Origin: Candidatus Poribacteria bacterium
GTDB lineage: Bacteria > Poribacteria > WGA-4E > WGA-3G
Length of the DNA: 64,000 bases
Direction of reading: 5' to 3'
Assembly (NCBI GenBank): GCA_965215265.1
Contig: OZ244048.1
Location: forward strand, 3,680,001 to 3,744,000
This document shows, piece by piece, positions 1-64,000 of the stretch. Position 1 is the first letter of the stretch. The number at the start of each line of letters is the position of its first letter. A model generated the notes under the pieces. That model had not been told where the DNA came from and did not search any database. It saw nothing but the letters and a program-made list of their open reading frames with translations. Made by a program: the position numbers and the translations under genes.

Positions 1-184
1 GTTGGCCAAGGCGGTGCCGTAGAAAGACTCAATGTCCGTGCCCATGATAAATGCACCTGGTGGAATCAGGATAGTATTGGAGGATATTTGCTTTTGATTC
101 ATTTTTTGTTGATTAAAGCAGTGAGAACAGGTGGATGTAAAGCATCTGGTGCCCATCTCGTCCGCGACACTGTGACCGTCTCCT

Positions 185-961
185 TTAGAAATTCCACGTG
201 TCTGTAGCGTACTTAGTTCTCGCTAACGTCTCTGCTTGTTCATATTCAGCAGTCGATAATTTTGCTAAGCGAAACGTGAATATAGGCTGAAAAGTTTCAC
301 AAATCGCTTGGATCAACGTGCTTCTGCTCATAGAATGTCCATCAGTATTGATGGCGGTTGACTTTTCGCATATCAGATGTTGAACGTCCGGATCTTTTGA
401 GACATGTGCCAAGATAGTAGGCGGCGGCATTTCTAAGGAGATGTACCCTTGAAACAACATCCCGTTCCGATTGCGTCGCACAGAGACTCCGGAGACCTTT
501 TTGTGATTGAGTATCACGTCGTGTCGCACAGGATTTGCTAAACAGATATTCCGGGTATCAGTATCCGGGCAGCCAACATGACGTTGCACGGGAATGCCAC
601 ACTTCTCAAATGCCGCTACAAGACGTTCTGCAATATGAAGATATATCTCAGAAACATCCATATCACCAGGGCGGCGCGGGACAATCAGTGAGTAAGTTAA
701 ATCCCAGCCATGCACAACAGTACCGCCGCCCGTCATGCGTCTCACCAATTCGATTCCCGCTATACGGCAAGAATCCACATCAACTTCCTCGCGAATCTTC
801 TGAAAGTAGCCAAAGCTGAAAGCAGGAGGCATCCAGCCATAAAATCGCAGCATTGGACAAGGCTCTTCTTTTTGCGACAATAGCAGTACCTCATCAATTG
901 CCATGTTCATTGCTGCGCTGTTTTTCGCTATATTTATCCCCCGTTTGATTGCGGGAATCAT
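185..961 (-). CDS. lipoate--protein ligase / octanoyltransferase family (LplA/LipM-like)
   Basis: NMAIDE, LRFYGW, VRRMTGGGTVVH and KKVSG motifs typical of the BPL/LplA family. Confidence 0.85.
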   Translation of the reverse strand: MIPAIKRGINIAKNSAAMNMAIDEVLLLSQKEEPCPMLRFYGWMPPAFSFGYFQKIREEVDVDSCRIAGIELVRRMTGGGTVVHGWDLTYSLIVPRRPGDMDVSEIYLHIAERLVAAFEKCGIPVQRHVGCPDTDTRNICLANPVRHDVILNHKKVSGVSVRRNRNGMLFQGYISLEMPPPTILAHVSKDPDVQHLICEKSTAINTDGHSMSRSTLIQAICETFQPIFTFRLAKLSTAEYEQAETLARTKYATDTWNF

Positions 962-1590
962 GATAACGCGACTCGGCAGACTGCCCCGGTATGTGCATCG
1001 CAGTACCAGAAGTAGCCATCCCAGTATGTCATACCGTGCGGTTCTGGGTGCGGTTCCGGAATCTCAATTCTGTTTAAATGGCTACCATCTTTTGGACTAA
1101 GATGGAAGATGGCACGATGATTTGTCTCAACACACCAGAGATCGTCGCCCACCCATGCGATGCCGTGCGGCCTGTCCCCAGGGGCAGGAAATGTATGAAT
1201 AACCGTGAAATCATCAGCAACATCCACTTGATAGATAGTCGCAGACGGCGGAACTGCCATCCAGAGTTTATCGTCGCGCCATTCTAACCCGTGTGCACCG
1301 GTTTGCCCCGCACCCGGTGTTTCGTAAGAGGCAATCGTCTGACCGCTTTCTGGGTCAGTAGACAGAATTTCGCAACTATAGGTTGAGGCTAACCAGAGCG
1401 TCGTGCCTGTATCTGTAATGCCGCTCCCTCTATCGGAACCGGTGGCGAGTGTTTTTTGGACCACACCGTCATAGGATACGAGATGTACTTCGTTGGTCTG
1501 TTGGTCGAGAATCCAGAGCCCCGCTTCAGTCGCTTGCATTCCGTTGGGTTGGGGACCTGGAGCATCAAAAATCTTTTCAATTGTTGACAT
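958..1590 (-). CDS. beta-propeller protein (glutamine cyclotransferase/YncE-like)
   Basis: Repeated P-H-G-x-x-W-x-G-x-x-L-W blades; start refined to ATG 1590 after a GAGGT RBS. Confidence 0.6.
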   Translation of the reverse strand: MSTIEKIFDAPGPQPNGMQATEAGLWILDQQTNEVHLVSYDGVVQKTLATGSDRGSGITDTGTTLWLASTYSCEILSTDPESGQTIASYETPGAGQTGAHGLEWRDDKLWMAVPPSATIYQVDVADDFTVIHTFPAPGDRPHGIAWVGDDLWCVETNHRAIFHLSPKDGSHLNRIEIPEPHPEPHGMTYWDGYFWYCDAHTGAVCRVALS

Positions 1591-1798
1591 GAGAAACCTC
1601 CGTATCTGCACGTTAGCGTGTTACAAGTCGCAAACTTCAGAAACAGATCTGATTTGGGGTTTCATTGTACGCTATCTTGTTCGAGGTGTCAAGTTTTTTT
1701 ACTGTCTGAGTCAGGATTTACATGATTAGAGGGTTTGCAGGATTTCTTCACGCGATGCCCACTCAAGGCTGCGAGGCAGTCGTTAGTTTTTGGAGCAT

Positions 1799-2218
1799 CT
1801 ATGTGTCGCGCCCGCTGCATTTTACTAGAATTTGCATAAGGCTCATGATTTGCTCTGTACTGTCGTTATCAATTAAAGAAATGAGTCGGAATTTGCTTTT
1901 GTACTGAATTCGTCGATATATGGCATCTGCCAAGTGGGTTTGGGAATATGGCGTTTCGTGAAGACGTTTTCCAATCAATCGTTTGTAAGAAATCCTTGTA
2001 CGATTCATCAAGGGCAAGGTAAATAGCAGGAAGGTGAAATATATGAGCAGCTCGAAACAGACTTGTTGAATGTGAGACGTTTCATTTAGCGGTACAGGTG
2101 AGAAGATAGCGAGGATAATGCTACTTACAATAACCGCAAGGAGCGCACGCCACACGAATGTTCTCGCTCGAAGCTTTTCAAACGGAGTTATGTCGAGGGA
2201 CGTATTCATGAGCATCAT
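1799..2218 (-). CDS. small hypothetical membrane protein, possibly a truncated remnant
   Basis: 139-aa ORF with two hydrophobic segments; no recognisable motif. Confidence 0.3.
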   Translation of the reverse strand: MMLMNTSLDITPFEKLRARTFVWRALLAVIVSSIILAIFSPVPLNETSHIQQVCFELLIYFTFLLFTLPLMNRTRISYKRLIGKRLHETPYSQTHLADAIYRRIQYKSKFRLISLIDNDSTEQIMSLMQILVKCSGRDT

Positions 2219-2251
2219 TCTGCGTCGGAAGCAGGAGATTTCAGCGTGAAG

Positions 2252-2294
2252 CCTGATTGTTAGCCTAGCGCCTGCACTAGGTCTAACAATCAGG
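2252..2294. repeat. intergenic palindrome (terminator or REP-like hairpin)
   Basis: CCTGATTGTTAG-CCTAG...CTAGG-T-CTAACAATCAGG inverted repeat downstream of the S66 peptidase gene. Confidence 0.5.
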
Positions 2295-2334
2295 TAGTTC
2301 CGCCGGGCAAGACAGGACTAGTCGTTGATTTCAA

Positions 2335-3384
2335 CTAAGGTGTAACTGCCGATTCGGCAATGGTAATTTGCCGCACGAACGAGTCAATCCGAACGCGCAA
2401 GCCTAAGGGTATGACGAACATCGGATCGGTGTGGCCAAAATCCATATTTGTGACGATCGGCATGCTGTGTAACCGATATTCTTCCCTAACTGTATTGCAA
2501 AGCACGTCCTCATATTCGACAAAAACTTCCGGCTTAACCGGACCGCCCGGTCTTCCGAGCAAAATGCCGCTGAGTTTTTCAAGAACATTCATCGCGGCGA
2601 GACATCGGATGAACCGTGTCAACATGGAGGGAGGTGGTGCTTCCTCAGAGGTTTCAAGTGAAAGTACTGCTCCTTGAAGAGATTCAGTAGGAGGCCAATA
2701 CGAAGTTCCGCGGAGCCAGTCTAATACTTCAACACATCCTCCAAAAAGCTGCCCTTCAACGATGCCATCATTTTGATGAAATTTCCAACCTGTACAGGGT
2801 TTCATTTTTCGTTTAATTGACTGATTTGCCGGTTCTGCCCAATCCAGATGCTCTACCGTCCATCCGGTTCGGTTAGGTTCTATAATCCCAATCGGCTCAT
2901 CGGAAAACAAGGTCCGGCGGACCGAATCCACCATGTACGGAAACATTCCTGTATTTTCAGCAAAACCAGCCATAATTGAAGGGCCATAGAATGAAACGAG
3001 CCCTGCTTTAAAACAGGCGGCGTGCGATATAGTAGTATCCGAATATCCCATGAAGACCTTCGGATTATCTCTGAGGACATCTAAATTAAGATAGGGTAGG
3101 ATGCGGATGGAATCCTCTCCGCCAATAGTAGATATGATTCCGTTGATGGAATCATCAGCAAAGGCGGCCATCAAATCCTCAGCACGGGCTTTCGGGTTCT
3201 TGGAGAGCCAATCCGGATCTCGCAACGCATGCTTGGTTTCAATAACGGTTACGTCGAATCCTTCCTCAAGTTGTCTTTTCCCAGCTTCATAGCGACGTGG
3301 AAACTTTCCTGCACCGCCCCACGACAATGAAATTGCAGCGATGCGATCTCCAGGGTGCAACATTTTTGGTTTAATCATGTTCAT
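2335..3384 (-). CDS. S66 family LD-carboxypeptidase (MccF-like)
   Basis: GGEDS, GYSD (catalytic Ser), LETSEE and DFGHTDP motifs. Confidence 0.9.
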   Translation of the reverse strand: MNMIKPKMLHPGDRIAAISLSWGGAGKFPRRYEAGKRQLEEGFDVTVIETKHALRDPDWLSKNPKARAEDLMAAFADDSINGIISTIGGEDSIRILPYLNLDVLRDNPKVFMGYSDTTISHAACFKAGLVSFYGPSIMAGFAENTGMFPYMVDSVRRTLFSDEPIGIIEPNRTGWTVEHLDWAEPANQSIKRKMKPCTGWKFHQNDGIVEGQLFGGCVEVLDWLRGTSYWPPTESLQGAVLSLETSEEAPPPSMLTRFIRCLAAMNVLEKLSGILLGRPGGPVKPEVFVEYEDVLCNTVREEYRLHSMPIVTNMDFGHTDPMFVIPLGLRVRIDSFVRQITIAESAVTP

Positions 3385-3404
3385 TTGAATAGAAACCTAA
3401 AATT

Positions 3405-3428
3405 AGGCGGGACAAGACTGTCCCGCCT
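3405..3428 (-). terminator. stem-loop, probable intrinsic terminator
   Basis: AGGCGGGACA-agac-TGTCCCGCCT just after the stop of the binding-protein gene. Confidence 0.5.
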
Positions 3429-3438
3429 GAAAGAAGCG

Positions 3439-4691
3439 TTACGGTGACACCACCTGGTGCAATCGCATCTCACCGTTTGTGATAGTAGTGATGACACCGC
3501 TCTTAATCGGCTGACGTTTTTCGTTGTAATGCGACAGTTTTGCTGCCCCGTTGTAGTCCAGCGTCGCTGCGAGTTGGTTGCGAATTGCACTTGTCGTCAA
3601 ACTATCTGCACGCTGCATCGCCTGGACCAAAATCCTAACCGCATCGTAACCGAGCGAGGCAGGGCCATCAGGCGGTATTCCAAACATTTCTGTGTAAGCC
3701 ATCACAAAATGACTTGCCTCTTCATTCTGTGCTGCAAAATGATTAACAAAGAAACTTCCTTCAAGTGCAGCACCACCGGTCGGAATTAACTCAGGACTGT
3801 CCCAACCGTCACCACCGATAAAAGTTGCTGTAATACCAGCTTCTCTTGCCTGTTTAACCACTAACGGAACCTCTGGGACGAAGCCGGGCAGAAAGACGAC
3901 ATCTGGTGACATAGCAGCAATCTCGGTTAATTGTGCTGTGAAATTGACGCTGCCAGCGGTGTAAAATTGTTGCAGCACTTCAACGCCTGCAGCAGATTCA
4001 AGAAAGTTCCCAATGAAGAATTGGGATAATCCCACCGAATATGCATTGTCGTTTTGAGTCAGGATGTAAGCACTCGTTGCAGATAAGGATTCAACGGCAA
4101 ACCGAGCGATTAATTCGCCCTGGTAGTTATCAGTGAACGCACCCATAAATACAAAGTCACCTGCATCAGGGACAGTGGGATTAGTAGGATAAGTTGTCAC
4201 CATAGGTATCTTAGCAGCTTGGACAACGGGGCCGACCTCTAGAGCATGCGGTGACCAGTCAGGCCCGACGATGCCTAATACACCCTCGGCAATCAACTTT
4301 TGTGCTAATTCAACGCTGCGTTGTGTATCGTTTGTGTCGTCTTTCGGATGAGCACGATCGGCATCCCATCTACACCGCCGGTGTCGTTCAATTCACTCAC
4401 CGCTAATTGTGCCCCGTTTAACGTCGTCCCTGGGATAGGTGTTGAATAGAGGAATCCAATTTTGATCGCCTTGTTGCTCTCATGAATTGGCACACTTTCT
4501 GGGTCTGCAGGAAGAACAGTTTGTTGAAGGCGCTCACAACCAGAAAACATGATAGATATGAGCAAAATTGATGCTAAGAATCCATAAACTGTTATGGTAC
4601 TGATTACAGTTTGATGATGGTTTTTGTTTCGATTATTCATAAAAAAATTCCTTTTGAAGTCTGTTTTTATATTCGATTTGTGAATTTCCAT
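3439..4691 (-). pseudogene. branched-chain amino-acid ABC substrate-binding lipoprotein (LivJ-like), split by a 1-nt frameshift near 4343
   Basis: 4305..4691 has the lipobox (FSGC) and KIGFL..GAQLAVSELNDTGGVDG; adding one A at CGA-AA-GAC joins it to 3439..4296 (RKDDTNDTQRSVELAQKLIAEGVLGIVGP). Confidence 0.75.
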
Positions 4692-4854
4692 TGCTACATT
4701 TGCTTAGGTAATTCCCTCAATCGTCACCTTGTGAATCACATTTCCAAGGTGACCTTTAGGGTTCCACAGTTAGTTGAAGCACTGCGTACTCCATTTATCG
4801 TCATAAGCCCGATTATGATTTTTTGCTTTCATCATAATGTCCCCGAATATCAGT

Positions 4855-6498
4855 TTATGACGGTTCCGCACCAATTTTCTCTCTGGCTTCTAAGACCTTT
4901 GAAACGACGGCTTCAATATTGCCTTCATCGACAAAAGGCGACAAAATGTACGATTTTAACGCCACAATAGGTTCGTTATATTGGGTCTGTCGGTAGCATT
5001 CAGTTGTAGAAATGACAACACCGCGTCCTTCCATGGCTTCCGAGTGGACGTATTGAAAAATTTCGCGGTTGTAGGCGTTGTGAGCAAGTAGTGTGTCCCG
5101 ATAGGTTGCATCCTCAAATTCCTGTCGCTTGATTGCGAAGGTATCAATCCCTATGGGATAAGTGCGGAAAAGCGTTACGGTTCCGAAGTTATCGCGGTTG
5201 AGGACGCTTGTGCCTTCGTTTCCGTCAAGATGCTCGCGTAGGAGTTGTGTCATTTCAACGATGTGCCCGAGGACAACACGCAAACCGTGCAAACCGAACA
5301 GACGAAAATTAGCGAGTGCGGCCAGGGGGCCCGTCCCGGCTCTAGAAGTTTCAAGCGTGTACATGCCGGGGCGATGTTCACCGAAGTGATAAAGATACGG
5401 CATCTGATTAGGATGTCGTGTTACTAATTTTAGATCTTCGCTATTTTTTACCAGGACGAGACTGGAGATATAAGGGGTAAAACCTGTTTTGTGAAAGTCG
5501 ACACCGATGGAATCTGCTAGTGCTAAATGACGAATTCTGCGGCGTGCGCCTGCAAGTGCACGGAGGGTACGTGGACGAAAACCTAGCGGGTTGTCATCAA
5601 AATCGTAGTCATTGAACACCGACCAAGCCCACCCGATGACTGCATCAGCGTGTATGTGCGGCCGGTAATCCAGTTGGAATTCATCAACGAGTGTATCTCG
5701 TAATGCAACAATTGCTTGTAAATCGTCTAATCCGAATGCATCTGTGGTTCCCAATGTTGCAATAATCGCGGCAATCTTTTTTCCATCCATGAGTGCTGCG
5801 CGAACGGCTTCTTCAAGCAGCACCAAATCTATTTCGTTGTCTATGGTTGTCGGAATCGCCACTAAATTGTCTGTACCAATACCGAGCCAGCCTACAATGC
5901 TAGTAGCACAATAGTGTCCTGCATCTGATACGAATACGACGACATCTTCAGGGGTGCCTTTACGCATCGATTCAGGGCACGCCTTTTCCAACCCAATCTT
6001 CACACCGTAGAGTGTCGTGCCTGTGCCCCCAAAAGTAAACACCCCGGTCGCTTGTTCCGGCTCATATCCGATAAGTTGTGCAGTGATGCTAACCGCTTCA
6101 ACCTCTGCCAATGCGACGAGTCGACTGTATTCATCCCAGGCGATATTTGGGTTATGTAAAGAAGCGAGCAAGACCCCGATGAGACTGGGAATTGTGGGTG
6201 GGGCGATGACATTTTGTTGCGTGCAAGGATGCCCGAAAACAGTCATACCACGGAGATAATTCACGAGTTCAGCCGCGACATCCTCAACGGACGACATAGC
6301 ATCGGGTAATGTTGTGTGTCGTGCCTTCTCGAAATCGCCGTGTATAACACTACCGAGGATCGGCAGGTGTGTTTTCAGTGTGTCAACTCTATCCAAGGCA
6401 CGCATAATAGAATGCACGAAGTACGAGTCATGGATAGGATCCGATATAGGTTGCGGAAAAGCAAGCCGGATTTTTTCTAAACTGTCACGGTAAGTCAT
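4855..6498 (-). CDS. PLP-dependent group II amino-acid decarboxylase
   Basis: GVFTFGGT, ATLGTTDAFGLD, HADA and DSIGVDFHK (PLP lysine) motifs. Confidence 0.9.
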   Translation of the reverse strand: MTYRDSLEKIRLAFPQPISDPIHDSYFVHSIMRALDRVDTLKTHLPILGSVIHGDFEKARHTTLPDAMSSVEDVAAELVNYLRGMTVFGHPCTQQNVIAPPTIPSLIGVLLASLHNPNIAWDEYSRLVALAEVEAVSITAQLIGYEPEQATGVFTFGGTGTTLYGVKIGLEKACPESMRKGTPEDVVVFVSDAGHYCATSIVGWLGIGTDNLVAIPTTIDNEIDLVLLEEAVRAALMDGKKIAAIIATLGTTDAFGLDDLQAIVALRDTLVDEFQLDYRPHIHADAVIGWAWSVFNDYDFDDNPLGFRPRTLRALAGARRRIRHLALADSIGVDFHKTGFTPYISSLVLVKNSEDLKLVTRHPNQMPYLYHFGEHRPGMYTLETSRAGTGPLAALANFRLFGLHGLRVVLGHIVEMTQLLREHLDGNEGTSVLNRDNFGTVTLFRTYPIGIDTFAIKRQEFEDATYRDTLLAHNAYNREIFQYVHSEAMEGRGVVISTTECYRQTQYNEPIVALKSYILSPFVDEGNIEAVVSKVLEAREKIGAEPS

Positions 6499-6606
6499 CT
6501 ATGGTTTTAACTCCAAAATTGATAGGATAATTTTACCTGAAAGGCTATCGCTGCAAGATGCACGGATGCAGACTTTGTCTATAAGAGACTCAGTCTTTCG
6601 GGTGGG

Positions 6607-6653
6607 GAAAAGGGTTGTCGGTTCGGATTCTATCCGAACCGACAACCCTTTTC
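6607..6653 (-). terminator. intrinsic terminator, perfect 22-bp inverted repeat
   Basis: GAAAAGGGTTGTCGGTTCGGAT-tct-ATCCGAACCGACAACCCTTTTC just past the TonB receptor stop. Confidence 0.8.
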
Positions 6654-6669
6654 TATCGTTGCTACAGTG

Positions 6670-9300
6670 TTAGAAATTATAGTTGACTTTAGCGTACCAG
6701 AACGCACCACCAAAGCCATAAGGACTGTACTCGCCGAAGGGCCTACCAACTATTTCAGCCGGGAAACTTTTTTCCTCTGTCCCTTCGGGCGTAGACGAGG
6801 TGATATTGTCCGGCTCAACATTGAGAATATTTTGAACGCCAATTGTGATTCCAATGTTTTCGATAAATGATAAGTTCGTTTCAAGGTCGACTAAGAAGGC
6901 CTCCCCGTATGTTTGTTCCCCGACAGCGTTCTCATACCAAGGGCCATAATAATTGACGCGCCCCAGAATTCCGAAATTATCAATGATAGCTTGTGTTAAT
7001 GTCACATTCCCGCGGTGCTTCGGAAGCCCTTCTTCCAATAGCCGGACGCGAGTGTCGTCCAGGATGTCAGGGTTGCGTTTTGTAACCTCGGTAGCTGTGT
7101 AATTGTAAACAAAACTCAGAGTCCCTTTACCGAATGGAGCTGTGAGAACCACGTCGATACCTTGGGTGCTGGTTTCAAATTCATTGGTAAAAAATCGAAA
7201 TTCTTGCAGATTCGCTGCACTTGTGATGCCTTCAGCGACTAGCTGCTCGATTTGTGTCTCTGTAATATCCTGGCCACGGAGGAAGTCTTTTGAAGGGGCC
7301 AATCGATCCTCCACCTTGATATTGAAATAGTCAATGGTTAGACTGGCAATATCATGATCGATAACCGTGCCGACGGAAAAGTTCTGTGATTTTTCCGGTT
7401 CAAGTTGTTTGCCGCCGACTAGCTTCGCCGCATCATGAGTAGAAGGAATTGTTCCTTTATTGACTAGCGTATTGTTTTCGCCGAATTCAGTTGTGACGTT
7501 AAAGGCGTTTTGTTGCCCTGGAGTCGGTGCCCTGAACCCGGTGCTGTAACTGCCGCGGACCCTCAGGTTAAGGATGGACTCAACCGCGAGGAATTCTTCA
7601 AGCGTGTCTGTAATACCATAATTGGTTGCGACTTTGTAATTAAGGGTGCTCCCAAAATCATCAAAGTATTCGCCGCGCACAGCGGCACTCAGGATCCAAA
7701 AGTCAAGAGGTCTCAATTCCGTTTCCAAGTAGCCAGCAAAGTTGGAGCGGGTCCAACTGCCTTCGGCAATATCACTGAAACCGGGGAAACCGTTAGAACC
7801 TGAGCTAAATCCCTGGCTCGCCAACGGGCCAATTTTCCAAGATTCAAGCTGGCCCTGAACAATTTCAAAAGTTTCAGTACGATATTCCAACCCCGACGCG
7901 AGAAACACCATGTCGTGTAGGGGGTAAGTTGCGTCAAGGTTAACGTTGGTATCGGCTTGGATATAATCGCCAGGGTCGAATTCAGTAGGTGTTTCGGGCC
8001 CCAAGGAGGCATTAACGGTATTCATGATAAAGAAATCCGAGGCATGCCGCCCGTAAGAAGCACTTAGATTCCATCCCAGTTTATCCACAGCGATTCCTTT
8101 CAGGCCGACAAGAATAGAGGTATCCAGTGTGTTGGCACCGAAGCGGGGCGTGAACCCACCAGGAAAAAGTTCTTGGAAGGTGAAAAGATTGGGGTCATTG
8201 AAAACCTGTTGCAAGGCGACTGGATCCGGTACCCCGTTGGTTATCTTTACGATAGGGACCTCGCCTGTACCCGCTAAACGTCCGATGAGCAAGGTTTCCC
8301 CTTCATCGTTACTAAAGACCGCTGGGCGGGTATTAGGATTTCGAAAGTAGAATCCACCTTCTACTTCTTTCTGTGCGTAGTTCGCATGACCGTAGAACTT
8401 GATGTCATCAACAATGTTGGCACCGTAGTTCGCAAAAAGTTTGACATCGTTTCTAATAATGGGGTGGCCCCAAGGTTGTGCTGGATCTGCTACATCTTCA
8501 TTTCCGGCACTGATAAGTGCCTCTGCATCATCTCGCTGCACCGAACGGTCCGTTTCATTTGCGTTACCGTACTCTAAACTGAGGTTCGTCCAGAGATCTT
8601 CTCGTCCTAAGCCTATATTACCCGCGACAGAATATGTCAAGCCATCTCCCGCTTGGAAGATACCCGGTTTAATTTGCAAGGACCCGCCTTTGTAACTATC
8701 TTTCAATTGTAGATTCATCACGCCAGCAATAGCATCAGAACCGTATTGCGCGGATGCCCCGTCTCTAAGGACCTCCGTCTGTTTCAGCGCGATCGCTGGG
8801 ATAGGAGATAGGTCAGCCCCTTGGGAGCCATCAGATAGCCCATTTCCGAGCCAATAAATGACTGAGGCGCGATGGCGGCGTTTACCGTTAACGAGTAACA
8901 AGGTGTGATCGGGGGCCAATCCGCGTAGATTCGCTGGGCGCACGACGGTTGCTGCATCCGATATAGGTTGTGCATTCACATTATAAGATGGAACAACATT
9001 TCTTAAAAGATCCGGTAAATCGGTGCCACCTTGCTTGATAAATTCATCGCCGCCAAGCACATCAATCGGCACGGCAGAATTAAGCACTGAACGTGGGCGT
9101 GCACGGGAACCCACGGTCACAACACCTTCAAGCTCTACAACTTCTTCCACTGAAGTTTTCGCAGATTCAGATTCTGTTTCGCCGGTTCCTTCGTCGGCTC
9201 CATGTGCATCAGCCTCTGCTATTGCTGGAAGCAAAACAAAAACCCCTGCAATAAAACTAAGCATCAAAGCAATTAATTTTAAAGTCAATATTCGTTTCAT
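6670..9300 (-). CDS. TonB-dependent outer-membrane receptor
   Basis: Signal peptide, VVTVGSR TonB-box region, plug motifs LRGL..LLLVNG and EVLRDGASAQYGSDAIAGV, C-terminal YNF. Confidence 0.95.
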   Translation of the reverse strand: MKRILTLKLIALMLSFIAGVFVLLPAIAEADAHGADEGTGETESESAKTSVEEVVELEGVVTVGSRARPRSVLNSAVPIDVLGGDEFIKQGGTDLPDLLRNVVPSYNVNAQPISDAATVVRPANLRGLAPDHTLLLVNGKRRHRASVIYWLGNGLSDGSQGADLSPIPAIALKQTEVLRDGASAQYGSDAIAGVMNLQLKDSYKGGSLQIKPGIFQAGDGLTYSVAGNIGLGREDLWTNLSLEYGNANETDRSVQRDDAEALISAGNEDVADPAQPWGHPIIRNDVKLFANYGANIVDDIKFYGHANYAQKEVEGGFYFRNPNTRPAVFSNDEGETLLIGRLAGTGEVPIVKITNGVPDPVALQQVFNDPNLFTFQELFPGGFTPRFGANTLDTSILVGLKGIAVDKLGWNLSASYGRHASDFFIMNTVNASLGPETPTEFDPGDYIQADTNVNLDATYPLHDMVFLASGLEYRTETFEIVQGQLESWKIGPLASQGFSSGSNGFPGFSDIAEGSWTRSNFAGYLETELRPLDFWILSAAVRGEYFDDFGSTLNYKVATNYGITDTLEEFLAVESILNLRVRGSYSTGFRAPTPGQQNAFNVTTEFGENNTLVNKGTIPSTHDAAKLVGGKQLEPEKSQNFSVGTVIDHDIASLTIDYFNIKVEDRLAPSKDFLRGQDITETQIEQLVAEGITSAANLQEFRFFTNEFETSTQGIDVVLTAPFGKGTLSFVYNYTATEVTKRNPDILDDTRVRLLEEGLPKHRGNVTLTQAIIDNFGILGRVNYYGPWYENAVGEQTYGEAFLVDLETNLSFIENIGITIGVQNILNVEPDNITSSTPEGTEEKSFPAEIVGRPFGEYSPYGFGGAFWYAKVNYNF

Positions 9301-9741
9301 GATCAGACTCCTTAAAAAAGTTTATTATCACCGGCAGGAGAATTGACTCCGGCTGTGATTACATAGTATTTTCTATACCTTATATAATGATGAAATGGCA
9401 CTCGCTTCTAACGCAGCTGCACCGTATTCAATTAACGCTTCAATCCTTAAAAGGATAACAAATTTTAGGGAAATATTCAAAAAAAATCAGACTGTTTTTT
9501 TCACGAACAGAGACAGACGAGGGCTCCTTATGGAAAATCAATCCCGACTTCAGAAGGCCCTATCCTGAACTGTCTAAGATGTCAACACACGCCCTTCATT
9601 AAAACGCGTTCTTAACGGAGTATGAAAAAGCCCCACAGTGTATTCAATTTCTGTTGCCATTAAAAAAAAAGGGTGGTATAATTCCATAGGATGTAAAACA
9701 TTGTAGCGGTTAATTTGGTATCATATACTTTGGAGAATGCT

Positions 9742-11010
9742 GTGAACATTGATACATTAAAAGGGCAAACAGTCGGTGCTGCTGTTTCTGGCGGTTTAGA
9801 TAGCTGCACCATCACCAAATGGCTGGTTGATAACGGTGTTAAAGTGGTCTGCTTCACTGCAGACCTTGGACAGCCGGATGAACGGGATGTCTCGGAGATT
9901 CGGGAACGGATGTTGGCGTGTGGTGCTGAAGAAGCCATCATCGTAGATGCCAAAGCTGCACTTGCAGATGCAGGCGTTCGCCTGATTCAGTGCCAAGCCA
10001 TGTACGAGGGCGGCTATTGGAATACGACCGGCATCGCTAGACACGTGACGGTGAAGGCGCTCTTACCGGAGATGGAAAAACGCGGTATCGATATTCTGAC
10101 GCATGGCGCGACTGGGCGCGGAAATGACCAGGTGCGGTTCCAACTTGCAACGCATATGCTCAATCCGAATTTTTCCGTTTATGCACCCTGGCGGGATGCG
10201 GGTTTTCTGGGAGAATTCGGTGGTAGAAAAGAGATGATAGACTTCTGTGAGGCACGCGGTTTACCTATCACTGCCACGCATGAGAAGCCCTATTCAACAG
10301 ATGCGAACCTGCTGGGATTGACACATGAAGCTGGAAGATTAGAGTCATTGAAAACACCAGCAGGATTTATTACACCAGGGATGGGTGTTCATCCGAAAGA
10401 TGCACCTGATACGGTAGAGCATTTCACCGTTACTTTTGAACGTGGAGTGCCTATTGAAATTAACGGCAGTCCTGTCACACCGCTTCAGAGTTTATTGGCG
10501 GCGAACGAGATTGGCGGAAGAAACGGAGTCGGCATCGGCATTCACACCGTTGAGAACCGGTTTGTTGGGATTAAGAGCCGCGGCGTTTATGAATCCCCCG
10601 GAATGGAATTGCTCGGGACGTGTTATGAGTATCTCTTGCAACTGATTTTAGATAGACGGGCACGTCGACATTTCGATAGCGTCGCCTCTACTATTGCTGA
10701 ACAGATATATCAAGGCTATTGGTTTGATGCCGCGACGCAGGCACTACTCGTGTCAATTGAAGCATTCACACGTTTGGTAACGGGAAGTATCACGGTTGGC
10801 CTTTACAAAGGCAATGTTGCATTCCACGCCGCTGGAGGTGTCCCACATTCACTCTATTCTGAAGAAACGGCATCTATGGAGGCTATCGGGGACTTCGACC
10901 ACGCGGATTCCGAAGGGTTTTTAGGTGTGCTTGCGGTTGGGGCGAGGGCTTCGGCTGTTGCCGGACAAAGTCAAGTTGTATACGAAACCTCTGCAGCGCC
11001 GGATGAATAA
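9742..11010 (+). CDS. argG: argininosuccinate synthase
   Basis: SGGLDS, HGATGRGNDQVRF, YSTDANL and ENRFVGIKSRGVYESPG; GTG start after GGAG. Confidence 0.95.
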   Translation: MNIDTLKGQTVGAAVSGGLDSCTITKWLVDNGVKVVCFTADLGQPDERDVSEIRERMLACGAEEAIIVDAKAALADAGVRLIQCQAMYEGGYWNTTGIARHVTVKALLPEMEKRGIDILTHGATGRGNDQVRFQLATHMLNPNFSVYAPWRDAGFLGEFGGRKEMIDFCEARGLPITATHEKPYSTDANLLGLTHEAGRLESLKTPAGFITPGMGVHPKDAPDTVEHFTVTFERGVPIEINGSPVTPLQSLLAANEIGGRNGVGIGIHTVENRFVGIKSRGVYESPGMELLGTCYEYLLQLILDRRARRHFDSVASTIAEQIYQGYWFDAATQALLVSIEAFTRLVTGSITVGLYKGNVAFHAAGGVPHSLYSEETASMEAIGDFDHADSEGFLGVLAVGARASAVAGQSQVVYETSAAPDE

Positions 11011-11154
11011 GCCTTGGCCTTTTGATGTTTTGTCTTATCTTAAATGCAGATTTTGTATCGGAATTTACCCACCTTGCCTGCGCAAGTAGGCAATTCCGCG
11101 GCACGAATAGCCCTTGCGTTTTACAAGCTGCTGAGCATAGCGAAAAATTTCAGT

Positions 11155-12147
11155 TTAAGGAACCTTAATTTTCGCGAAGACTTGCTCAATGATTTCTTCT
11201 ACCTCTAACCCTTCTGCCTCCGCTTCGTAACTAATAATAACCCGATGTCTGAGTACATCCATACCGACAGCGTGGATATCTTCCGGGGTGACATAGCCAC
11301 GTTCAGAGAGAAACGCCTTCGCACGCGCTGCAAGTGCGAGGAAAATAGTAGCACGAGGCGATGCCCCGTATTCAATCAGTGCGCTCAATGCATCTAACTG
11401 ATATGCCTCTGGCGCTCGCGTCGCACAAATCAGATCTACGATATAGTTTTCCAATTGTTCCGCCATATAGATGTTACGCACTATCTCACGGAAGCGGATA
11501 ATATCTTCTGGGGAAATCACCCGCTGAATCTCCGGAATCTCTTCGGTTGTCATCCTTCTGAGAATTTCCAACTCTTCTGAATGTGAGGGATAGTGAACCT
11601 TAACTTTTAGCATAAATCTATCCATCTGTGCTTCTGGGAGTGGATAGGTGCCTTCTTGTTCGATCGGATTTTGGGTTGCTAAAACAAGAAACGGGTCGTC
11701 GAGCGGATAGGTAGTACCGCCAATCGTTACCTGTCGTTCCTGCATCGCTTCAAGCAGCGCGCTTTGCACTTTGGCAGGTGCCCGGTTTATTTCATCGGCG
11801 AGGATGACGTTAGCGAAAATAGGTCCCTTTTTAGTGTAAAAATCGCCTTGCCGCTGGTCATAAATGAGGGTACCGATCAGGTCTGCTGGCAGTAAATCCG
11901 GTGTGAATTGAATCCGATTGAAATTGGCATCAATTGTACGTGCTAACGCACTGACTGCTGTCGTCTTTGCAAGTCCTGGCACCCCTTCAAGTAGGATGTG
12001 CCCGTTGCAAAGCAACCCAATAATCAAGCCTTCAAGCAGCGCCCGTTGCCCAACAATAACTTTTCCTGTCTCTGTTAAGATTTGCTGTATGAGTCCACTG
12101 TCCTCTGTGATTCGAGCGTTCATCGCATCTAAATCGTATTGTTGCAT
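11155..12147 (-). CDS. MoxR family AAA+ ATPase
   Basis: EGVPGLAKT, RIQFTPDLLPAD, LADEINRAPAKVQSALLEAMQE and ATQNPIEQEGTYPLPEAQMDRF. Confidence 0.95.
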   Translation of the reverse strand: MQQYDLDAMNARITEDSGLIQQILTETGKVIVGQRALLEGLIIGLLCNGHILLEGVPGLAKTTAVSALARTIDANFNRIQFTPDLLPADLIGTLIYDQRQGDFYTKKGPIFANVILADEINRAPAKVQSALLEAMQERQVTIGGTTYPLDDPFLVLATQNPIEQEGTYPLPEAQMDRFMLKVKVHYPSHSEELEILRRMTTEEIPEIQRVISPEDIIRFREIVRNIYMAEQLENYIVDLICATRAPEAYQLDALSALIEYGASPRATIFLALAARAKAFLSERGYVTPEDIHAVGMDVLRHRVIISYEAEAEGLEVEEIIEQVFAKIKVP

Positions 12148-12159
12148 GTCTGGGTTCTT

Positions 12160-13512
12160 CTATGAAAAAAACGCCCGCGTTTCGCCTTCTTGAAATGACT
12201 GCTCAAGCCACGGATCTTCTGTTTTGACGCGAAAATGGATGAGTTTCTCGCGCATCGCCTTGACTTTTTCTTGTAGTTCCGGCGCGTTAATAAGGTTTCG
12301 CGATTCGGCCGGATCGTTTTGCATATCAAAAAGTGCCTCCCGATCCTGTTGAAGAAAATTCGCGCGCGGTCGTTGACCCAATTGCTGCACGTTGTCGTCT
12401 CTGACCGCTGTCCATGAAATGGAACGAAATAGGTCACTGGGCAGTGGTGTTTCTAGTTGATACGCCAGATTACGGACATATTTATACCGCCGTCCACGCA
12501 GCACTCGATACGGATAATAGTTTGTCACCTCATGGAAACAGTGGGAAAAGTAGGTTTCTTCCCACTCACCGGTCCCAGGGTGTGGACTGTCATCTTCAAG
12601 GATTGAGAGAAGGGAACGGCCGGGGAGTGCATGTAGACCATCAGGGTGTTCAACACCACACCAGTCGAGCATTGTCGGACAGAAATCGACCCAATTAACT
12701 AACGCTTGGTTCCTGAGTCCACGTTGCTGTTGAGAAGGACTCGCGATGATTAGGGGACAGTGATGCCCGCTGTCAAAACTTGAGGCTTTTGCACCCGGAA
12801 AAGGCATCGCGTGATCGGTTGTGACAAAGACAAGCGTTTCGTCAGCGCGACCGGAGGCATGTAGCGTGTCCAGAACCGAGCCGACAACCGCGTCCCAGCG
12901 TGAGATGCTTTCATAGTAGTCCGCTAGATCTTCGCGCACGGCAGGCACATCTGGTAGGAAGTTCGGGACAATCACCTCATCAGGGGCATAAGACATCGGC
13001 ACGATTCCAGGATGCTCCCGGTCGTTTCCGAAACCTTTACCGGCGCGATGCGGATAGGTGCTGCCGATATGCAGGTAGAAAGGCTTATCTGCGTTTTCGT
13101 TAAGGAATTGGTTAACCTTCGCTGCCATATCCACGGGGCTCCTGGGATTAACCTGCGGTTCAAAATCAAAAGGATACACACTGGCGGGCTCCACATGTTT
13201 CTTGCCGATACACGCTGTCGCGAACCCTCGCGATTTCAGAATCTTTGGAACGGATTGCATGTGTTCGTGCGTCCGGAATCCGTGGATACCGTGGCAGTGT
13301 CCGTATTGTCCATGCGTATGGCTATGTTGCCCGGTGAGGATGCAAGCCCGACTCACCGCGCACGACGGACTTGTGCAGAATGCATAATCAAAGACGACAC
13401 TGCGTCCGGCAAATGCATCGATGGATGGCGTTCGGATAACCTCATTTCCGTAGCACTTCGCGATACGGCTCCAGTCATCCGCGATAACAAACATAATGCT
13501 TTTATAACTCAT
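12160..13512 (-). CDS. sulfatase (sulfamidase/N-sulfoglucosamine sulfohydrolase-like)
   Basis: IADD, SPSCAVSRACILTG (Cys-type signature), GKKHV and TTDHAMPFPGAK. Confidence 0.9.
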   Translation of the reverse strand: MSYKSIMFVIADDWSRIAKCYGNEVIRTPSIDAFAGRSVVFDYAFCTSPSCAVSRACILTGQHSHTHGQYGHCHGIHGFRTHEHMQSVPKILKSRGFATACIGKKHVEPASVYPFDFEPQVNPRSPVDMAAKVNQFLNENADKPFYLHIGSTYPHRAGKGFGNDREHPGIVPMSYAPDEVIVPNFLPDVPAVREDLADYYESISRWDAVVGSVLDTLHASGRADETLVFVTTDHAMPFPGAKASSFDSGHHCPLIIASPSQQQRGLRNQALVNWVDFCPTMLDWCGVEHPDGLHALPGRSLLSILEDDSPHPGTGEWEETYFSHCFHEVTNYYPYRVLRGRRYKYVRNLAYQLETPLPSDLFRSISWTAVRDDNVQQLGQRPRANFLQQDREALFDMQNDPAESRNLINAPELQEKVKAMREKLIHFRVKTEDPWLEQSFQEGETRAFFS

Positions 13513-14174
13513 AATTTTCCTTGGGCGTATTGCACTTTATTTAGGATAAAATTGACGACTTCATCAACTGTTTTATGCGTTGTATCCACTACAATTGCAT
13601 CTTTGGCAGCTCGCAGAGGGCTATGTTCCCGCGAAATATCCTTCTCGTCGCGTGTGCGAATTGCTGCCTCTACGTCTGTGAGTGTAGTTTGCACGTGCTG
13701 TTTGTGGAATTCTGCAAGTCTTCGTCTTGCCCGTTCGGTAACGGAGGCATCTAGGTAGAATTTGAAGTCGGCGTTTGGGAAAACGATTGTTGTCAAATCC
13801 CGCCCTTCGGCAACGATGCTCCCTTCAGTCCCGATGCGTTGTTGGTGTTTAACAATTTCACGCCGTATTTCAGCGACTTTTGCAACATCAGCAACGAGTT
13901 TGTTAACTTCGGGTGTCCGGATTTGGGTAGAGACATCTTCGCCATCCAATAAAACCACTTTTCCGTTATCAGTGAATTCGATATAACACCGCTTTACAGT
14001 GTCAGTAAGTTGTGGTGAACCTGCAGGGTATTGATGCCGGATAGCAAGCACAGTGACAGCTCGGTACATTGCACCGGAATCGAGATAAAGGAAACCGAGT
14101 TTTTCCGCAACGCGTCGAGCAACCGTGCTTTTGCCAGAGCCGGCGGGGCCATCCATCGCAATCGTCGTATGCAT
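13509..14174 (-). CDS. cmk: cytidylate kinase
   Basis: IAMDGPAGSGKST, YLDSGAMYRA and EGRDLTTIVFP; start refined to ATG 14174. Confidence 0.95.
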   Translation of the reverse strand: MHTTIAMDGPAGSGKSTVARRVAEKLGFLYLDSGAMYRAVTVLAIRHQYPAGSPQLTDTVKRCYIEFTDNGKVVLLDGEDVSTQIRTPEVNKLVADVAKVAEIRREIVKHQQRIGTEGSIVAEGRDLTTIVFPNADFKFYLDASVTERARRRLAEFHKQHVQTTLTDVEAAIRTRDEKDISREHSPLRAAKDAIVVDTTHKTVDEVVNFILNKVQYAQGKL

Positions 14175-14299
14175 TATGCTGTAGTCCTTTTCATTTCCGA
14201 AAGTGATAAATTGGGTGAATCGAGGTAGAATGCACGATGGCATCCTGCCTATATGGATGCTGCCGTGCTAATCTCGTCAGTAACATTCTTTCCTATACA

Positions 14300-15193
14300 T
14301 TATAAGGGATCCCTAGACTTTTTTGCCGCCATGAGTACGCGCTCAATCTCAGCAGTGTTTTTGGTTTGGAGCAAGTCTTTAAATTCCATTAAATTATCAA
14401 CGATGTTATCAATCAATAACGAGAGCACCTCTCTGTTTTGCGCGAAGATCTGCGTCCACATCTCTGGAGAGCCTGCGGCGATACGGGTCGTATCCCGAAA
14501 GCCGGTCGCAGTGAAATCTAATGCTTTTCCGGCATCAGTTTCCAGGCCGGCCACGCTATTTGTCAGCACGCTGGCGATGAGATGGGGCAGGTGGCTTGCA
14601 GCCCCAATTAGCAAATCGTGCACTTCAGGCGAAAGGATATGCGGCACTGCACCTGTGAACTGCCATAGATTTTCAAGGAGCCTCAGCGCATGCGGAGGTG
14701 TATCTTCTGTCGGTGTGAGGATACACTTAGCATTTTCAAAGAGGTTGGCACGTGCAGCATTCACACCTGTTTCGTGTGAACCTGCCATCGGATGCCCACC
14801 CACAAAGATTATAGGATGTCCTTTTTGACGGCACAAACGTGCTTCAACGGCTTTAACCATTTCTGCTTTCGTGCTACCCACGTCAGTAATGACAATAGAA
14901 CGTTGCCGTGTCGCAGCAGTAGATTCGGCGATCCGTTGTACGAGCACCGGCACCTGTTCAACAGGTGTGCCGATGACCACGAGTTCGGCATTTCCAAGCC
15001 CTTCTTCAAAATGCGTTGTTATTGAATCGACTGCTCCTCGCTCGAGTGCTCGTTTGAGCGTGGAAAGCCGCCTACCAAGCCCAACGCGCTTCCCAGGAAA
15101 GCCGTTTGCTTGCAATGCAAGCCCAAGCGAACCTCCGATTAAGCCTACGCCCCATATTGTTATTTGATGAATCTGCAGTAGATTTGTAAACAT
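14300..15193 (-). CDS. tyrA: prephenate/arogenate dehydrogenase
   Basis: GVGLIGGS, TDVGSTK, GGHPMAGS, SHLPH and GFRDTTRIA. Confidence 0.92.
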   Translation of the reverse strand: MFTNLLQIHQITIWGVGLIGGSLGLALQANGFPGKRVGLGRRLSTLKRALERGAVDSITTHFEEGLGNAELVVIGTPVEQVPVLVQRIAESTAATRQRSIVITDVGSTKAEMVKAVEARLCRQKGHPIIFVGGHPMAGSHETGVNAARANLFENAKCILTPTEDTPPHALRLLENLWQFTGAVPHILSPEVHDLLIGAASHLPHLIASVLTNSVAGLETDAGKALDFTATGFRDTTRIAAGSPEMWTQIFAQNREVLSLLIDNIVDNLMEFKDLLQTKNTAEIERVLMAAKKSRDPL

Positions 15194-15638
15194 ATTGTCC
15201 GCAGGTCAAGTGGATAGCGTTTCTAAAGTTTACCAAGTGAGTGTATTTCAAAATATTTTAATGCAATTTATGCTTTTTGTCAAGTGATAAACGTGAAATA
15301 ACGTTGGGCTATTTGGTTTTATAAGTGTGTTAAAATGTCTAAAGTTAAGTGGGTTTCTGAGGAAGGGGCTGTGTATGAGTTGGCTGCAATAGGGAATTGC
15401 ATTTACAAGGAATATCTGTTCGTCGAGTTCTGGGGATAAGAAATGTCTAGCGCGACGAACGGCACAGTGGAAAGATAAAAACGATAACAGATTTCCGGAA
15501 ACCTATCTAAAGTTGAATAAAGTCTTTTTAAAGATACCTTAAATTGTAATGCATGTTAAGTTGTTTTGCAAAGATGAGGTGGTTTGGTTTACAAACCGGA
15601 TACGAGATGGGTTTTGTAAAAAGCCAGCTGTCCTGCTA

Positions 15639-18245
15639 TTACATTTGGGCTGCATTTTCTAACGCATCCTCAAGCGACTGCCGAAATTCGTTTTCATCTG
15701 CGTTGTTGTAGAACGGTACGCCGATTAAGCGATAATTTCTATCCTCTGTCAGGATTCTATTACTAAATTTCGCTCTGATTTCTTCCAAGAAGTCGGCTTT
15801 CCATTTGTCATGTGATTGCAAAAATGCCCCTTTCGGTTCGATGAAAAGTTGATAACTCAGCAGTGTATCGCTTTTGTTAGCATCATTTCCGGATTTTAAA
15901 CCGTTTTTCTCACGTAAGAACAAGACAAAGTCGGGTTGGAAAGTTTGCCCATCTGGAAAATTATGGATAGCAAAATGCCCTTCGTTGCGGAGCAGATAAA
16001 TATCCTCGTATCTTTCCTCTAATTGTGGGATGAGTCGATCTAACATCCGCACGAACGCCTTTTCTACACTGCTGCCGTAGAGGGTATTGAAGGCAAACCA
16101 GTCTCTGACGGAGACGAAGTGCTTGAACTGTACGTCCTCGTCGGCATTCGGGTTGTTAGGGTTGAATTTCAGACGCTTATCCGTGAAAATTGCCCGGACA
16201 GGTTGCTCCCCAAACGCTGTTGTGCCCTCGTATTCTGTGATTTGCTTTTGGATTTCTGCCTCAATTTGCTGCATCAGCCCACAACATGCTGCGAATTGTT
16301 CGTGACGATTTGATTCCAATGCATCGATATCGCCTTCAAAGGTGATTTCTAGGCTCCCTAAGTAGTGCTCTGATGTCATGAATTCGCGCATGGATGTTAG
16401 TTGTGGAAAATAGCGTTTGAGCGAGGCGAACGTGAAAAACGGATTCCTAGCAATCGCGGATTGAACGACGTTGCGTTCAATATCAGTTACCTTCATATCC
16501 CGTCGGTTCTCATTGTACACCACCGGTGTCATCCCGTTTTCCAATATGGTGGTCGTCCCGCCGGATCCGGTCGCCACGTTATGAACGTAGTTTTGTTTCT
16601 GCACACCTAAGTCCTCAAAAGATTGGATATGCCGGTGATCCTTCGGGACGCGTTTGTTGAGCCAGACGACACCGTATTTGTAAAAGTCGGTCTGCTTAAA
16701 CTGCTTTTTTAATTTGAGTTTTCGGGTTACAGTCCTCTCGTCTAACATGCCTTGTTCGACTAAGGCAGTGCGGATTTCAGAGATATAGCGCGAGTCGTTG
16801 ATACTGTGGTAGTGTAGTTCTTCCAAGACACGTAGTTCATTATCAAGGTCCCCGTCGAATTTACGTCGGAACCGGTCGGGTTGTTCTGGTAGGATAAACG
16901 GAAAATAACGTGCCCCACGTCCGATGAGCTGCGCCTCGGATGTCGTCGTTGAACCGATTTTACCTCGTCCGGAATCCCGTGTCTCATAACAACGGACAAT
17001 GTCAAATAGGTTCAGAACGTCCCAGCCTTCGTTGAGCTTCTGCACCGCAAAGATCGCCCGGATCGGATTGCTCGGCTCTTCAAGCGTATTCACCTGGATC
17101 TGATAGTTCTTTTTCTCCTTCTCATCATTGACTGAAAGACAGTGTGCTTCTTGAAATTCTTGTTTCAGACGTTGTGCTAACTGTTCCTCGGTGATATTAT
17201 TTTCAGCGAAGAATCGGAGTGCTTGTTCAACAATAGGAATGTTTGATCCACGGATACCGCAGATCTCTTGTGCCGTGAGACCGTCAATCAATTGATGAAA
17301 AGTCGCTTTGTTCTCTTGCGACTGTGCAATTGTGCGCTGTGCCTTGAACAGAATCACCGGTTTGAAGTTAATCCCGTAAGCTGCCGCCACCTCCTGTTTA
17401 TATTGGCTGAGAATGAGAGCCTGCAAGATGCGTTGGTTCAATTCAAAATCGGATTGAACAATTACCACGTCTTTTGAGAACCGATCGTTTCGGAAATTCA
17501 CCAAATCGTAGCGGGTAATAACCTTATTCCGATATTTCTCCACCATTGCTGACGTTTCGTAATCGTGCGTGGCGGTGAATTCCAACAGCAAATTATCTCT
17601 ATTGGAATTAAAGATTCGCTCCACCGTGCTTTCCCAATTGTCAAATAGCTCCTGCTGTGTCTTGGTCTTAACGTTCATATGATGTGCTTCATCCGCCAAG
17701 AGTACGATCCGTTTCTCTGCGAAATCCTCGTAGGTCAGTTTATTCTCCTTCTCCGTTGTCATATCGCCGTGGAGCTGCTGGATGGTTGTGAAGCAGATAT
17801 TGATCTCGTTTTCATTGACACCTTCAAAATTATCTACCTGTGTCACGGCAACGCGTCGTCCCGCAAAATAGATATTTTCGCTGAAAAGATATTTAGAGGA
17901 GAGCGGGTTGAGGAAGTTGTCCTTCGTCTTCTCAATGATATTGGTGGAATTGACGAAAAATAGGAAATTACGGTACCCTTTTTCATAGAGATAGAGGATT
18001 AGCCCTGCCATGATGAGCGTCTTACCACTGCCGGTCGCCATGTTGAACAGCAGGTGCAGCGGGTTCTCCTTGCCTGGGAAATCGGTATTGAGGCAGTGAA
18101 TAAACCTTGCAAACGCTTCTTCCTGATAGGGACGGAGTTCAAACACCGGATTCAGATTTTGCATGATGCTCTCCGGCATTTCCGGTTTGAGACCTCCGTA
18201 GTTGAATGTAATATCAAGTTTTTCATGAAGGAATTGGTTAGGCAT
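15639..18245 (-). CDS. res: type III restriction enzyme Res subunit (SF2 ATPase + PD-(D/E)xK nuclease)
   Basis: LRPYQ, MATGSGKT, DEAHH, FTAT, LNEGWDV, QLIGRGAR and C-terminal PDF...IEPKG; ATG 18245 overlaps the end of the upstream mod. Confidence 0.92.
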   Translation of the reverse strand: MPNQFLHEKLDITFNYGGLKPEMPESIMQNLNPVFELRPYQEEAFARFIHCLNTDFPGKENPLHLLFNMATGSGKTLIMAGLILYLYEKGYRNFLFFVNSTNIIEKTKDNFLNPLSSKYLFSENIYFAGRRVAVTQVDNFEGVNENEINICFTTIQQLHGDMTTEKENKLTYEDFAEKRIVLLADEAHHMNVKTKTQQELFDNWESTVERIFNSNRDNLLLEFTATHDYETSAMVEKYRNKVITRYDLVNFRNDRFSKDVVIVQSDFELNQRILQALILSQYKQEVAAAYGINFKPVILFKAQRTIAQSQENKATFHQLIDGLTAQEICGIRGSNIPIVEQALRFFAENNITEEQLAQRLKQEFQEAHCLSVNDEKEKKNYQIQVNTLEEPSNPIRAIFAVQKLNEGWDVLNLFDIVRCYETRDSGRGKIGSTTTSEAQLIGRGARYFPFILPEQPDRFRRKFDGDLDNELRVLEELHYHSINDSRYISEIRTALVEQGMLDERTVTRKLKLKKQFKQTDFYKYGVVWLNKRVPKDHRHIQSFEDLGVQKQNYVHNVATGSGGTTTILENGMTPVVYNENRRDMKVTDIERNVVQSAIARNPFFTFASLKRYFPQLTSMREFMTSEHYLGSLEITFEGDIDALESNRHEQFAACCGLMQQIEAEIQKQITEYEGTTAFGEQPVRAIFTDKRLKFNPNNPNADEDVQFKHFVSVRDWFAFNTLYGSSVEKAFVRMLDRLIPQLEERYEDIYLLRNEGHFAIHNFPDGQTFQPDFVLFLREKNGLKSGNDANKSDTLLSYQLFIEPKGAFLQSHDKWKADFLEEIRAKFSNRILTEDRNYRLIGVPFYNNADENEFRQSLEDALENAAQM

Positions 18246-20201
18246 CGTTATCTGCTCCATAAAATTCTCGGTTGAGTCCTTTATCTGTCTCACTAACCTC
18301 AAAATCCGCGTCGTCTATTTCGGAGAGGTTGAGATAGAGTTGATTCTTGTCCAGCAACGCCGCCAAGAGTTGCTGCTGCTTGTCCACATTATTGATGGCG
18401 ATGAAATCTCGCACTGCGGCTTCAGGCATTTGCGGATTGACATACCAATTCAAGAATGAGTTTTCGGCGATGTTTCGCCAGAGTTTGACAAGTTCTTCAG
18501 CGGATTGTGCCGCTTGAATCTGTTCCATAAACGCCTCGTTGTATGGCATTAACTCACACGAGAGGAAAGATGCTGGTGTTAACCCCTCCTGAGCCATCAC
18601 TTTCTCAATCCGCTCCTTGCAAACAGTGACATGTTCCTCTAATTGTTCAACAAGGATAAATTGCCGCTCTACCCCCCCCCTTCAGATTTGTTAAGTTCAA
18701 GCACGGCATGCCCTGTTGTGCCTGATCCGGCGAAAAAGTCTAAAACAATATCATTACTGCCGCGCTGGGTGATAATATCAATTGCATCTTTTACAGTGTG
18801 AATGGATTTAGGATAACTGAAGACTTTTTTGCCATCAAACATTCCTTTCAGTAGGATTGTCCCGTGTGCAGACGCATCATATTTTGAGTCAGTCCATATT
18901 GTTTTAGTTTTCCTGCCTTCTCGAATTCTATCCTTTATATACAGCGTCCATTTGCCCCTAGATTTCTTGCAGACTATTTCCCCTTTTGCCACAAGTTTCA
19001 GGAAAGAAGGCTTTGTTTGTCGCCATACTCGTTCTTTCCCAAGCGAATCTAATGGCAGAATTTTGACAAATCCTTCTTTTTCTTCCAACGAAAATTCATT
19101 TTCGCTTTCATTATAGTAAATCGGATAGAAAGAATTTGGTCTCTCTTCAGGAGTTGAATAGCCTCCACCTCTCCTAAAGGGCGAAAGGCGGTACCTGCTT
19201 ATCTCATCCTGATGGTTGAAATCAAGTTCTTGTTGTTCTGTCAATTTTATAAGGTTTGTTGATACGTTATCAATGGCCTTGGCGTAAAATAGTGCGTATT
19301 CGTGACAGGTTGCAAAGTGAGTGTTCGTTGTGCGACCACCTGGCTTACTTTGAATGACGATAGTCCCGATATGATTTTCTCTGCCAAAAGTGTCATCGCA
19401 GAGTAGTTTGAGATGTGCGTATTCATAATCATCTATGGTAGCGACTAGAACGCCTTTTTCTGATAGCAAGTCTTTTGAAATATCTAGCCGGTTCTTCATA
19501 AACGTCAACCAACTTGAATGATTGAAAGAATTGTTGTATCCAAAAATATTAGCATCCCCTTTCGTGTTATACGGTGGATCTATGTAAATCAACTTTATCT
19601 TCCCTCGGAACTGTTGTTTGAGGGAGTGAAGTGCAATCAGATTATTGCCCTTGATGATAAGGTTTTCTCGGATTATACCCTCTTCATCGCGTTTGATAGC
19701 GGACACCGGTTGTGTGCCGGCAGCCGTGTGGCGTTTCCAATTCGTTAGCACCTTCGCATCTAAGAGGCGGTTGATTTCATCGTCGGCAAGGATTTCATTG
19801 AAGAAAAGCTCCTGTCGTTTTTCCTCCTCGTGCGTCTGTCCCCCCTCCAAGACGCAATCCTTATAGGGCCATGCGAGTGCGACTTCGCCGCGTTCTCGTA
19901 GGAACTTGTCATCAACGGTTAATCCGATTCTGTTGCGGAATCTGGTGTAGGAGTCGCCAAAGAAGTTTTTGTCAGAGATGTAGGTAATGAAGGTGTTGTA
20001 ATTGAAAACATACCGCCCGTTGATGTCGTCAAAAAATTTTTCCGCTATCTCCTTATCTGTCATCAACAGAGCAATCAAGCCGTGGTCGAGTTGCCAGGCG
20101 CGGTTTCTGACGGCGGCGGGGATGAGTTCTTCGGCATCGTCAACAAAACGCCGGTCGGTTTTGAGGAGGTTAATCAGTTTTTGGTTGAAGTTTGATGGCA
20201 T
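18238..20201 (-). CDS. mod: type III R-M methyltransferase Mod copy C, out of frame at a G9 tract (candidate phase-OFF)
   Basis: NLIIKGNNL, IYIDPPYNT and DFFAGSGTT in 18669..20201; C-terminal part in 18238..18600; one extra G gives a 654-aa protein. Confidence 0.85.
18672..18680 (-). repeat. G9 homopolymer tract in mod C
   Basis: Nine C on the + strand; the coding strand reads GAA GGG GGG GGG TAG. Confidence 0.9.
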
Positions 20202-20221
20202 AGTCGTCTCTTTTTTGTCGG

Positions 20222-22159
20222 TTATGTATAAAATTTCTGGTTCAGTGCCTTATCTTCGTCGCTGACACCAAAATCCGCGTCGTCTATTTCGGAGAGGTTG
20301 ACATAGAGTTGATTCTTATCCAGCAATGCCGCCAAGAGTTGCTGCTGCTTGTCCACATCATTGATGGCGATAAAATCTCGCACTGCGGCTTCAGGCATTT
20401 GCGGATTGACATACCAATTCAAGAATGAGTTTTCGGCGATGTTTTGCCAGAGTGTGACAAGTTCTTCAGAGGATTGTGCACTTTGGATTTTGTTCATATA
20501 GGCTTGGTTGTATGGCATCAGTTCACAATAGATGAAGTTACCACCGCCTTGCCATTTGATGGATTTGGAGATACCCCCTTGTTCTCCGGCAATGACTTTT
20601 TTTAAGCGGGTGAGCGTCACCGTTTCGACATAATTCATTTGTTCAATACCGATGTACTGTCTACCCATTTTGTGTGCGACAGATGCAGTTGTGCCACTAC
20701 CTAAGTGAAAATCCAGCACGATGCTTCCTTCATCGGTACCGAGTTCAATAACACGTGCAATTAGATGTTCAGATTTCGGATAGTCAAATACTTTCTGGTC
20801 GAATAATGTTTTTATGTGCTCGGTTCCTCTTTCGTTTACGAATTCTTTTTCATCCCAAATACTTCGCTGTCGTTTTGAGTTACTCCTATATTTTTGGACG
20901 ATCATATACCCTTGATCTCTTTTCGCTTTCCCTTTTATCTCCGTGTTTAAGTTCTGGCGTGCTTTTTCCTGGCTCCATCTCCAAACCGTTTGGATGCCCT
21001 GCGATTTTAATGGCATCACTTCGATAAAACCTGGTTTTTCTTTCAAGGAAACTTCCAGCAAGCCATTGGCATCCATATTGGTTGGATTGATATAAAAAGG
21101 GTAACAGAGGTTTGGACGATTTTTAGCGTTAAATCGAACATTGCGATTTCTGAGCTCCATTAAGTTAAAACCGCCGAGTGTATCTTCATAGTCAAACGTT
21201 TTATCGTTTTCTTCTAATTGCTTCAGTTCGATTTGTTTGTTTTTTGAATAGATCAAAAGGTATTCGTGAGTCCTCGCAATACCACCGTAATCTCTACCAC
21301 TTCTATTTATTACAACGATAGAATTTGAGATAAAATTTCGGCTACCAAAAATCTCATCCATCAAAACTTTCAGATATGCTTGTTCGTTATCATCACACTG
21401 AACAAAAATTACTCCATCATTTCGCAATAATTTGATCGCTACTTCCAACCGATTTCTCATAAATGTGAGCCAACTGGAATGATTGAAACTATCATTATAA
21501 CCAAACGAATCATTTCCGGTGTTGTACGGCGGATCTATGTAAATTAATTTCACCTTGCCCCGGAATTGCTGTTTCAAACTATACAGTGCTAATAGGTTGT
21601 TGCCTTTGATGATAAGGTTTTCTCGGATTGTGCCCTCTTCATCGCGTTTGATGGCGGACACCGGTTGTGTGCCGGCAGCCGTGTGGCGTTTCCAATTCGT
21701 TAGCACCTTCGCATCTAAGAGGCGGTTGATTTCATCGTCGGCAAGAATTTCATTGAAGAAAAGTTCCTGTCGTTTTTCCTCCTCGTGCGTCTGTCCTCCC
21801 TCCAAGACGCAATCCTTATAGGGCCATGCGAGTGCGACTTCGCCACGCTCGCGCAGGAATTTGTCGTCAATAGTTAATCCGATTCTGTTTCGGAATCTTG
21901 TATAGGAGTCGCCAAAGAAGTTTTTGTCGGAGATATAGGTAATGAAGGTGTTGTAATTGAAAACATACCGCCCGTTGATGTCGTCAAAAAATTTTTCCGC
22001 TATCTCCTTATCTGTCATCAACAGAGCAATCAAGCCGTGGTCGAGTTGCCAGGCGTGATTTCTGACGGCGGCGGGGATGAGTTCCTCGGCATCGTCAACA
22101 AAACGCCGGTCGGTTTTGAGGAGGGCGATGAGTTTTTGGTTGAGGTTGGCTCTACGCAT
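20222..22159 (-). CDS. mod: type III R-M methyltransferase Mod copy B (intact)
   Basis: DPPY motif IV, YPKSE and DFHLGSGTT motif I; 645 aa, uninterrupted. Confidence 0.92.
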   Translation of the reverse strand: MRRANLNQKLIALLKTDRRFVDDAEELIPAAVRNHAWQLDHGLIALLMTDKEIAEKFFDDINGRYVFNYNTFITYISDKNFFGDSYTRFRNRIGLTIDDKFLRERGEVALAWPYKDCVLEGGQTHEEEKRQELFFNEILADDEINRLLDAKVLTNWKRHTAAGTQPVSAIKRDEEGTIRENLIIKGNNLLALYSLKQQFRGKVKLIYIDPPYNTGNDSFGYNDSFNHSSWLTFMRNRLEVAIKLLRNDGVIFVQCDDNEQAYLKVLMDEIFGSRNFISNSIVVINRSGRDYGGIARTHEYLLIYSKNKQIELKQLEENDKTFDYEDTLGGFNLMELRNRNVRFNAKNRPNLCYPFYINPTNMDANGLLEVSLKEKPGFIEVMPLKSQGIQTVWRWSQEKARQNLNTEIKGKAKRDQGYMIVQKYRSNSKRQRSIWDEKEFVNERGTEHIKTLFDQKVFDYPKSEHLIARVIELGTDEGSIVLDFHLGSGTTASVAHKMGRQYIGIEQMNYVETVTLTRLKKVIAGEQGGISKSIKWQGGGNFIYCELMPYNQAYMNKIQSAQSSEELVTLWQNIAENSFLNWYVNPQMPEAAVRDFIAINDVDKQQQLLAALLDKNQLYVNLSEIDDADFGVSDEDKALNQKFYT

Positions 22160-22179
22160 AGATTTTCCTTTTTTGTCGG

Positions 22180-24083
22180 TTATGTATAAAATTTCTGGTT
22201 CAGTGCCTTATCTTCGTCGCTAACACCAAAATCCGCGTCGTCTATTTCGGAGAGGTTGAGATAGAGTTGATTCTTGTCCAGCAACGCCGCCAAGAGTTGC
22301 TGCTGTTTGTCCACATCATTGATGGCGATAAAATCTCGCACCGCGGCTTCAGGGATTTGCGGATTAACATACCAGTTCAAGAATGAGTTTTCTGCGATGT
22401 TTCGCCAGAGTGTGACAAGTTCTTCAGAGGATTGTGCCGCTTGAATCTGTTCCATGAACACTTCGTTGTATGGCATTAACTCACACGACAGGAAAGATGC
22501 TGGTGTTAACCCCTCCTGAGCCATCACTTTCTCAATTCGCTCCTTGCAAATAACGACATGTTCCTCTAATTGCTCAACGAGGATAAATTGCCGCTCTACC
22601 CCCCCCCTTCATATTTGTTAAGTTCTAAGGCAGCATGCCCCGTCGTTCCTGAACCAGCGAAGAAGTCAAGGACAATATCACCCGCATCAGTTGTGAGTTT
22701 CATGATATCTAAAACAGTATATAGAGATTTGGGGTAACTAAACGTCTGCCGCCGATCTAACATTTTTTTTAGCAAACCTGTACCATGATGGTTTGCATCG
22801 TACCGGGCATCAATCCACATGGTTGTTGCTTTATTTTTCTTTCTAACTATTTTTCTATAAATTTTGTGTTCGTTTCCCACTTTTCTCACAATAATTTTTC
22901 CAGCATTTAGTTCCTCTAAAAAGGATTCCTTAACAAGTTTCCAAGTTCTCATCCCATTCTTACCCATAGGTAAAAGTTTGACGAAATCGCTGCCGTTATC
23001 ATCTATTGTAATTTCTTGGGTTATCGGATTGTAAAAAATAGGATAATAAAGGCTAGGGCGGGTCTCCGGGGTTGCATCTTCTCTTGACCGGATAAATGAA
23101 TCCTCTTCTTCCGCTTCATTTATTTCAAAACGGAAATCCTCTTTAACTTTCGTAATGTTTTTGGCATAAAATAACGCGTACTCATGAACGGTTGAGAAAA
23201 AACTGCTTTGCGTTCTACCACGCGGATGATGTCTGATACAAACCGTGCCTATTTTATTCTGTCCACCGAAAACTTCATCCAATAGCACTCCCAGGTAAAA
23301 TAATTCTGTATCATCGATAGCTACCGCTATGATTCCATTTTCGCTTAGTAATTCCTTCGCAACCGCTAATCTGTTTTTCATAAAGGTGAGCCAAGTGGAG
23401 TGATTAAAGGCGTTGTTGTAGGTAAAACTGGCCGCAGAACCGCCTGTATTATACGGTGGATCTATGTAAATCAATTTTATCTTTCCCTGAAACTGTGGCT
23501 TCAAACTATGCAGTACCAATAGGTTATTGCCTTTGATGATAAGGTTTTCCCGGATTGTGCCCTCTTCATCGCGTTTGATGGCGGACACAGGTCCCGTCCC
23601 AGCAGCCGTGTGGCGTTTCCAATTTGTTAGCACCTTCGCATCCAAAAGACGGTTGATTTCATCGTCGGCAAGGGTTTGATTGAAAAAGAGTTCTTTTCGC
23701 TTCTCTTCTTCGTGTGTCTGTCCACCCTCCAGTATACAGTCTTTATACGGCCAAACAAGGGAGACCTCGCCACGCTCGCGCAGGAATTTGTCATCAACGG
23801 TTAATCCGATTCTGTTCCGGAATCTGGTGTAGGAGTTGCCAAAGAAGTTTTTGTCAGAGATGTAGGTAATGAAGGTGTTGTAGTTGAAAACATACCGCCC
23901 GTTGATGTCGTCAAAAAATTTTTCCGCTATTTCCTTATCTGTCATCAACAGAGCAATCAAGCCGTGGTCGAGTTGCCAGGCGTGATTTCTGACGGCGGCA
24001 GGGATGAGTTCCTCGGCATCGTCAACAAAACGCCGGTCGGTTTTGAGGAGGTTAATCAGTTTTTGGTTGAAGTTTGATGGCAT
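22180..24083 (-). CDS. mod: type III R-M methyltransferase Mod copy A, out of frame at a G9 tract (candidate phase-OFF)
   Basis: DPPY and DFFAGSGTT in 22596..24083; C-terminal part in 22180..22527; one extra G gives a 634-aa protein. Confidence 0.85.
22599..22607 (-). repeat. G9 homopolymer tract in mod A
   Basis: Nine C on the + strand, in the same context as mod C (GAA G9 TAGAGCGGCAATTTATC on the coding strand). Confidence 0.9.
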
Positions 24084-24215
24084 AATCGTCTCTTTTTTTG
24101 TTGGGTAAACGGTTGGAGTTCACCTTGCACGATGTGTTTCTATACCATTAAGTATACTCTAAAACAGGATTGGTGTCAAAAATATCAGATCAGAAATGCG
24201 TTTTACTGAAAAAAT

Positions 24216-24258
24216 TGCCTTATCTGCGTCACTGATACCAAAATCCGCATCGTCTATT
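24216..24258 (-). pseudogene. 43-bp relic of a mod 3' end
   Basis: 39/43 identical to 20246-20288; encodes IDDADFGISDADKA. Confidence 0.7.
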
Positions 24259-25363
24259 GCGCCTTCCACATTTGTGCACGCTCGAGGAATACGCCACGAT
24301 CTGCCAGCCACTCTTCATAACCGATATTTCTGTTATCGGTGAGGTAGTTAATTTTCTCATCAATGCAGGCGGCCAGCTCAGCATCTTCCAAGGCAAATGA
24401 AAAGCCGCCGTGTTCTACTTCTTCATCAAGAGCGGTGACAACGAATTTGCCACCTGAAGCATGCGCTAATTCAAGGTTACCGAGCCTGCTGCGTGCGATT
24501 GCATCGATGTCACCAGCCCTGAGTGCTTCTAGCCGTTCGGATGCACTAAGGTAGATGATTTGAGGCATGTTTTCTGTTGGTGGATAGAGGCGGGTCCGTG
24601 TTACAAGATTGGGTGAAACCGCACCAGCGGTGATTTTGTACGCTGGTGTTCCGTCAGCAACGAGAGTCGCTTGCGGTGTCTCAATTCGTGTGCCCGCGGC
24701 GAGAGTACCTTCTTCATTGGCGAGCCCTGTGAGTACAAGGAGCCGGGCTTCGCTCGTAGTGCCAGGCAGCGTGGCGATGCGCATGTCTTGAGTCAAATCT
24801 GCATGGGTAGCGATGCGTTTGGCATCTTCGGCAGCTACGAGGAGCGATTGCTGGAAAGTGATATGCCCAGAGGTAAAAATGATGCGTCGTGTGCCGGTTG
24901 CATCGCGCGTCCGGGAGTCAAGGATTGTAATGCCGCCACTAATCAGGTCGTATTCGGGTTCTGTTGACTTCAGCCAGATGTCGGGCCATTCGGGGATTGC
25001 ATGGCGTGAAAACGAAAGTCCGGTTCCTTCCATTGCTTCAAGCGCGGTTAGCAGGTCTGCCTCATACCCCTGATGTGTATTGAATCCATCTGAGTTCGGG
25101 TCTGGGTCTGCACTGTAGCTTATTGGTTCAAAAAAGGGGAAGAAGCCCACATTTAGCACGCGCATGCCATCTGTGCAAGCATGCCGGGTTGTTCCATTTT
25201 CAGGCGTAACCGTCTGTTGCATTTTCTCACAAGCTGCAAAGAGGAAGAGAGTGCTCAAAAGTGCATAGAACGCGATACCTTTCGAGGCTTGGCTTCCGGC
25301 AAGATGCAAAAGGCGAAGTGCCGTGCTTCTGTTTTGTGGTAGCATGCTGAAAAATTTATACAT
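24254..25363 (-). CDS. family 3 substrate-binding lipoprotein
   Basis: Lipobox LFAAC, GYEADLL..., GGITILDSR and EALRAGDIDA, typical of the SBP_bac_3 fold. Confidence 0.75.
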   Translation of the reverse strand: MYKFFSMLPQNRSTALRLLHLAGSQASKGIAFYALLSTLFLFAACEKMQQTVTPENGTTRHACTDGMRVLNVGFFPFFEPISYSADPDPNSDGFNTHQGYEADLLTALEAMEGTGLSFSRHAIPEWPDIWLKSTEPEYDLISGGITILDSRTRDATGTRRIIFTSGHITFQQSLLVAAEDAKRIATHADLTQDMRIATLPGTTSEARLLVLTGLANEEGTLAAGTRIETPQATLVADGTPAYKITAGAVSPNLVTRTRLYPPTENMPQIIYLSASERLEALRAGDIDAIARSRLGNLELAHASGGKFVVTALDEEVEHGGFSFALEDAELAACIDEKINYLTDNRNIGYEEWLADRGVFLERAQMWKAQ

Positions 25364-25659
25364 TATGGTAATCCTCGGGTTTGATTTGGTTTGACAATTT
25401 TGTATTTTATCTCACCGGGTTTAATGTAGCCTAATCGTTTTCGAGCGAGACGTTGTTTCGTGAGCTCATCGGTTTTTAGCAATTCAATGTGGTGCTTAAG
25501 CAGGTCGCGTTCCGCTTCAAGTTTCTTGAGTTCAGCTAAATAGGATTGCTCAGCAAGCTGAGCTGTCTGCCAATCGCGGTAGCCGTTTAAGAATTGCTTG
25601 ATACTAGCGCCTAGTAAGGCAAGAGCAATAATAAAAAAAAGGAAACGGACAATGCGCAT
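25363..25659 (-). CDS. septum formation initiator (FtsB/DivIC family)
   Basis: N-terminal TM, coiled coil and ARKRLGYIKPGE; directly downstream of eno. Confidence 0.85.
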   Translation of the reverse strand: MRIVRFLFFIIALALLGASIKQFLNGYRDWQTAQLAEQSYLAELKKLEAERDLLKHHIELLKTDELTKQRLARKRLGYIKPGEIKYKIVKPNQTRGLP

Positions 25660-25732
25660 AAAGCGCTCCTTTCAAACGTGTTTATAGAGATAGCGATGGG
25701 CGGCTTTGCTGGATTACCGCCCGGATAGCCTG

Positions 25733-27064
<1,332 letters not shown>

Positions 27065-27258
27065 TTAGAGAAATCTACGGGTTGGTTATATAACTTTTAC
27101 GAAACACTTCGAGAAACGCAGACCATTCGAGAGGTTAGTCATTTCTAAAGAATGCCGTTCATCACACGTCCCATCAACATTTATTTGGTGAAGGTACCTC
27201 CGACGAGATAATTACAAGTCGGTTCATCTGAGATTCACCGTATCGCTTTAATCAAAAA

Positions 27259-27951
27259 CTATTCCTCAATAACCACCTCAGCGAGCATATAAGCGGAGAC
27301 TAAAAAGACAAGACTGTATCCAACTAATAAATTTAGCCAAAAACTGCCTACCAAACCTCCGGTTACCAATAGTGCGACGGTGCATTTCGCACCGCCCATA
27401 ATAATCGGAATAACAAGAGGTAGTAGTATAACAGAGAGGAGGCTTTCACCGCCACTAGTAGTCGTTGACATGGCCGAAAGCAGTACGCCGACTGCACAAA
27501 AACCGAGGGTGCCGATGCTCAGTACACCCAGCAACTTTATCAGCACATTCACCGTCACCACATCTAACAGGTCTAAAAATTGGAGGGCAATCGGTGTAAT
27601 GACAAGTTCTAATAGGAATAAAAAAATGAGGTTACTGATAACTTTAGAGAGGTAGAAATTACTCGCATCGACCCCGGTCAGCCGGATACCGTGCAAAGCC
27701 CCGTTCTTCCGCTCTATTGAAAAAGACCTATTTAAGCTAATAATTCCTGCAAAAACAAATGCTGCCCAGAGAACGCTGGCGGTTAACTTGCCGCGGTCTG
27801 TTTTTTCTGGGAAAATCGGGCCAAACGCAAAAGCAAAGATAAGAACAACCAGCAAACTAAAGATAAAGATAAGAGCCAAAGTCTCTTTTGAGCGGAATTG
27901 AAGTGCCAGATCTTTGCGAATCAGCCAATTAATTTGACGGAGTGCCTTCAT
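27259..27951 (-). CDS. ccmB: heme exporter membrane protein CcmB
   Basis: About 6 TM segments, KDL..R, RSF..E..NG.L and LLSVILLPL; downstream of ccmA. Confidence 0.85.
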   Translation of the reverse strand: MKALRQINWLIRKDLALQFRSKETLALIFIFSLLVVLIFAFAFGPIFPEKTDRGKLTASVLWAAFVFAGIISLNRSFSIERKNGALHGIRLTGVDASNFYLSKVISNLIFLFLLELVITPIALQFLDLLDVVTVNVLIKLLGVLSIGTLGFCAVGVLLSAMSTTTSGGESLLSVILLPLVIPIIMGGAKCTVALLVTGGLVGSFWLNLLVGYSLVFLVSAYMLAEVVIEE

Positions 27952-27988
27952 TTGAGATTCTTAATTCTAATTTTCCTCACTGACCCCG

Positions 27989-28687
27989 CTATATCACTCG
28001 CGATTCGTACTGCTGCACTAGATTGTCTACCTCAATTTGATTTTTGCTCGCGACATTTTCAAGTTCGCCATTTATCATAAAGAGGAAACGTGTGCCGGCA
28101 ACGTATCCCAGCTCCGTATTGTGCGTGGTGATGACGATGCCTCTACCATTCTGTCTTTCTTGTTCGATACGTTGGAGGACAAACTGCTTAGCGTTCGTAT
28201 CGAGTCCCGAAAAAGGTTCATCAAATAGAAGCACTGACGGTTTATGTAGCAAGGCTTTGGCTATCATAAAGCGCTGCGTCATGCCGCGCGAGAAAATCTG
28301 GATCGGTTCATGGATAAAGCGGCTCAGCCCGACTTCAGCAAGGAGCATTGTGCAGTGCTGCTCCAGCATTTCAACTCCGTACATGCGTCCGAAAAACTGC
28401 AGATTCTGATGCGGAGTGAATTCAGGGTATGCTAGGGAGTCGTGTATGACGACGCCCAAGTGTCTGCGAATAGAAATCGTATCTACTAAGGCATCAGTGC
28501 CTTCAATTTCCAGATGTCCGGATGTTGGCTGGAGGAGCGTGGCGAGGATTTTAATCAAGGTGGTTTTGCCGGCACCGTTGGGACCGAAAATCGTCACCAC
28601 TTCGCCAGCGTCAACCGCAATGTCTACGTCTTTGACAATCGTGCGGTGTCCGAAGGTTTTTGTAATGCCGGATGCACGGAGACGCAT
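27989..28687 (-). CDS. ccmA: heme ABC exporter ATP-binding protein CcmA
   Basis: GPNGAGKTT, FSRGMTQR and LLFDEPFSGLD; adjacent to ccmB. Confidence 0.85.
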   Translation of the reverse strand: MRLRASGITKTFGHRTIVKDVDIAVDAGEVVTIFGPNGAGKTTLIKILATLLQPTSGHLEIEGTDALVDTISIRRHLGVVIHDSLAYPEFTPHQNLQFFGRMYGVEMLEQHCTMLLAEVGLSRFIHEPIQIFSRGMTQRFMIAKALLHKPSVLLFDEPFSGLDTNAKQFVLQRIEQERQNGRGIVITTHNTELGYVAGTRFLFMINGELENVASKNQIEVDNLVQQYESRVI

Positions 28688-28854
28688 GAAGAATTCGCGA
28701 CATCAAATGCGCGCCTATGTCAAGGTAGATAAGCACGTTATCTGACCTGATAGATAAAGGCAAGATTTTTGTATCAACCGGAAACAGACTCCCTCAGTCG
28801 ATGGGCCGCAGCGCTCAGCGGGGTTGTCTCCGGTGGATACAAACGGATGTTTTG

Positions 28855-29754
28855 CTACATCATTTCCCGAATAATCGCATCGCCTTGTTCTTTAGTGATA
28901 CCGAGGGGCTGATGTGCCATAGGACCATTTTGCAACACAGGTTCCATCTCATCCAAGGCATCGCGGCTGGTATCTTGATAAAACAGTCCAATAGGAATCT
29001 CATCACCCCATTTGACTGCCTGTTCGAGTGCGGCGGTTTTATCAGCCGGATCGTGATCTTCAAGTTCCTTCACACGAGGTTTGAAGAAATCAAAGGTATT
29101 GTCCTTATTGAAAGTGACGCACGGACTGAACACGTCAACAAGAGCGAACCCTTTGTGCGTCATGCCGTTATACATCAATTCTGCCAAATCTTTCGGCTTC
29201 CCGCTAAACCCTCTGGCGACGTATGTAGCCCCGGTAATAATCGCCATGGCGATAGGATTCAGGGGTGCCTCTATATTGCCGAAAGGTGTACTCTTGGTTT
29301 TCATTCCCATCATACTGGTTGGCGATGTCTGTCCGATGGTTAGCCCATAAATCTGATTGTTCATGACGATGTAGAGCAGATCTATATTTTTGCGCATTGT
29401 GTGCACAAAATGGTTCCCGCCGATGCCGTATCCATCACCGTCGCCGCCAGTGACAACGACGTTCATTTGATGATTGGCAAGTTTTGCGCCAGTTGCTACA
29501 GCGAGTGCTCTACCGTGTAGCGTATGCATGCCGTAAGTCCGAACGTAACCGGGGAGGTTAGAGGAGCATCCGATGCCGCTCACGGTTAAGTATTCGTGAT
29601 TGCCACGTCCGAGTTCTGCATAAGCGATTTGTAGGGCCCTGAGGACCCCGTAATCGCCGCACTGGGCGCACCAATCCGGCCGGGTATCACTCGCAAAGTC
29701 TTTCGCTGTGGGAGCACCGAGCACAGGTCTTTCTTTTTTCGCCATCTGATTCAT
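28855..29754 (-). CDS. 2-oxoacid:ferredoxin oxidoreductase beta subunit
   Basis: WCAQCGD, SGIGCSS, GGDGDGYGIGG TPP-binding motif and SPCVTFN. Confidence 0.95.
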   Translation of the reverse strand: MNQMAKKERPVLGAPTAKDFASDTRPDWCAQCGDYGVLRALQIAYAELGRGNHEYLTVSGIGCSSNLPGYVRTYGMHTLHGRALAVATGAKLANHQMNVVVTGGDGDGYGIGGNHFVHTMRKNIDLLYIVMNNQIYGLTIGQTSPTSMMGMKTKSTPFGNIEAPLNPIAMAIITGATYVARGFSGKPKDLAELMYNGMTHKGFALVDVFSPCVTFNKDNTFDFFKPRVKELEDHDPADKTAALEQAVKWGDEIPIGLFYQDTSRDALDEMEPVLQNGPMAHQPLGITKEQGDAIIREMM

Positions 29755-29763
29755 CCTCCTTTA

Positions 29764-31545
29764 TTAGACAACAATTTCTTGGTAGGGGACGTAAAGGTCC
29801 GTCTTGCCACTTAAGATTTGTTTTGCCCCGTCAACGATATGATGCGGCATAAACGGTTCGCCATCGTATTTACGGATCTGTCCAGCGGCTTTAAAGCCAG
29901 TTTCGCCGCGCAAGAAACGCGCGAATTGACCGGTATAGTTACACTCGATAATGATGGCATGTGCTGCTTTGTCAAGTACTGCATTGACGATGTCTTCGTC
30001 GATTGGGTAGAGCCATTTGAAGTGGATATGGTTAGTCGGTGTGCCTTGTGCTGTTAGCAGTGCTGCGGCTTCGCTAATGACACTGTGCGTTGAGCCCCAC
30101 CCGATTAGTGTAATTTCTGCGTCTTCCGCTCCTTCCAAGGTCGGAGGAGGGAGAAGTTCGATGATACCATCCATTTTCCGCTGCCGTTTCTCCATGATGT
30201 CGCGTCTCTTGTGTGGATCGGTGAATTCATCACTAATCAATCCGCCGGCTTCATCGTGGTCATCGGTGGCAACGACGTGGACGTGGTCCGGCGTGCCCGG
30301 AATTGCACGCGGCGAGACACCGCTGTCAGTAATCAGAAACCGCAGATATTCGCCATCTGTTTGTCCAGGGTCTGTTATGAGTTCGCCACGATTGATTTCG
30401 GGTTGCCAATTAATCGAATTTGGATCAAATGTAGTAAAGCCCATCGAGAGTGTCAGATCAGAGAGAACCATGCCTGGGCACTGGAACTTATCGACTAAGT
30501 TAAAGAGTTCGGGGATAGTATCAAACCCATCCATGATGCCGGTCGGCGCGACGATAATCTTGGGAAAATCGCCTTGGCTGGCACCGAGGATTTGCCACAG
30601 ATCGCCTTGTTCAGTTTTAGTCGGTAAGCCGGTAGAGGGACCGCCGCGTTGGACATTAATGACGACCATCGGAATTTCCATCATCCCAGCACTGCCGATG
30701 GCTTCTGTCATGAGCGCGAACCCACCGCCAGAGGTTGCACACATCGCACGACACCCTGCATGGGCTGCACCGATAACCATGTTGACGACGCTGATCTCGT
30801 CTTCGCATTGCCGCACCATGATGCTTAAGTCACGTGCGTGATTTGCCATCCAGTGTAAAACACCCGTGGAAGGGCTCATCGGATAAGCACAGTAAAATTT
30901 CACCCCAGCTGCAGCACCGCCCATTGCCATTGCTGAATTACCGTCAACGAACGCCAGCGCAGGTTCCTGTTTTTCAAACTGCTGTTCAAACGTGGTGAAG
31001 TTTTCCGCTGCATAATTGTATCCTGCACGTGCAACACTAATATTGGCATCAACCATTGCTTGTCCCTTACGGAGGAACGTGCGGGTAATGATGTCCTCAA
31101 GTATCTGTAAATCCCCACCCACCATATTCAAGGCGACACCGAAGGTACAGATATTCAGCATCAGTTTTTTTCGATCGGTGTTGTTGGACAATTCTTTGTA
31201 AGAGATGGGACACAACTGGATGTCGTCTCTTTCCGGTTCTGCTTTAACGTCATCGCTGTTGTAAATAATTGCACCGCCGGGGGCGACATGGGGAAGGTGT
31301 TTCTCTAAACTGTTCCGGTCGAGTGCGATCATCAGATCGATCCTGTCACCATGGTTGGCAACCGGCTCGGAACTGATCCGGACGGTGAGGAAAGTATGCC
31401 CGCCGCGGATGAGAGATTGGTAGGCGCTATAAGTGAAGACATGAAGGCCGTGCCGAGCACAGATTTGACTCATACTTTTGCCAACAGTATCTATGCCTTG
31501 CCCGGGTGCCCCTCCTACAGCAATTACAAAATCGTACTTTGCCAT
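29764..31545 (-). CDS. 2-oxoacid:ferredoxin oxidoreductase alpha subunit (gamma-alpha fusion)
   Basis: GGAPGQG, AYPMSPS, QCEDEI, ATSGGGFALMTE and QRGGPSTGLPT. Confidence 0.95.
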   Translation of the reverse strand: MAKYDFVIAVGGAPGQGIDTVGKSMSQICARHGLHVFTYSAYQSLIRGGHTFLTVRISSEPVANHGDRIDLMIALDRNSLEKHLPHVAPGGAIIYNSDDVKAEPERDDIQLCPISYKELSNNTDRKKLMLNICTFGVALNMVGGDLQILEDIITRTFLRKGQAMVDANISVARAGYNYAAENFTTFEQQFEKQEPALAFVDGNSAMAMGGAAAGVKFYCAYPMSPSTGVLHWMANHARDLSIMVRQCEDEISVVNMVIGAAHAGCRAMCATSGGGFALMTEAIGSAGMMEIPMVVINVQRGGPSTGLPTKTEQGDLWQILGASQGDFPKIIVAPTGIMDGFDTIPELFNLVDKFQCPGMVLSDLTLSMGFTTFDPNSINWQPEINRGELITDPGQTDGEYLRFLITDSGVSPRAIPGTPDHVHVVATDDHDEAGGLISDEFTDPHKRRDIMEKRQRKMDGIIELLPPPTLEGAEDAEITLIGWGSTHSVISEAAALLTAQGTPTNHIHFKWLYPIDEDIVNAVLDKAAHAIIIECNYTGQFARFLRGETGFKAAGQIRKYDGEPFMPHHIVDGAKQILSGKTDLYVPYQEIVV

Positions 31546-31848
31546 CTTGGCTCCTTTTGATTTTAAAGCGCGATGAGGAAATCGCGCTTACCATTCTTGA
31601 TATGCGTGGGTCCCAAACACGCATACATGCTTCTACCGGGAACAAATAAGCAAGTTACGTTTGTTTGTTAAATTCCCGATTTCTTCATAGGTGTACCACC
31701 TGCAATAATTCAACTTTTATTAATTATACCACATTTGAAGCGCGTTTTCAAATTTTTTTACCACTGTGCAGAAACCTACGGTTTTTGAAGAGAAGTCTGT
31801 TCAAAATTCTATAGTAACCCTCAGAACAAGTTTGCAGCATTTCCGGCA

Positions 31849-32460
31849 TTACGTCAGCAAGGTTTTGAGTGCATGCTGTGCCTCTGGGGTGCCAATCCTT
31901 TCTAAGGCGAAAACCACGTGATGCTGGACGCGCTCGGAGTCATCCTCAAATGCCTCTGCAATTGCAGGCACTGCAGCAGCGGCAGCTTCGCCAAGGTTCG
32001 CGAGTGCATAGGCAGCATAGGTACGAACTTCTTCGAAAGGGTCACGGAGTGCTTGTATAAGCACCGGAAGCGCGTCTATCGCGGGGGTTCCCATACTGCT
32101 AAACGCACGTATTGCATATTCGCGAACTTCTTCATCTATATCAGTCAAGGCCTCTGTGAGAGTTGGAATCGCAGGTGTTCCAATCCGGGACAGCGTAGAA
32201 CTGATACAGAGCGCATGGTGTCGTTCAGCGGTTTCTAACGTTTCCATGAGCAGTGGAACCGCGGGTTTTCCAATGCTGGCTAAGATATCTGATACCTGGT
32301 CCGAAACCTCCCACAAATTCTCTGCAAGTGCATCAATAAGTTCTGGAATTGCGGGTTCTCCAATGGCAGTAATTTCCGCTTTGGCGGCATCGCGAACGTC
32401 GTCATCTATATCCGATAATTGCACGATTAAATCACTAACCGTGTAGTTGTCTTTATTCAT
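31849..32460 (-). CDS. HEAT/PBS-lyase repeat protein
   Basis: Repeated IG.PA(I/V)P.L..AL.D...VR units. Confidence 0.85.
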   Translation of the reverse strand: MNKDNYTVSDLIVQLSDIDDDVRDAAKAEITAIGEPAIPELIDALAENLWEVSDQVSDILASIGKPAVPLLMETLETAERHHALCISSTLSRIGTPAIPTLTEALTDIDEEVREYAIRAFSSMGTPAIDALPVLIQALRDPFEEVRTYAAYALANLGEAAAAAVPAIAEAFEDDSERVQHHVVFALERIGTPEAQHALKTLLT

Positions 32461-32490
32461 TTTTCTTCGAAGATGGAAATGTTGCTGACG

Positions 32491-33786
32491 TTAATTATCT
32501 ATACCTCTCTCTTTGTACTGTGTCAGGATTTCGGTGAGAGATTCCGTTTGTTCTCTACGGAGTCGCTGGTAGACGCGTTCCGAGATCTGTTCTTTCCCAT
32601 GCATTTCATCAAGATGAGAGATGCACTCAAGCCTTGCGGTCCGGGCATGCTCCAAATCGGCATCGCTGAGTTTTCGGAGCCAGCCGATGTCAGACTTTAA
32701 AACATCGGGTTGCGTTTCTGACTTGCCAGTGGTGCGGTTTGCATAGCGGAGTTTGAAAATCGCCGCAACCAAAAAACCACCACTCAATGCAGCAGCCACC
32801 GCAATCAAGACCATTTGAGCCAAATTGGAACCCAAATTGGATGCACCTCCTATGGCGTCTATTTTCAATTTTAAGTTCCCCCGTTCTCCCGCTGAAAAAC
32901 CTTCTCCCGGCTGAGTTTTGTAAATGTTATAAATCACATTGTGAATCGCTTCGCGTCGTTCAAGTCTAAATTGCTTTGCGATTGGACTTAAATTTAATCC
33001 CTCCGGGACAAAAATGTAGACGAGCTCTGTGTCAAAATGGAAGGCACGAGATAAATCAAGTCCAGATTCATCAACATGCAAAACGTAGGAGTAGCCAAAT
33101 TCTGTTATACCCGACGGTAATGGCTCGCTAAGCGTGAGCTGCTGCGTAGTCGTGTTCAACAACAGTTCATGCCCTGTGCGAGCCTCGAAGCCTTCATGCT
33201 GATTCGGGAGTCCAAGATGTAAACCAACAGACTGGTTGTCATGCCGGATTTGAAACGACAAATCGCTTCTGTTTTCAATTTGGAGTACCTCCATGAGGGA
33301 GACTGCTCCATCCGGCGCGTGTCCTTCAGGCGCAGGACCAATCACAAGGGTATGCACCTTAATCCGAATTTTTGTCCTATCATCAGTAACAGCACCGATG
33401 GAAATGTCGATTGAGAGATTTGGTACCCAACTGGACAAAACCAGGTCTTTTTCTGTATAGTCGCTACCTTCGTAGGTTGTCGCGACAGTGTAATGGACGG
33501 TCGGATCCAGAGCTAAGTTATCAAACCGGTAGTTTCCATTTTCATCTGTTGCGGTTTCTTGCTCTTCAACGCCATCGGTTTTATGAACGCGGAGGGTTAC
33601 GGGATGTGCTGCCAGGGGTTTGTCCTGTTTTTTGTCTGTCAACTGTCCATGAATTGAACCAACTTCTGCTTCAACAGAGGTGGTACTCCCCAAACAGATT
33701 AGAATCGTGAGTATCGTTACCCAGCAATGCCATTTAGCGAAAAAATTAGGGCTTTGTGTTCGGATTAAATCTAAGGTATTAAACAT
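32491..33786 (-). CDS. exported protein with a carboxypeptidase-regulatory-like Ig domain and a C-terminal TM, in the ccm operon
   Basis: Signal peptide, GSIHGQL..TATDENGNYRFDNL, TM near residues 325-345 and a CcmI-like tail. Confidence 0.6.
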   Translation of the reverse strand: MFNTLDLIRTQSPNFFAKWHCWVTILTILICLGSTTSVEAEVGSIHGQLTDKKQDKPLAAHPVTLRVHKTDGVEEQETATDENGNYRFDNLALDPTVHYTVATTYEGSDYTEKDLVLSSWVPNLSIDISIGAVTDDRTKIRIKVHTLVIGPAPEGHAPDGAVSLMEVLQIENRSDLSFQIRHDNQSVGLHLGLPNQHEGFEARTGHELLLNTTTQQLTLSEPLPSGITEFGYSYVLHVDESGLDLSRAFHFDTELVYIFVPEGLNLSPIAKQFRLERREAIHNVIYNIYKTQPGEGFSAGERGNLKLKIDAIGGASNLGSNLAQMVLIAVAAALSGGFLVAAIFKLRYANRTTGKSETQPDVLKSDIGWLRKLSDADLEHARTARLECISHLDEMHGKEQISERVYQRLRREQTESLTEILTQYKERGIDN

Positions 33787-33806
33787 ATTTATTGTTATTA
33801 ATAGGC

Positions 33807-34142
33807 TTACGAACGTTTTTCTTCTTTATATCTCTCAATTTCTGCTTCCACATCCGTTATAGCACTGTTTTCAAGTCGCTGGATGATCTGCGCTGTTTCT
33901 TGAAAAAGCGCGGTACGTAGTTCGTTGTAATCCGCTTTCGAGAGTTTCCCTGTTTCATAATCTTCATCGAGTTCTTCCAAGGCGGTGTCCAAGGCGGCGT
34001 AAATGTGCTGGCGTTCTTGATGAAGCACTGCCTTATCCGGATGGGTTTCAACGAAGTCTGTTGGCATTTTCGCGAAAATAGGATAGGCAAGATAGACGAG
34101 TAACGCAATGCCAAGAATTATCACCCATAAAAGAACCAACAT
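33807..34142 (-). CDS. CcmI-like cytochrome c biogenesis protein
   Basis: TM followed by LEELDEDYETGKLSKADYNELR; sits in the ccm operon. Confidence 0.6.
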   Translation of the reverse strand: MLVLLWVIILGIALLVYLAYPIFAKMPTDFVETHPDKAVLHQERQHIYAALDTALEELDEDYETGKLSKADYNELRTALFQETAQIIQRLENSAITDVEAEIERYKEEKRS

Positions 34143-34209
34143 ACAAATTTCCTCTTAATCTAATAAACTTGACAGACCTGTTTTTTCCCCCAAGATAATC
34201 ACTAAAAAA

Positions 34210-34704
34210 CTAACGTTGCCTCTTGTATTTTTCCAATTCTGATTCAATCTGTTTAATAGTTTCATGAGATGGGGTGGAATCCGCTGTGTCCCCTTGATCA
34301 GCCGGTCGAGAATGTGTTGTTAGCTTTCGTAGAACGGCGAGGAAAATGCCGCCAATCAGAATAAGAATAACTGCCGGCATGATGTACGCGATTAGATTGA
34401 TGCCTTCTGCAGGCATCAGAGCATAATATTGGGGTCCGTGTTCATCAAGGTAATCTTCAATAATCTGTTCAACAGTCTCGCCTCCGCTCAATCGTTGTCG
34501 GAATTCATTTTCGATTGCTTGTCCCGTCCCACAGTCACAGATCTGGATTGTCATTTTTTCACATCCACAGTAACAATAAACACTTGTCTTCAATTCCTCG
34601 AGCTGGGCATCAAACTGTTTTTCAGCATCCTGTGTAGGCAGCTCGGCGACACCAGTGACGCTGAGCAGTAGGAAGAGAGAGATAACAGAAAATCGCGTTG
34701 TCAT
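34210..34704 (-). CDS. ccmH: cytochrome c biogenesis protein CcmH
   Basis: CYCGC...CDC, GETVEQII..Y...G and a TM; downstream of ccmF. Confidence 0.75.
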   Translation of the reverse strand: MTTRFSVISLFLLLSVTGVAELPTQDAEKQFDAQLEELKTSVYCYCGCEKMTIQICDCGTGQAIENEFRQRLSGGETVEQIIEDYLDEHGPQYYALMPAEGINLIAYIMPAVILILIGGIFLAVLRKLTTHSRPADQGDTADSTPSHETIKQIESELEKYKRQR

Positions 34705-34765
34705 TTATTAGTCCTCATAACTGTGCATACAAGAAAAGAGCCGTAATTATGATAAGACGAGATTG

Positions 34766-36775
34766 CTACTCCTCTCTCGGTTTCGGTTGATGTTTCTCAG
34801 CAAAAGCGATAATACCGCCTAAAACCATCACAGCAACGCCAATCCAGACAATATTGATGAGTGGATTGTAATAGACTTGAACTGGGACAATACCGCCATT
34901 GCCGATATCCGGGGGCAGATCTCCGAGCGCGATATAGAGATCATTCATACCCAAATGGCGAACTGCGGACTCAATGGTGTCTGTTTCGCCTTGTCCGGTC
35001 TTATGATAGTAGTGGCGCGCCGGTATCATCTCGCCGATCGGTTTGCCGTTTTTTTCGACATCAAAAACAACGCCTGCCCGGGAATAGTTTTCTTGTTCCT
35101 CCTGAAACCAATTTCTCATAGTCAGGTCAAACGAACCGACCTTTAAGGAGTCGCCCATTTGCATGCCCGCGGATTCAAGGAGAAAGTAACCTTTAGAGCC
35201 CATAATTCCTATATAGAGAATAACGATGCCGATGTGGACAATATAGCCACCGTATCGCCGTTTATTTCGTCCAATGAGCAGTCTCAAGCCGCTAAAAAAG
35301 GAGGTCTCTTGTCGTTTAGCACGAAGCTTAGCACCGCGATAAAACTCGCTAAAAACGGCTGCAAGCACAAAAGCCCCGGCAAAACTACAGAGGACAGAGT
35401 AAACCGGCAGTGGGTTACCGCGCCAAGCAAGAAATCCCCATGTTAAACCACCAACTACCAAACCGAAGCCGATTGGGGAGACAAACATCCGCTGAAAATT
35501 AGTCGGAGTGAGTTTTTTCCATGAAATAATGGGACCCGCACCTGTCAAAAAGAGGAGCAGTAGACCGGGGATAATAACAACTTTATTGAAAAAAGCCTCC
35601 GGCACTGATGCTTTTTCGCCATTAATTGCCTCTGAGATGATAGGCCATAAAGTACCCCAGAGGATAATCAACGTCAGCCCGACGAACAGCCAATTGTTAA
35701 GAATAAAACTACTCTCGCGCGAGAGCAGGGATTCCAACTGGTTTGCACTTTTAAGTCTTTTCCAACGGTAGCCGATGAGGCCGATGACAATCGCCGTTGA
35801 GACAATTATGAAAGCGAGGAAGTACCAACCGATGTCCGATTGAGCGAATGCATGCACGGACGAAATAATCCCACTTCGGGTGATAAAGGTTCCCAACAGT
35901 GTAAACTGAAATGCTAACGTAATGAGAAGGATATTCCATAACTTGAGCATACTCCGCTTCTCTTGAATCATCACGGAGTGTAGATACGCCGTGCCGAGGA
36001 GCCACGGCATAAAAGAGGCATTTTCAACCGGATCCCATGCCCAATAGCCACCCCAACCGAGTTCTCTATACGCCCAATTGCCGCCAAGCGTTATTCCGAT
36101 TGTCAAGACAATCCATGAGAACAGCATCCACCTACGGGAACGGAGGATCCAATTGCTGCCGATGCGCCCAGAGGCGAGTGCGCCAACCGCGAACGCGAAC
36201 GGAACTGTCATCCCGATCCAACCGATATACAGAGTTGGCGGATGAAATGCCATGCTCGGTGTTTGGAGCAGTGGGTTCATGCCTTGCCCGTCTGGAGCTA
36301 CCTGCCCGCCCGGAAATCTTGCCAGCGGATTATACACACCCTCAATCAGGCCACTGACGAGAATGATGAAAAAAAGTTGGACAATTGCAACGGGAACAAG
36401 CGCGTAATCCGAGAGGTTGTCAGTGGCTTTCCGATTTTGCCAGACAACGATTGCTCCCGCAGCAGTGAGCAGCCAGAGCCAAAATAACAGTGAGCCAGAC
36501 ATTCTGCCCCACAGTGCAGTTACCTTATAGAGGAGTGGTTGGGCCCCACTTGAAACCTCAACCACATACTTCATTGAGAAATCGTCAGTCACAAATCCGT
36601 AGATGAGCGCGCCTGTCGCTGTACTAATAAGAATAAACGTCGCCACGATGGCATTGCGCCCGCTCCGGATGGCGTTGGCATTTCTCTCCGCTAATCCCAC
36701 GCAGAGTAAACCAATTGCCCATAGCCCAGAGAGAATGGAAAGATATATAGCCGCTTGTCCGATTTCGGCTGTCAT
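34766..36775 (-). CDS. ccmF: heme lyase CcmF
   Basis: GMNPLLQ, HPPTLY, WAYRELGWGGYWAWDPVENASFMPW and SVHAF. Confidence 0.95.
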   Translation of the reverse strand: MTAEIGQAAIYLSILSGLWAIGLLCVGLAERNANAIRSGRNAIVATFILISTATGALIYGFVTDDFSMKYVVEVSSGAQPLLYKVTALWGRMSGSLLFWLWLLTAAGAIVVWQNRKATDNLSDYALVPVAIVQLFFIILVSGLIEGVYNPLARFPGGQVAPDGQGMNPLLQTPSMAFHPPTLYIGWIGMTVPFAFAVGALASGRIGSNWILRSRRWMLFSWIVLTIGITLGGNWAYRELGWGGYWAWDPVENASFMPWLLGTAYLHSVMIQEKRSMLKLWNILLITLAFQFTLLGTFITRSGIISSVHAFAQSDIGWYFLAFIIVSTAIVIGLIGYRWKRLKSANQLESLLSRESSFILNNWLFVGLTLIILWGTLWPIISEAINGEKASVPEAFFNKVVIIPGLLLLFLTGAGPIISWKKLTPTNFQRMFVSPIGFGLVVGGLTWGFLAWRGNPLPVYSVLCSFAGAFVLAAVFSEFYRGAKLRAKRQETSFFSGLRLLIGRNKRRYGGYIVHIGIVILYIGIMGSKGYFLLESAGMQMGDSLKVGSFDLTMRNWFQEEQENYSRAGVVFDVEKNGKPIGEMIPARHYYHKTGQGETDTIESAVRHLGMNDLYIALGDLPPDIGNGGIVPVQVYYNPLINIVWIGVAVMVLGGIIAFAEKHQPKPREE

Positions 36776-36895
36776 AGGATAAGTTTTATGCCTCCTCAAT
36801 TTATCGTGGACGTTTTTTATTAGGTGCTACCTTCTCACAAGTACCGCAGGTTTAAAGGAATGGATTTTACCTAACAGTCAAGTGTTCTGGACGTT

Positions 36896-37336
36896 CTAGT
36901 CAGCTTTATAAGAAACGTCTGTATTTGTGTTACCCTCGGCTCCTTCGTATTTAGAAGCACACTTTGTCATCAACTTAGAAGCGACAATCACGTTCTGAGA
37001 AGCGTCGTATCTACCTTCCACAAACACGCTGCCGCCATCGGTAAAATTATCCGGTTTGAGCCGGTCTTTGTAAATGACGTTGACTGTGTCATCACTTTCC
37101 CGGTCACGTACGGCAAAGGTGAGTTCAAAATTGGCAGCATCCCATTTCGTACTCCCCTCTGAAATGAGACCGTCGACCTGAACCCGTTGATTGTTGAGTT
37201 TGTCGGCCTCGGCAACAAGTCCGGCGGGCGTAAAATGGCGCAGACTCGTGTGCCTAATGCCAGCAATGACTAAAAATACCATCGCCAAAAATAGCAGCAC
37301 ACTCGCTACACTAACCTTAATTCTTTGCTGTTTCAC
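36896..37336 (-). CDS. ccmE: heme chaperone CcmE (CxxxY type)
   Basis: N-terminal TM, KPDNF..G..VFVEG and KCASKY; GTG start after GAGGAGG. Confidence 0.88.
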   Translation of the reverse strand: MKQQRIKVSVASVLLFLAMVFLVIAGIRHTSLRHFTPAGLVAEADKLNNQRVQVDGLISEGSTKWDAANFELTFAVRDRESDDTVNVIYKDRLKPDNFTDGGSVFVEGRYDASQNVIVASKLMTKCASKYEGAEGNTNTDVSYKAD

Positions 37337-37584
37337 GTAAGCCTCCTCGATATCACAAGAATTTAGCACTGCAATTAATTATATCATTTATCTATAAAGA
37401 GATGCAAATTTTTTTTATCTCATTGTAGTAGCACGAGAAATTTTTGACGAAATTTACATAAGCTTTATCGCAGCATCAGGGCAGGGAGGATCCAAAACTA
37501 CAAAAAGTCGATTATCCTTGACTTAAAAGTGAATTTCAGTTTAAAATAAGGTTAAATTGAAAAAAGTCAGGGACTCAGAAAACC

Positions 37585-38526
37585 ATGAACCTAAATTGGC
37601 GGAAGCATCCATGGGCAGGCGTGTTTCCTGCAACGTTATGCCCTTTTCATGAAGACGAATCAATTGACGAAGACGGTTTGCGCAACTATATGCAGGAACT
37701 TGCCAACGTCGACGGGATAAAAGGCGTTGTATGTAATGGACATACCGGCGAAATTATGTCACTCCGCCCACACGAACGGCAGCAGGTCACACAAGTTACC
37801 GCTGAAGCCGTCGGGGACAAAGTGAAGGTGGTTTCAGGGGTGAGTGCCGAGGGGAGCCTTCCGGCGATCGACGATGCACTCGCAGCCAAAGAAGCCGGCG
37901 CGGATGCGATCTTGCTCATGCCCGCTCACCATTGGCTCCGTTTCGGACGAACATCTGAAACCGCTGTCGGCTTTTTTGCAGATGTCGCCGACGGGGCAGA
38001 CCTGCCGATCATTGTGCATCAATACCCAGCATGGACAAAAGCAGGCTATACTCTTGAAGAGATGTTAGAAATCGTCAAAATTCCGCAAGTTGTATGCATT
38101 AAGATGGGCACGCGGGACATGGCACGCTGGCGATGGGATTATGAACAATTAAAAATTGCCGCACCGCACATCCCTATCCTTACCTGTCATGATGAATATC
38201 TACTCGCTTCGTTGTTGGAAGGCAGTGACGGTGCCCTGATCGGGTTTGCAGGATTTGTTCCTGAACTGATGGTTGCCGTTGTGCATGCCGCGCTCAACGA
38301 CGATTTGCTCGGGGCACGTAAAGCACGCAAGGAGGTAGACGCTCTGGCACGAATCGTCTACAACTTCGGTGAACCTAGCAGCGACGCGCACCAACGTATG
38401 AAATGCGCGCGGTGGTTAATGGGTAGGTTTCCGTCTATGACGATGCGCCGCCCACTCCGTCAATTGTCTGTAGCAGAAGTTCAGAAGATTAGAACCGAAC
38501 TTGCCGCAATCGGTTATCTGAATTGA
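37585..38526 (+). CDS. dihydrodipicolinate synthase family aldolase
   Basis: CNGHTGE, AKEAGADAILLMP and Schiff-base lysine in CIKMG. Confidence 0.85.
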   Translation: MNLNWRKHPWAGVFPATLCPFHEDESIDEDGLRNYMQELANVDGIKGVVCNGHTGEIMSLRPHERQQVTQVTAEAVGDKVKVVSGVSAEGSLPAIDDALAAKEAGADAILLMPAHHWLRFGRTSETAVGFFADVADGADLPIIVHQYPAWTKAGYTLEEMLEIVKIPQVVCIKMGTRDMARWRWDYEQLKIAAPHIPILTCHDEYLLASLLEGSDGALIGFAGFVPELMVAVVHAALNDDLLGARKARKEVDALARIVYNFGEPSSDAHQRMKCARWLMGRFPSMTMRRPLRQLSVAEVQKIRTELAAIGYLN

Positions 38527-38644
38527 AGAATCACTGTAATTGCACTGATTAGTTATCGTATCAGTAATTCTAAAATCTACAATAATATATCGTAGACTTG
38601 ACAAGGAAATGCATCTAAATATTTTTTCTTCGTAGGAGAGAATC

Positions 38645-39580
38645 ATGAACAAAGAAGTTGTGGATGTTTGGGATGCTTTTCTGAATACGCTTAAAAACCG
38701 TGGACTAGCCGAGCTCAATTGGAAGATTGGTGCCGATGTTCGGGCACAATTAATCGGCTATTTCAAAGAGAAAATAGATGCTGGTGCTTCACTGCCGAAT
38801 CTATTGGATTACATCTATCGTTTTCCTAAAAAAAATGCAGTGGGAACTGCGTGAGTACGCCCAAAATAGACTAAAAACTAATCCGAACAACGGTGCAGCA
38901 GCAAAGTTTTTGGCGATAGATATGGCAGAAACCTATTCACCGGCCCCGGATGAAATGTGGCCGCTTTTAGAGACAGCAATGCGGTTCCTACCAAATGATA
39001 TTGATATCTGCTTTCTGGCGTTTGAAAAATCAGGTTTCGATTTCTTAAAAGAAAAAGCGGTCATTTCGCTTGAAAGGTTATTCGAGCGGCTTAACGGCAT
39101 GGCACACAAGCTCGCTATTGATTGGGTGTGGATGTGCTGTTATGATTATTTTCATGTCACGGCGAGACCTTGCGATTTTCATAAGCACTTTGAGAGCACT
39201 GACCCACTTTTGCCCCGGTGGGAGGCAGTGATGCGTAATATTCAAGTGGTTTTGGAAAAACAGTTGGAATCGACACCGCACGATTGGAATACTATAAGTA
39301 TGCTGCTTGAGCACCACGAGACATTAGGCAATTCTCAAGCGGGGCAATCTGTTTTGGAAAACGCGCAGATTGTTTTTGAGAAACGGTTGGAACGAGACGC
39401 AAACGATTGGGACGGTTTACACGGCTTAGCCAAAGTACATGAAAAATGGTGAAGAGTATTCCGGCACCCTTCTTGCTGGATCGCAATGGCAAGGTTATCT
39501 CCGTGAAAGCGAGAGGGCTTGAGTTTGAGGAATTAGTGGCGGCGGAATTTGATGCCAAAACCGAGTCCATTTCTTTGTAG
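38645..39580 (+). pseudogene. degraded TPR + TlpA/redoxin protein (A8 frameshift plus internal deletion)
   Basis: 38645..38854 joins 38778..39452 if A8 (38828-38835) were A7; 39449..39580 in another frame encodes VKSIPAPFLLDRNGKVISVKARG, a TlpA-like C-terminus with no CxxC core. Confidence 0.55.
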
Positions 39581-39599
39581 TATCGATTCGGAGCAAGTT

Positions 39600-40808
39600 A
39601 TGTTGAAATATGCGTTAATCGGGCATGGACGGCGAGGGGCCGCGCATCTCGCAACGGCGGCAGCGTTAAAGGAGACCTTTGAAGTGGTTGCTGTGTGCGA
39701 TGCACACCGCGAATCCGCGGAATTGGGTGCCGCTAAACTCAATGTAAAAGCCTATACCGATGTACGGAGGCTCGTTGACGAAGCAGCACCGGATATCTGC
39801 GATGTCGTCGTGCCGGCACCGCTTCACCATATTGTCTCCTGCTATCTCTCTCGGTGTGGTATTTCCCATAACGTTGAGACACCGCTTGCTCCGACACTCG
39901 GTTTGATGGATATAATGATAGCAGAGGCCTCACAAAACAGCGTCATACTGCAAACATCGGAGAACTTTCCGTTTGTGCCTATTGAACAGTTTGTGTTGAA
40001 ACTCATTTGTGAGGGCATCATTGGGAAAGTCCACAAGTGTTACCGTCTTTTTTCAACAACCGGCTATCACGGCCTCGCAGCGATACGGTGCCGGATGGCG
40101 GCGGATCCTGTCGCTGTCAGCAGCATTGCGCATACGATGCCGGTAACCCCCTACGTCGATCGGGCAAAGCGCGACTTTCAGTCGGAAAATCTTGAGTTTT
40201 ATGCTGTTGATTTTGACAACGGTGGGCTCGGCATCGCCATGGTAGGCAATAAGAACGGGTGCCTCGGGCGCAATCATCTCGTCGGTTTTGAAACCTGCGG
40301 CGAGCGTGGCACAATTATCACCAATGGCAATCAGGGCACCTCTGGCGGTGAAACTGTCAACGTTTGTACGGATGAAGATATCGTGATGCATGCCGCGAGA
40401 GCGCAAACCTACGAATTTCAGAGAGAATATAGTGAAACGGGGGCGTTGCGGCGTATTTTTGTTGAACTGCCGACATCTTTAGGTGGAACCATCGAATGGC
40501 TGAATCCTTATAGGAATACAAATATAACGGAAGGCGGTGTCTCATTGGCGACGATGCTTGATGGCATCGCACACGCGGTACGCGAAAAAACGGCACCGCT
40601 TTGGACCGGCGAAATGGGTAGGGCTGATCAGGAGATGGTCATCGCTGCACACCGTTCGCGCCGGAACAATCGCCAACCGGTTCAACTCCCCCTTGAACCT
40701 GAACTCGTCGAAGAAGAAGCATTTGACAAGGATTTTGAAATGCGATTCGGTATTCACCCGCGCACAGATATTGAAAAGGCATTACAGGTTAATTTTAAGG
40801 CGCGCTAA
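39600..40808 (+). CDS. Gfo/Idh/MocA family oxidoreductase
   Basis: YALIGHGRRG, VVAVCD and VETPLA (a variant of EKP). Confidence 0.85.
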   Translation: MLKYALIGHGRRGAAHLATAAALKETFEVVAVCDAHRESAELGAAKLNVKAYTDVRRLVDEAAPDICDVVVPAPLHHIVSCYLSRCGISHNVETPLAPTLGLMDIMIAEASQNSVILQTSENFPFVPIEQFVLKLICEGIIGKVHKCYRLFSTTGYHGLAAIRCRMAADPVAVSSIAHTMPVTPYVDRAKRDFQSENLEFYAVDFDNGGLGIAMVGNKNGCLGRNHLVGFETCGERGTIITNGNQGTSGGETVNVCTDEDIVMHAARAQTYEFQREYSETGALRRIFVELPTSLGGTIEWLNPYRNTNITEGGVSLATMLDGIAHAVREKTAPLWTGEMGRADQEMVIAAHRSRRNNRQPVQLPLEPELVEEEAFDKDFEMRFGIHPRTDIEKALQVNFKAR

Positions 40809-40861
40809 AACGATAAACAAGGGTGCCACAACTAGGAAATCCGTTTCGTATAGGAGGTAGG

Positions 40862-41839
40862 ATGAAAGAAGTTAAAATTGCATTTATCGGGTGTGGCGGC
40901 AATGCGAACGGCCACATGAATCAGTTAGCAGGTATAGAAGGTGCACGCATCGTTGCCGTATGCGATGTGCAGCCCGAACGCGCGCACGCCGCTGCGGACA
41001 AACATAACGCGCACCCGTACACAGAACATCGCAAACTCCTTGAACGCGACGACTTGGATGCTGTCTACTTGAGTCTGCCTGTGTTCGCACACGGACAACC
41101 AGAATTGGATGTCATCGCACGCGAATTACCGTTCTTCGTTGAGAAACCCGTGGCCATTAACATGGAAATTGCACGTGAGGTTGAAGCCGCAGTCACAGAA
41201 GCGGGTATTATTACGTGTGTGGGTTATCAGCTCCGCTACCTCGCTTCAACACAGATAGTCCGTCAAATCATCGCAAATACACCTATTAACATGCTGGTCG
41301 GTAAGTATTGGTGCGGTACCGGACGGGGAGACCCCGGCACGTGGCTCCGCCAGATGAACCGATCCGGTGGCCAACTGGTTGAACAAGCAACTCACACAAT
41401 TGATATGATGCGCTATATGGCAGGCGAAGTGGAAACTGTATCCGCGATGCAAGCTACCCGCGTTTTGACTGACACGGATTGTCCCGATGTCAACAGTGTG
41501 ACGCTCCAATTTGCTAGCGGTGCCATCGGCTCATTGACGGCGACGTGGGCATACGATCCGGGCGACTGGTCGAATGCAAATATTCTTGATATTTTCTATG
41601 AAGCGAAGATGCTCCACTGGAGCCCGGCTGCTGCGACAGTGAAAGAAAATGGAGAATGGGTAGATAAAACAGAACCGAGTCCGACAATTGACTCAGTCTT
41701 CGTTGACGCAGTCAGGCGTGGTGATGGTTCAGCAATCCGCAGCCCTTATCGTGACGCTGTCAAAAGCCTTGCGATATCGCTTGGTGCGAACCGATCTGCG
41801 CAGGAAAAACGTCCGGTTTCCATAGCAGAAATTAGCTAA
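40862..41839 (+). CDS. Gfo/Idh/MocA family oxidoreductase
   Basis: IGCGG, VEKPVA and SGGQLVEQATHTID; AGGAGG RBS. Confidence 0.9.
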   Translation: MKEVKIAFIGCGGNANGHMNQLAGIEGARIVAVCDVQPERAHAAADKHNAHPYTEHRKLLERDDLDAVYLSLPVFAHGQPELDVIARELPFFVEKPVAINMEIAREVEAAVTEAGIITCVGYQLRYLASTQIVRQIIANTPINMLVGKYWCGTGRGDPGTWLRQMNRSGGQLVEQATHTIDMMRYMAGEVETVSAMQATRVLTDTDCPDVNSVTLQFASGAIGSLTATWAYDPGDWSNANILDIFYEAKMLHWSPAAATVKENGEWVDKTEPSPTIDSVFVDAVRRGDGSAIRSPYRDAVKSLAISLGANRSAQEKRPVSIAEIS

Positions 41840-41849
41840 AAGGAGCATT

Positions 41850-42839
41850 ATGGCTAAAAAATACCGCGTCGCTATCGTGGGATGTGGCGGCATTTCATAC
41901 GCACACGGAAACGCTTGGAAACAGGTTCCTGAAATTGAAATCGTGGGTGCCTGTGACGAGAAATTTGAGGCGCTCTCCCGGTTTGCCGCAGAATATAACG
42001 TCCAGAATACATACAAAGAACTCCGGCAGATGTTAGAAAAACAGCAACCTGATGTTCTGGTAATTGCAACGTGGCCGTCAAGCCATCTCAAAAATTTACT
42101 TGAGGCGGTTCGGGTTGGGGTGAAGGGAATCCTCGTTGAAAAACCGATTGCTGTTAATACCTCACAACTTGAGCAGATGATCCAAGTGACAAACCGGGCT
42201 AAGATCCGGTTAATGGAAGCGTTTATGTATCGGCACCATCCGTTGACATTGGCGGTGAAACAGAAGATTGAGGACGGGGCTGTCGGCGCAGTACGCTACG
42301 TGCGCTCCACATTTTCAACCGGATTAACAGATCAACGGAATTGGCGACTCCGCGGAGAACTCGGCGGCGGGGCTGTGATGGATTTGGGCTGCTACTGTAT
42401 CAACATCATGCGCTATCTTATGGGGCAAGAACCGCAGGCTGTATGGGCAACCGGGAATTTTGAACCGATTAACAACGTCTGGGAAACCTTGATTGGTACA
42501 TTAGACTTTGGCAACGGCATTACTGGCCAATTAGATTGTAGTTTCGGTTGGACATGGCGCGAATCTTATGAGGTTGCAGGTACAGAGGGAACCCTCTTTG
42601 TTCAAAGTGCCTGGGGAAACAGCGAAGGTAATTCTCATTTCATCGTGAATGGCGACACCGTTGAGGTTACCGGGGTCAATCCGTATGCAGCTGAGATTCT
42701 AAACCTATGCCGTGCTATAGACACAGGGGAGCCGCTACTTCTGCCTATTGAAGATGCACTGGGGAATATGCGCGTTATTGATGCATTGCATCAGTCCGCA
42801 CACACCGGACAGCGTGTTCAAGTTACAGAGCAAGGCTAA
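41850..42839 (+). CDS. Gfo/Idh/MocA family oxidoreductase
   Basis: VGCGGI, VEKPIA, EAFMYRHHP and GGGAVMDLGCY. Confidence 0.9.
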   Translation: MAKKYRVAIVGCGGISYAHGNAWKQVPEIEIVGACDEKFEALSRFAAEYNVQNTYKELRQMLEKQQPDVLVIATWPSSHLKNLLEAVRVGVKGILVEKPIAVNTSQLEQMIQVTNRAKIRLMEAFMYRHHPLTLAVKQKIEDGAVGAVRYVRSTFSTGLTDQRNWRLRGELGGGAVMDLGCYCINIMRYLMGQEPQAVWATGNFEPINNVWETLIGTLDFGNGITGQLDCSFGWTWRESYEVAGTEGTLFVQSAWGNSEGNSHFIVNGDTVEVTGVNPYAAEILNLCRAIDTGEPLLLPIEDALGNMRVIDALHQSAHTGQRVQVTEQG

Positions 42840-43046
42840 ATCTCTATTAACATGTCGTTCCGAATCAATACTATGAATGCCTTGAATCAAAATTAACGCT
42901 ACTTGTGCCCCAATGGCACTAAGCGAGGCGCGAGGCGAGAGTGCATACATGACGACAGCACGCCTACACACCGTGCTTCTCCCACAATATGTGTGAAAAA
43001 GTAAGAGACTATCTCGCTTTAATCGACAAAAGAGGAAAAATGCATC

Positions 43047-45428
43047 ATGTTTGAAACAATTATGAAGTACCCGATCGATGTTTTTAGGGAGGGGGATTTC
43101 TCTTTTGGTGTCCCATTGCCCGGGCTCCTCATTTTTCTGCTACTCGGAGTACTCGTAGCGGTTACAATTTGGGGATATCGCAGCACGAGAGGCAGGACGG
43201 GGCGTTGGTTTCGCGGATTTCTTATTTTTCTTCGCGCAATTGTCCTCTGTTTTATTGCTTTCTGCCTGCTCAAGCCGTTTCTAACAATTTACCAGACTAA
43301 CCCGGATGACTCCTATCTGTTAGTGATGGTTGACCGGTCCAAGAGTATGCAGATTGCCGATACTGTAGATGGAGAGACACGACTGCATCACGCTAACAAG
43401 GTGCTGTTTGGAAATGGCAGTCAAGATAGTGACGCACTCCTACACAAACTCAATGCAAAATTTAAAACTCGGCTTTTCGCTTTTGATACCCAGGCAAAAC
43501 GGATTCCGAGTGTGACAGTGACGAACGCGGATGGAGAAAGTACCGATATTCCCACAGCATTCAACGAAGCATTAGACGATTTGCAGGGGGTTCCGTTGTC
43601 TGGAGTAGTGCTGTTAACGGATGGTGCCGACCGGAGTGGCACGGACATCGCAAAACTGGCATTGCAAAGTCGAGAACGTAAACTCCCCATCCATACTGTT
43701 GGAATTGGCTCAGAAGAAGACACAGCAGATTTTGAACTCGTTAAAGTTGATGTCCCTCGTCATGCAGAAGAAGATTTTCCGGTTGAACTGTCGGCCACAG
43801 TCAAACGGGTAGGTTACAAGGGAAAAGAGGTTAATGTTCAATTAAAGAAAAGTGGGCGGATCCTCAGAGAAGTCACTGTTGACATGGACAAAGGTAAACC
43901 TGAGAAAACAGAAAAAGATACTAAAACTGTCCGGGTACCTATTAAGTGGACACCGCTCCAACCCGGAACGCAGAGGTACGAAGTTCACGTTCTGCCACCG
44001 GAGGGTGAAACCGTTCCCCAAAACAATACAAAAACGTTTCTTCTGAAGGTGGCACCAAGCAATAAAGTCAAAATCTTATTCGTTGAAGGGAGTCCGAGGT
44101 ATGAATTCGGATTCATCAAACGGGCACTTAGGAACGACCCGAATATACAACTCACTGATCGGTTTCTAACGAGCGGCGACTATTATGGCGGTACGCAGAC
44201 CGATACAACGCAAGCCTTTCAATTCTATCCGGATACGAAAGAAACGCTCTTTGAATTTGACGCTATTATCTTTGGCAACGTAGATGCGACACATTTTACG
44301 CAGGTGCAGCTAGAAAATACGGTAGAGTTTATTCGCACGCGCGGCGGTGGATTCCTGATGTTAGGAGGCAGCGACTCCCTAGGCAACCCTGAGTTTTCCG
44401 CCTCCTATATTAATACACCCATTGCGCAACTTCTCCCTGTAGAATTGGAACTCGGTTCACCACCACCGTTGGCACCGAGACGGGGGCGCACCCAGGTATC
44501 CAGTTCTCAACTTGACAAGGATGCCAATTACAAATTGCAATTGACACCGGAAGGGAAAGTTGAGATGTTAATGGCAATGGCGGATACGCCGACAGAGAAT
44601 CTCGAACGGTGGCAGAACCTTTCCATCATGCAGGGATATAGTAAAGTTAAGCGTGCCAAAGCCGGGGCACTTGTTTTAGCTGTGCATCCGACATCGCGAA
44701 ATCAATTCGGCAAGCGCATCCTTATCGCAACCCATAACTACAACGCCGGGCGCGTTATGGTATTTACGCCGCACACTTCATGGCGATGGAAAATGGTCGA
44801 CCCGGAACCGCCGTTTCAGTATCAAAAGGGATTCCACGAACGATTTTGGCGACAGGTCGCGAAATGGTTGACAACAGCACCGAAAGAACACCTTAAACTT
44901 AATATTGCGAAGACTGCTTATACCTTGAAAGAACCCGTGGTCATTGAGGTTACAGCTACCGATAAGCAGTTTGAGTTGACGAATAAAGCGAAGTTGCGCA
45001 CCGTTATTGTTGACGAAACCGGAAAGCGCAACGAACTCCCGCTTGAACAGGTACTCGGCAGAGATGGCTACTACACAGGCCGGTTTATCCCAATCCGTTA
45101 CGGCGAGTATACCGTCACTGCAACCGGTACGCTTGATGGAGAAAGACTCGGAGAGCAACAAGGGCTTTTTGACGTGAAAACCTCCTACGCCGAGTTTAGC
45201 AACGCGGCACTCAATGTTCCGCTGCTGAAAACCCTTGCTGAAGGTAGCGGTGGAAAATACTACTCTATTGAGGAGGTATCCCAACTCGTCAATCAGATAC
45301 CGCTGGTTGAGAGCGCAACCTCAACGATTAAGGATGTGGATATCTGGGATATGCCGCTGATTTTTGGATTGCTTATTGCGATGCTCGGATTTGAATGGTT
45401 CTTGCGGAAACGCGGCGGTTTAGTCTAA
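43047..45428 (+). CDS. membrane protein with vWA and glutamine-amidotransferase-like domains
   Basis: N-terminal TMs, DRSKSM and LLTDG MIDAS motifs, GGGFLMLGG, C-terminal EWFLRKRGGLV. Confidence 0.8.
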   Translation: MFETIMKYPIDVFREGDFSFGVPLPGLLIFLLLGVLVAVTIWGYRSTRGRTGRWFRGFLIFLRAIVLCFIAFCLLKPFLTIYQTNPDDSYLLVMVDRSKSMQIADTVDGETRLHHANKVLFGNGSQDSDALLHKLNAKFKTRLFAFDTQAKRIPSVTVTNADGESTDIPTAFNEALDDLQGVPLSGVVLLTDGADRSGTDIAKLALQSRERKLPIHTVGIGSEEDTADFELVKVDVPRHAEEDFPVELSATVKRVGYKGKEVNVQLKKSGRILREVTVDMDKGKPEKTEKDTKTVRVPIKWTPLQPGTQRYEVHVLPPEGETVPQNNTKTFLLKVAPSNKVKILFVEGSPRYEFGFIKRALRNDPNIQLTDRFLTSGDYYGGTQTDTTQAFQFYPDTKETLFEFDAIIFGNVDATHFTQVQLENTVEFIRTRGGGFLMLGGSDSLGNPEFSASYINTPIAQLLPVELELGSPPPLAPRRGRTQVSSSQLDKDANYKLQLTPEGKVEMLMAMADTPTENLERWQNLSIMQGYSKVKRAKAGALVLAVHPTSRNQFGKRILIATHNYNAGRVMVFTPHTSWRWKMVDPEPPFQYQKGFHERFWRQVAKWLTTAPKEHLKLNIAKTAYTLKEPVVIEVTATDKQFELTNKAKLRTVIVDETGKRNELPLEQVLGRDGYYTGRFIPIRYGEYTVTATGTLDGERLGEQQGLFDVKTSYAEFSNAALNVPLLKTLAEGSGGKYYSIEEVSQLVNQIPLVESATSTIKDVDIWDMPLIFGLLIAMLGFEWFLRKRGGLV

Positions 45429-45621
45429 CTTGTTAAAATCCAGCTCCGCATAAATCATGTGGATTTCTTGTCTGATATTTGGGCGGTGTCACTTTTTTTA
45501 TCACAAACTGTTCAAAAAATGGGCAATTCTATTCGCATAGAGTTTTGCACGCTCTGGCAGCGTATGGCTGTCATCTCCCTAACTATACGACATAACCGAT
45601 GCAGCGTTGAATCGATAACAA

Positions 45622-45638
45622 TTGGCATGTAAATTGCA
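45622..45638 (+). promoter_or_regulatory. sigma54 (-24/-12) promoter
   Basis: TTGGCATGTAAATTGCA fits GG-N10-GC. Confidence 0.7.
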
Positions 45639-45648
45639 CATATTTGGA

Positions 45649-45716
45649 TAAGCCTCCTTGGGTTAGCCGGAGCCACAACCTCGGTTGGTTAACGTGAGTG
45701 TTGTGGCTCGGGTTAA
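45649..45716 (+). ncRNA. candidate sigma54-dependent small RNA
   Basis: Lies after the sigma54 promoter with no ORF; CCTCCT followed by a long hairpin GAGCCACAAC...GTTGTGGCTC. Confidence 0.4.
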
Positions 45717-46031
45717 AAATTTAGAAAGCGTCCCCGGGCAAATCTCTGATTTGCTAAAAGGTGCGTAGATTTAGAGAAGGTTTCTTCTCTCGATACTTAT
45801 ACGTCATCCACGCAGCAGCGATATTCACCAAAAAATTTATTATATTCCTTCCGATGACACTCGTGTACCAGATGGCACTCACAGCAACTCGCCCTCCCCC
45901 AAGCTACCCGCCACATTAAGTGTCATTACATTTTTGAAGGGCTGATGAGAAAATCGCGTGCAGTTATTGCTTTGTCAGCTGTCATTAAACGGCTCCATGC
46001 CTGCAATCGATGCTACAGTGTCTCGCTTTTT

Positions 46032-47237
46032 TTACGTTCGGTAGTCTGCGTTAATGCGGATGTAATCGTAAGAATAATCACATGTCCACATCGTTATCTC
46101 AGCATCGCCAGCGTGCAAATCAATGGTAAGTTTCACAGGATCTTGTGCGAACAAGGCAGTTGCTTTTTCTTCATGAAAACCGGCATCCATTCCATCCTTG
46201 ACGAGTTGATAGTCCTGAAGCCATACGTTGGTTTGATCCGGGTTGAATTCTGCCTCCGATTTCCCGATTGCCATCATGATGCGGCCCCAGTTTGCATCAT
46301 TAGCGAATATTGCTGTCTTGACAAGCGGAGACTCCGCGACAGCGCGGGCAGCTTTTTCTGCATCATTCCGGTTTTTCGCATTTTTGACAACTACCTCAAC
46401 CAGTTTCGTGGCACCTTCGCCATCGCGAGCGAGCATCTTAGTCAATTCGGTACACACGAATTGGAGTCCCTCAAAGAATTCTCCGTAATTCTTGCCTTCT
46501 GCATCAACAATTTCAGCGTTACCAGCACTGCCCGTCGCGAGGATCAGCACCGTGTCATTTGTGCTACGATCGGTGTCGACAGTTAGCAGGTTATATGTAT
46601 TATTGACGACTGTGGTTAGTGCAGTATGGAGCGCTTCTGCAGTGATACATGCATCTGTTGTCAGGAAGGAAAGCATCGTCGCCATGTTTGGCGCTATCAT
46701 CCCCGAACCTTTGGCAATGCCACCGATTCTTACCGGTGTACCATCAATTTCTACCTCAACGGCAACAGATTTAGGGTGTGTGTCCGTAGTCATGATTGCC
46801 TCTGCAGCATCATCTCCGCCTTCCGTGCTAAGTCTTGTTGCTGCCTGACTAATCCCGTTTCCAATAGTGTCCATCGGCAGCTGTTGCCCAATCACGCCGG
46901 TTGAGGAGACGAGAACGAGGTTTTCAGCAATGCCGAGCTGTTCACCTGTCAACCTTGCCATTTTTTCTGCATTCGCCATACCAAGTTCGCCAGTACATGC
47001 ATTCGCATTCCCGCTGTTAACAATAACGGCTTGTGCTGTGGCATCAGTGAGGTGCTGGCGGCAAACCCACACCGGCGCGGCAGTGACGCTATTCTTGGTA
47101 AAAACACCCGCGGCAACAGCCGGGGACGCTGTCACAATTAAAGCCACGTCTTTCTGATTGTCTTTTTTAATTCCAGCGTGTACACCTGCTGCCTGTACAC
47201 CCCGTGCAGCGGTGATTCCGCCATCTATCTGTTTCAT
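46032..47237 (-). CDS. argJ: bifunctional ornithine acetyltransferase
   Basis: NSGNANACTG, STGVIG, AIMTTDT, KGSGMIAPNMATML, STND and ARDGEGATK. Confidence 0.97.
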   Translation of the reverse strand: MKQIDGGITAARGVQAAGVHAGIKKDNQKDVALIVTASPAVAAGVFTKNSVTAAPVWVCRQHLTDATAQAVIVNSGNANACTGELGMANAEKMARLTGEQLGIAENLVLVSSTGVIGQQLPMDTIGNGISQAATRLSTEGGDDAAEAIMTTDTHPKSVAVEVEIDGTPVRIGGIAKGSGMIAPNMATMLSFLTTDACITAEALHTALTTVVNNTYNLLTVDTDRSTNDTVLILATGSAGNAEIVDAEGKNYGEFFEGLQFVCTELTKMLARDGEGATKLVEVVVKNAKNRNDAEKAARAVAESPLVKTAIFANDANWGRIMMAIGKSEAEFNPDQTNVWLQDYQLVKDGMDAGFHEEKATALFAQDPVKLTIDLHAGDAEITMWTCDYSYDYIRINADYRT

Positions 47238-47438
47238 TGTTCTTGCTGGAAACGTTAAGGGCTTTCTGCCGTGAGGGGCCTTGTGCCTATCTCGTCAGAG
47301 CCTTTTTAGGCATTCCCCTTAAAAATACTCCTATTAAAACTACTTGTAGGCGAATTATAACATACTCTGAGTGAAACTGTCAAGCGCTTTCATTTCTGCA
47401 CCAAAGGATTTCGTTAGCAAGGTCTTGCAATTTACAAC

Positions 47439-47466
47439 TTGACATCCCGTTAACGGTGCATATAAT
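47439..47466 (+). promoter_or_regulatory. sigma70-type promoter
   Basis: TTGACA-16 nt-TATAAT upstream of the 47598 gene. Confidence 0.6.
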
Positions 47467-47597
47467 AGTATTATGAGACTTCATTTTTAGGTCTATCATA
47501 CACGGCCCGTTTTCTCTGACGTGAACCCTCGAAACTTTTCTCGTTAGAGACTTTGGGGCCATTATCTACAAAGTATATGAATATAGGAGGATGAGAT

Positions 47598-48599
47598 ATG
47601 GCGAAAATACGGATGGCACAATACGGAACAAAACACGGGCATGCACGCGGCAAATTGCAAGCGATGCTTGTCAATCCAGATGTAGAAGTAGTAGGTGTTT
47701 TTGAACCCGATAAACAACAACGAGCACGCCTACAAAATTCAGATGGCGCGTTTGCAGATGTCCACTGGTTTCCAGATTCAGCCCAAATGTTAAGTGATGC
47801 ATCAATTGTCGCAATTGCCTCAGAGGGCAGCAACAGCGAAAGCCTGAACCAGACAGAAGAGATTGTCAATGCCGGTAAGCATGTCTGGTACGATAAACCC
47901 GCAGGTGAAAACTGGGAGCAATGGCAGCACGTCATCAGTACCGCACAAGAAAAATCCGTTTTGGTACAGATGGGGTATATGTTGCGCTACCATTCTGCTT
48001 TCAGACAGATTGCAGACTGGGTGAAATCAGGATTTTTGGGAGACATCTTTTCTATCCGGGCGCACATGTCAACAAACATCTCGCGTGAGGCACGCACGCG
48101 TATCAGCCAACATATCGGCGGCATCTTTTTCGACCTCGGCGGACATGTGCTGGACCAGGTACTATGGCTGTTGGGCAGACCGGAGAAGGTTACTGCCTTT
48201 CTACGAAACGATGGTGGTTCCGTGGAGCCTTTCAAAGATAATACTCTCACCGTGTATGAATTTGAAAACGCAATGGCGTTTATTTCTATCTCAGCTTTGG
48301 AACCCAGGCCGGTTGCCCGCCGATTCGAAGTTTATGGGACAGAAGGGAGTGCTATCATCGTTGAACCGTTCGAGCCGGGGCTCAACATTCGGCTCTGTTT
48401 GGAAGAAGCTAGAGGGAACTATTCTAAAGGAGAACAGATAGTAGAAATAGCAGGTGAAAGCCGCCAACGACTTTATGAATTGGAATTGGACGCATTTTTA
48501 GCAACCATCGCTGGAACCCAACCGCCTGACCGGCCCGCATCTCACGAATTGCTGGTACAGGAAACGCTTCTACGGGCAACCGGAGTTATCACAGATTGA
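47598..48599 (+). CDS. Gfo/Idh/MocA family oxidoreductase
   Basis: QYGTKHGHA, YDKPAG and GGIFFDLGGH. Confidence 0.88.
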   Translation: MAKIRMAQYGTKHGHARGKLQAMLVNPDVEVVGVFEPDKQQRARLQNSDGAFADVHWFPDSAQMLSDASIVAIASEGSNSESLNQTEEIVNAGKHVWYDKPAGENWEQWQHVISTAQEKSVLVQMGYMLRYHSAFRQIADWVKSGFLGDIFSIRAHMSTNISREARTRISQHIGGIFFDLGGHVLDQVLWLLGRPEKVTAFLRNDGGSVEPFKDNTLTVYEFENAMAFISISALEPRPVARRFEVYGTEGSAIIVEPFEPGLNIRLCLEEARGNYSKGEQIVEIAGESRQRLYELELDAFLATIAGTQPPDRPASHELLVQETLLRATGVITD

Positions 48600-48616
48600 G
48601 AATATTACTGCTTTAT

Positions 48617-48644
48617 GACGGGCGGATATCAGGATCCGCCCGTC
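48617..48644. terminator. hairpin between convergent genes
   Basis: GACGGGCGGAT-atcagg-ATCCGCCCGTC. Confidence 0.65.
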
Positions 48645-48660
48645 CGATACGGAGTGGCTC

Positions 48661-49326
48661 TTAGTCTTCAAGACCCGCCGCCCACTTGATGCACCCGGTA
48701 ATGTGCTCGTGAAACCACCCTTCACGCCAGAGTGCATCTGGATGGCCGAGCGCGGTATACATGACGCGCCCCTTGCCGTAACTATGGCACCAACCTAAGG
48801 CATAGTCCTGGTCATCGCGATTTCCACGCGAGACATCAATAGAGGCGTTGTCTAAGCGCATGAGCACACGCGTTTTGCTACGAGCCCAATTCTTGAATGT
48901 ATAGATTTCATCAACGACTTTAAAGCTGCTACCGAGCATTCGCGTCGCAGGGTGCTCAGTATCCTCAACAATAACGTTGACTTCTTGGTGCCACGGATGC
49001 CCAGCGAAATAGCCACCCAGCATTTCACCATATTCTGGCCAATCGTAGCAGGTATCCGTGGCGTTATGGATACCGAAAAATGCTTTGCCGTCGCGAACGA
49101 AGCCAAGTAGTGCTTCTTTCTGGACGTTATCAAAAGGTAAATTGCCCGTTGTTGCAAATGCGACGAGGTCCTGTTTTTGGAGGTTCTCGGCGTTAATCTG
49201 CTCACACCGGTGGGTTGTCCCAACGTTCCAACCATTTTTTGCACCGATCTGCTTGAGTGCCACTTCAGCATCCGGTAGGTAACTGTGCTCAAAACCAGCG
49301 GAATGACGTAACATGAGAATGTTCAT
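48661..49326 (-). CDS. ThuA-like domain protein
   Basis: GFEH, FFGIHNA.D, LGGYF..HP, DEIY and W...YGKGRV.YTALGH. Confidence 0.88.
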   Translation of the reverse strand: MNILMLRHSAGFEHSYLPDAEVALKQIGAKNGWNVGTTHRCEQINAENLQKQDLVAFATTGNLPFDNVQKEALLGFVRDGKAFFGIHNATDTCYDWPEYGEMLGGYFAGHPWHQEVNVIVEDTEHPATRMLGSSFKVVDEIYTFKNWARSKTRVLMRLDNASIDVSRGNRDDQDYALGWCHSYGKGRVMYTALGHPDALWREGWFHEHITGCIKWAAGLED

Positions 49327-49500
49327 AAAACGATCCTTTCCCAAGGAATACAAGAATTGTGAAACAATTTTTTCGTGTTATTATACAAAAATTCCAAAAA
49401 AAGTGGTAACATATTCGCACCGCCTCTCAAAAAAGGTTGCCATACCGTCGCGTTTTGTGGCATTATTATCATAAACAGATATAAGGAGAATACCTGTCTC

Positions 49501-50451
49501 ATGAAATTTTTTAAAAAAGGTAAAGAAAAAAAAACGGCACCTAAATCGGATGATGCAACGAAATCGCATCCTGAGTTGAAGGTTATCAGCGGGACACAGA
49601 TTTCAGGAAAGCCATCGCAAGAGCAGCGCCCACTGCAACAACCACAGCAGCAGAACATTACGCTGCCAAATGTACAGTATAAGATTGCCGTGGCAAGTGG
49701 AAAGGGCGGAGTTGGCAAATCAACTGTCGCTACAAATCTGGCAATCTCCTTGGCCAAGGCGGGGGCAAAAGTCGGTTTGATGGACGCAGATGCTTACGGG
49801 CCCAGTATTCCAACAATGATGGGGATCCAAGAACGCCCACAAACAAGTCCGGCACGGAAACTTGTCCCGCTTGTTCGACATGATATTAAACTCATGTCAA
49901 TCGGTTTTATGGTGCCCGAAGAACAAGCGATGATTTGGCGAGGCCCGATGTTACACAGTGCCATCCGTCAATTTCTGAGCGATGTCGACTGGGGTGCACT
50001 CGATTACCTCATCATCGACCTGCCGCCGGGGACAGGCGATGTCGCACTTTCATTAACCCAGGCGATGCCGCTCACCGGCGCTGTCATTGTTACCACACCT
50101 CAGGATGTCGCCTTGGCGGATGTCCGACGCGGTGTCGCAATGTTCGAAAGATTAGGCGTACCGATCTTGGGCATCATTGAAAACATGAGCTATTTTATAT
50201 GTCCACACTGCGACGAAAAAACTGAAATTTTCAGAGCCGATGGCGGGAAAAATATGAGTGAGCGGTTCAGCGTTGCTTTGTTAGGACAGATCCCACTTGA
50301 CGCTGAAGTCTGCACAGCAGGCGACCTCGGGGTGCCTATTGTGGCAGGGCATCCGGATTCTCCACAGTCTGAAGCATTTGGCACAGCGGCGATGGAATTG
50401 CAGACGGTGTTAAAGGAAAGCGGGGAAGAAGAGGAATTGAAGATTCTCTAA
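49501..50451 (+). CDS. mrp: Mrp/NBP35 (ApbC) Fe-S cluster carrier ATPase
   Basis: ASGKGGVGKST, DADAYGPSIP, WRGPM, DLPPGTGD and ENMS..CPHC. Confidence 0.95.
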   Translation: MKFFKKGKEKKTAPKSDDATKSHPELKVISGTQISGKPSQEQRPLQQPQQQNITLPNVQYKIAVASGKGGVGKSTVATNLAISLAKAGAKVGLMDADAYGPSIPTMMGIQERPQTSPARKLVPLVRHDIKLMSIGFMVPEEQAMIWRGPMLHSAIRQFLSDVDWGALDYLIIDLPPGTGDVALSLTQAMPLTGAVIVTTPQDVALADVRRGVAMFERLGVPILGIIENMSYFICPHCDEKTEIFRADGGKNMSERFSVALLGQIPLDAEVCTAGDLGVPIVAGHPDSPQSEAFGTAAMELQTVLKESGEEEELKIL

Positions 50452-50893
50452 AGCAGGAATACAGAAACCCCTAAAATCGCTTGAAGCTACCTCTTCTCAA
50501 AGACGGCATCGATATCAGCGGTGCTTCAACCCACCGCTGGTATCTGCTGTTAATACTTCGGGAGTTGAGCACTAAGGCGTTTCTGTCTCTGTTGAGAACC
50601 TTGAGTCGGTATTCAGAAGGATATCCATGAAGGCTCCGTCCGCCTCAGAATGTTCCTGCTGGGACGAAACCTCTCGCTGAATGGGTGGAATGTAGGGCTC
50701 TCCGGATTCAATGGCACGGCGATGCACCTGTGCAACAATGTCTCTCTCTCAGGCCTTGCTTTTATAAGTTCTAACGCTTTGTCGTAATCCCCGACCCCTT
50801 TAGTATGCAAAAGTTAAATAGGCATTAACGTTGGGAAAAACAGGGGCATCTGCTGCAGCGGAAAAAACGGAGTTGATCGCATAAAGATTCAAT

Positions 50894-50976
50894 AAAGAGG
50901 TGTGATAGCATTCGGCACACGGCCTACTCACCATCACACCTCTGCTTTTATCTTTCGCTGCGCATAAAACGAGCCG
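50894..50976 (-). repeat. structured direct repeat, copy 1
   Basis: 82/83 identical to 52262-52344; contains an 11-bp inverted repeat AGAGGTGTGAT...ATCACACCTCT. Confidence 0.9.
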
Positions 50977-51072
50977 GACAAGATACGGGTTGGCCCAGCA
51001 CAAAACCGAGAAACACTTTTATGAAAACGGAACCCTCCGCTCACTCGACCAGGGCGTTCGGTGCGTGCGGTC

Positions 51073-51318
51073 CTATAGTTCTAACGCCTGTAGGAATGCT
51101 TGAAAACTGTCGGTTTTGACGGCTGTCAGCAGCAATTGCTCGAGGTGTTCGAGGTTAGAAAGCGTTTCGAGTTGCTGTGTCGCCGTCTCTATGTCACAGC
51201 CTGGGAATCGTGCGTTGAGGACGGCGGTTATATTTTTGATAGCATTTTGGCACGCCCCTTGTTCTATGCCTTGTGCTATGCCTCGTTCGAAGAGGAATTC
51301 GGCCATTGTCTCTGCCAT
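51073..51318 (-). CDS. putative internally translated small Rpn antitoxin (RpnS-like, 81 aa)
   Basis: In-frame GGAGGT-7 nt-ATG (…GAC ATG GAG GTA GCA CCT ATG GCA…). Confidence 0.6.
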   Translation of the reverse strand: MAETMAEFLFERGIAQGIEQGACQNAIKNITAVLNARFPGCDIETATQQLETLSNLEHLEQLLLTAVKTDSFQAFLQALEL

Positions 51319-52137
51319 AGGTGCTACCTCCATGTCACGCGTATGCCGGGCTACCAGCTCTATCAACTCTTCTTGTTCTTCCTTTGAACGCCGATGCACA
51401 ATCAGCGATACCAGATACATTATCGCTTCCCTACGCTGCCCTGAATCTGCCGCATCAAGTGTCTCCAACTGCGTCAAAGTCTCCACTAAGGCACGGCTTA
51501 TAGACGCTTTGTCCGAATCTTTTTGTTGAAGCACTCTCATCAGCCACCCGAACGGATGCGCCGCCTCTGTCAGCGTCGCCTTGTCTGTGCCTTTCAGATT
51601 CAGAAATAGGATGTCAAATCTCGGAACGAATCGAGAGAGCGCCGCAGGCAGATTCATCAGCGCCTCAAGTGTCAGTGGCTTTTCCCACCGCCGCTCCCCC
51701 GTGTAAAACACCACGGGCAGAATCGGCGGCAATACACGCTCTCCTCTCGGCACCTTCTCTGCCGCCCACCGCCGCCGCTCTGCGTCCCAAATCAGCATCA
51801 TGTAGAAAAGCACACGAAACCCCATCGTCGCATCTACCGTTGATTGGTGTTCAATCAGCAGATAGATAAGCAGCTCTGCCGCACCCTCATCACCATTACT
51901 TTTGAAGGGCACCCGATATACAATGTCTGCCTCTTGTTCTCGGAGCGTCGCAGGCAGCAGGCTCCTATTGATTGGAACCAGATGCTCAAAGTCAATCAGT
52001 TCGGCGAGTTCTGCCGCAACGATTTCTAACAAGCCCCGGACGTTTTCCCTGTTTTCTAATAAGCGGCGTATGCTCCGATCGGAAAAGTTCGAAACAGACA
52101 TCTCGGACAAAAAGTCGTGGATGTCCCTCTTCTGCAT
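51073..52137 (-). CDS. Rpn/YhgA-like recombination-promoting nuclease (PD-(D/E)xK)
   Basis: EADIVY..., LLIEHQS, PPILPVVFYTG..W and C-terminal ERGIAQGIEQG. Confidence 0.9.
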   Translation of the reverse strand: MQKRDIHDFLSEMSVSNFSDRSIRRLLENRENVRGLLEIVAAELAELIDFEHLVPINRSLLPATLREQEADIVYRVPFKSNGDEGAAELLIYLLIEHQSTVDATMGFRVLFYMMLIWDAERRRWAAEKVPRGERVLPPILPVVFYTGERRWEKPLTLEALMNLPAALSRFVPRFDILFLNLKGTDKATLTEAAHPFGWLMRVLQQKDSDKASISRALVETLTQLETLDAADSGQRREAIMYLVSLIVHRRSKEEQEELIELVARHTRDMEVAPMAETMAEFLFERGIAQGIEQGACQNAIKNITAVLNARFPGCDIETATQQLETLSNLEHLEQLLLTAVKTDSFQAFLQALEL

Positions 52138-52261
52138 ATTAGACTCCTAAAACGCCACAGGGGGCAAGTGCTTTCCTTCTTAAAACGGCTACGTCTTTAT
52201 AATAACACATCAGGGAATCATTGTCAAGCAAAGAGAGACAAATCAGGCGGAGAAAAAAGAG

Positions 52262-52344
52262 AAAGAGGTGTGATAGCATTCGGCACACGGCCTACTCACC
52301 ATCACACCTCTGCTTTTATCTTTCGCTGCACATAAAACGAGCCG
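52262..52344 (-). repeat. structured direct repeat, copy 2
   Basis: Same unit as 50894-50976; on the minus strand the hairpin is followed by TTTCTCTTTTTT. Confidence 0.9.
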
Positions 52345-52528
52345 CACAAAATGCGGTTTGACTTGATACAAAAACGCACCGGTTACAGCAAGAACCAACC
52401 AAAAAATGAGCACATTATTAACATATAGTTAATATTTTACCCTATTTCTAACACTTTTTTAACTTATAGTTAATAAATTATGGCGACACGATATGCACGC
52501 AGATCGGAAGGGGTAAAGGAGTAAAGAT

Positions 52529-53572
52529 TTAAGGAGTAACAGCCCTCACACACCGGAACCCGGCGCCGTAGCTGCCCGCGGCCGTTGGTATACCCCCGAA
52601 GCGATTAGCGGCGCGCAGGAGCCGCGTATTACCGAACCAGGTACTGCCGCGCAACACGCGATATGACCAAACATCTGTATAGTTATCTACAATCTCATCC
52701 ACATTCGCTATCGTTCCGCCACTCACCCCACTCAACGGATTCCGAGATGGAGAATTAGCATAGAAATTCGCATCCCACTCATCAAGACACCACTCCGACA
52801 CGTTGCCTGCCATGTCATATAGCCCATACCCGTTCGCAGCATAACTCCCCACAGCCGTTGTATCGTTTACATTCCTATCGTAGTTCGCGTTCGCAGGGGA
52901 TATCGTATTTCCCCACGGATACTTCCGTCCTGCCTCCCCACCGCGGGCCGCTTTCTCCCACTCCGCCTCCGTTGGAAGACGCTTCCCTGCCCACGCAGCA
53001 TACGCCATCGCACCATACCACGACACACGTGTCACGGGATGGTCCCCCTTACCCACTGGATAGTTATTACCTTCCCAATGCCATAGGTAACTACCTATGT
53101 GGAAGGCATCCGGAATCCGCGTCTTCTGCCACTCGGGATTCGCCAGCACAAAACTTTTATACTCGGCGTTCGTCACTTCGTGCGTGTCCATATAGAACGC
53201 GTCCACATGCACTGTATGCACAGGTTGTTCGTTATCCCACGCATCAGCATCCTCACTGCCCATCTGGAACTCGCCCGCGGGGATGAGCACCATCCCTGCA
53301 GGTGGCGGCACGGCTTTGCCCAGGTGCCCCGCTACCAAGATTAGATCGAGGATATTCACAATACCATCACCGTTTACATCAGGAGTCGGCCCCTCAGCGG
53401 TAACCGCAACCTCCCCAAAATGAGACGCAACCCCAGCCAAATCAAGCACATTTATGACTCCATCGCCATTGAAATCGAAAGCCTTTAGCGTCTCAAAATC
53501 CGAGGCTTTGATAGAAACACACAACACCGCGACAAGCAACAAGCTCAGAATCGGTACACCTTTTTTATTCAT
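52529..53572 (-). CDS. secreted dockerin + FGE-sulfatase (C-type lectin fold) protein, candidate DGR target
   Basis: Signal peptide, DFNGDGVINVLDL and DVNGDGIVNILDL, PAGEFQMGS, RLPTEAEWEKAARG, GLYDMAGNVSEW and GFRCVR. Confidence 0.9.
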   Translation of the reverse strand: MNKKGVPILSLLLVAVLCVSIKASDFETLKAFDFNGDGVINVLDLAGVASHFGEVAVTAEGPTPDVNGDGIVNILDLILVAGHLGKAVPPPAGMVLIPAGEFQMGSEDADAWDNEQPVHTVHVDAFYMDTHEVTNAEYKSFVLANPEWQKTRIPDAFHIGSYLWHWEGNNYPVGKGDHPVTRVSWYGAMAYAAWAGKRLPTEAEWEKAARGGEAGRKYPWGNTISPANANYDRNVNDTTAVGSYAANGYGLYDMAGNVSEWCLDEWDANFYANSPSRNPLSGVSGGTIANVDEIVDNYTDVWSYRVLRGSTWFGNTRLLRAANRFGGIPTAAGSYGAGFRCVRAVTP

Positions 53573-53662
53573 TGTAAAGAACTCCTTATTTTTCAAGTGA
53601 ATCTATTTGTTCGTTTTTTGACGTGCCGGGGAGCGGGGCACGCTGCACCGCCCTTTCCGGCC

Positions 53663-54271
53663 TTACTTCCTAATCAACATCTTCTGCGTGGCGGAGAAGT
53701 CGCCCGCGCGCAGCGTATAGAAATAGATACCACTCGCAACACGCTCACCAGAGGCGTTGCGCCCATCCCAATACGCGGCGCGTGCCTTGCTCTCGTAGCG
53801 GCCCGCCGCTTGAGGCCCTAACGCTAACGTCCTAACCAAATGCCCGTCCAACGCATAGATGGACACCTCCACATCCGCTGACACTGCCAACTGATAAGGT
53901 ATCCACGTCTCTGGGTTGAACGGATTCGGATAGTTCGCTAACAGCCGTGGCCGCGCCACGGGCTGCATCTCGGTTAGCACCTGCTCAAGGTTCGCTATCC
54001 CCTTTGCAAAAACCGCGGAGCCGTCATTGTTGGCACGTAACAGCGACAACCACTCTGCAACCGTTTCGTGAGAAACCGAGTCAGCGGACACGGCAGGCAA
54101 GCTACGGTCTATGCCTGCCTGCCCGTTAACCGGCGGGGCGATGTGCCGCGTCTCTGAGTGAACCGGCATCAAGCCGCGTTGCGCTCTTACCAGCCCGTAG
54201 CAGGCAAACACTAACACCAGCCCCCCTAACAAAACCACGATGCCTTTTTTCGGGTTCATCCAATCTTTCAT
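53663..54271 (-). CDS. secreted protein with a FlgD-Ig/T9SS-like C-terminal domain
   Basis: LLANYPNPFNPETWIPYQL...WDGRN..GE.VASGIYFY. Confidence 0.85.
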   Translation of the reverse strand: MKDWMNPKKGIVVLLGGLVLVFACYGLVRAQRGLMPVHSETRHIAPPVNGQAGIDRSLPAVSADSVSHETVAEWLSLLRANNDGSAVFAKGIANLEQVLTEMQPVARPRLLANYPNPFNPETWIPYQLAVSADVEVSIYALDGHLVRTLALGPQAAGRYESKARAAYWDGRNASGERVASGIYFYTLRAGDFSATQKMLIRK

Positions 54272-54506
54272 TTCAAAAATCCTTTCGGACGATGACGTAC
54301 AGTATCTATGCCATTATGGCAACGGTCAAGTTTATCAGAAAACAACGTTTTTTGTCTGACTCAAAGGTTAGTTGGCATTATTGCACAATGAACGTTTTTT
54401 GGCAACTCTTTTTTCCGAATTAAAAAAGAGACGAATACATTCTAGCAGAAAACAATACTTTTTGTCAAACTTTTTTCTCACATCCGGATTATCATCAAAA
54501 AACCTT

Positions 54507-56498
54507 TTAGAATTTGCCAAAAACCCGCACGAAGAGCTCCATGAAATTCTGATCATTCACTTCACCTATTGCACGCTGATCGATGTATCGGGCACCGATG
54601 TGCAGAAAGAGTTGCTTGCGGTATGCGACAAAACTCTTTTCCATCTCCGCCAATAGGGCCTGCCGTACAAAATCGTTATCGTCATGAATCATGTCGTTAA
54701 AGAGCAGAATCTGTCCGCCGCCGGTAAGTTTGATGGTTTTTGTGAATTGATAGACGACTTTGAGGATGAGTGCGGGTGTCATATCGCGTACATCCGCCTG
54801 TTCGATTTTGCGGAGTCGTAGGCGGCGGGTAAGGAGCATCCCCTCGATTTCCTCTTTCAAGACGAGGTCTTCAAGCCGGTCCTCAGCCATCCGGAATCCA
54901 TTTCGGACGGTGTATTTGAACATAGGACTGATTTCGAGTGATTTGGAAGGTCTCAGTCGATAGAGCATTTTGAAAATTCCGACTTCGTAATGTTGATTGT
55001 GATTGTCGAAATCGATATTATATTGAAGTTTCGCACGGGCGGTTGTAACGAGCCGGTCGATGCCTAGGTATTCCCAGGTAATTTTCGCGGTGTTAATGAG
55101 GTCGTTCTGCATGAGAAGCGGGTCTCTGCGTCGTCTTTCTACTTCAGTTCCTCCGTCAACGTTGAAGAACTGCAAATCGCCGTTTGCCTCTAATTCGGTG
55201 ACTTCTGGCTGTGCACGATAGAGTCGCTCCTCTGCTTTGCTTAGGAATCCTGCATAATACCATGTTTCATCAGGGATTCGGTCTTTTACGAGTTTGAGTT
55301 CGTTTTCAAAGACGAGTGAAGAGGCGCGTGCGAGTTGTCTCTGGTAAATGAGATTGGCGAAGGCTTTGGTTGAAGAGGGTGTATTTCTGAGTCTGAGGTT
55401 TTTTTCGAGTTGCAGTCCGAGGTCCCAATCAACGATGCTTCCTTGAAGTTTCTGTTTACGGTTCATGAAGAGGCGTATGCCTTGGAGTCCGACATTGAAT
55501 TCGTAATTAGGTTCTTTATCGTTTTCTTCCTCGTCGCGGATTCCGTTGTTGTTGGGGTCGCTTTCATCAAGGAAGTCTTCATCGACATCAAAAAGCAGAA
55601 TATCGTCCTCATAATCAAAGGTTCCATTGTTGTTCTTATCCAGATCGCCTGGGATGATGAGTGAAGGCGGGTCAAGTGGGGTGTTGTCGGTGTACCGGTC
55701 TTGGTCATCATTATCGCCAACCGATCGAGATGCATCAAACCGGGGTCCGACGCGAAAGGCTTCTGCCTGAAAGATCGTGTCTCCGACGGTTTGAAACGCT
55801 TTAAGTACGGTTGTCGTTGCGTCGAAGCGGGAACGGAGTTTTTTTTGTAAGGCGGTTTTGGGTGTGATAGCGACCTCGGCTTTTATGCCGTAGTTTGTGA
55901 AGTTGGTTTCCATATCCACTGCCCAGACGGGTATTTCGCGGAAGTACCAGGAGAGCCCGAGCTGCGATTTGCCAAATTTAGTGACTTCCCGCAGTCCGAT
56001 GCCAGAGCCTTCTGTAGTCTGCTCTTGGCCGTTCAGTCTATTGAGTAGTCCGGGCACCATTAAGATCGTCCAATCCGTGTGTTCGGAGCGGACTTCCCAT
56101 CGCACACCGGAGAGGTCTATCTGATCGAAGGTGAATTTGGTGAAAGTTGTGGGGACTTCCCCGAGGCTCAGGATGTTCTTGACACTGCCTGCGGTCTCCT
56201 CGATCACCATAACGCTGTGGAAGCCGCGCCGGAAGAGCCTATCGAAATCGAAGCTGTCCTGTCGGACCTGTTCTTCTTCAGTATCAGCGAGGAAGTTTCG
56301 CCTATTTGTGAAATCGTATTCAACACGTCCCGACAAAAATAATTTCCCAAATAAGCTGTAGACATCCTCGGCTTCAGCACGGAGAGCAGAGGAAATTAGG
56401 TAAAGAATGATGAGGTAAGCTATGAGTTTTCGGACATTTGCAGGCTGGAGTAGCGCTTTTATGCAGGCAAAGTCCCAGTTTCTATAAGAAACTTTCAA
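54507..56498 (-). CDS. hypothetical outer-membrane beta-barrel-like protein with acidic Ca-binding-like loops
   Basis: Signal-like segment, amphipathic strands, DKNNNG and DPNNNG loops, C-terminal VRVFGKF. Confidence 0.7.
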   Translation of the reverse strand: MKVSYRNWDFACIKALLQPANVRKLIAYLIILYLISSALRAEAEDVYSLFGKLFLSGRVEYDFTNRRNFLADTEEEQVRQDSFDFDRLFRRGFHSVMVIEETAGSVKNILSLGEVPTTFTKFTFDQIDLSGVRWEVRSEHTDWTILMVPGLLNRLNGQEQTTEGSGIGLREVTKFGKSQLGLSWYFREIPVWAVDMETNFTNYGIKAEVAITPKTALQKKLRSRFDATTTVLKAFQTVGDTIFQAEAFRVGPRFDASRSVGDNDDQDRYTDNTPLDPPSLIIPGDLDKNNNGTFDYEDDILLFDVDEDFLDESDPNNNGIRDEEENDKEPNYEFNVGLQGIRLFMNRKQKLQGSIVDWDLGLQLEKNLRLRNTPSSTKAFANLIYQRQLARASSLVFENELKLVKDRIPDETWYYAGFLSKAEERLYRAQPEVTELEANGDLQFFNVDGGTEVERRRRDPLLMQNDLINTAKITWEYLGIDRLVTTARAKLQYNIDFDNHNQHYEVGIFKMLYRLRPSKSLEISPMFKYTVRNGFRMAEDRLEDLVLKEEIEGMLLTRRLRLRKIEQADVRDMTPALILKVVYQFTKTIKLTGGGQILLFNDMIHDDNDFVRQALLAEMEKSFVAYRKQLFLHIGARYIDQRAIGEVNDQNFMELFVRVFGKF

Positions 56499-59400
56499 AA
56501 AATATCCTCCGATCCGTAGGATTCAGTGAAGGTGGTCCAGAGTTCTGTACGTTTATCAAGCCTGCTGAGGCCCCGATAGGTGCCGAACCAGACGTAAGTT
56601 CTGCCAATAGCCATAGAAAGGATCCCGTTATGGGTTAAGCCATCTTTTCGGGTGTAAGTTGTCCAACGATTTGTGAGTCGATCGAACCGGCTGATTCCTG
56701 CATTGTATGTCCCGATCCATACGTTTGTGCCATCGACACCGATAGTGGTGACTTTATTGCTAGCGAGGCCATCTTCATCGGTGTAAGATGTCCAATTGTC
56801 GATTTTTTCATTGTATACAGTAACGCCTCGGTCGCTGCCAAACCAGACGCGATTCCCGTCGATAGCGATACAAGTGACCTCGTTGCTTGCCAACCCATCT
56901 GCTGCAGTAATTGTGCGCCAGGTATCTCGTCCAATATCGTAACGACTGACTCCTCGGCGGGTGCCGATCCATACATGTTTTTTGCTTGTAGCAATGCACC
57001 AAATTTCGTCTGTAACCAATGACTCTGCGAATTCCTTTGAGACGGCGGATGGCTGGATTTCGGTGCCGGAGGTATAAGCAATCCAAGCGTTGAGGTCATC
57101 AGCTGTCCGCGGGTATTTGCCGATGCCGGAGGTAGTTCCTACCCAGATGTTATGACCGTCGTTGCTGACAGCCGTCACATTGTTTGCAGGTAATCCGTGT
57201 TCGGTTTTGTACTGATCCCAACGCAGCGCGAGTTTATCAAAGCGATTTGCACCGTCGCGGGTGCCGATCCAGACGTATTGTTCATCAACGACAATGGAGC
57301 TGATAGCGTTATCGGAGAGTGTATCACGAGATTTAGGACGGTGGCGGTGCCAATGCCCCCCGTGCGTCTCTATTGCTTCCGACCCGCCCTTTTGCTGGTA
57401 ATTCTTCCATGTTCCGAGGGATTTATCATAGCGAGACATGCCATTATCTGTACCGACCCATACAAACCGTTCGTCTGTATCTACCGTCCGGATTGTATTA
57501 TCAGCAAGGGTTGGCAAGGCGGTGTAAGCAGCCCATGATTCCTTCTGTTTATCATAACGTGAGAGCCCGCGTAACGTTCCGACCCAGACGTAGTCCTTAT
57601 CGACAGCGAGTCCGTATTCATTGGCGTGGTTATGGAGTAAGCCGTTGCGATCACGAAACGATGTCCAGGTGCCTGATGCGAAATGGAATCTACGCAAACC
57701 TTCATTAGGCGTAGCCAACCAGAGGTAATCTTCATCTGTAGCGAGTTCGGTAGTGCCGTTGCCAGACTTAATCGTGGTCCACTCCTGTGTGCGCTTATCG
57801 TATCGGGTGACTCCTGCATTATCCCAGGGTCTGTAGAGTATCCAAATTGCCTCCTTTGTAGAGATGATTTGTCTGACGGTAGCGGCGGCCAGGACATCAT
57901 TGGTTGAAAATGTGGTCCATTTTTTTGTTTTTTTGTTGTAGCGTGATAGTGGTCGATTGCTATCTCTATCCCATTCAGAGCGTGCGACCCAGATAAAATC
58001 GTCATCGACAGTAATCCATTCTGCGCCTCTTCCGGCCAACCCGTCGCGTGGTGTGAAAAGTCCCCATTCGCCTGTGGTTTCATTGTAACGGTGAAGTCCG
58101 CGCCCTGAACCGAACCATACTTCTGGGCCGTCAACCCCAAGCGCATTCACCCGTTCAATTTCCTCTCTCTTTTCTTGTACGATGACCTTCCATGTGCCGT
58201 CCGCTTTATTGTAACGGTTCAATTCCATTCCTATTATTGGAATGACCCAGACGCTGTGTTTGCTGACAGCAATCTTATCGACATCGTTGGTAGAGAGTCC
58301 ATCTTCGCGCGTAAAATGTTCCCAGGTATCCGCTGCTTTATCGTAACGAAGTACCCCCAAGTCCGTGGTGAACCAGACAGCGTCGGTATCTATATAAATC
58401 CAACGAATTAAAGTCATCGTTTTTTTCTGCGTTGACTTAAGAATATCCATTCGGGTAAAACGCTGCCAGGTTTCGGTCGGACGGTGGAACCGTAAAATAC
58501 ATCCATTGGGGGAAGAGTGCCAGTTATTGAACCAAACGTAGTCTCCGTCAAATTTAATATTAGAGAGTGTGATTTCACGAAGCGGTGTCCGTTCGGGCCG
58601 TGATTGATGCAGCACCGGTTCGCTATTGGGAGTACGATACTCAACAAGTCCGGCAGATGTTGCTAACCAAAGGGTGCGGTCTGTATCGATCAAGATGTCC
58701 CGGATGTTGAAAGAGATGTTTGGGAGAGCTTTCCAAGAGCTGGAAGTAAGCGAGTAGCTGCCAAGTCCACGTGGTGTGCCTATCCAGAGGATATCTTCTT
58801 GGCTGTTAGCAGGATCCGCTGGCTGAAAAGCGAGGGCAGTGACATTGGTGAAGGGTAATTGTTTATTAAACGCCATCGGTTCCCAGCGCTGTTGTGTGTT
58901 GTCATATCGTGCGACACCGTTGCGCGTTCCTGCCCACAACGTGGTACCAGTAGAAAGGAGGACATTCACATACGGATGGGGCAGTCCCTCGGATGCGTTC
59001 TTTAATTTCTTCTCGGCGATGGTGTAATGCAAAATACCTGTCGCGCCGCCGAACCAGACACTTCCGTCGCAGGAAAGCACGGTGGAGATAAATGGAGCTG
59101 TAGAGGTATTCTTCGCTTGCGTTTTAGCACGGAGTGAGATGCATTTTTGAGAGGCCGGGTCATACTTAGCGGGGCCTGAATTCGTCCCGAGCCAGATGAC
59201 ATCAGCATCCTCATCGGTATCGAGTGCTGTCACAAAGGCATCTCTTTGTGCGAGTGTTGACTGGGGTGCATAAAAGGTCCAGTCGCCGCCTGAATATGCA
59301 CGTGAGCCAAGTCCTCGGTCCGTAGCGATCCAGATCTGCGGCTCCTTCATCTGACTCGCTTGACTCGTTGATTTTTTTTGGGTTGATTCGGTTGCTTTCG

Positions 59401-60718
59401 TCTGAACGTCTATGGACATAATGTATGATGTGGGGAGCCCGTCTTCTTTGGAGATGACTTCCCACTTTTGGGTTTGTGGTGTGTAGATAGAGACACCGGA
59501 TGCGGTAGCGATCCAAAGGTTTCCATCTGCGTCGCGTGAGATGTGACGGACATCGTTATCTGCGAGAAAATCGGCTTGTTTGTACTGCGTCCACTCGCCA
59601 CTCACTTTATCAAACCGGCTGACACCGTCTTCTTTGCTGCCGAACCAGACATCATTGCCTTGTGTAGTAATCCAAGAGACATGATTACTTGACAGTCCAT
59701 CAGTTTTCGTATAGTGAACCCAAGTATTGACAGGCTTAATAAAACGGTGAACGCCTGCGTTCGCCGTGCCGAACCAGACCTGGAATCCGTCTGCGTGAAT
59801 AGATGTGATGATATTACTTTTGAGTAGATCGGTTTTGGTGAAGGTTTTGATAAAGGTTTGGTCGACTTGATTATATTGACTGACACCCTCCTTTTTAGTG
59901 CCGAACCAAACGCTATCTTCGTCAACGGCAATGGTGGCAATTTGTGTGTCTATGAGTCCATCTGATTTAGTATAGTTATTCCATGAATCGGTATCGCGAT
60001 GGTAGCGACTCACACCGCCTTTGCTAAATCTGGGGTCTTCGTCCCAGCCATACGGATCCGGATTTATTTCTTTATCGGTTCCGACCCATACGTACTCTGG
60101 TTCGACAGCAATTGTCGTAATGACTTTACTGACTAACCCATCTTTCCGGGTTCGGACTGCCCAACTGTCAATTGTTTTGTCATAACGGTTGAGTCCGTTA
60201 GACGTTCCGAACCAGACGTAGTTTCCGTCTACAGCGATTGAGGAGACCATGTCACTTGCAAGTCCATCAATACTACGGAAAGTGGCAAAGGTGCTGTTCT
60301 GCATATCATAGCGGCTTACGCCTTCATCTGTAGCGAACCAAATCCAATCTCCGTCGATTGCGACAGCATTCACAGCATCGTTCGCGAGTCCATCTTCCAT
60401 AGTGTAGTGCGTCCACTGATCTAGTTCACGCTGCCAGCGCGAAACGCCGGCTTCAGTAGCAAACCAGACATTATAGGAGTCGGCAGCAATACAGTTGACT
60501 TCGTTACTGACGAGGGTCTGCTCAACCTTCCATGTTTTTTCTGCACGAGAATCTGAGGGAAAATCCTGCAGCGAGATATCAGACGGGATGTCGGGTGTCA
60601 ATGTCGTACAACCCGCCATCATAAAGAGTAACGGCACTAGTAAAAGTTTGCCAACCAACATTGGAACGAAGTCGGTTATCCTTGCCTGTTTGTCCATTTC
60701 TACCTCTCCTTTTTGCAA
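56495..60718 (-). CDS. large multi-beta-propeller lipoprotein (Reg_prop-like repeats)
   Basis: Lipobox MAGC; many DGL.SN.V..IA.DG..VW(F/I)GT..G(V/L)SRYD repeats; no kinase domain. Confidence 0.85.
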   Translation of the reverse strand: MQKGEVEMDKQARITDFVPMLVGKLLLVPLLFMMAGCTTLTPDIPSDISLQDFPSDSRAEKTWKVEQTLVSNEVNCIAADSYNVWFATEAGVSRWQRELDQWTHYTMEDGLANDAVNAVAIDGDWIWFATDEGVSRYDMQNSTFATFRSIDGLASDMVSSIAVDGNYVWFGTSNGLNRYDKTIDSWAVRTRKDGLVSKVITTIAVEPEYVWVGTDKEINPDPYGWDEDPRFSKGGVSRYHRDTDSWNNYTKSDGLIDTQIATIAVDEDSVWFGTKKEGVSQYNQVDQTFIKTFTKTDLLKSNIITSIHADGFQVWFGTANAGVHRFIKPVNTWVHYTKTDGLSSNHVSWITTQGNDVWFGSKEDGVSRFDKVSGEWTQYKQADFLADNDVRHISRDADGNLWIATASGVSIYTPQTQKWEVISKEDGLPTSYIMSIDVQTKATESTQKKSTSQASQMKEPQIWIATDRGLGSRAYSGGDWTFYAPQSTLAQRDAFVTALDTDEDADVIWLGTNSGPAKYDPASQKCISLRAKTQAKNTSTAPFISTVLSCDGSVWFGGATGILHYTIAEKKLKNASEGLPHPYVNVLLSTGTTLWAGTRNGVARYDNTQQRWEPMAFNKQLPFTNVTALAFQPADPANSQEDILWIGTPRGLGSYSLTSSSWKALPNISFNIRDILIDTDRTLWLATSAGLVEYRTPNSEPVLHQSRPERTPLREITLSNIKFDGDYVWFNNWHSSPNGCILRFHRPTETWQRFTRMDILKSTQKKTMTLIRWIYIDTDAVWFTTDLGVLRYDKAADTWEHFTREDGLSTNDVDKIAVSKHSVWVIPIIGMELNRYNKADGTWKVIVQEKREEIERVNALGVDGPEVWFGSGRGLHRYNETTGEWGLFTPRDGLAGRGAEWITVDDDFIWVARSEWDRDSNRPLSRYNKKTKKWTTFSTNDVLAAATVRQIISTKEAIWILYRPWDNAGVTRYDKRTQEWTTIKSGNGTTELATDEDYLWLATPNEGLRRFHFASGTWTSFRDRNGLLHNHANEYGLAVDKDYVWVGTLRGLSRYDKQKESWAAYTALPTLADNTIRTVDTDERFVWVGTDNGMSRYDKSLGTWKNYQQKGGSEAIETHGGHWHRHRPKSRDTLSDNAISSIVVDEQYVWIGTRDGANRFDKLALRWDQYKTEHGLPANNVTAVSNDGHNIWVGTTSGIGKYPRTADDLNAWIAYTSGTEIQPSAVSKEFAESLVTDEIWCIATSKKHVWIGTRRGVSRYDIGRDTWRTITAADGLASNEVTCIAIDGNRVWFGSDRGVTVYNEKIDNWTSYTDEDGLASNKVTTIGVDGTNVWIGTYNAGISRFDRLTNRWTTYTRKDGLTHNGILSMAIGRTYVWFGTYRGLSRLDKRTELWTTFTESYGSEDIF

Positions 60719-61178
60719 CCTATGTTACTTTGGCGGCTTCAAGTTTGTGACGAAATTTCTCCCACTCAAAGAGCCACGACGTATCCAATCGTATCAAATC
60801 ATCGCTCACCTGTCTGAAGCAGAAATTCTCCTAAGCAGAATCAACTGCACCCGTGCACTATGCTATGTATTGGTTGATCTGCTAGTTTTCCTCCTATTTA
60901 CTTCAAAATCAGGATTCGCGCGCTATTTCAAAAATATGTTTAAGAATGCTACTACATTTTACATCAAATATCAATGCTTTTTTCAAAAAAACGTTTCGGT
61001 TTTCTCATCAGTGTGTATGAAAATACAAAAGAAGTGCGACTGATGTTTCCTGACTATACTCAGATTTTTTCTATCTTGTGAACATTAATGTCTAAAAAAT
61101 GAACTGTAAGAAAGCAGACCGTTAGACAAGCTCGGTGAGAAATCCTATTTTGGCCGGGGTTTCGCCCTTGAACGGTAT

Positions 61179-61195
61179 TTGGCATAAAAATTGCA
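61179..61195 (+). promoter_or_regulatory. sigma54 promoter 1
   Basis: TTGGCATAAAAATTGCA fits GG-N10-GC. Confidence 0.6.
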
Positions 61196-61469
61196 CTTTT
61201 ATCTAGATAATATCATAAAGACGAAGCAGAGAATGAGGAAGGTAGTGCTTCTGGGAAACGCAGAATAGTGGTACAGAAGCTCGCCTGAACAAGATGCAAT
61301 TCACAGAGCGCTCTTCTGATAAGAGAAAAAAAAGCCGCTAGTCGCCATAATAGGGGAATAGGTCAAGCCTCGCTACAGACAATGCCCGCCCCAGACAGGT
61401 TTCGCTATGCCCACAAAGGAAACAGCCAAAAATTGCATGCCAAATAGGTTTTCTTCGGCATCACGCCGC

Positions 61470-61516
61470 TGCCCTATTTTGTGCAATTAGATTTAAGGTA
61501 TGCCCTATTTTGTGCA
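61470..61516. promoter_or_regulatory. tandem enhancer-like sites for a sigma54 activator
   Basis: TGCCCTATTTTGTGCA occurs twice, exactly, 31 bp apart. Confidence 0.6.
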
Positions 61517-61567
61517 GCGCTTTTTGACCATTTAGCTAAGAATCGCACCCGCGTCGCATTGTTCGGA

Positions 61568-61584
61568 TTGGCACGTAATTTGCT
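61568..61584 (+). promoter_or_regulatory. sigma54 promoter 2
   Basis: TTGGCACGTAATTTGCT, a near-perfect -24/-12 consensus. Confidence 0.8.
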
Positions 61585-61721
61585 CATTTCTACGATAACC
61601 GAATCTATGTTAGATAATGGTTGCTGCTACGCTTGTCTAGAAGGAGATTAGCAATTCTATTCAGAGATTGTACAAACTTGAACAGCTTCAGTTAATTCAT
61701 CCGTAAGGAGGATACAAACGA

Positions 61722-64000
61722 ATGAATAAGTTAAAACAATCGATTAATTTTCTGCTTGTAGTGGCTTGCGTTCTGAGTGTCCCTGTTTTCTATGGTTGTG
61801 GTGCGGAAAGTCTTGGGCCGTATGAACCGCTTTTGCCTGCCATTGAGGGTGAAACTAAGTTTTCAGCCAGATACCAATTAGAAGAGGAACCGGAATTCTT
61901 CTATGATCTGTATGGTAAAAAAATCGTGGAAGGCAGCGAACTCAATACATACGTTAATCAGAAAGAATTTGATAAGAACGGTAAATTAATTGCTGGCTGG
62001 TCGGGTCAGCTTGATAGTCTTAGATTCACTGCTCAGCTGGATCGGACTATCTTGACTGAAGAAACCTTTCTAGGCAGACATACAGAATTTATTATTGGAG
62101 ATCATCTACGATTCAAACCTGCTTCGCTGTTTCCGAACCGATATATTATATTCAAAAGTGAGTTTGATGGGCTTCGGTGGGATATCTCTTTTGCACAGGA
62201 GCATCATCTTTTTACGTTCATCCACTCACATATTTCCAATTCTATTAGAATAACAGATGATCCACAACAACAAAGACTCGGACAGGATCTTGGGCGGCGA
62301 AACGGTTTGAACGCGTTGTCAGGTGTCAGGAACATTGAAAACGCACGTCTCGTTGGTTTTCGGGGCCAGGGGCTTTTAGGTGAATTTTTGCGGGTTGGAT
62401 TTACTTATCTAAATTTGTATAAAGAACATCCGGAACGTCTAATAAACTCCTTCATGGGGAGCGTTGCCAATACTCCGCCTGAAAGAATATCGGTTGTTTT
62501 TCGTGATGACTCGCCTGAGGATAATCACACGAGTGCATTCACAGATTTTGATTCTTATGAGCCCGGCTTACATAGCGATAATATACAAGATGGTGTGGGT
62601 GCAGCTTTCAAAAGCATGAAGATTACAATTGTTACACAAGAACTTGAAGAATTAACCCGTGCGGATATAGAGGGCGGGCTTGAACCCGACCTCCTGCCTA
62701 AAATGACTCACCAATTCTATGTTTTCGCTGCAGATCTTGTTCCGGTGGATCATGCCGGCGGCTCTTCCGAGGTACGTGATTCCGTTGATGGGAAGTGGAA
62801 GATCGTCACCGGTTTTAATAAAATGAAATATGATCTGATTCTGGCTGATGGGAAGATTAACATTGACCCGCGCACCGTCAAATCGGTTACATTTGAGATG
62901 GTTGTTGCGGGCGATTATAATATCGCGGTTATCGGCTTTAGTGAAGCAAATAAAGCCGAGGTAAATCCTGAGCTACAAGAGTGGATTAAAACTAAAGATG
63001 GGCGCATTCAGATGCCGTATCGCGACATAATTGAGGCACCGGGGAATTATGGGCAATCTCCGGATTACATCAAAAATAGGAAAAAACTGGTAGACAATCC
63101 CACGCAATGGACAGGTGAAGGGAGGCCTCGCAAAATCCGGTACCGCTATGGTGCTGCACGTGCTGCGACTCTCTACGGACTTGACCTTGAAGGGCGCGTG
63201 GGCAATGTTTTCATCAGGACACACTACTCTATTAACGGTAAATACAAACAGTATCCGACGGTCCCGAAAGATAAAGTAGGATTTAGTCGAACCAAAACCA
63301 CTATTCAGACTCGCGACGGTGAGGAACCAACAGGTGTCTCTATTGATATTAGGAGCGGCCTGCCAGTAGATGCAAATGGTGTCCCCACATATTCGGAAAC
63401 CGAGGGCGAACGTTTTGAGGCATTTTTAGGCGGTGATGGGACAGATGAAGATGGCAACGGAAAGCTCGGTAGAGAAACAGCCTGGTTCGTCCAACTTAAG
63501 TCTCGATTTAGCAAACTTCACTTAGAAGGAGTCTTGTATCATATCGACCCGGGCTACACAACCAACTACCTGGATTTTGGGGCGCATCCGAACCGCGGTC
63601 AAATTTACACGGCCGGACGGGGCCGCCCAGGTCGGCCTTTGGAAGAACAAATTGCAGAGGAATTGATTCCATGGGACGTAACTAATTATACATTGATTGA
63701 AGATGACGATGATGGCGACGACTGGCCGGATGGCATTGACTTTGATGGAGTAATTCCACTTGCTGATGACCGGGACCGGAATGGGATATTAGACTTCCAA
63801 GAAGATTTTCTTATTTTTGAAGCGGATCCGCCTGTATTTACTAACATTATCGATCTGAATAACAACGGTATTATTGATACGATTGAGGATGACTTTGAAC
63901 CAGAATACGAATACGGTATAGACCGTCAGGGTTATCACCTCAAAGCGAGATATGACGTGTTTGATAACCTTGCTGCTCAAGTCGGTTGGTTAAACGAAAG
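61722..64000 (+). CDS. large hypothetical surface/outer-membrane lipoprotein (runs off the window end)
   Basis: Manually translated open frame of >=759 aa from ATG 61722 (AAGGAGG RBS); lipobox FYGC; acidic DRDRNG and DLNNNG loops; absent from the ORF track. Confidence 0.85.
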   Translation, partial: MNKLKQSINFLLVVACVLSVPVFYGCGAESLGPYEPLLPAIEGETKFSARYQLEEEPEFFYDLYGKKIVEGSELNTYVNQKEFDKNGKLIAGWSGQLDSLRFTAQLDRTILTEETFLGRHTEFIIGDHLRFKPASLFPNRYIIFKSEFDGLRWDISFAQEHHLFTFIHSHISNSIRITDDPQQQRLGQDLGRRNGLNALSGVRNIENARLVGFRGQGLLGEFLRVGFTYLNLYKEHPERLINSFMGSVANTPPERISVVFRDDSPEDNHTSAFTDFDSYEPGLHSDNIQDGVGAAFKSMKITIVTQELEELTRADIEGGLEPDLLPKMTHQFYVFAADLVPVDHAGGSSEVRDSVDGKWKIVTGFNKMKYDLILADGKINIDPRTVKSVTFEMVVAGDYNIAVIGFSEANKAEVNPELQEWIKTKDGRIQMPYRDIIEAPGNYGQSPDYIKNRKKLVDNPTQWTGEGRPRKIRYRYGAARAATLYGLDLEGRVGNVFIRTHYSINGKYKQYPTVPKDKVGFSRTKTTIQTRDGEEPTGVSIDIRSGLPVDANGVPTYSETEGERFEAFLGGDGTDEDGNGKLGRETAWFVQLKSRFSKLHLEGVLYHIDPGYTTNYLDFGAHPNRGQIYTAGRGRPGRPLEEQIAEELIPWDVTNYTLIEDDDDGDDWPDGIDFDGVIPLADDRDRNGILDFQEDFLIFEADPPVFTNIIDLNNNGIIDTIEDDFEPEYEYGIDRQGYHLKARYDVFDNLAAQVGWLNE

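Follow-up and report, generated by a model that had tools for sequence, protein, structure and literature searches.

A tandem array of three type III mod genes before one res, two of them interrupted by poly-G runs, in a Candidatus Poribacteria sponge symbiont

Type III restriction-modification (RM) loci with more than one mod gene have been described in mycoplasmas. Mycoplasma bovis PG45 carries the locus Mbo45ORF167P, in which the genes are ordered mod3-mod2-mod1-res and whose enzyme is Mbo45V (PMC5909438; 10.64898/2026.05.01.722158). Similarly, Mycoplasma agalactiae 5632 has two tandem mods, MAGa1570 and MAGa1580, which are about 65% identical and are followed by one res. In M. agalactiae, repeat length breaks the reading frames in most strains, and methylation is reported only with intact genes (PMC9465063). 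A general statement made for the present locus from sequence alone, that type III systems normally have one mod, is out of date. Type III enzymes act as Mod2Res1 complexes that hemimethylate a short asymmetric site, and they cleave only with ATP and two sites in inverse orientation. Among other switchable genes, the phasevarion mods of Haemophilus, Neisseria, Helicobacter and Moraxella contain a repeat within the open reading frame (ORF) and switch on and off (PMC5909438). The poly-G tracts of Campylobacter jejuni have a modal length of nine, with a bias towards insertion at G8-9 and towards deletion at G10-11 (PMC3401435), and the dozens of G/C runs of 8-11 in its phasome include restriction-modification genes (PMC3401435; PMC4889913). 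In EcoP15I, the structural prototype of type III enzymes, the N-terminal domain is described as the dimer interface and the C-terminal domain as the contact with Res (Gupta 2015).

The locus analysed here is chromosomal and belongs to an uncultured sponge symbiont, Candidatus Poribacteria, whose whole genome is one contig with about 80 methylase genes. All coordinates refer to the window, the 64,000-nucleotide stretch that was analysed. On the minus strand the order is modA-modB-modC-res, three mods in a row before a single res. modA (22180..24083) is a type III methylase gene of 1904 nt (2 mod 3) broken by a run of nine G; its N-terminal part of 495 aa (22596-24083) and its tail frame of 139 aa (22180-22599) are both free of stops. 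A spacer of 20 nt (22160..22179, minus strand) with an AAGGA ribosome-binding motif leads to modB (20222..22159, minus strand), an intact type III methylase ORF of 645 aa in which no G run of at least 7 is present. A second spacer of 20 nt (20202..20221, minus strand) separates modB from modC (18238..20201, minus strand), which has 1964 nt (2 mod 3) and is likewise broken by a G9 run, with an N-terminal part of 510 aa (18669-20201) and a tail frame of 144 aa (18238-18672) that is open to the stop. res (15639..18245, minus strand) codes for a helicase-nuclease subunit of 868 aa. Its ATG lies at 18245, and the modC stop (18240-18238) sits inside the 8-bp overlap ATGCCTAA; the ends of modA and modB differ from that of modC and do not overlap res. 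The sequence-only reading had reported three head-to-tail mods with these coordinates, strand and spacers, and an overlap with the res start for modC only; this original observation is confirmed.

About 70 nt upstream of modA is a promoter-like site on the minus strand, TTGACA-17 nt-TATACT (24151..24179), which matches the consensus at 11 of 12 positions. It is the best such site of the region, and none as good occurs in the spacers; it is a consensus match only, the regional total of such sites being no higher than in shuffled sequence. Further upstream, a remnant of a mod 3' end (24216..24261, minus strand; 46 nt, 89% identical to modB nt 1869-1914) overlaps the stop of an SBP_bac_3-like ORF. 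A second mod locus, located 578 kb away, consists of an orphan tandem pair, modD/modE, which has its flanks in common with the array. The last 20 nt of modB and the modB/modC spacer are identical at 40 of 40 nt to the D-E junction of that locus.

Pfam finds N6_N4_Mtase and TypeIII_RM_meth in modA, modB and modC, and ResIII and DEAD in res. PADLOC assigns MTase_III to all three mods (E 5.5e-191 for modB) and REase_III to res (E 5.3e-142, residues 13-864 of 868); in NCBIfam, methylase names appear only below threshold. In A, B and C, DPPY (motif IV) precedes F/HxGSGTT (motif I), which is the beta-class order, and the res motifs are intact (GSGKT 72, DEAH 185, QLIGRGAR 439, PD...EPK 771-805). Three features of a type III system are present: a beta-class N6-adenine methyltransferase as Mod, with the recognition region between motifs IV and I, an SF2 helicase Res with a C-terminal PD-(D/E)xK nuclease, and mods upstream of res on the same strand, with modC and res overlapping. 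The best solved sequence relatives of modB are type III Mods, namely 7dsu (Mbo45V, 2.7e-44), 6k0w and 4zcf (EcoP15I), and the best fold matches of its model are 6k0w (Z 29.2), 7dsu (Z 28.6) and 4zcf (Z 27.6, with model residues 130-579 placed on chain residues 63-548 over 348 aligned residues). Both kinds of match are confined to modB residues ~126-579. Sequence profiles did not reach the N- and C-terminal domains of the solved Mods, and the ModB monomer model is poor at residues 82-146 and 615-645, so that it is by positional analogy only that the head is taken for the dimer interface and the tail for the Res contact.

The heads and tails of the three mods are 82-92% alike at the DNA level. 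Pairwise similarity over the first 640 nt is 87.6-90.7%; over the last 440 nt it is 85.5% between A and C but only 66-68% when either is compared with B, and the last ~310 nt of modB are 91% alike to A and 87% to C. Thus, of the earlier description of the flanks as nearly identical, the similarity stands and the near-identity does not. Protein identity among the central (recognition) regions of the three mods is 32-44%, in agreement with the claim that each mod has a different one. Because the recognition regions differ, ModA, ModB and ModC should methylate different sites. The description of the locus as a type III RM system with one res and three mod paralogs of unlike recognition region is supported.

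The array is genuine. Since the genome is metagenome-assembled and the repeats are 300-640 nt long with 82-92% identity, an assembler might in principle have stitched alleles of different strains in tandem. Four public runs from 4 studies were compared as contigs, in which minority run lengths and spanning reads are invisible. In one of them, X1, the contigs unique to the central regions of A, B and C have depths of 277, 269 and 272, and the flanks have depths of 275 and 268. Other chromosome-level genomes contain arrays of five and four mods, one of them at the same site, and the second tandem pair of this genome has the identical junction. Given the equal depth in X1 and the five mods at the site in a sister species, strain variants have not been collapsed into an array here, and a stitching artefact is extremely improbable. 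Run X1 may be the sample behind the genome assembly. Run X6 is without cover over 20616-21317, the central region of modB, a hole that proves nothing by itself, and in run X7 one contig joins 20327 to 22417 (B tail to A tail) within repeated tail sequence. Either the hole or the joint could mean that strains without modB exist.

Copy number and order, which the sequence-only reading had proposed to compare among relatives, do vary. In the sister species (G001), the same site, bordered in both genomes by eno-ftsB and prephenate dehydrogenase, holds five mods, a res remnant and a res; the res here is 80% identical to the G001 res, and the G001 mods differ from modA-B-C in set and order. Two other genomes (G002 and G007) have a single B-type mod with res at this site, and in other genera the B-type mod is the lone mod beside res there. 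Arrays of one, three, four and five mods were compared, two larger ones being at one conserved site, and the loci of relatives reach five mods and also show a remnant of res and a mod on the downstream side of res. In a tree of the heads, the A, B, C and E of this genome form one group (support 91), as do all five mods of G001 (99) and all four of G004 (85). The central regions pair across genomes instead: A with L036 (78%), B with L057 (77%), E with L031 (81%), A with G001 mod5 (72%) and B with G001 mod3 (75%). The heads are also mosaic, with D deviating in columns 1-260 and A in columns 321-500. The clustering of heads by genome, set against the pairing of central regions between genomes, shows that the conserved mod flanks do recombine, as had been proposed; the mosaic heads, the different mod set of G001 and the 46-nt mod remnant upstream of modA point the same way. 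The array modA-modB-modC-res probably arose from a locus with one mod and one res. Gene conversion and homologous recombination within the common flanks would hold heads and tails alike in each genome and would also reshuffle, add or delete cassettes.

The G9 run of modA (22599..22607, minus strand) forms Gly codons in a loop after motif I and is followed directly by TAG. The run of modC (18672..18680, minus strand) lies in the same place, a Gly-Gly-Gly loop at 77% of the gene, and also has TAG directly behind it. A length of G10 or G7 would put either gene back in frame. In the assembled sequence modB alone encodes a complete protein, and the array at present thus offers one working specificity and two switched-off reserves. 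As in a contingency gene, a repeat within the ORF sets the frame (G9, a stop behind it and an open tail frame). At the same codon, the run is G8 and in frame in three mods of relatives (L036, L083, G010:C107), and G9 or G10 and out of frame in eight mods (own A, C, D and E, one each in G001, G004 and G007, and G010:C130); lengths of G8, G9 and G10 thus occur across five species. Six of these 11 run-bearing mods require one base more, two require one fewer and three require none. Intact genes make up 66 of the 72 mods that lack this run. Own A, C, D and E are all off by the same one base and have no lesion besides the run on either side of it. Because the sequence on both sides of their runs is the same and conversion may have made the runs uniform, the four copies do not count as independent observations. 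Between modA and its G001 counterpart, dN/dS is 0.15/2.08 before the run and 0.16/2.20 behind it (about 0.07); since it is equally low behind the run, the tail frame has been translated over evolutionary time.

In contigs of the four public runs, from which rare variants are dropped, both G9 runs have either the reference length or one G fewer. For modC, contigs with one G fewer occur in three of the four, and their source may be other strains or the paralogous modD and modE. A pattern scan of metagenome contigs for the run with its flanks found no such stretch, and among the public sequencing runs listed for this sequence none was an RNA data set. A role of TTAAC and the G run as a length-tuned promoter spacer in the mods was considered and rejected, as the run lies in conserved coding sequence and is in frame in relatives.

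The genome as a whole contains about 100 G/C runs of at least 8, of which 45 of 100 are within 3 kb of a methylase domain; for random places the mean is 10.5 and the maximum 18. G/C runs of 8 or 9 split about 33 genes, mostly type III, type IIG and other methylases, together with ComEC. A family of LRR proteins, outside these 33, has the same kind of run at the 5' end. Of the split genes, 31 of 33 need a run of 10 or 7 to be in frame, a length found in none of them; this shared class could signal under-calling of G10 or recoding rather than random switching.

The reading favoured here, with a probability of roughly 0.6, is an operon of one standing Mod and poly-G-switched reserve Mods before one Res. 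The repeat-free modB would be the standing partner of Res, while slipped-strand mispairing would alter the run length in modA, modC, modD and modE. At G9, translation would stop at once, so that ~140 terminal residues with motifs II-III and the C-terminal domain would be missing, and G10 or G7 would restore the whole Mod protein. Such presumed switching would leave the reserve specificities silent in most cells and active in a few, and in this way a population could keep them in store. By analogy with EcoP15I, where the N-terminal region is the dimer interface and the C-terminal region the Res contact, all three Mods may load the one Res, and Mods of unlike specificity may form heterodimers. 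The Mod heads are 91-95% identical, so a modelled heterodimer would score like a homodimer and decide nothing. The combination of frame-breaking run variation and purifying selection behind the run fits a slippage switch. When a new Mod is switched on while Res is active, host sites that lack its methylation should become open to cleavage, a cost that the switch model leaves unexplained.

Three other explanations of the broken frames were weighed. The true runs may be G10 and the assembly may have under-called long G/C homopolymers, in which case all three Mods would always be made. Each of the four own runs needs exactly one more G, the 31 of 33 gene-splitting runs in frame at n=10 or 7 point the same way, and G10 is rare in the genome (4 runs versus 46 of G9). 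However, the assembly does contain G10 and G11 runs at other places, as do relatives of the same record type; the run in the G001 mod is G10 yet leaves the gene out of frame; a frame is split by only 1 of the 66 G/C runs of 7; and the members of one methylase family are in frame at lengths of 8, 8 and 11. Moreover, a variant with one more G was seen at neither run in the contigs of the 4 public runs, which drop rare variants. Under-calling is accordingly judged unlikely, though it keeps some weight. It is rather improbable that modA, modC, modD and modE are dead genes broken at a mutational hot spot, leaving only modB-res at work and the rest as duplication debris. The absence of a second lesion in all four copies on both sides of the run, the dN/dS of about 0.07 between species behind it and the three relatives in frame at G8 all argue against decay, and conversion from modB cannot explain the conserved ~110 nt behind the run, where B differs. 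What this explanation has in its favour is that the run-bearing copies are broken in 4 of 4 cases in this genome and in 8 of 11 in the family, and that remnants exist, such as the mod tail upstream of modA and the res piece in G001.

The G run could also be a programmed recoding site at which slippage of RNA polymerase or the ribosome, aided by the stop codon directly behind, yields a small, fixed share of full-length Mod although the DNA remains out of frame. Recoding would account for split genes that are never seen at the in-frame length, for an upstream frame that ends 0-14 nt past the run in 25 of 33 split genes (at once in 12), and for a downstream frame that opens no more than 20 nt before the run in 21 of 33. 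In addition, a 2026 preprint reports low-level expression in E. coli from a frameshifted M. bovis mod1 repeat (10.64898/2026.04.01.715767). Against it, the required shift differs in direction among relatives (one base more in 6, one fewer in 2, none in 3), runs of n=8 need -1 and runs of n=9 need +1 within families of this genome, and run length varies, as predicted for a switch at the DNA level. Recoding is thus considered quite improbable.

A broader but unlikely reading is that the array is a node of a genome-wide, default-off bank of specificities, in which the runs of about 33 genes are kept at 8 or 9, a single step short of the common in-frame length of 10. Each symbiont cell would then express its own small random subset of specificities. 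By analogy with EcoP15I, an off-form Mod would keep the dimerising head and the recognition region and lose the Res-docking tail; off-state Mods, or their mixed dimers with ModB, could read DNA without recruiting the nuclease. The context TTAAC-N(7-14)-A-Gn-TAA in unrelated genes would suggest a common origin or a common reading of the switches. Taken as a whole, the earlier interpretation of the locus is partly supported.

The array extends the multi-mod type III layout beyond mycoplasmas to an uncultured sponge symbiont, and the comparison of arrays of one, three, four and five mods documents growth and turnover via recombination of shared flanks. With one fixed and two switchable Mods and an intact Res, the question whether one Res can serve several Mods becomes testable, and so does the pairing of Mods with unlike recognition domains. 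Such an array may also shed light on the way sponge symbionts cope with phage pressure that is heavy and keeps changing. A limited search found no relevant literature on phase variation in Poribacteria or sponge symbionts.

Among the known systems, EcoP15I (Mod2Res1) resembles ModB in having DPPY before FxGxG with the recognition region between them and in its fold (Z 27.6 over 348 residues), whereas its N- and C-terminal domains have no detectable sequence likeness to those of ModB. EcoP15I has one mod and identical protomers, so the question of heterodimers does not arise there. Helicobacter mod genes use G tracts. Phasevarion mods resemble those of the array in their conserved ends and in a central region that varies and is swapped by recombination. 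Each is the only mod of its locus, often next to a dead res, and serves as a regulator in a host-adapted pathogen, while here res is intact. About 29 loci are reported for C. jejuni (PMC4965091), compared with 100 runs of at least 8 here. Unlike those of C. jejuni, the runs of this genome are concentrated at methylase genes, and nearly all split genes belong to one in-frame length class. M. agalactiae 5632 has two mods with a GA repeat near the gene start, compared with three mods and poly-G in the present array.

The likeness to M. bovis PG45 is closer: three adjacent mods with conserved 5' and 3' parts and different central regions precede one res, frame-breaking repeat tracts are common to both loci, and only the res-proximal mod overlaps res, by 14 bp in M. 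bovis PG45 and by 8 bp here. Co-oriented mods and the proximal overlap, which mark the PG45 type, are thus present, and a tract in every mod is not, as all three PG45 mods have an (AG)n tract and modB here is tract-free. The poly-G of the present array also lies after motif I, at 77% of the gene, so that only the last ~140 residues are lost. The host is an uncultured sponge symbiont rather than a minimal-genome pathogen, its relatives carry as many as five mods, together with a res remnant and a mod that follows res, and an orphan pair with shared flanks exists elsewhere in the genome. Because its layout had been published for M. bovis PG45, the array represents a new example and not a new kind of type III locus.

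The locus holds three tandem type III methylase genes, modA (24083-22180), modB (22159-20222) and modC (20201-18238), followed by their single nuclease-helicase gene, res, which starts with ATG at 18245 and ends at 15639. All four genes are on the minus strand, and their order, coordinates and 20-nt spacers are as the sequence-only reading had described them. Ribosome-binding motifs are found in both spacers, A-B and B-C. The start of res contains the stop of modC (ATGCCTAA), and the last few codons of modA and modB differ from those of modC; the claim that only the modC tail overlaps res therefore holds. The region's best promoter-like site (TTGACA, 17 nt, TATACT), which is a consensus match only (11 of 12 positions), lies about 70 nt upstream of modA. 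Just upstream of this site, 46 nt left over from a mod 3' end (24216-24261) are 89% identical to modB and overlap the stop of an SBP_bac_3-like ORF, a scar of an earlier copy or of the insertion event. The neighbours of the array are housekeeping genes, with enolase, ftsB and the SBP-like ORF on one side and prephenate dehydrogenase on the other.

The source genome (G000) is a single contig of 4.83 Mb. Mis-assembly of single-mod strain variants into a tandem array, raised in the sequence-only reading as the refuting case, is contradicted by depth in the public sequencing run X1. In contigs found only in one central region, depth is 277 for A, 269 for B and 272 for C, close to the 275 and 268 of the flanks, and variants with one mod each would have divided the flank depth among them. 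Thus, the three tandem mods are genuine, although X1 may be the source sample, which makes the comparison a copy-number check and not an independent replication.

Pfam places N6_N4_Mtase and an N-terminal TypeIII_RM_meth domain in A, B and C, and ResIII in res. Likewise, PADLOC assigns all three mods to MTase_III (modB, E 5.5e-191) and res, over its full length, to REase_III (E 5.3e-142); the Res motifs GSGKT, DEAH, QLIGRGAR and PD...EPK are present. By sequence, the closest solved structures to modB are the type III Mods Mbo45V (7dsu, 2.7e-44), 6k0w and EcoP15I (4zcf). The same three Mods are the top fold matches (6k0w, Z 29.2; 7dsu, Z 28.6; 4zcf, Z 27.6) of an AlphaFold model of modB built with 68 relatives as input (mean pLDDT 70), in which the EcoP15I match spans residues 130-579.

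The sequence-only reading had also described the ends of the three mods as nearly identical and their recognition regions as unlike, which is correct in kind but too strong in degree. Over the first 640 nt, pairwise identity is 87.6-90.7%. Over the last 440 nt, A and C are 85.5% identical and either is 66-68% identical to B, the lower figure arising because B diverges in about 110 nt behind motif I; the last ~310 nt of modB are 91% identical to A and 87% to C. The central regions, which lie between DPPY (motif IV) and motif I and constitute the recognition region, share only 32-44% protein identity. In a set of 68 family members, conservation holds for residues 1-240 and 481-645 but not for 281-460.

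Two of the three mods are broken. On the minus strand, modA and modC each carry a run of nine G (22599-22607 and 18672-18680 respectively) with TAG directly behind, whereas modB is intact and lacks any G run; in the assembled sequence it alone can yield a full-length protein. Both runs encode a Gly-Gly-Gly loop just behind motif I, at a site that aligns in sequence with the LNKEDGGNR stretch of Mbo45V. One G more or two G fewer would connect the N-terminal part with the open tail frame, which is 139 codons long in modA and 144 in modC. A G run at the same codon occurs in 5 of 176 Poribacteria species genomes, as G8 in frame in three mods and as G9 or G10 out of frame in eight. No second lesion was found in any of the four broken copies of the source genome, which are A, C and an orphan pair, D and E, located elsewhere. 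Between modA and its counterpart in the sister species G001, dN/dS is 0.15/2.08 upstream of the run and 0.16/2.20 downstream, although dS is saturated and the ratio rough. The tail frame has thus evidently been translated over evolutionary time, though it is broken in both genomes. These sequence comparisons fit a run that behaves as a reversible switch and disfavour old pseudogenes. Contigs one G shorter were seen at the modC run in three of four sequencing runs and at the modA run in one of four, and paralogs may be their source. In the related genome G002, a G7 run in the conserved tail of two mods (L024:5732-5738 and L026:3848-3854) coincides with a frame break, and may be a second slippery site in the mod family.

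The relatives compared were Candidatus Poribacteria, mostly chromosome-level metagenome-assembled genomes. Among 71 fetched loci with a conserved mod 5' part ("head"), 66 have one head, three have two, one (in G004) has four and one (in G001) has five. The G001 array is flanked by the same neighbours as modA-modB-modC-res and reads mod, mod, mod (B type, 75%), res remnant, mod, res (80%) and mod (A type, 72%, G10 run), the remnant being the last ~49 codons of res. Comparison of copy number and recognition-region order, proposed in the sequence-only reading, revealed five mods in a different order at the same site, so that these two congeneric species differ in the cassettes they carry and in their order. 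In G002 and G007, a lone B-type mod with res lies beside prephenate dehydrogenase, from which it follows that the site began as one mod-res pair and expanded in the source genus. In the G004 array (L027:6564-20600), small ORFs of no known identity, one of them HicA-like, lie between the four mods, and an 853-codon open frame with no Pfam match, truncated where the fetched locus ends, lies downstream of the last mod. Where a locus has a single mod, res in many cases begins 2-8 kb past it, so that other genes often intervene. Mod heads at 69-71% identity were also found in Caldilineaceae, Latescibacterota, Thermodesulfobacteriota and Rectinema (L063, L070, L073, L085, L092, L093, L095 and L096), one Caldilineaceae locus having two mods in tandem; this distribution points to horizontal spread.

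The orphan mods D and E form a tandem pair without res (G000:C1:3122133-3126038, L101), outside the window and 578 kb from the array, between a disulfide oxidoreductase-family gene and a threonyl-tRNA synthetase-like gene. Each has a G9 at the same codon as A and C and is broken, and the D-E and B-C junctions match at 40 of 40 nt. In a tree of 86 heads, made by a quick method, A, B, C and E of the source genome form one group (support 91) with D just outside, the five G001 heads group together (99) and so do the four G004 heads (85). The central regions, in contrast, pair between genomes: A with L036 (78%) and G001 mod5 (72%), B with L057 (77%) and G001 mod3 (75%), and E with L031 (81%). The heads are also mosaic, D being unlike all others at columns 1-260 and A at columns 321-500. 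Together, these patterns indicate gene conversion or cassette exchange via the shared flanks, in agreement with the swapping of recognition regions that the sequence-only reading had proposed. Further tandem N6_N4 methylase paralog pairs followed by a ResIII gene lie at G000:C1:2984999-2990250 (L098, 68%) and 3023218-3029002 (L099, 59%), and other tandem methylase pairs at 2003238-2007892, 1290624-1293925, 223381-226614 and 1195726-1198849.

G/C runs are abundant throughout the source genome, with 100 of at least 8, and their lengths show no decay (for G alone, 253 at 6, 30 at 7, 24 at 8 and 19 at 9). For 45 of the 100, a methylase domain is no more than 3 kb away, compared with a mean of 10.5 and a maximum of 18 for random places. 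Two open frames on one strand are joined by 33 of the 100, against 1 of 66 runs of 7. The split genes include type IIG MmeI/Eco57I-like enzymes, several N6_N4 methylase families, the four mods and ComEC, and in 25 of the 33 the stop of the upstream frame is within 14 nt of the run. TTAAC occurs within 30 nt 5' of the run (G strand) in 59 of 100 runs of at least 8 and in 3 of 66 runs of 7; the base before the run is A in 77 of 100 and the base after it T in 76. This shared context (TTAAC 7-14 nt ahead, A before, T after and stops close by) spans unrelated genes in both orientations. One type IIG enzyme is present in three copies (G000:C1:16707-20029, L111; 340134-343471; 1555566-1558924), each split by G9 into MmeI_Mtase (729-773 aa) and Eco57I (388 aa) parts, and in a second type IIG family, runs of 8 or 9 divide seven copies into parts of 339-371 and 906-996 aa. 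About 13 LRR proteins, some with a lamin-tail domain, have a poly-C of 7-9 a few codons past the start (e.g. G000:C1 80845-82542, L115; 2496470-2499907, L116) and are candidate switchable eukaryote-like symbiont proteins. The ComEC frame (Competence + Lactamase_B; G000:C1:3228606-3231193, L120) opens at a C8 run where a preceding 147-codon frame ends, and DNA uptake may be switchable too.

The split runs are regular: 18 of 19 runs of 9 need one base more, 13 of 14 runs of 8 need one base fewer, and a length of 10 or 7, which none now has, would restore the frame in 31 of 33. We read them as default-off contingency loci resting at 8-9 in a mutational equilibrium; the analogy is with Campylobacter jejuni, in which the modal length is reported as nine, with bases gained at G8-9 and lost at G10-11 (PMC3401435). 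In a rival reading, the same pattern would be expected if G10 were systematically under-called; against this, G10 and G11 are called elsewhere in the source genome and in relatives, the mod run of G001 is out of frame although it is G10, and in one methylase family runs of 8, 8 and 11 are in frame. A recoding mechanism is a third, weaker reading.

In EcoP15I, two Mods dimerise by intertwined N-terminal helices, one protomer uses its recognition domain to read the site and the other methylates, and Res is held by the C-terminal domain of the reading protomer (Gupta, 2015; PMC4490356). By the same logic, the conserved head and tail would keep A, B and C able to dimerise and to bind the single Res, and the central regions would set different target sites. 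All three Mods may plausibly load Res, and mixed dimers may form. When off, A or C would be without motifs II-III and the Res-docking tail. The cost would be that a specificity newly switched on beside an active nuclease meets an unmethylated chromosome.

The multi-mod architecture itself is already known from mycoplasmas. Mycoplasma bovis PG45 is described as having three co-localized mods whose ends are conserved, whose recognition regions differ and which carry GA tracts; for these, duplication followed by domain acquisition was proposed (Atack et al., 2018; PMC5909438). A preprint gives this locus as one res and three mods, with res overlapped by mod1 only, and cites a similar cluster in M. 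pulmonis (Ahmed et al., 2026). Also, one res with two tandem mods is reported for M. agalactiae 5632 (PMC9465063). The observation is confirmed and its earlier interpretation partly supported: the type III array, the unlike recognition regions and the flank recombination stand. What is new is the phylum and lifestyle of the host, arrays of up to five mods with a res remnant, and clear evidence for concerted evolution of the flanks, which includes the orphan pair elsewhere in the genome. More unusual than the mod array is the pattern of runs across the genome. The position of the proposed switch is also new: the mods of M. bovis PG45 carry GA tracts, whereas modA and modC carry poly-G located after the recognition region, with one unswitched mod among switched ones.
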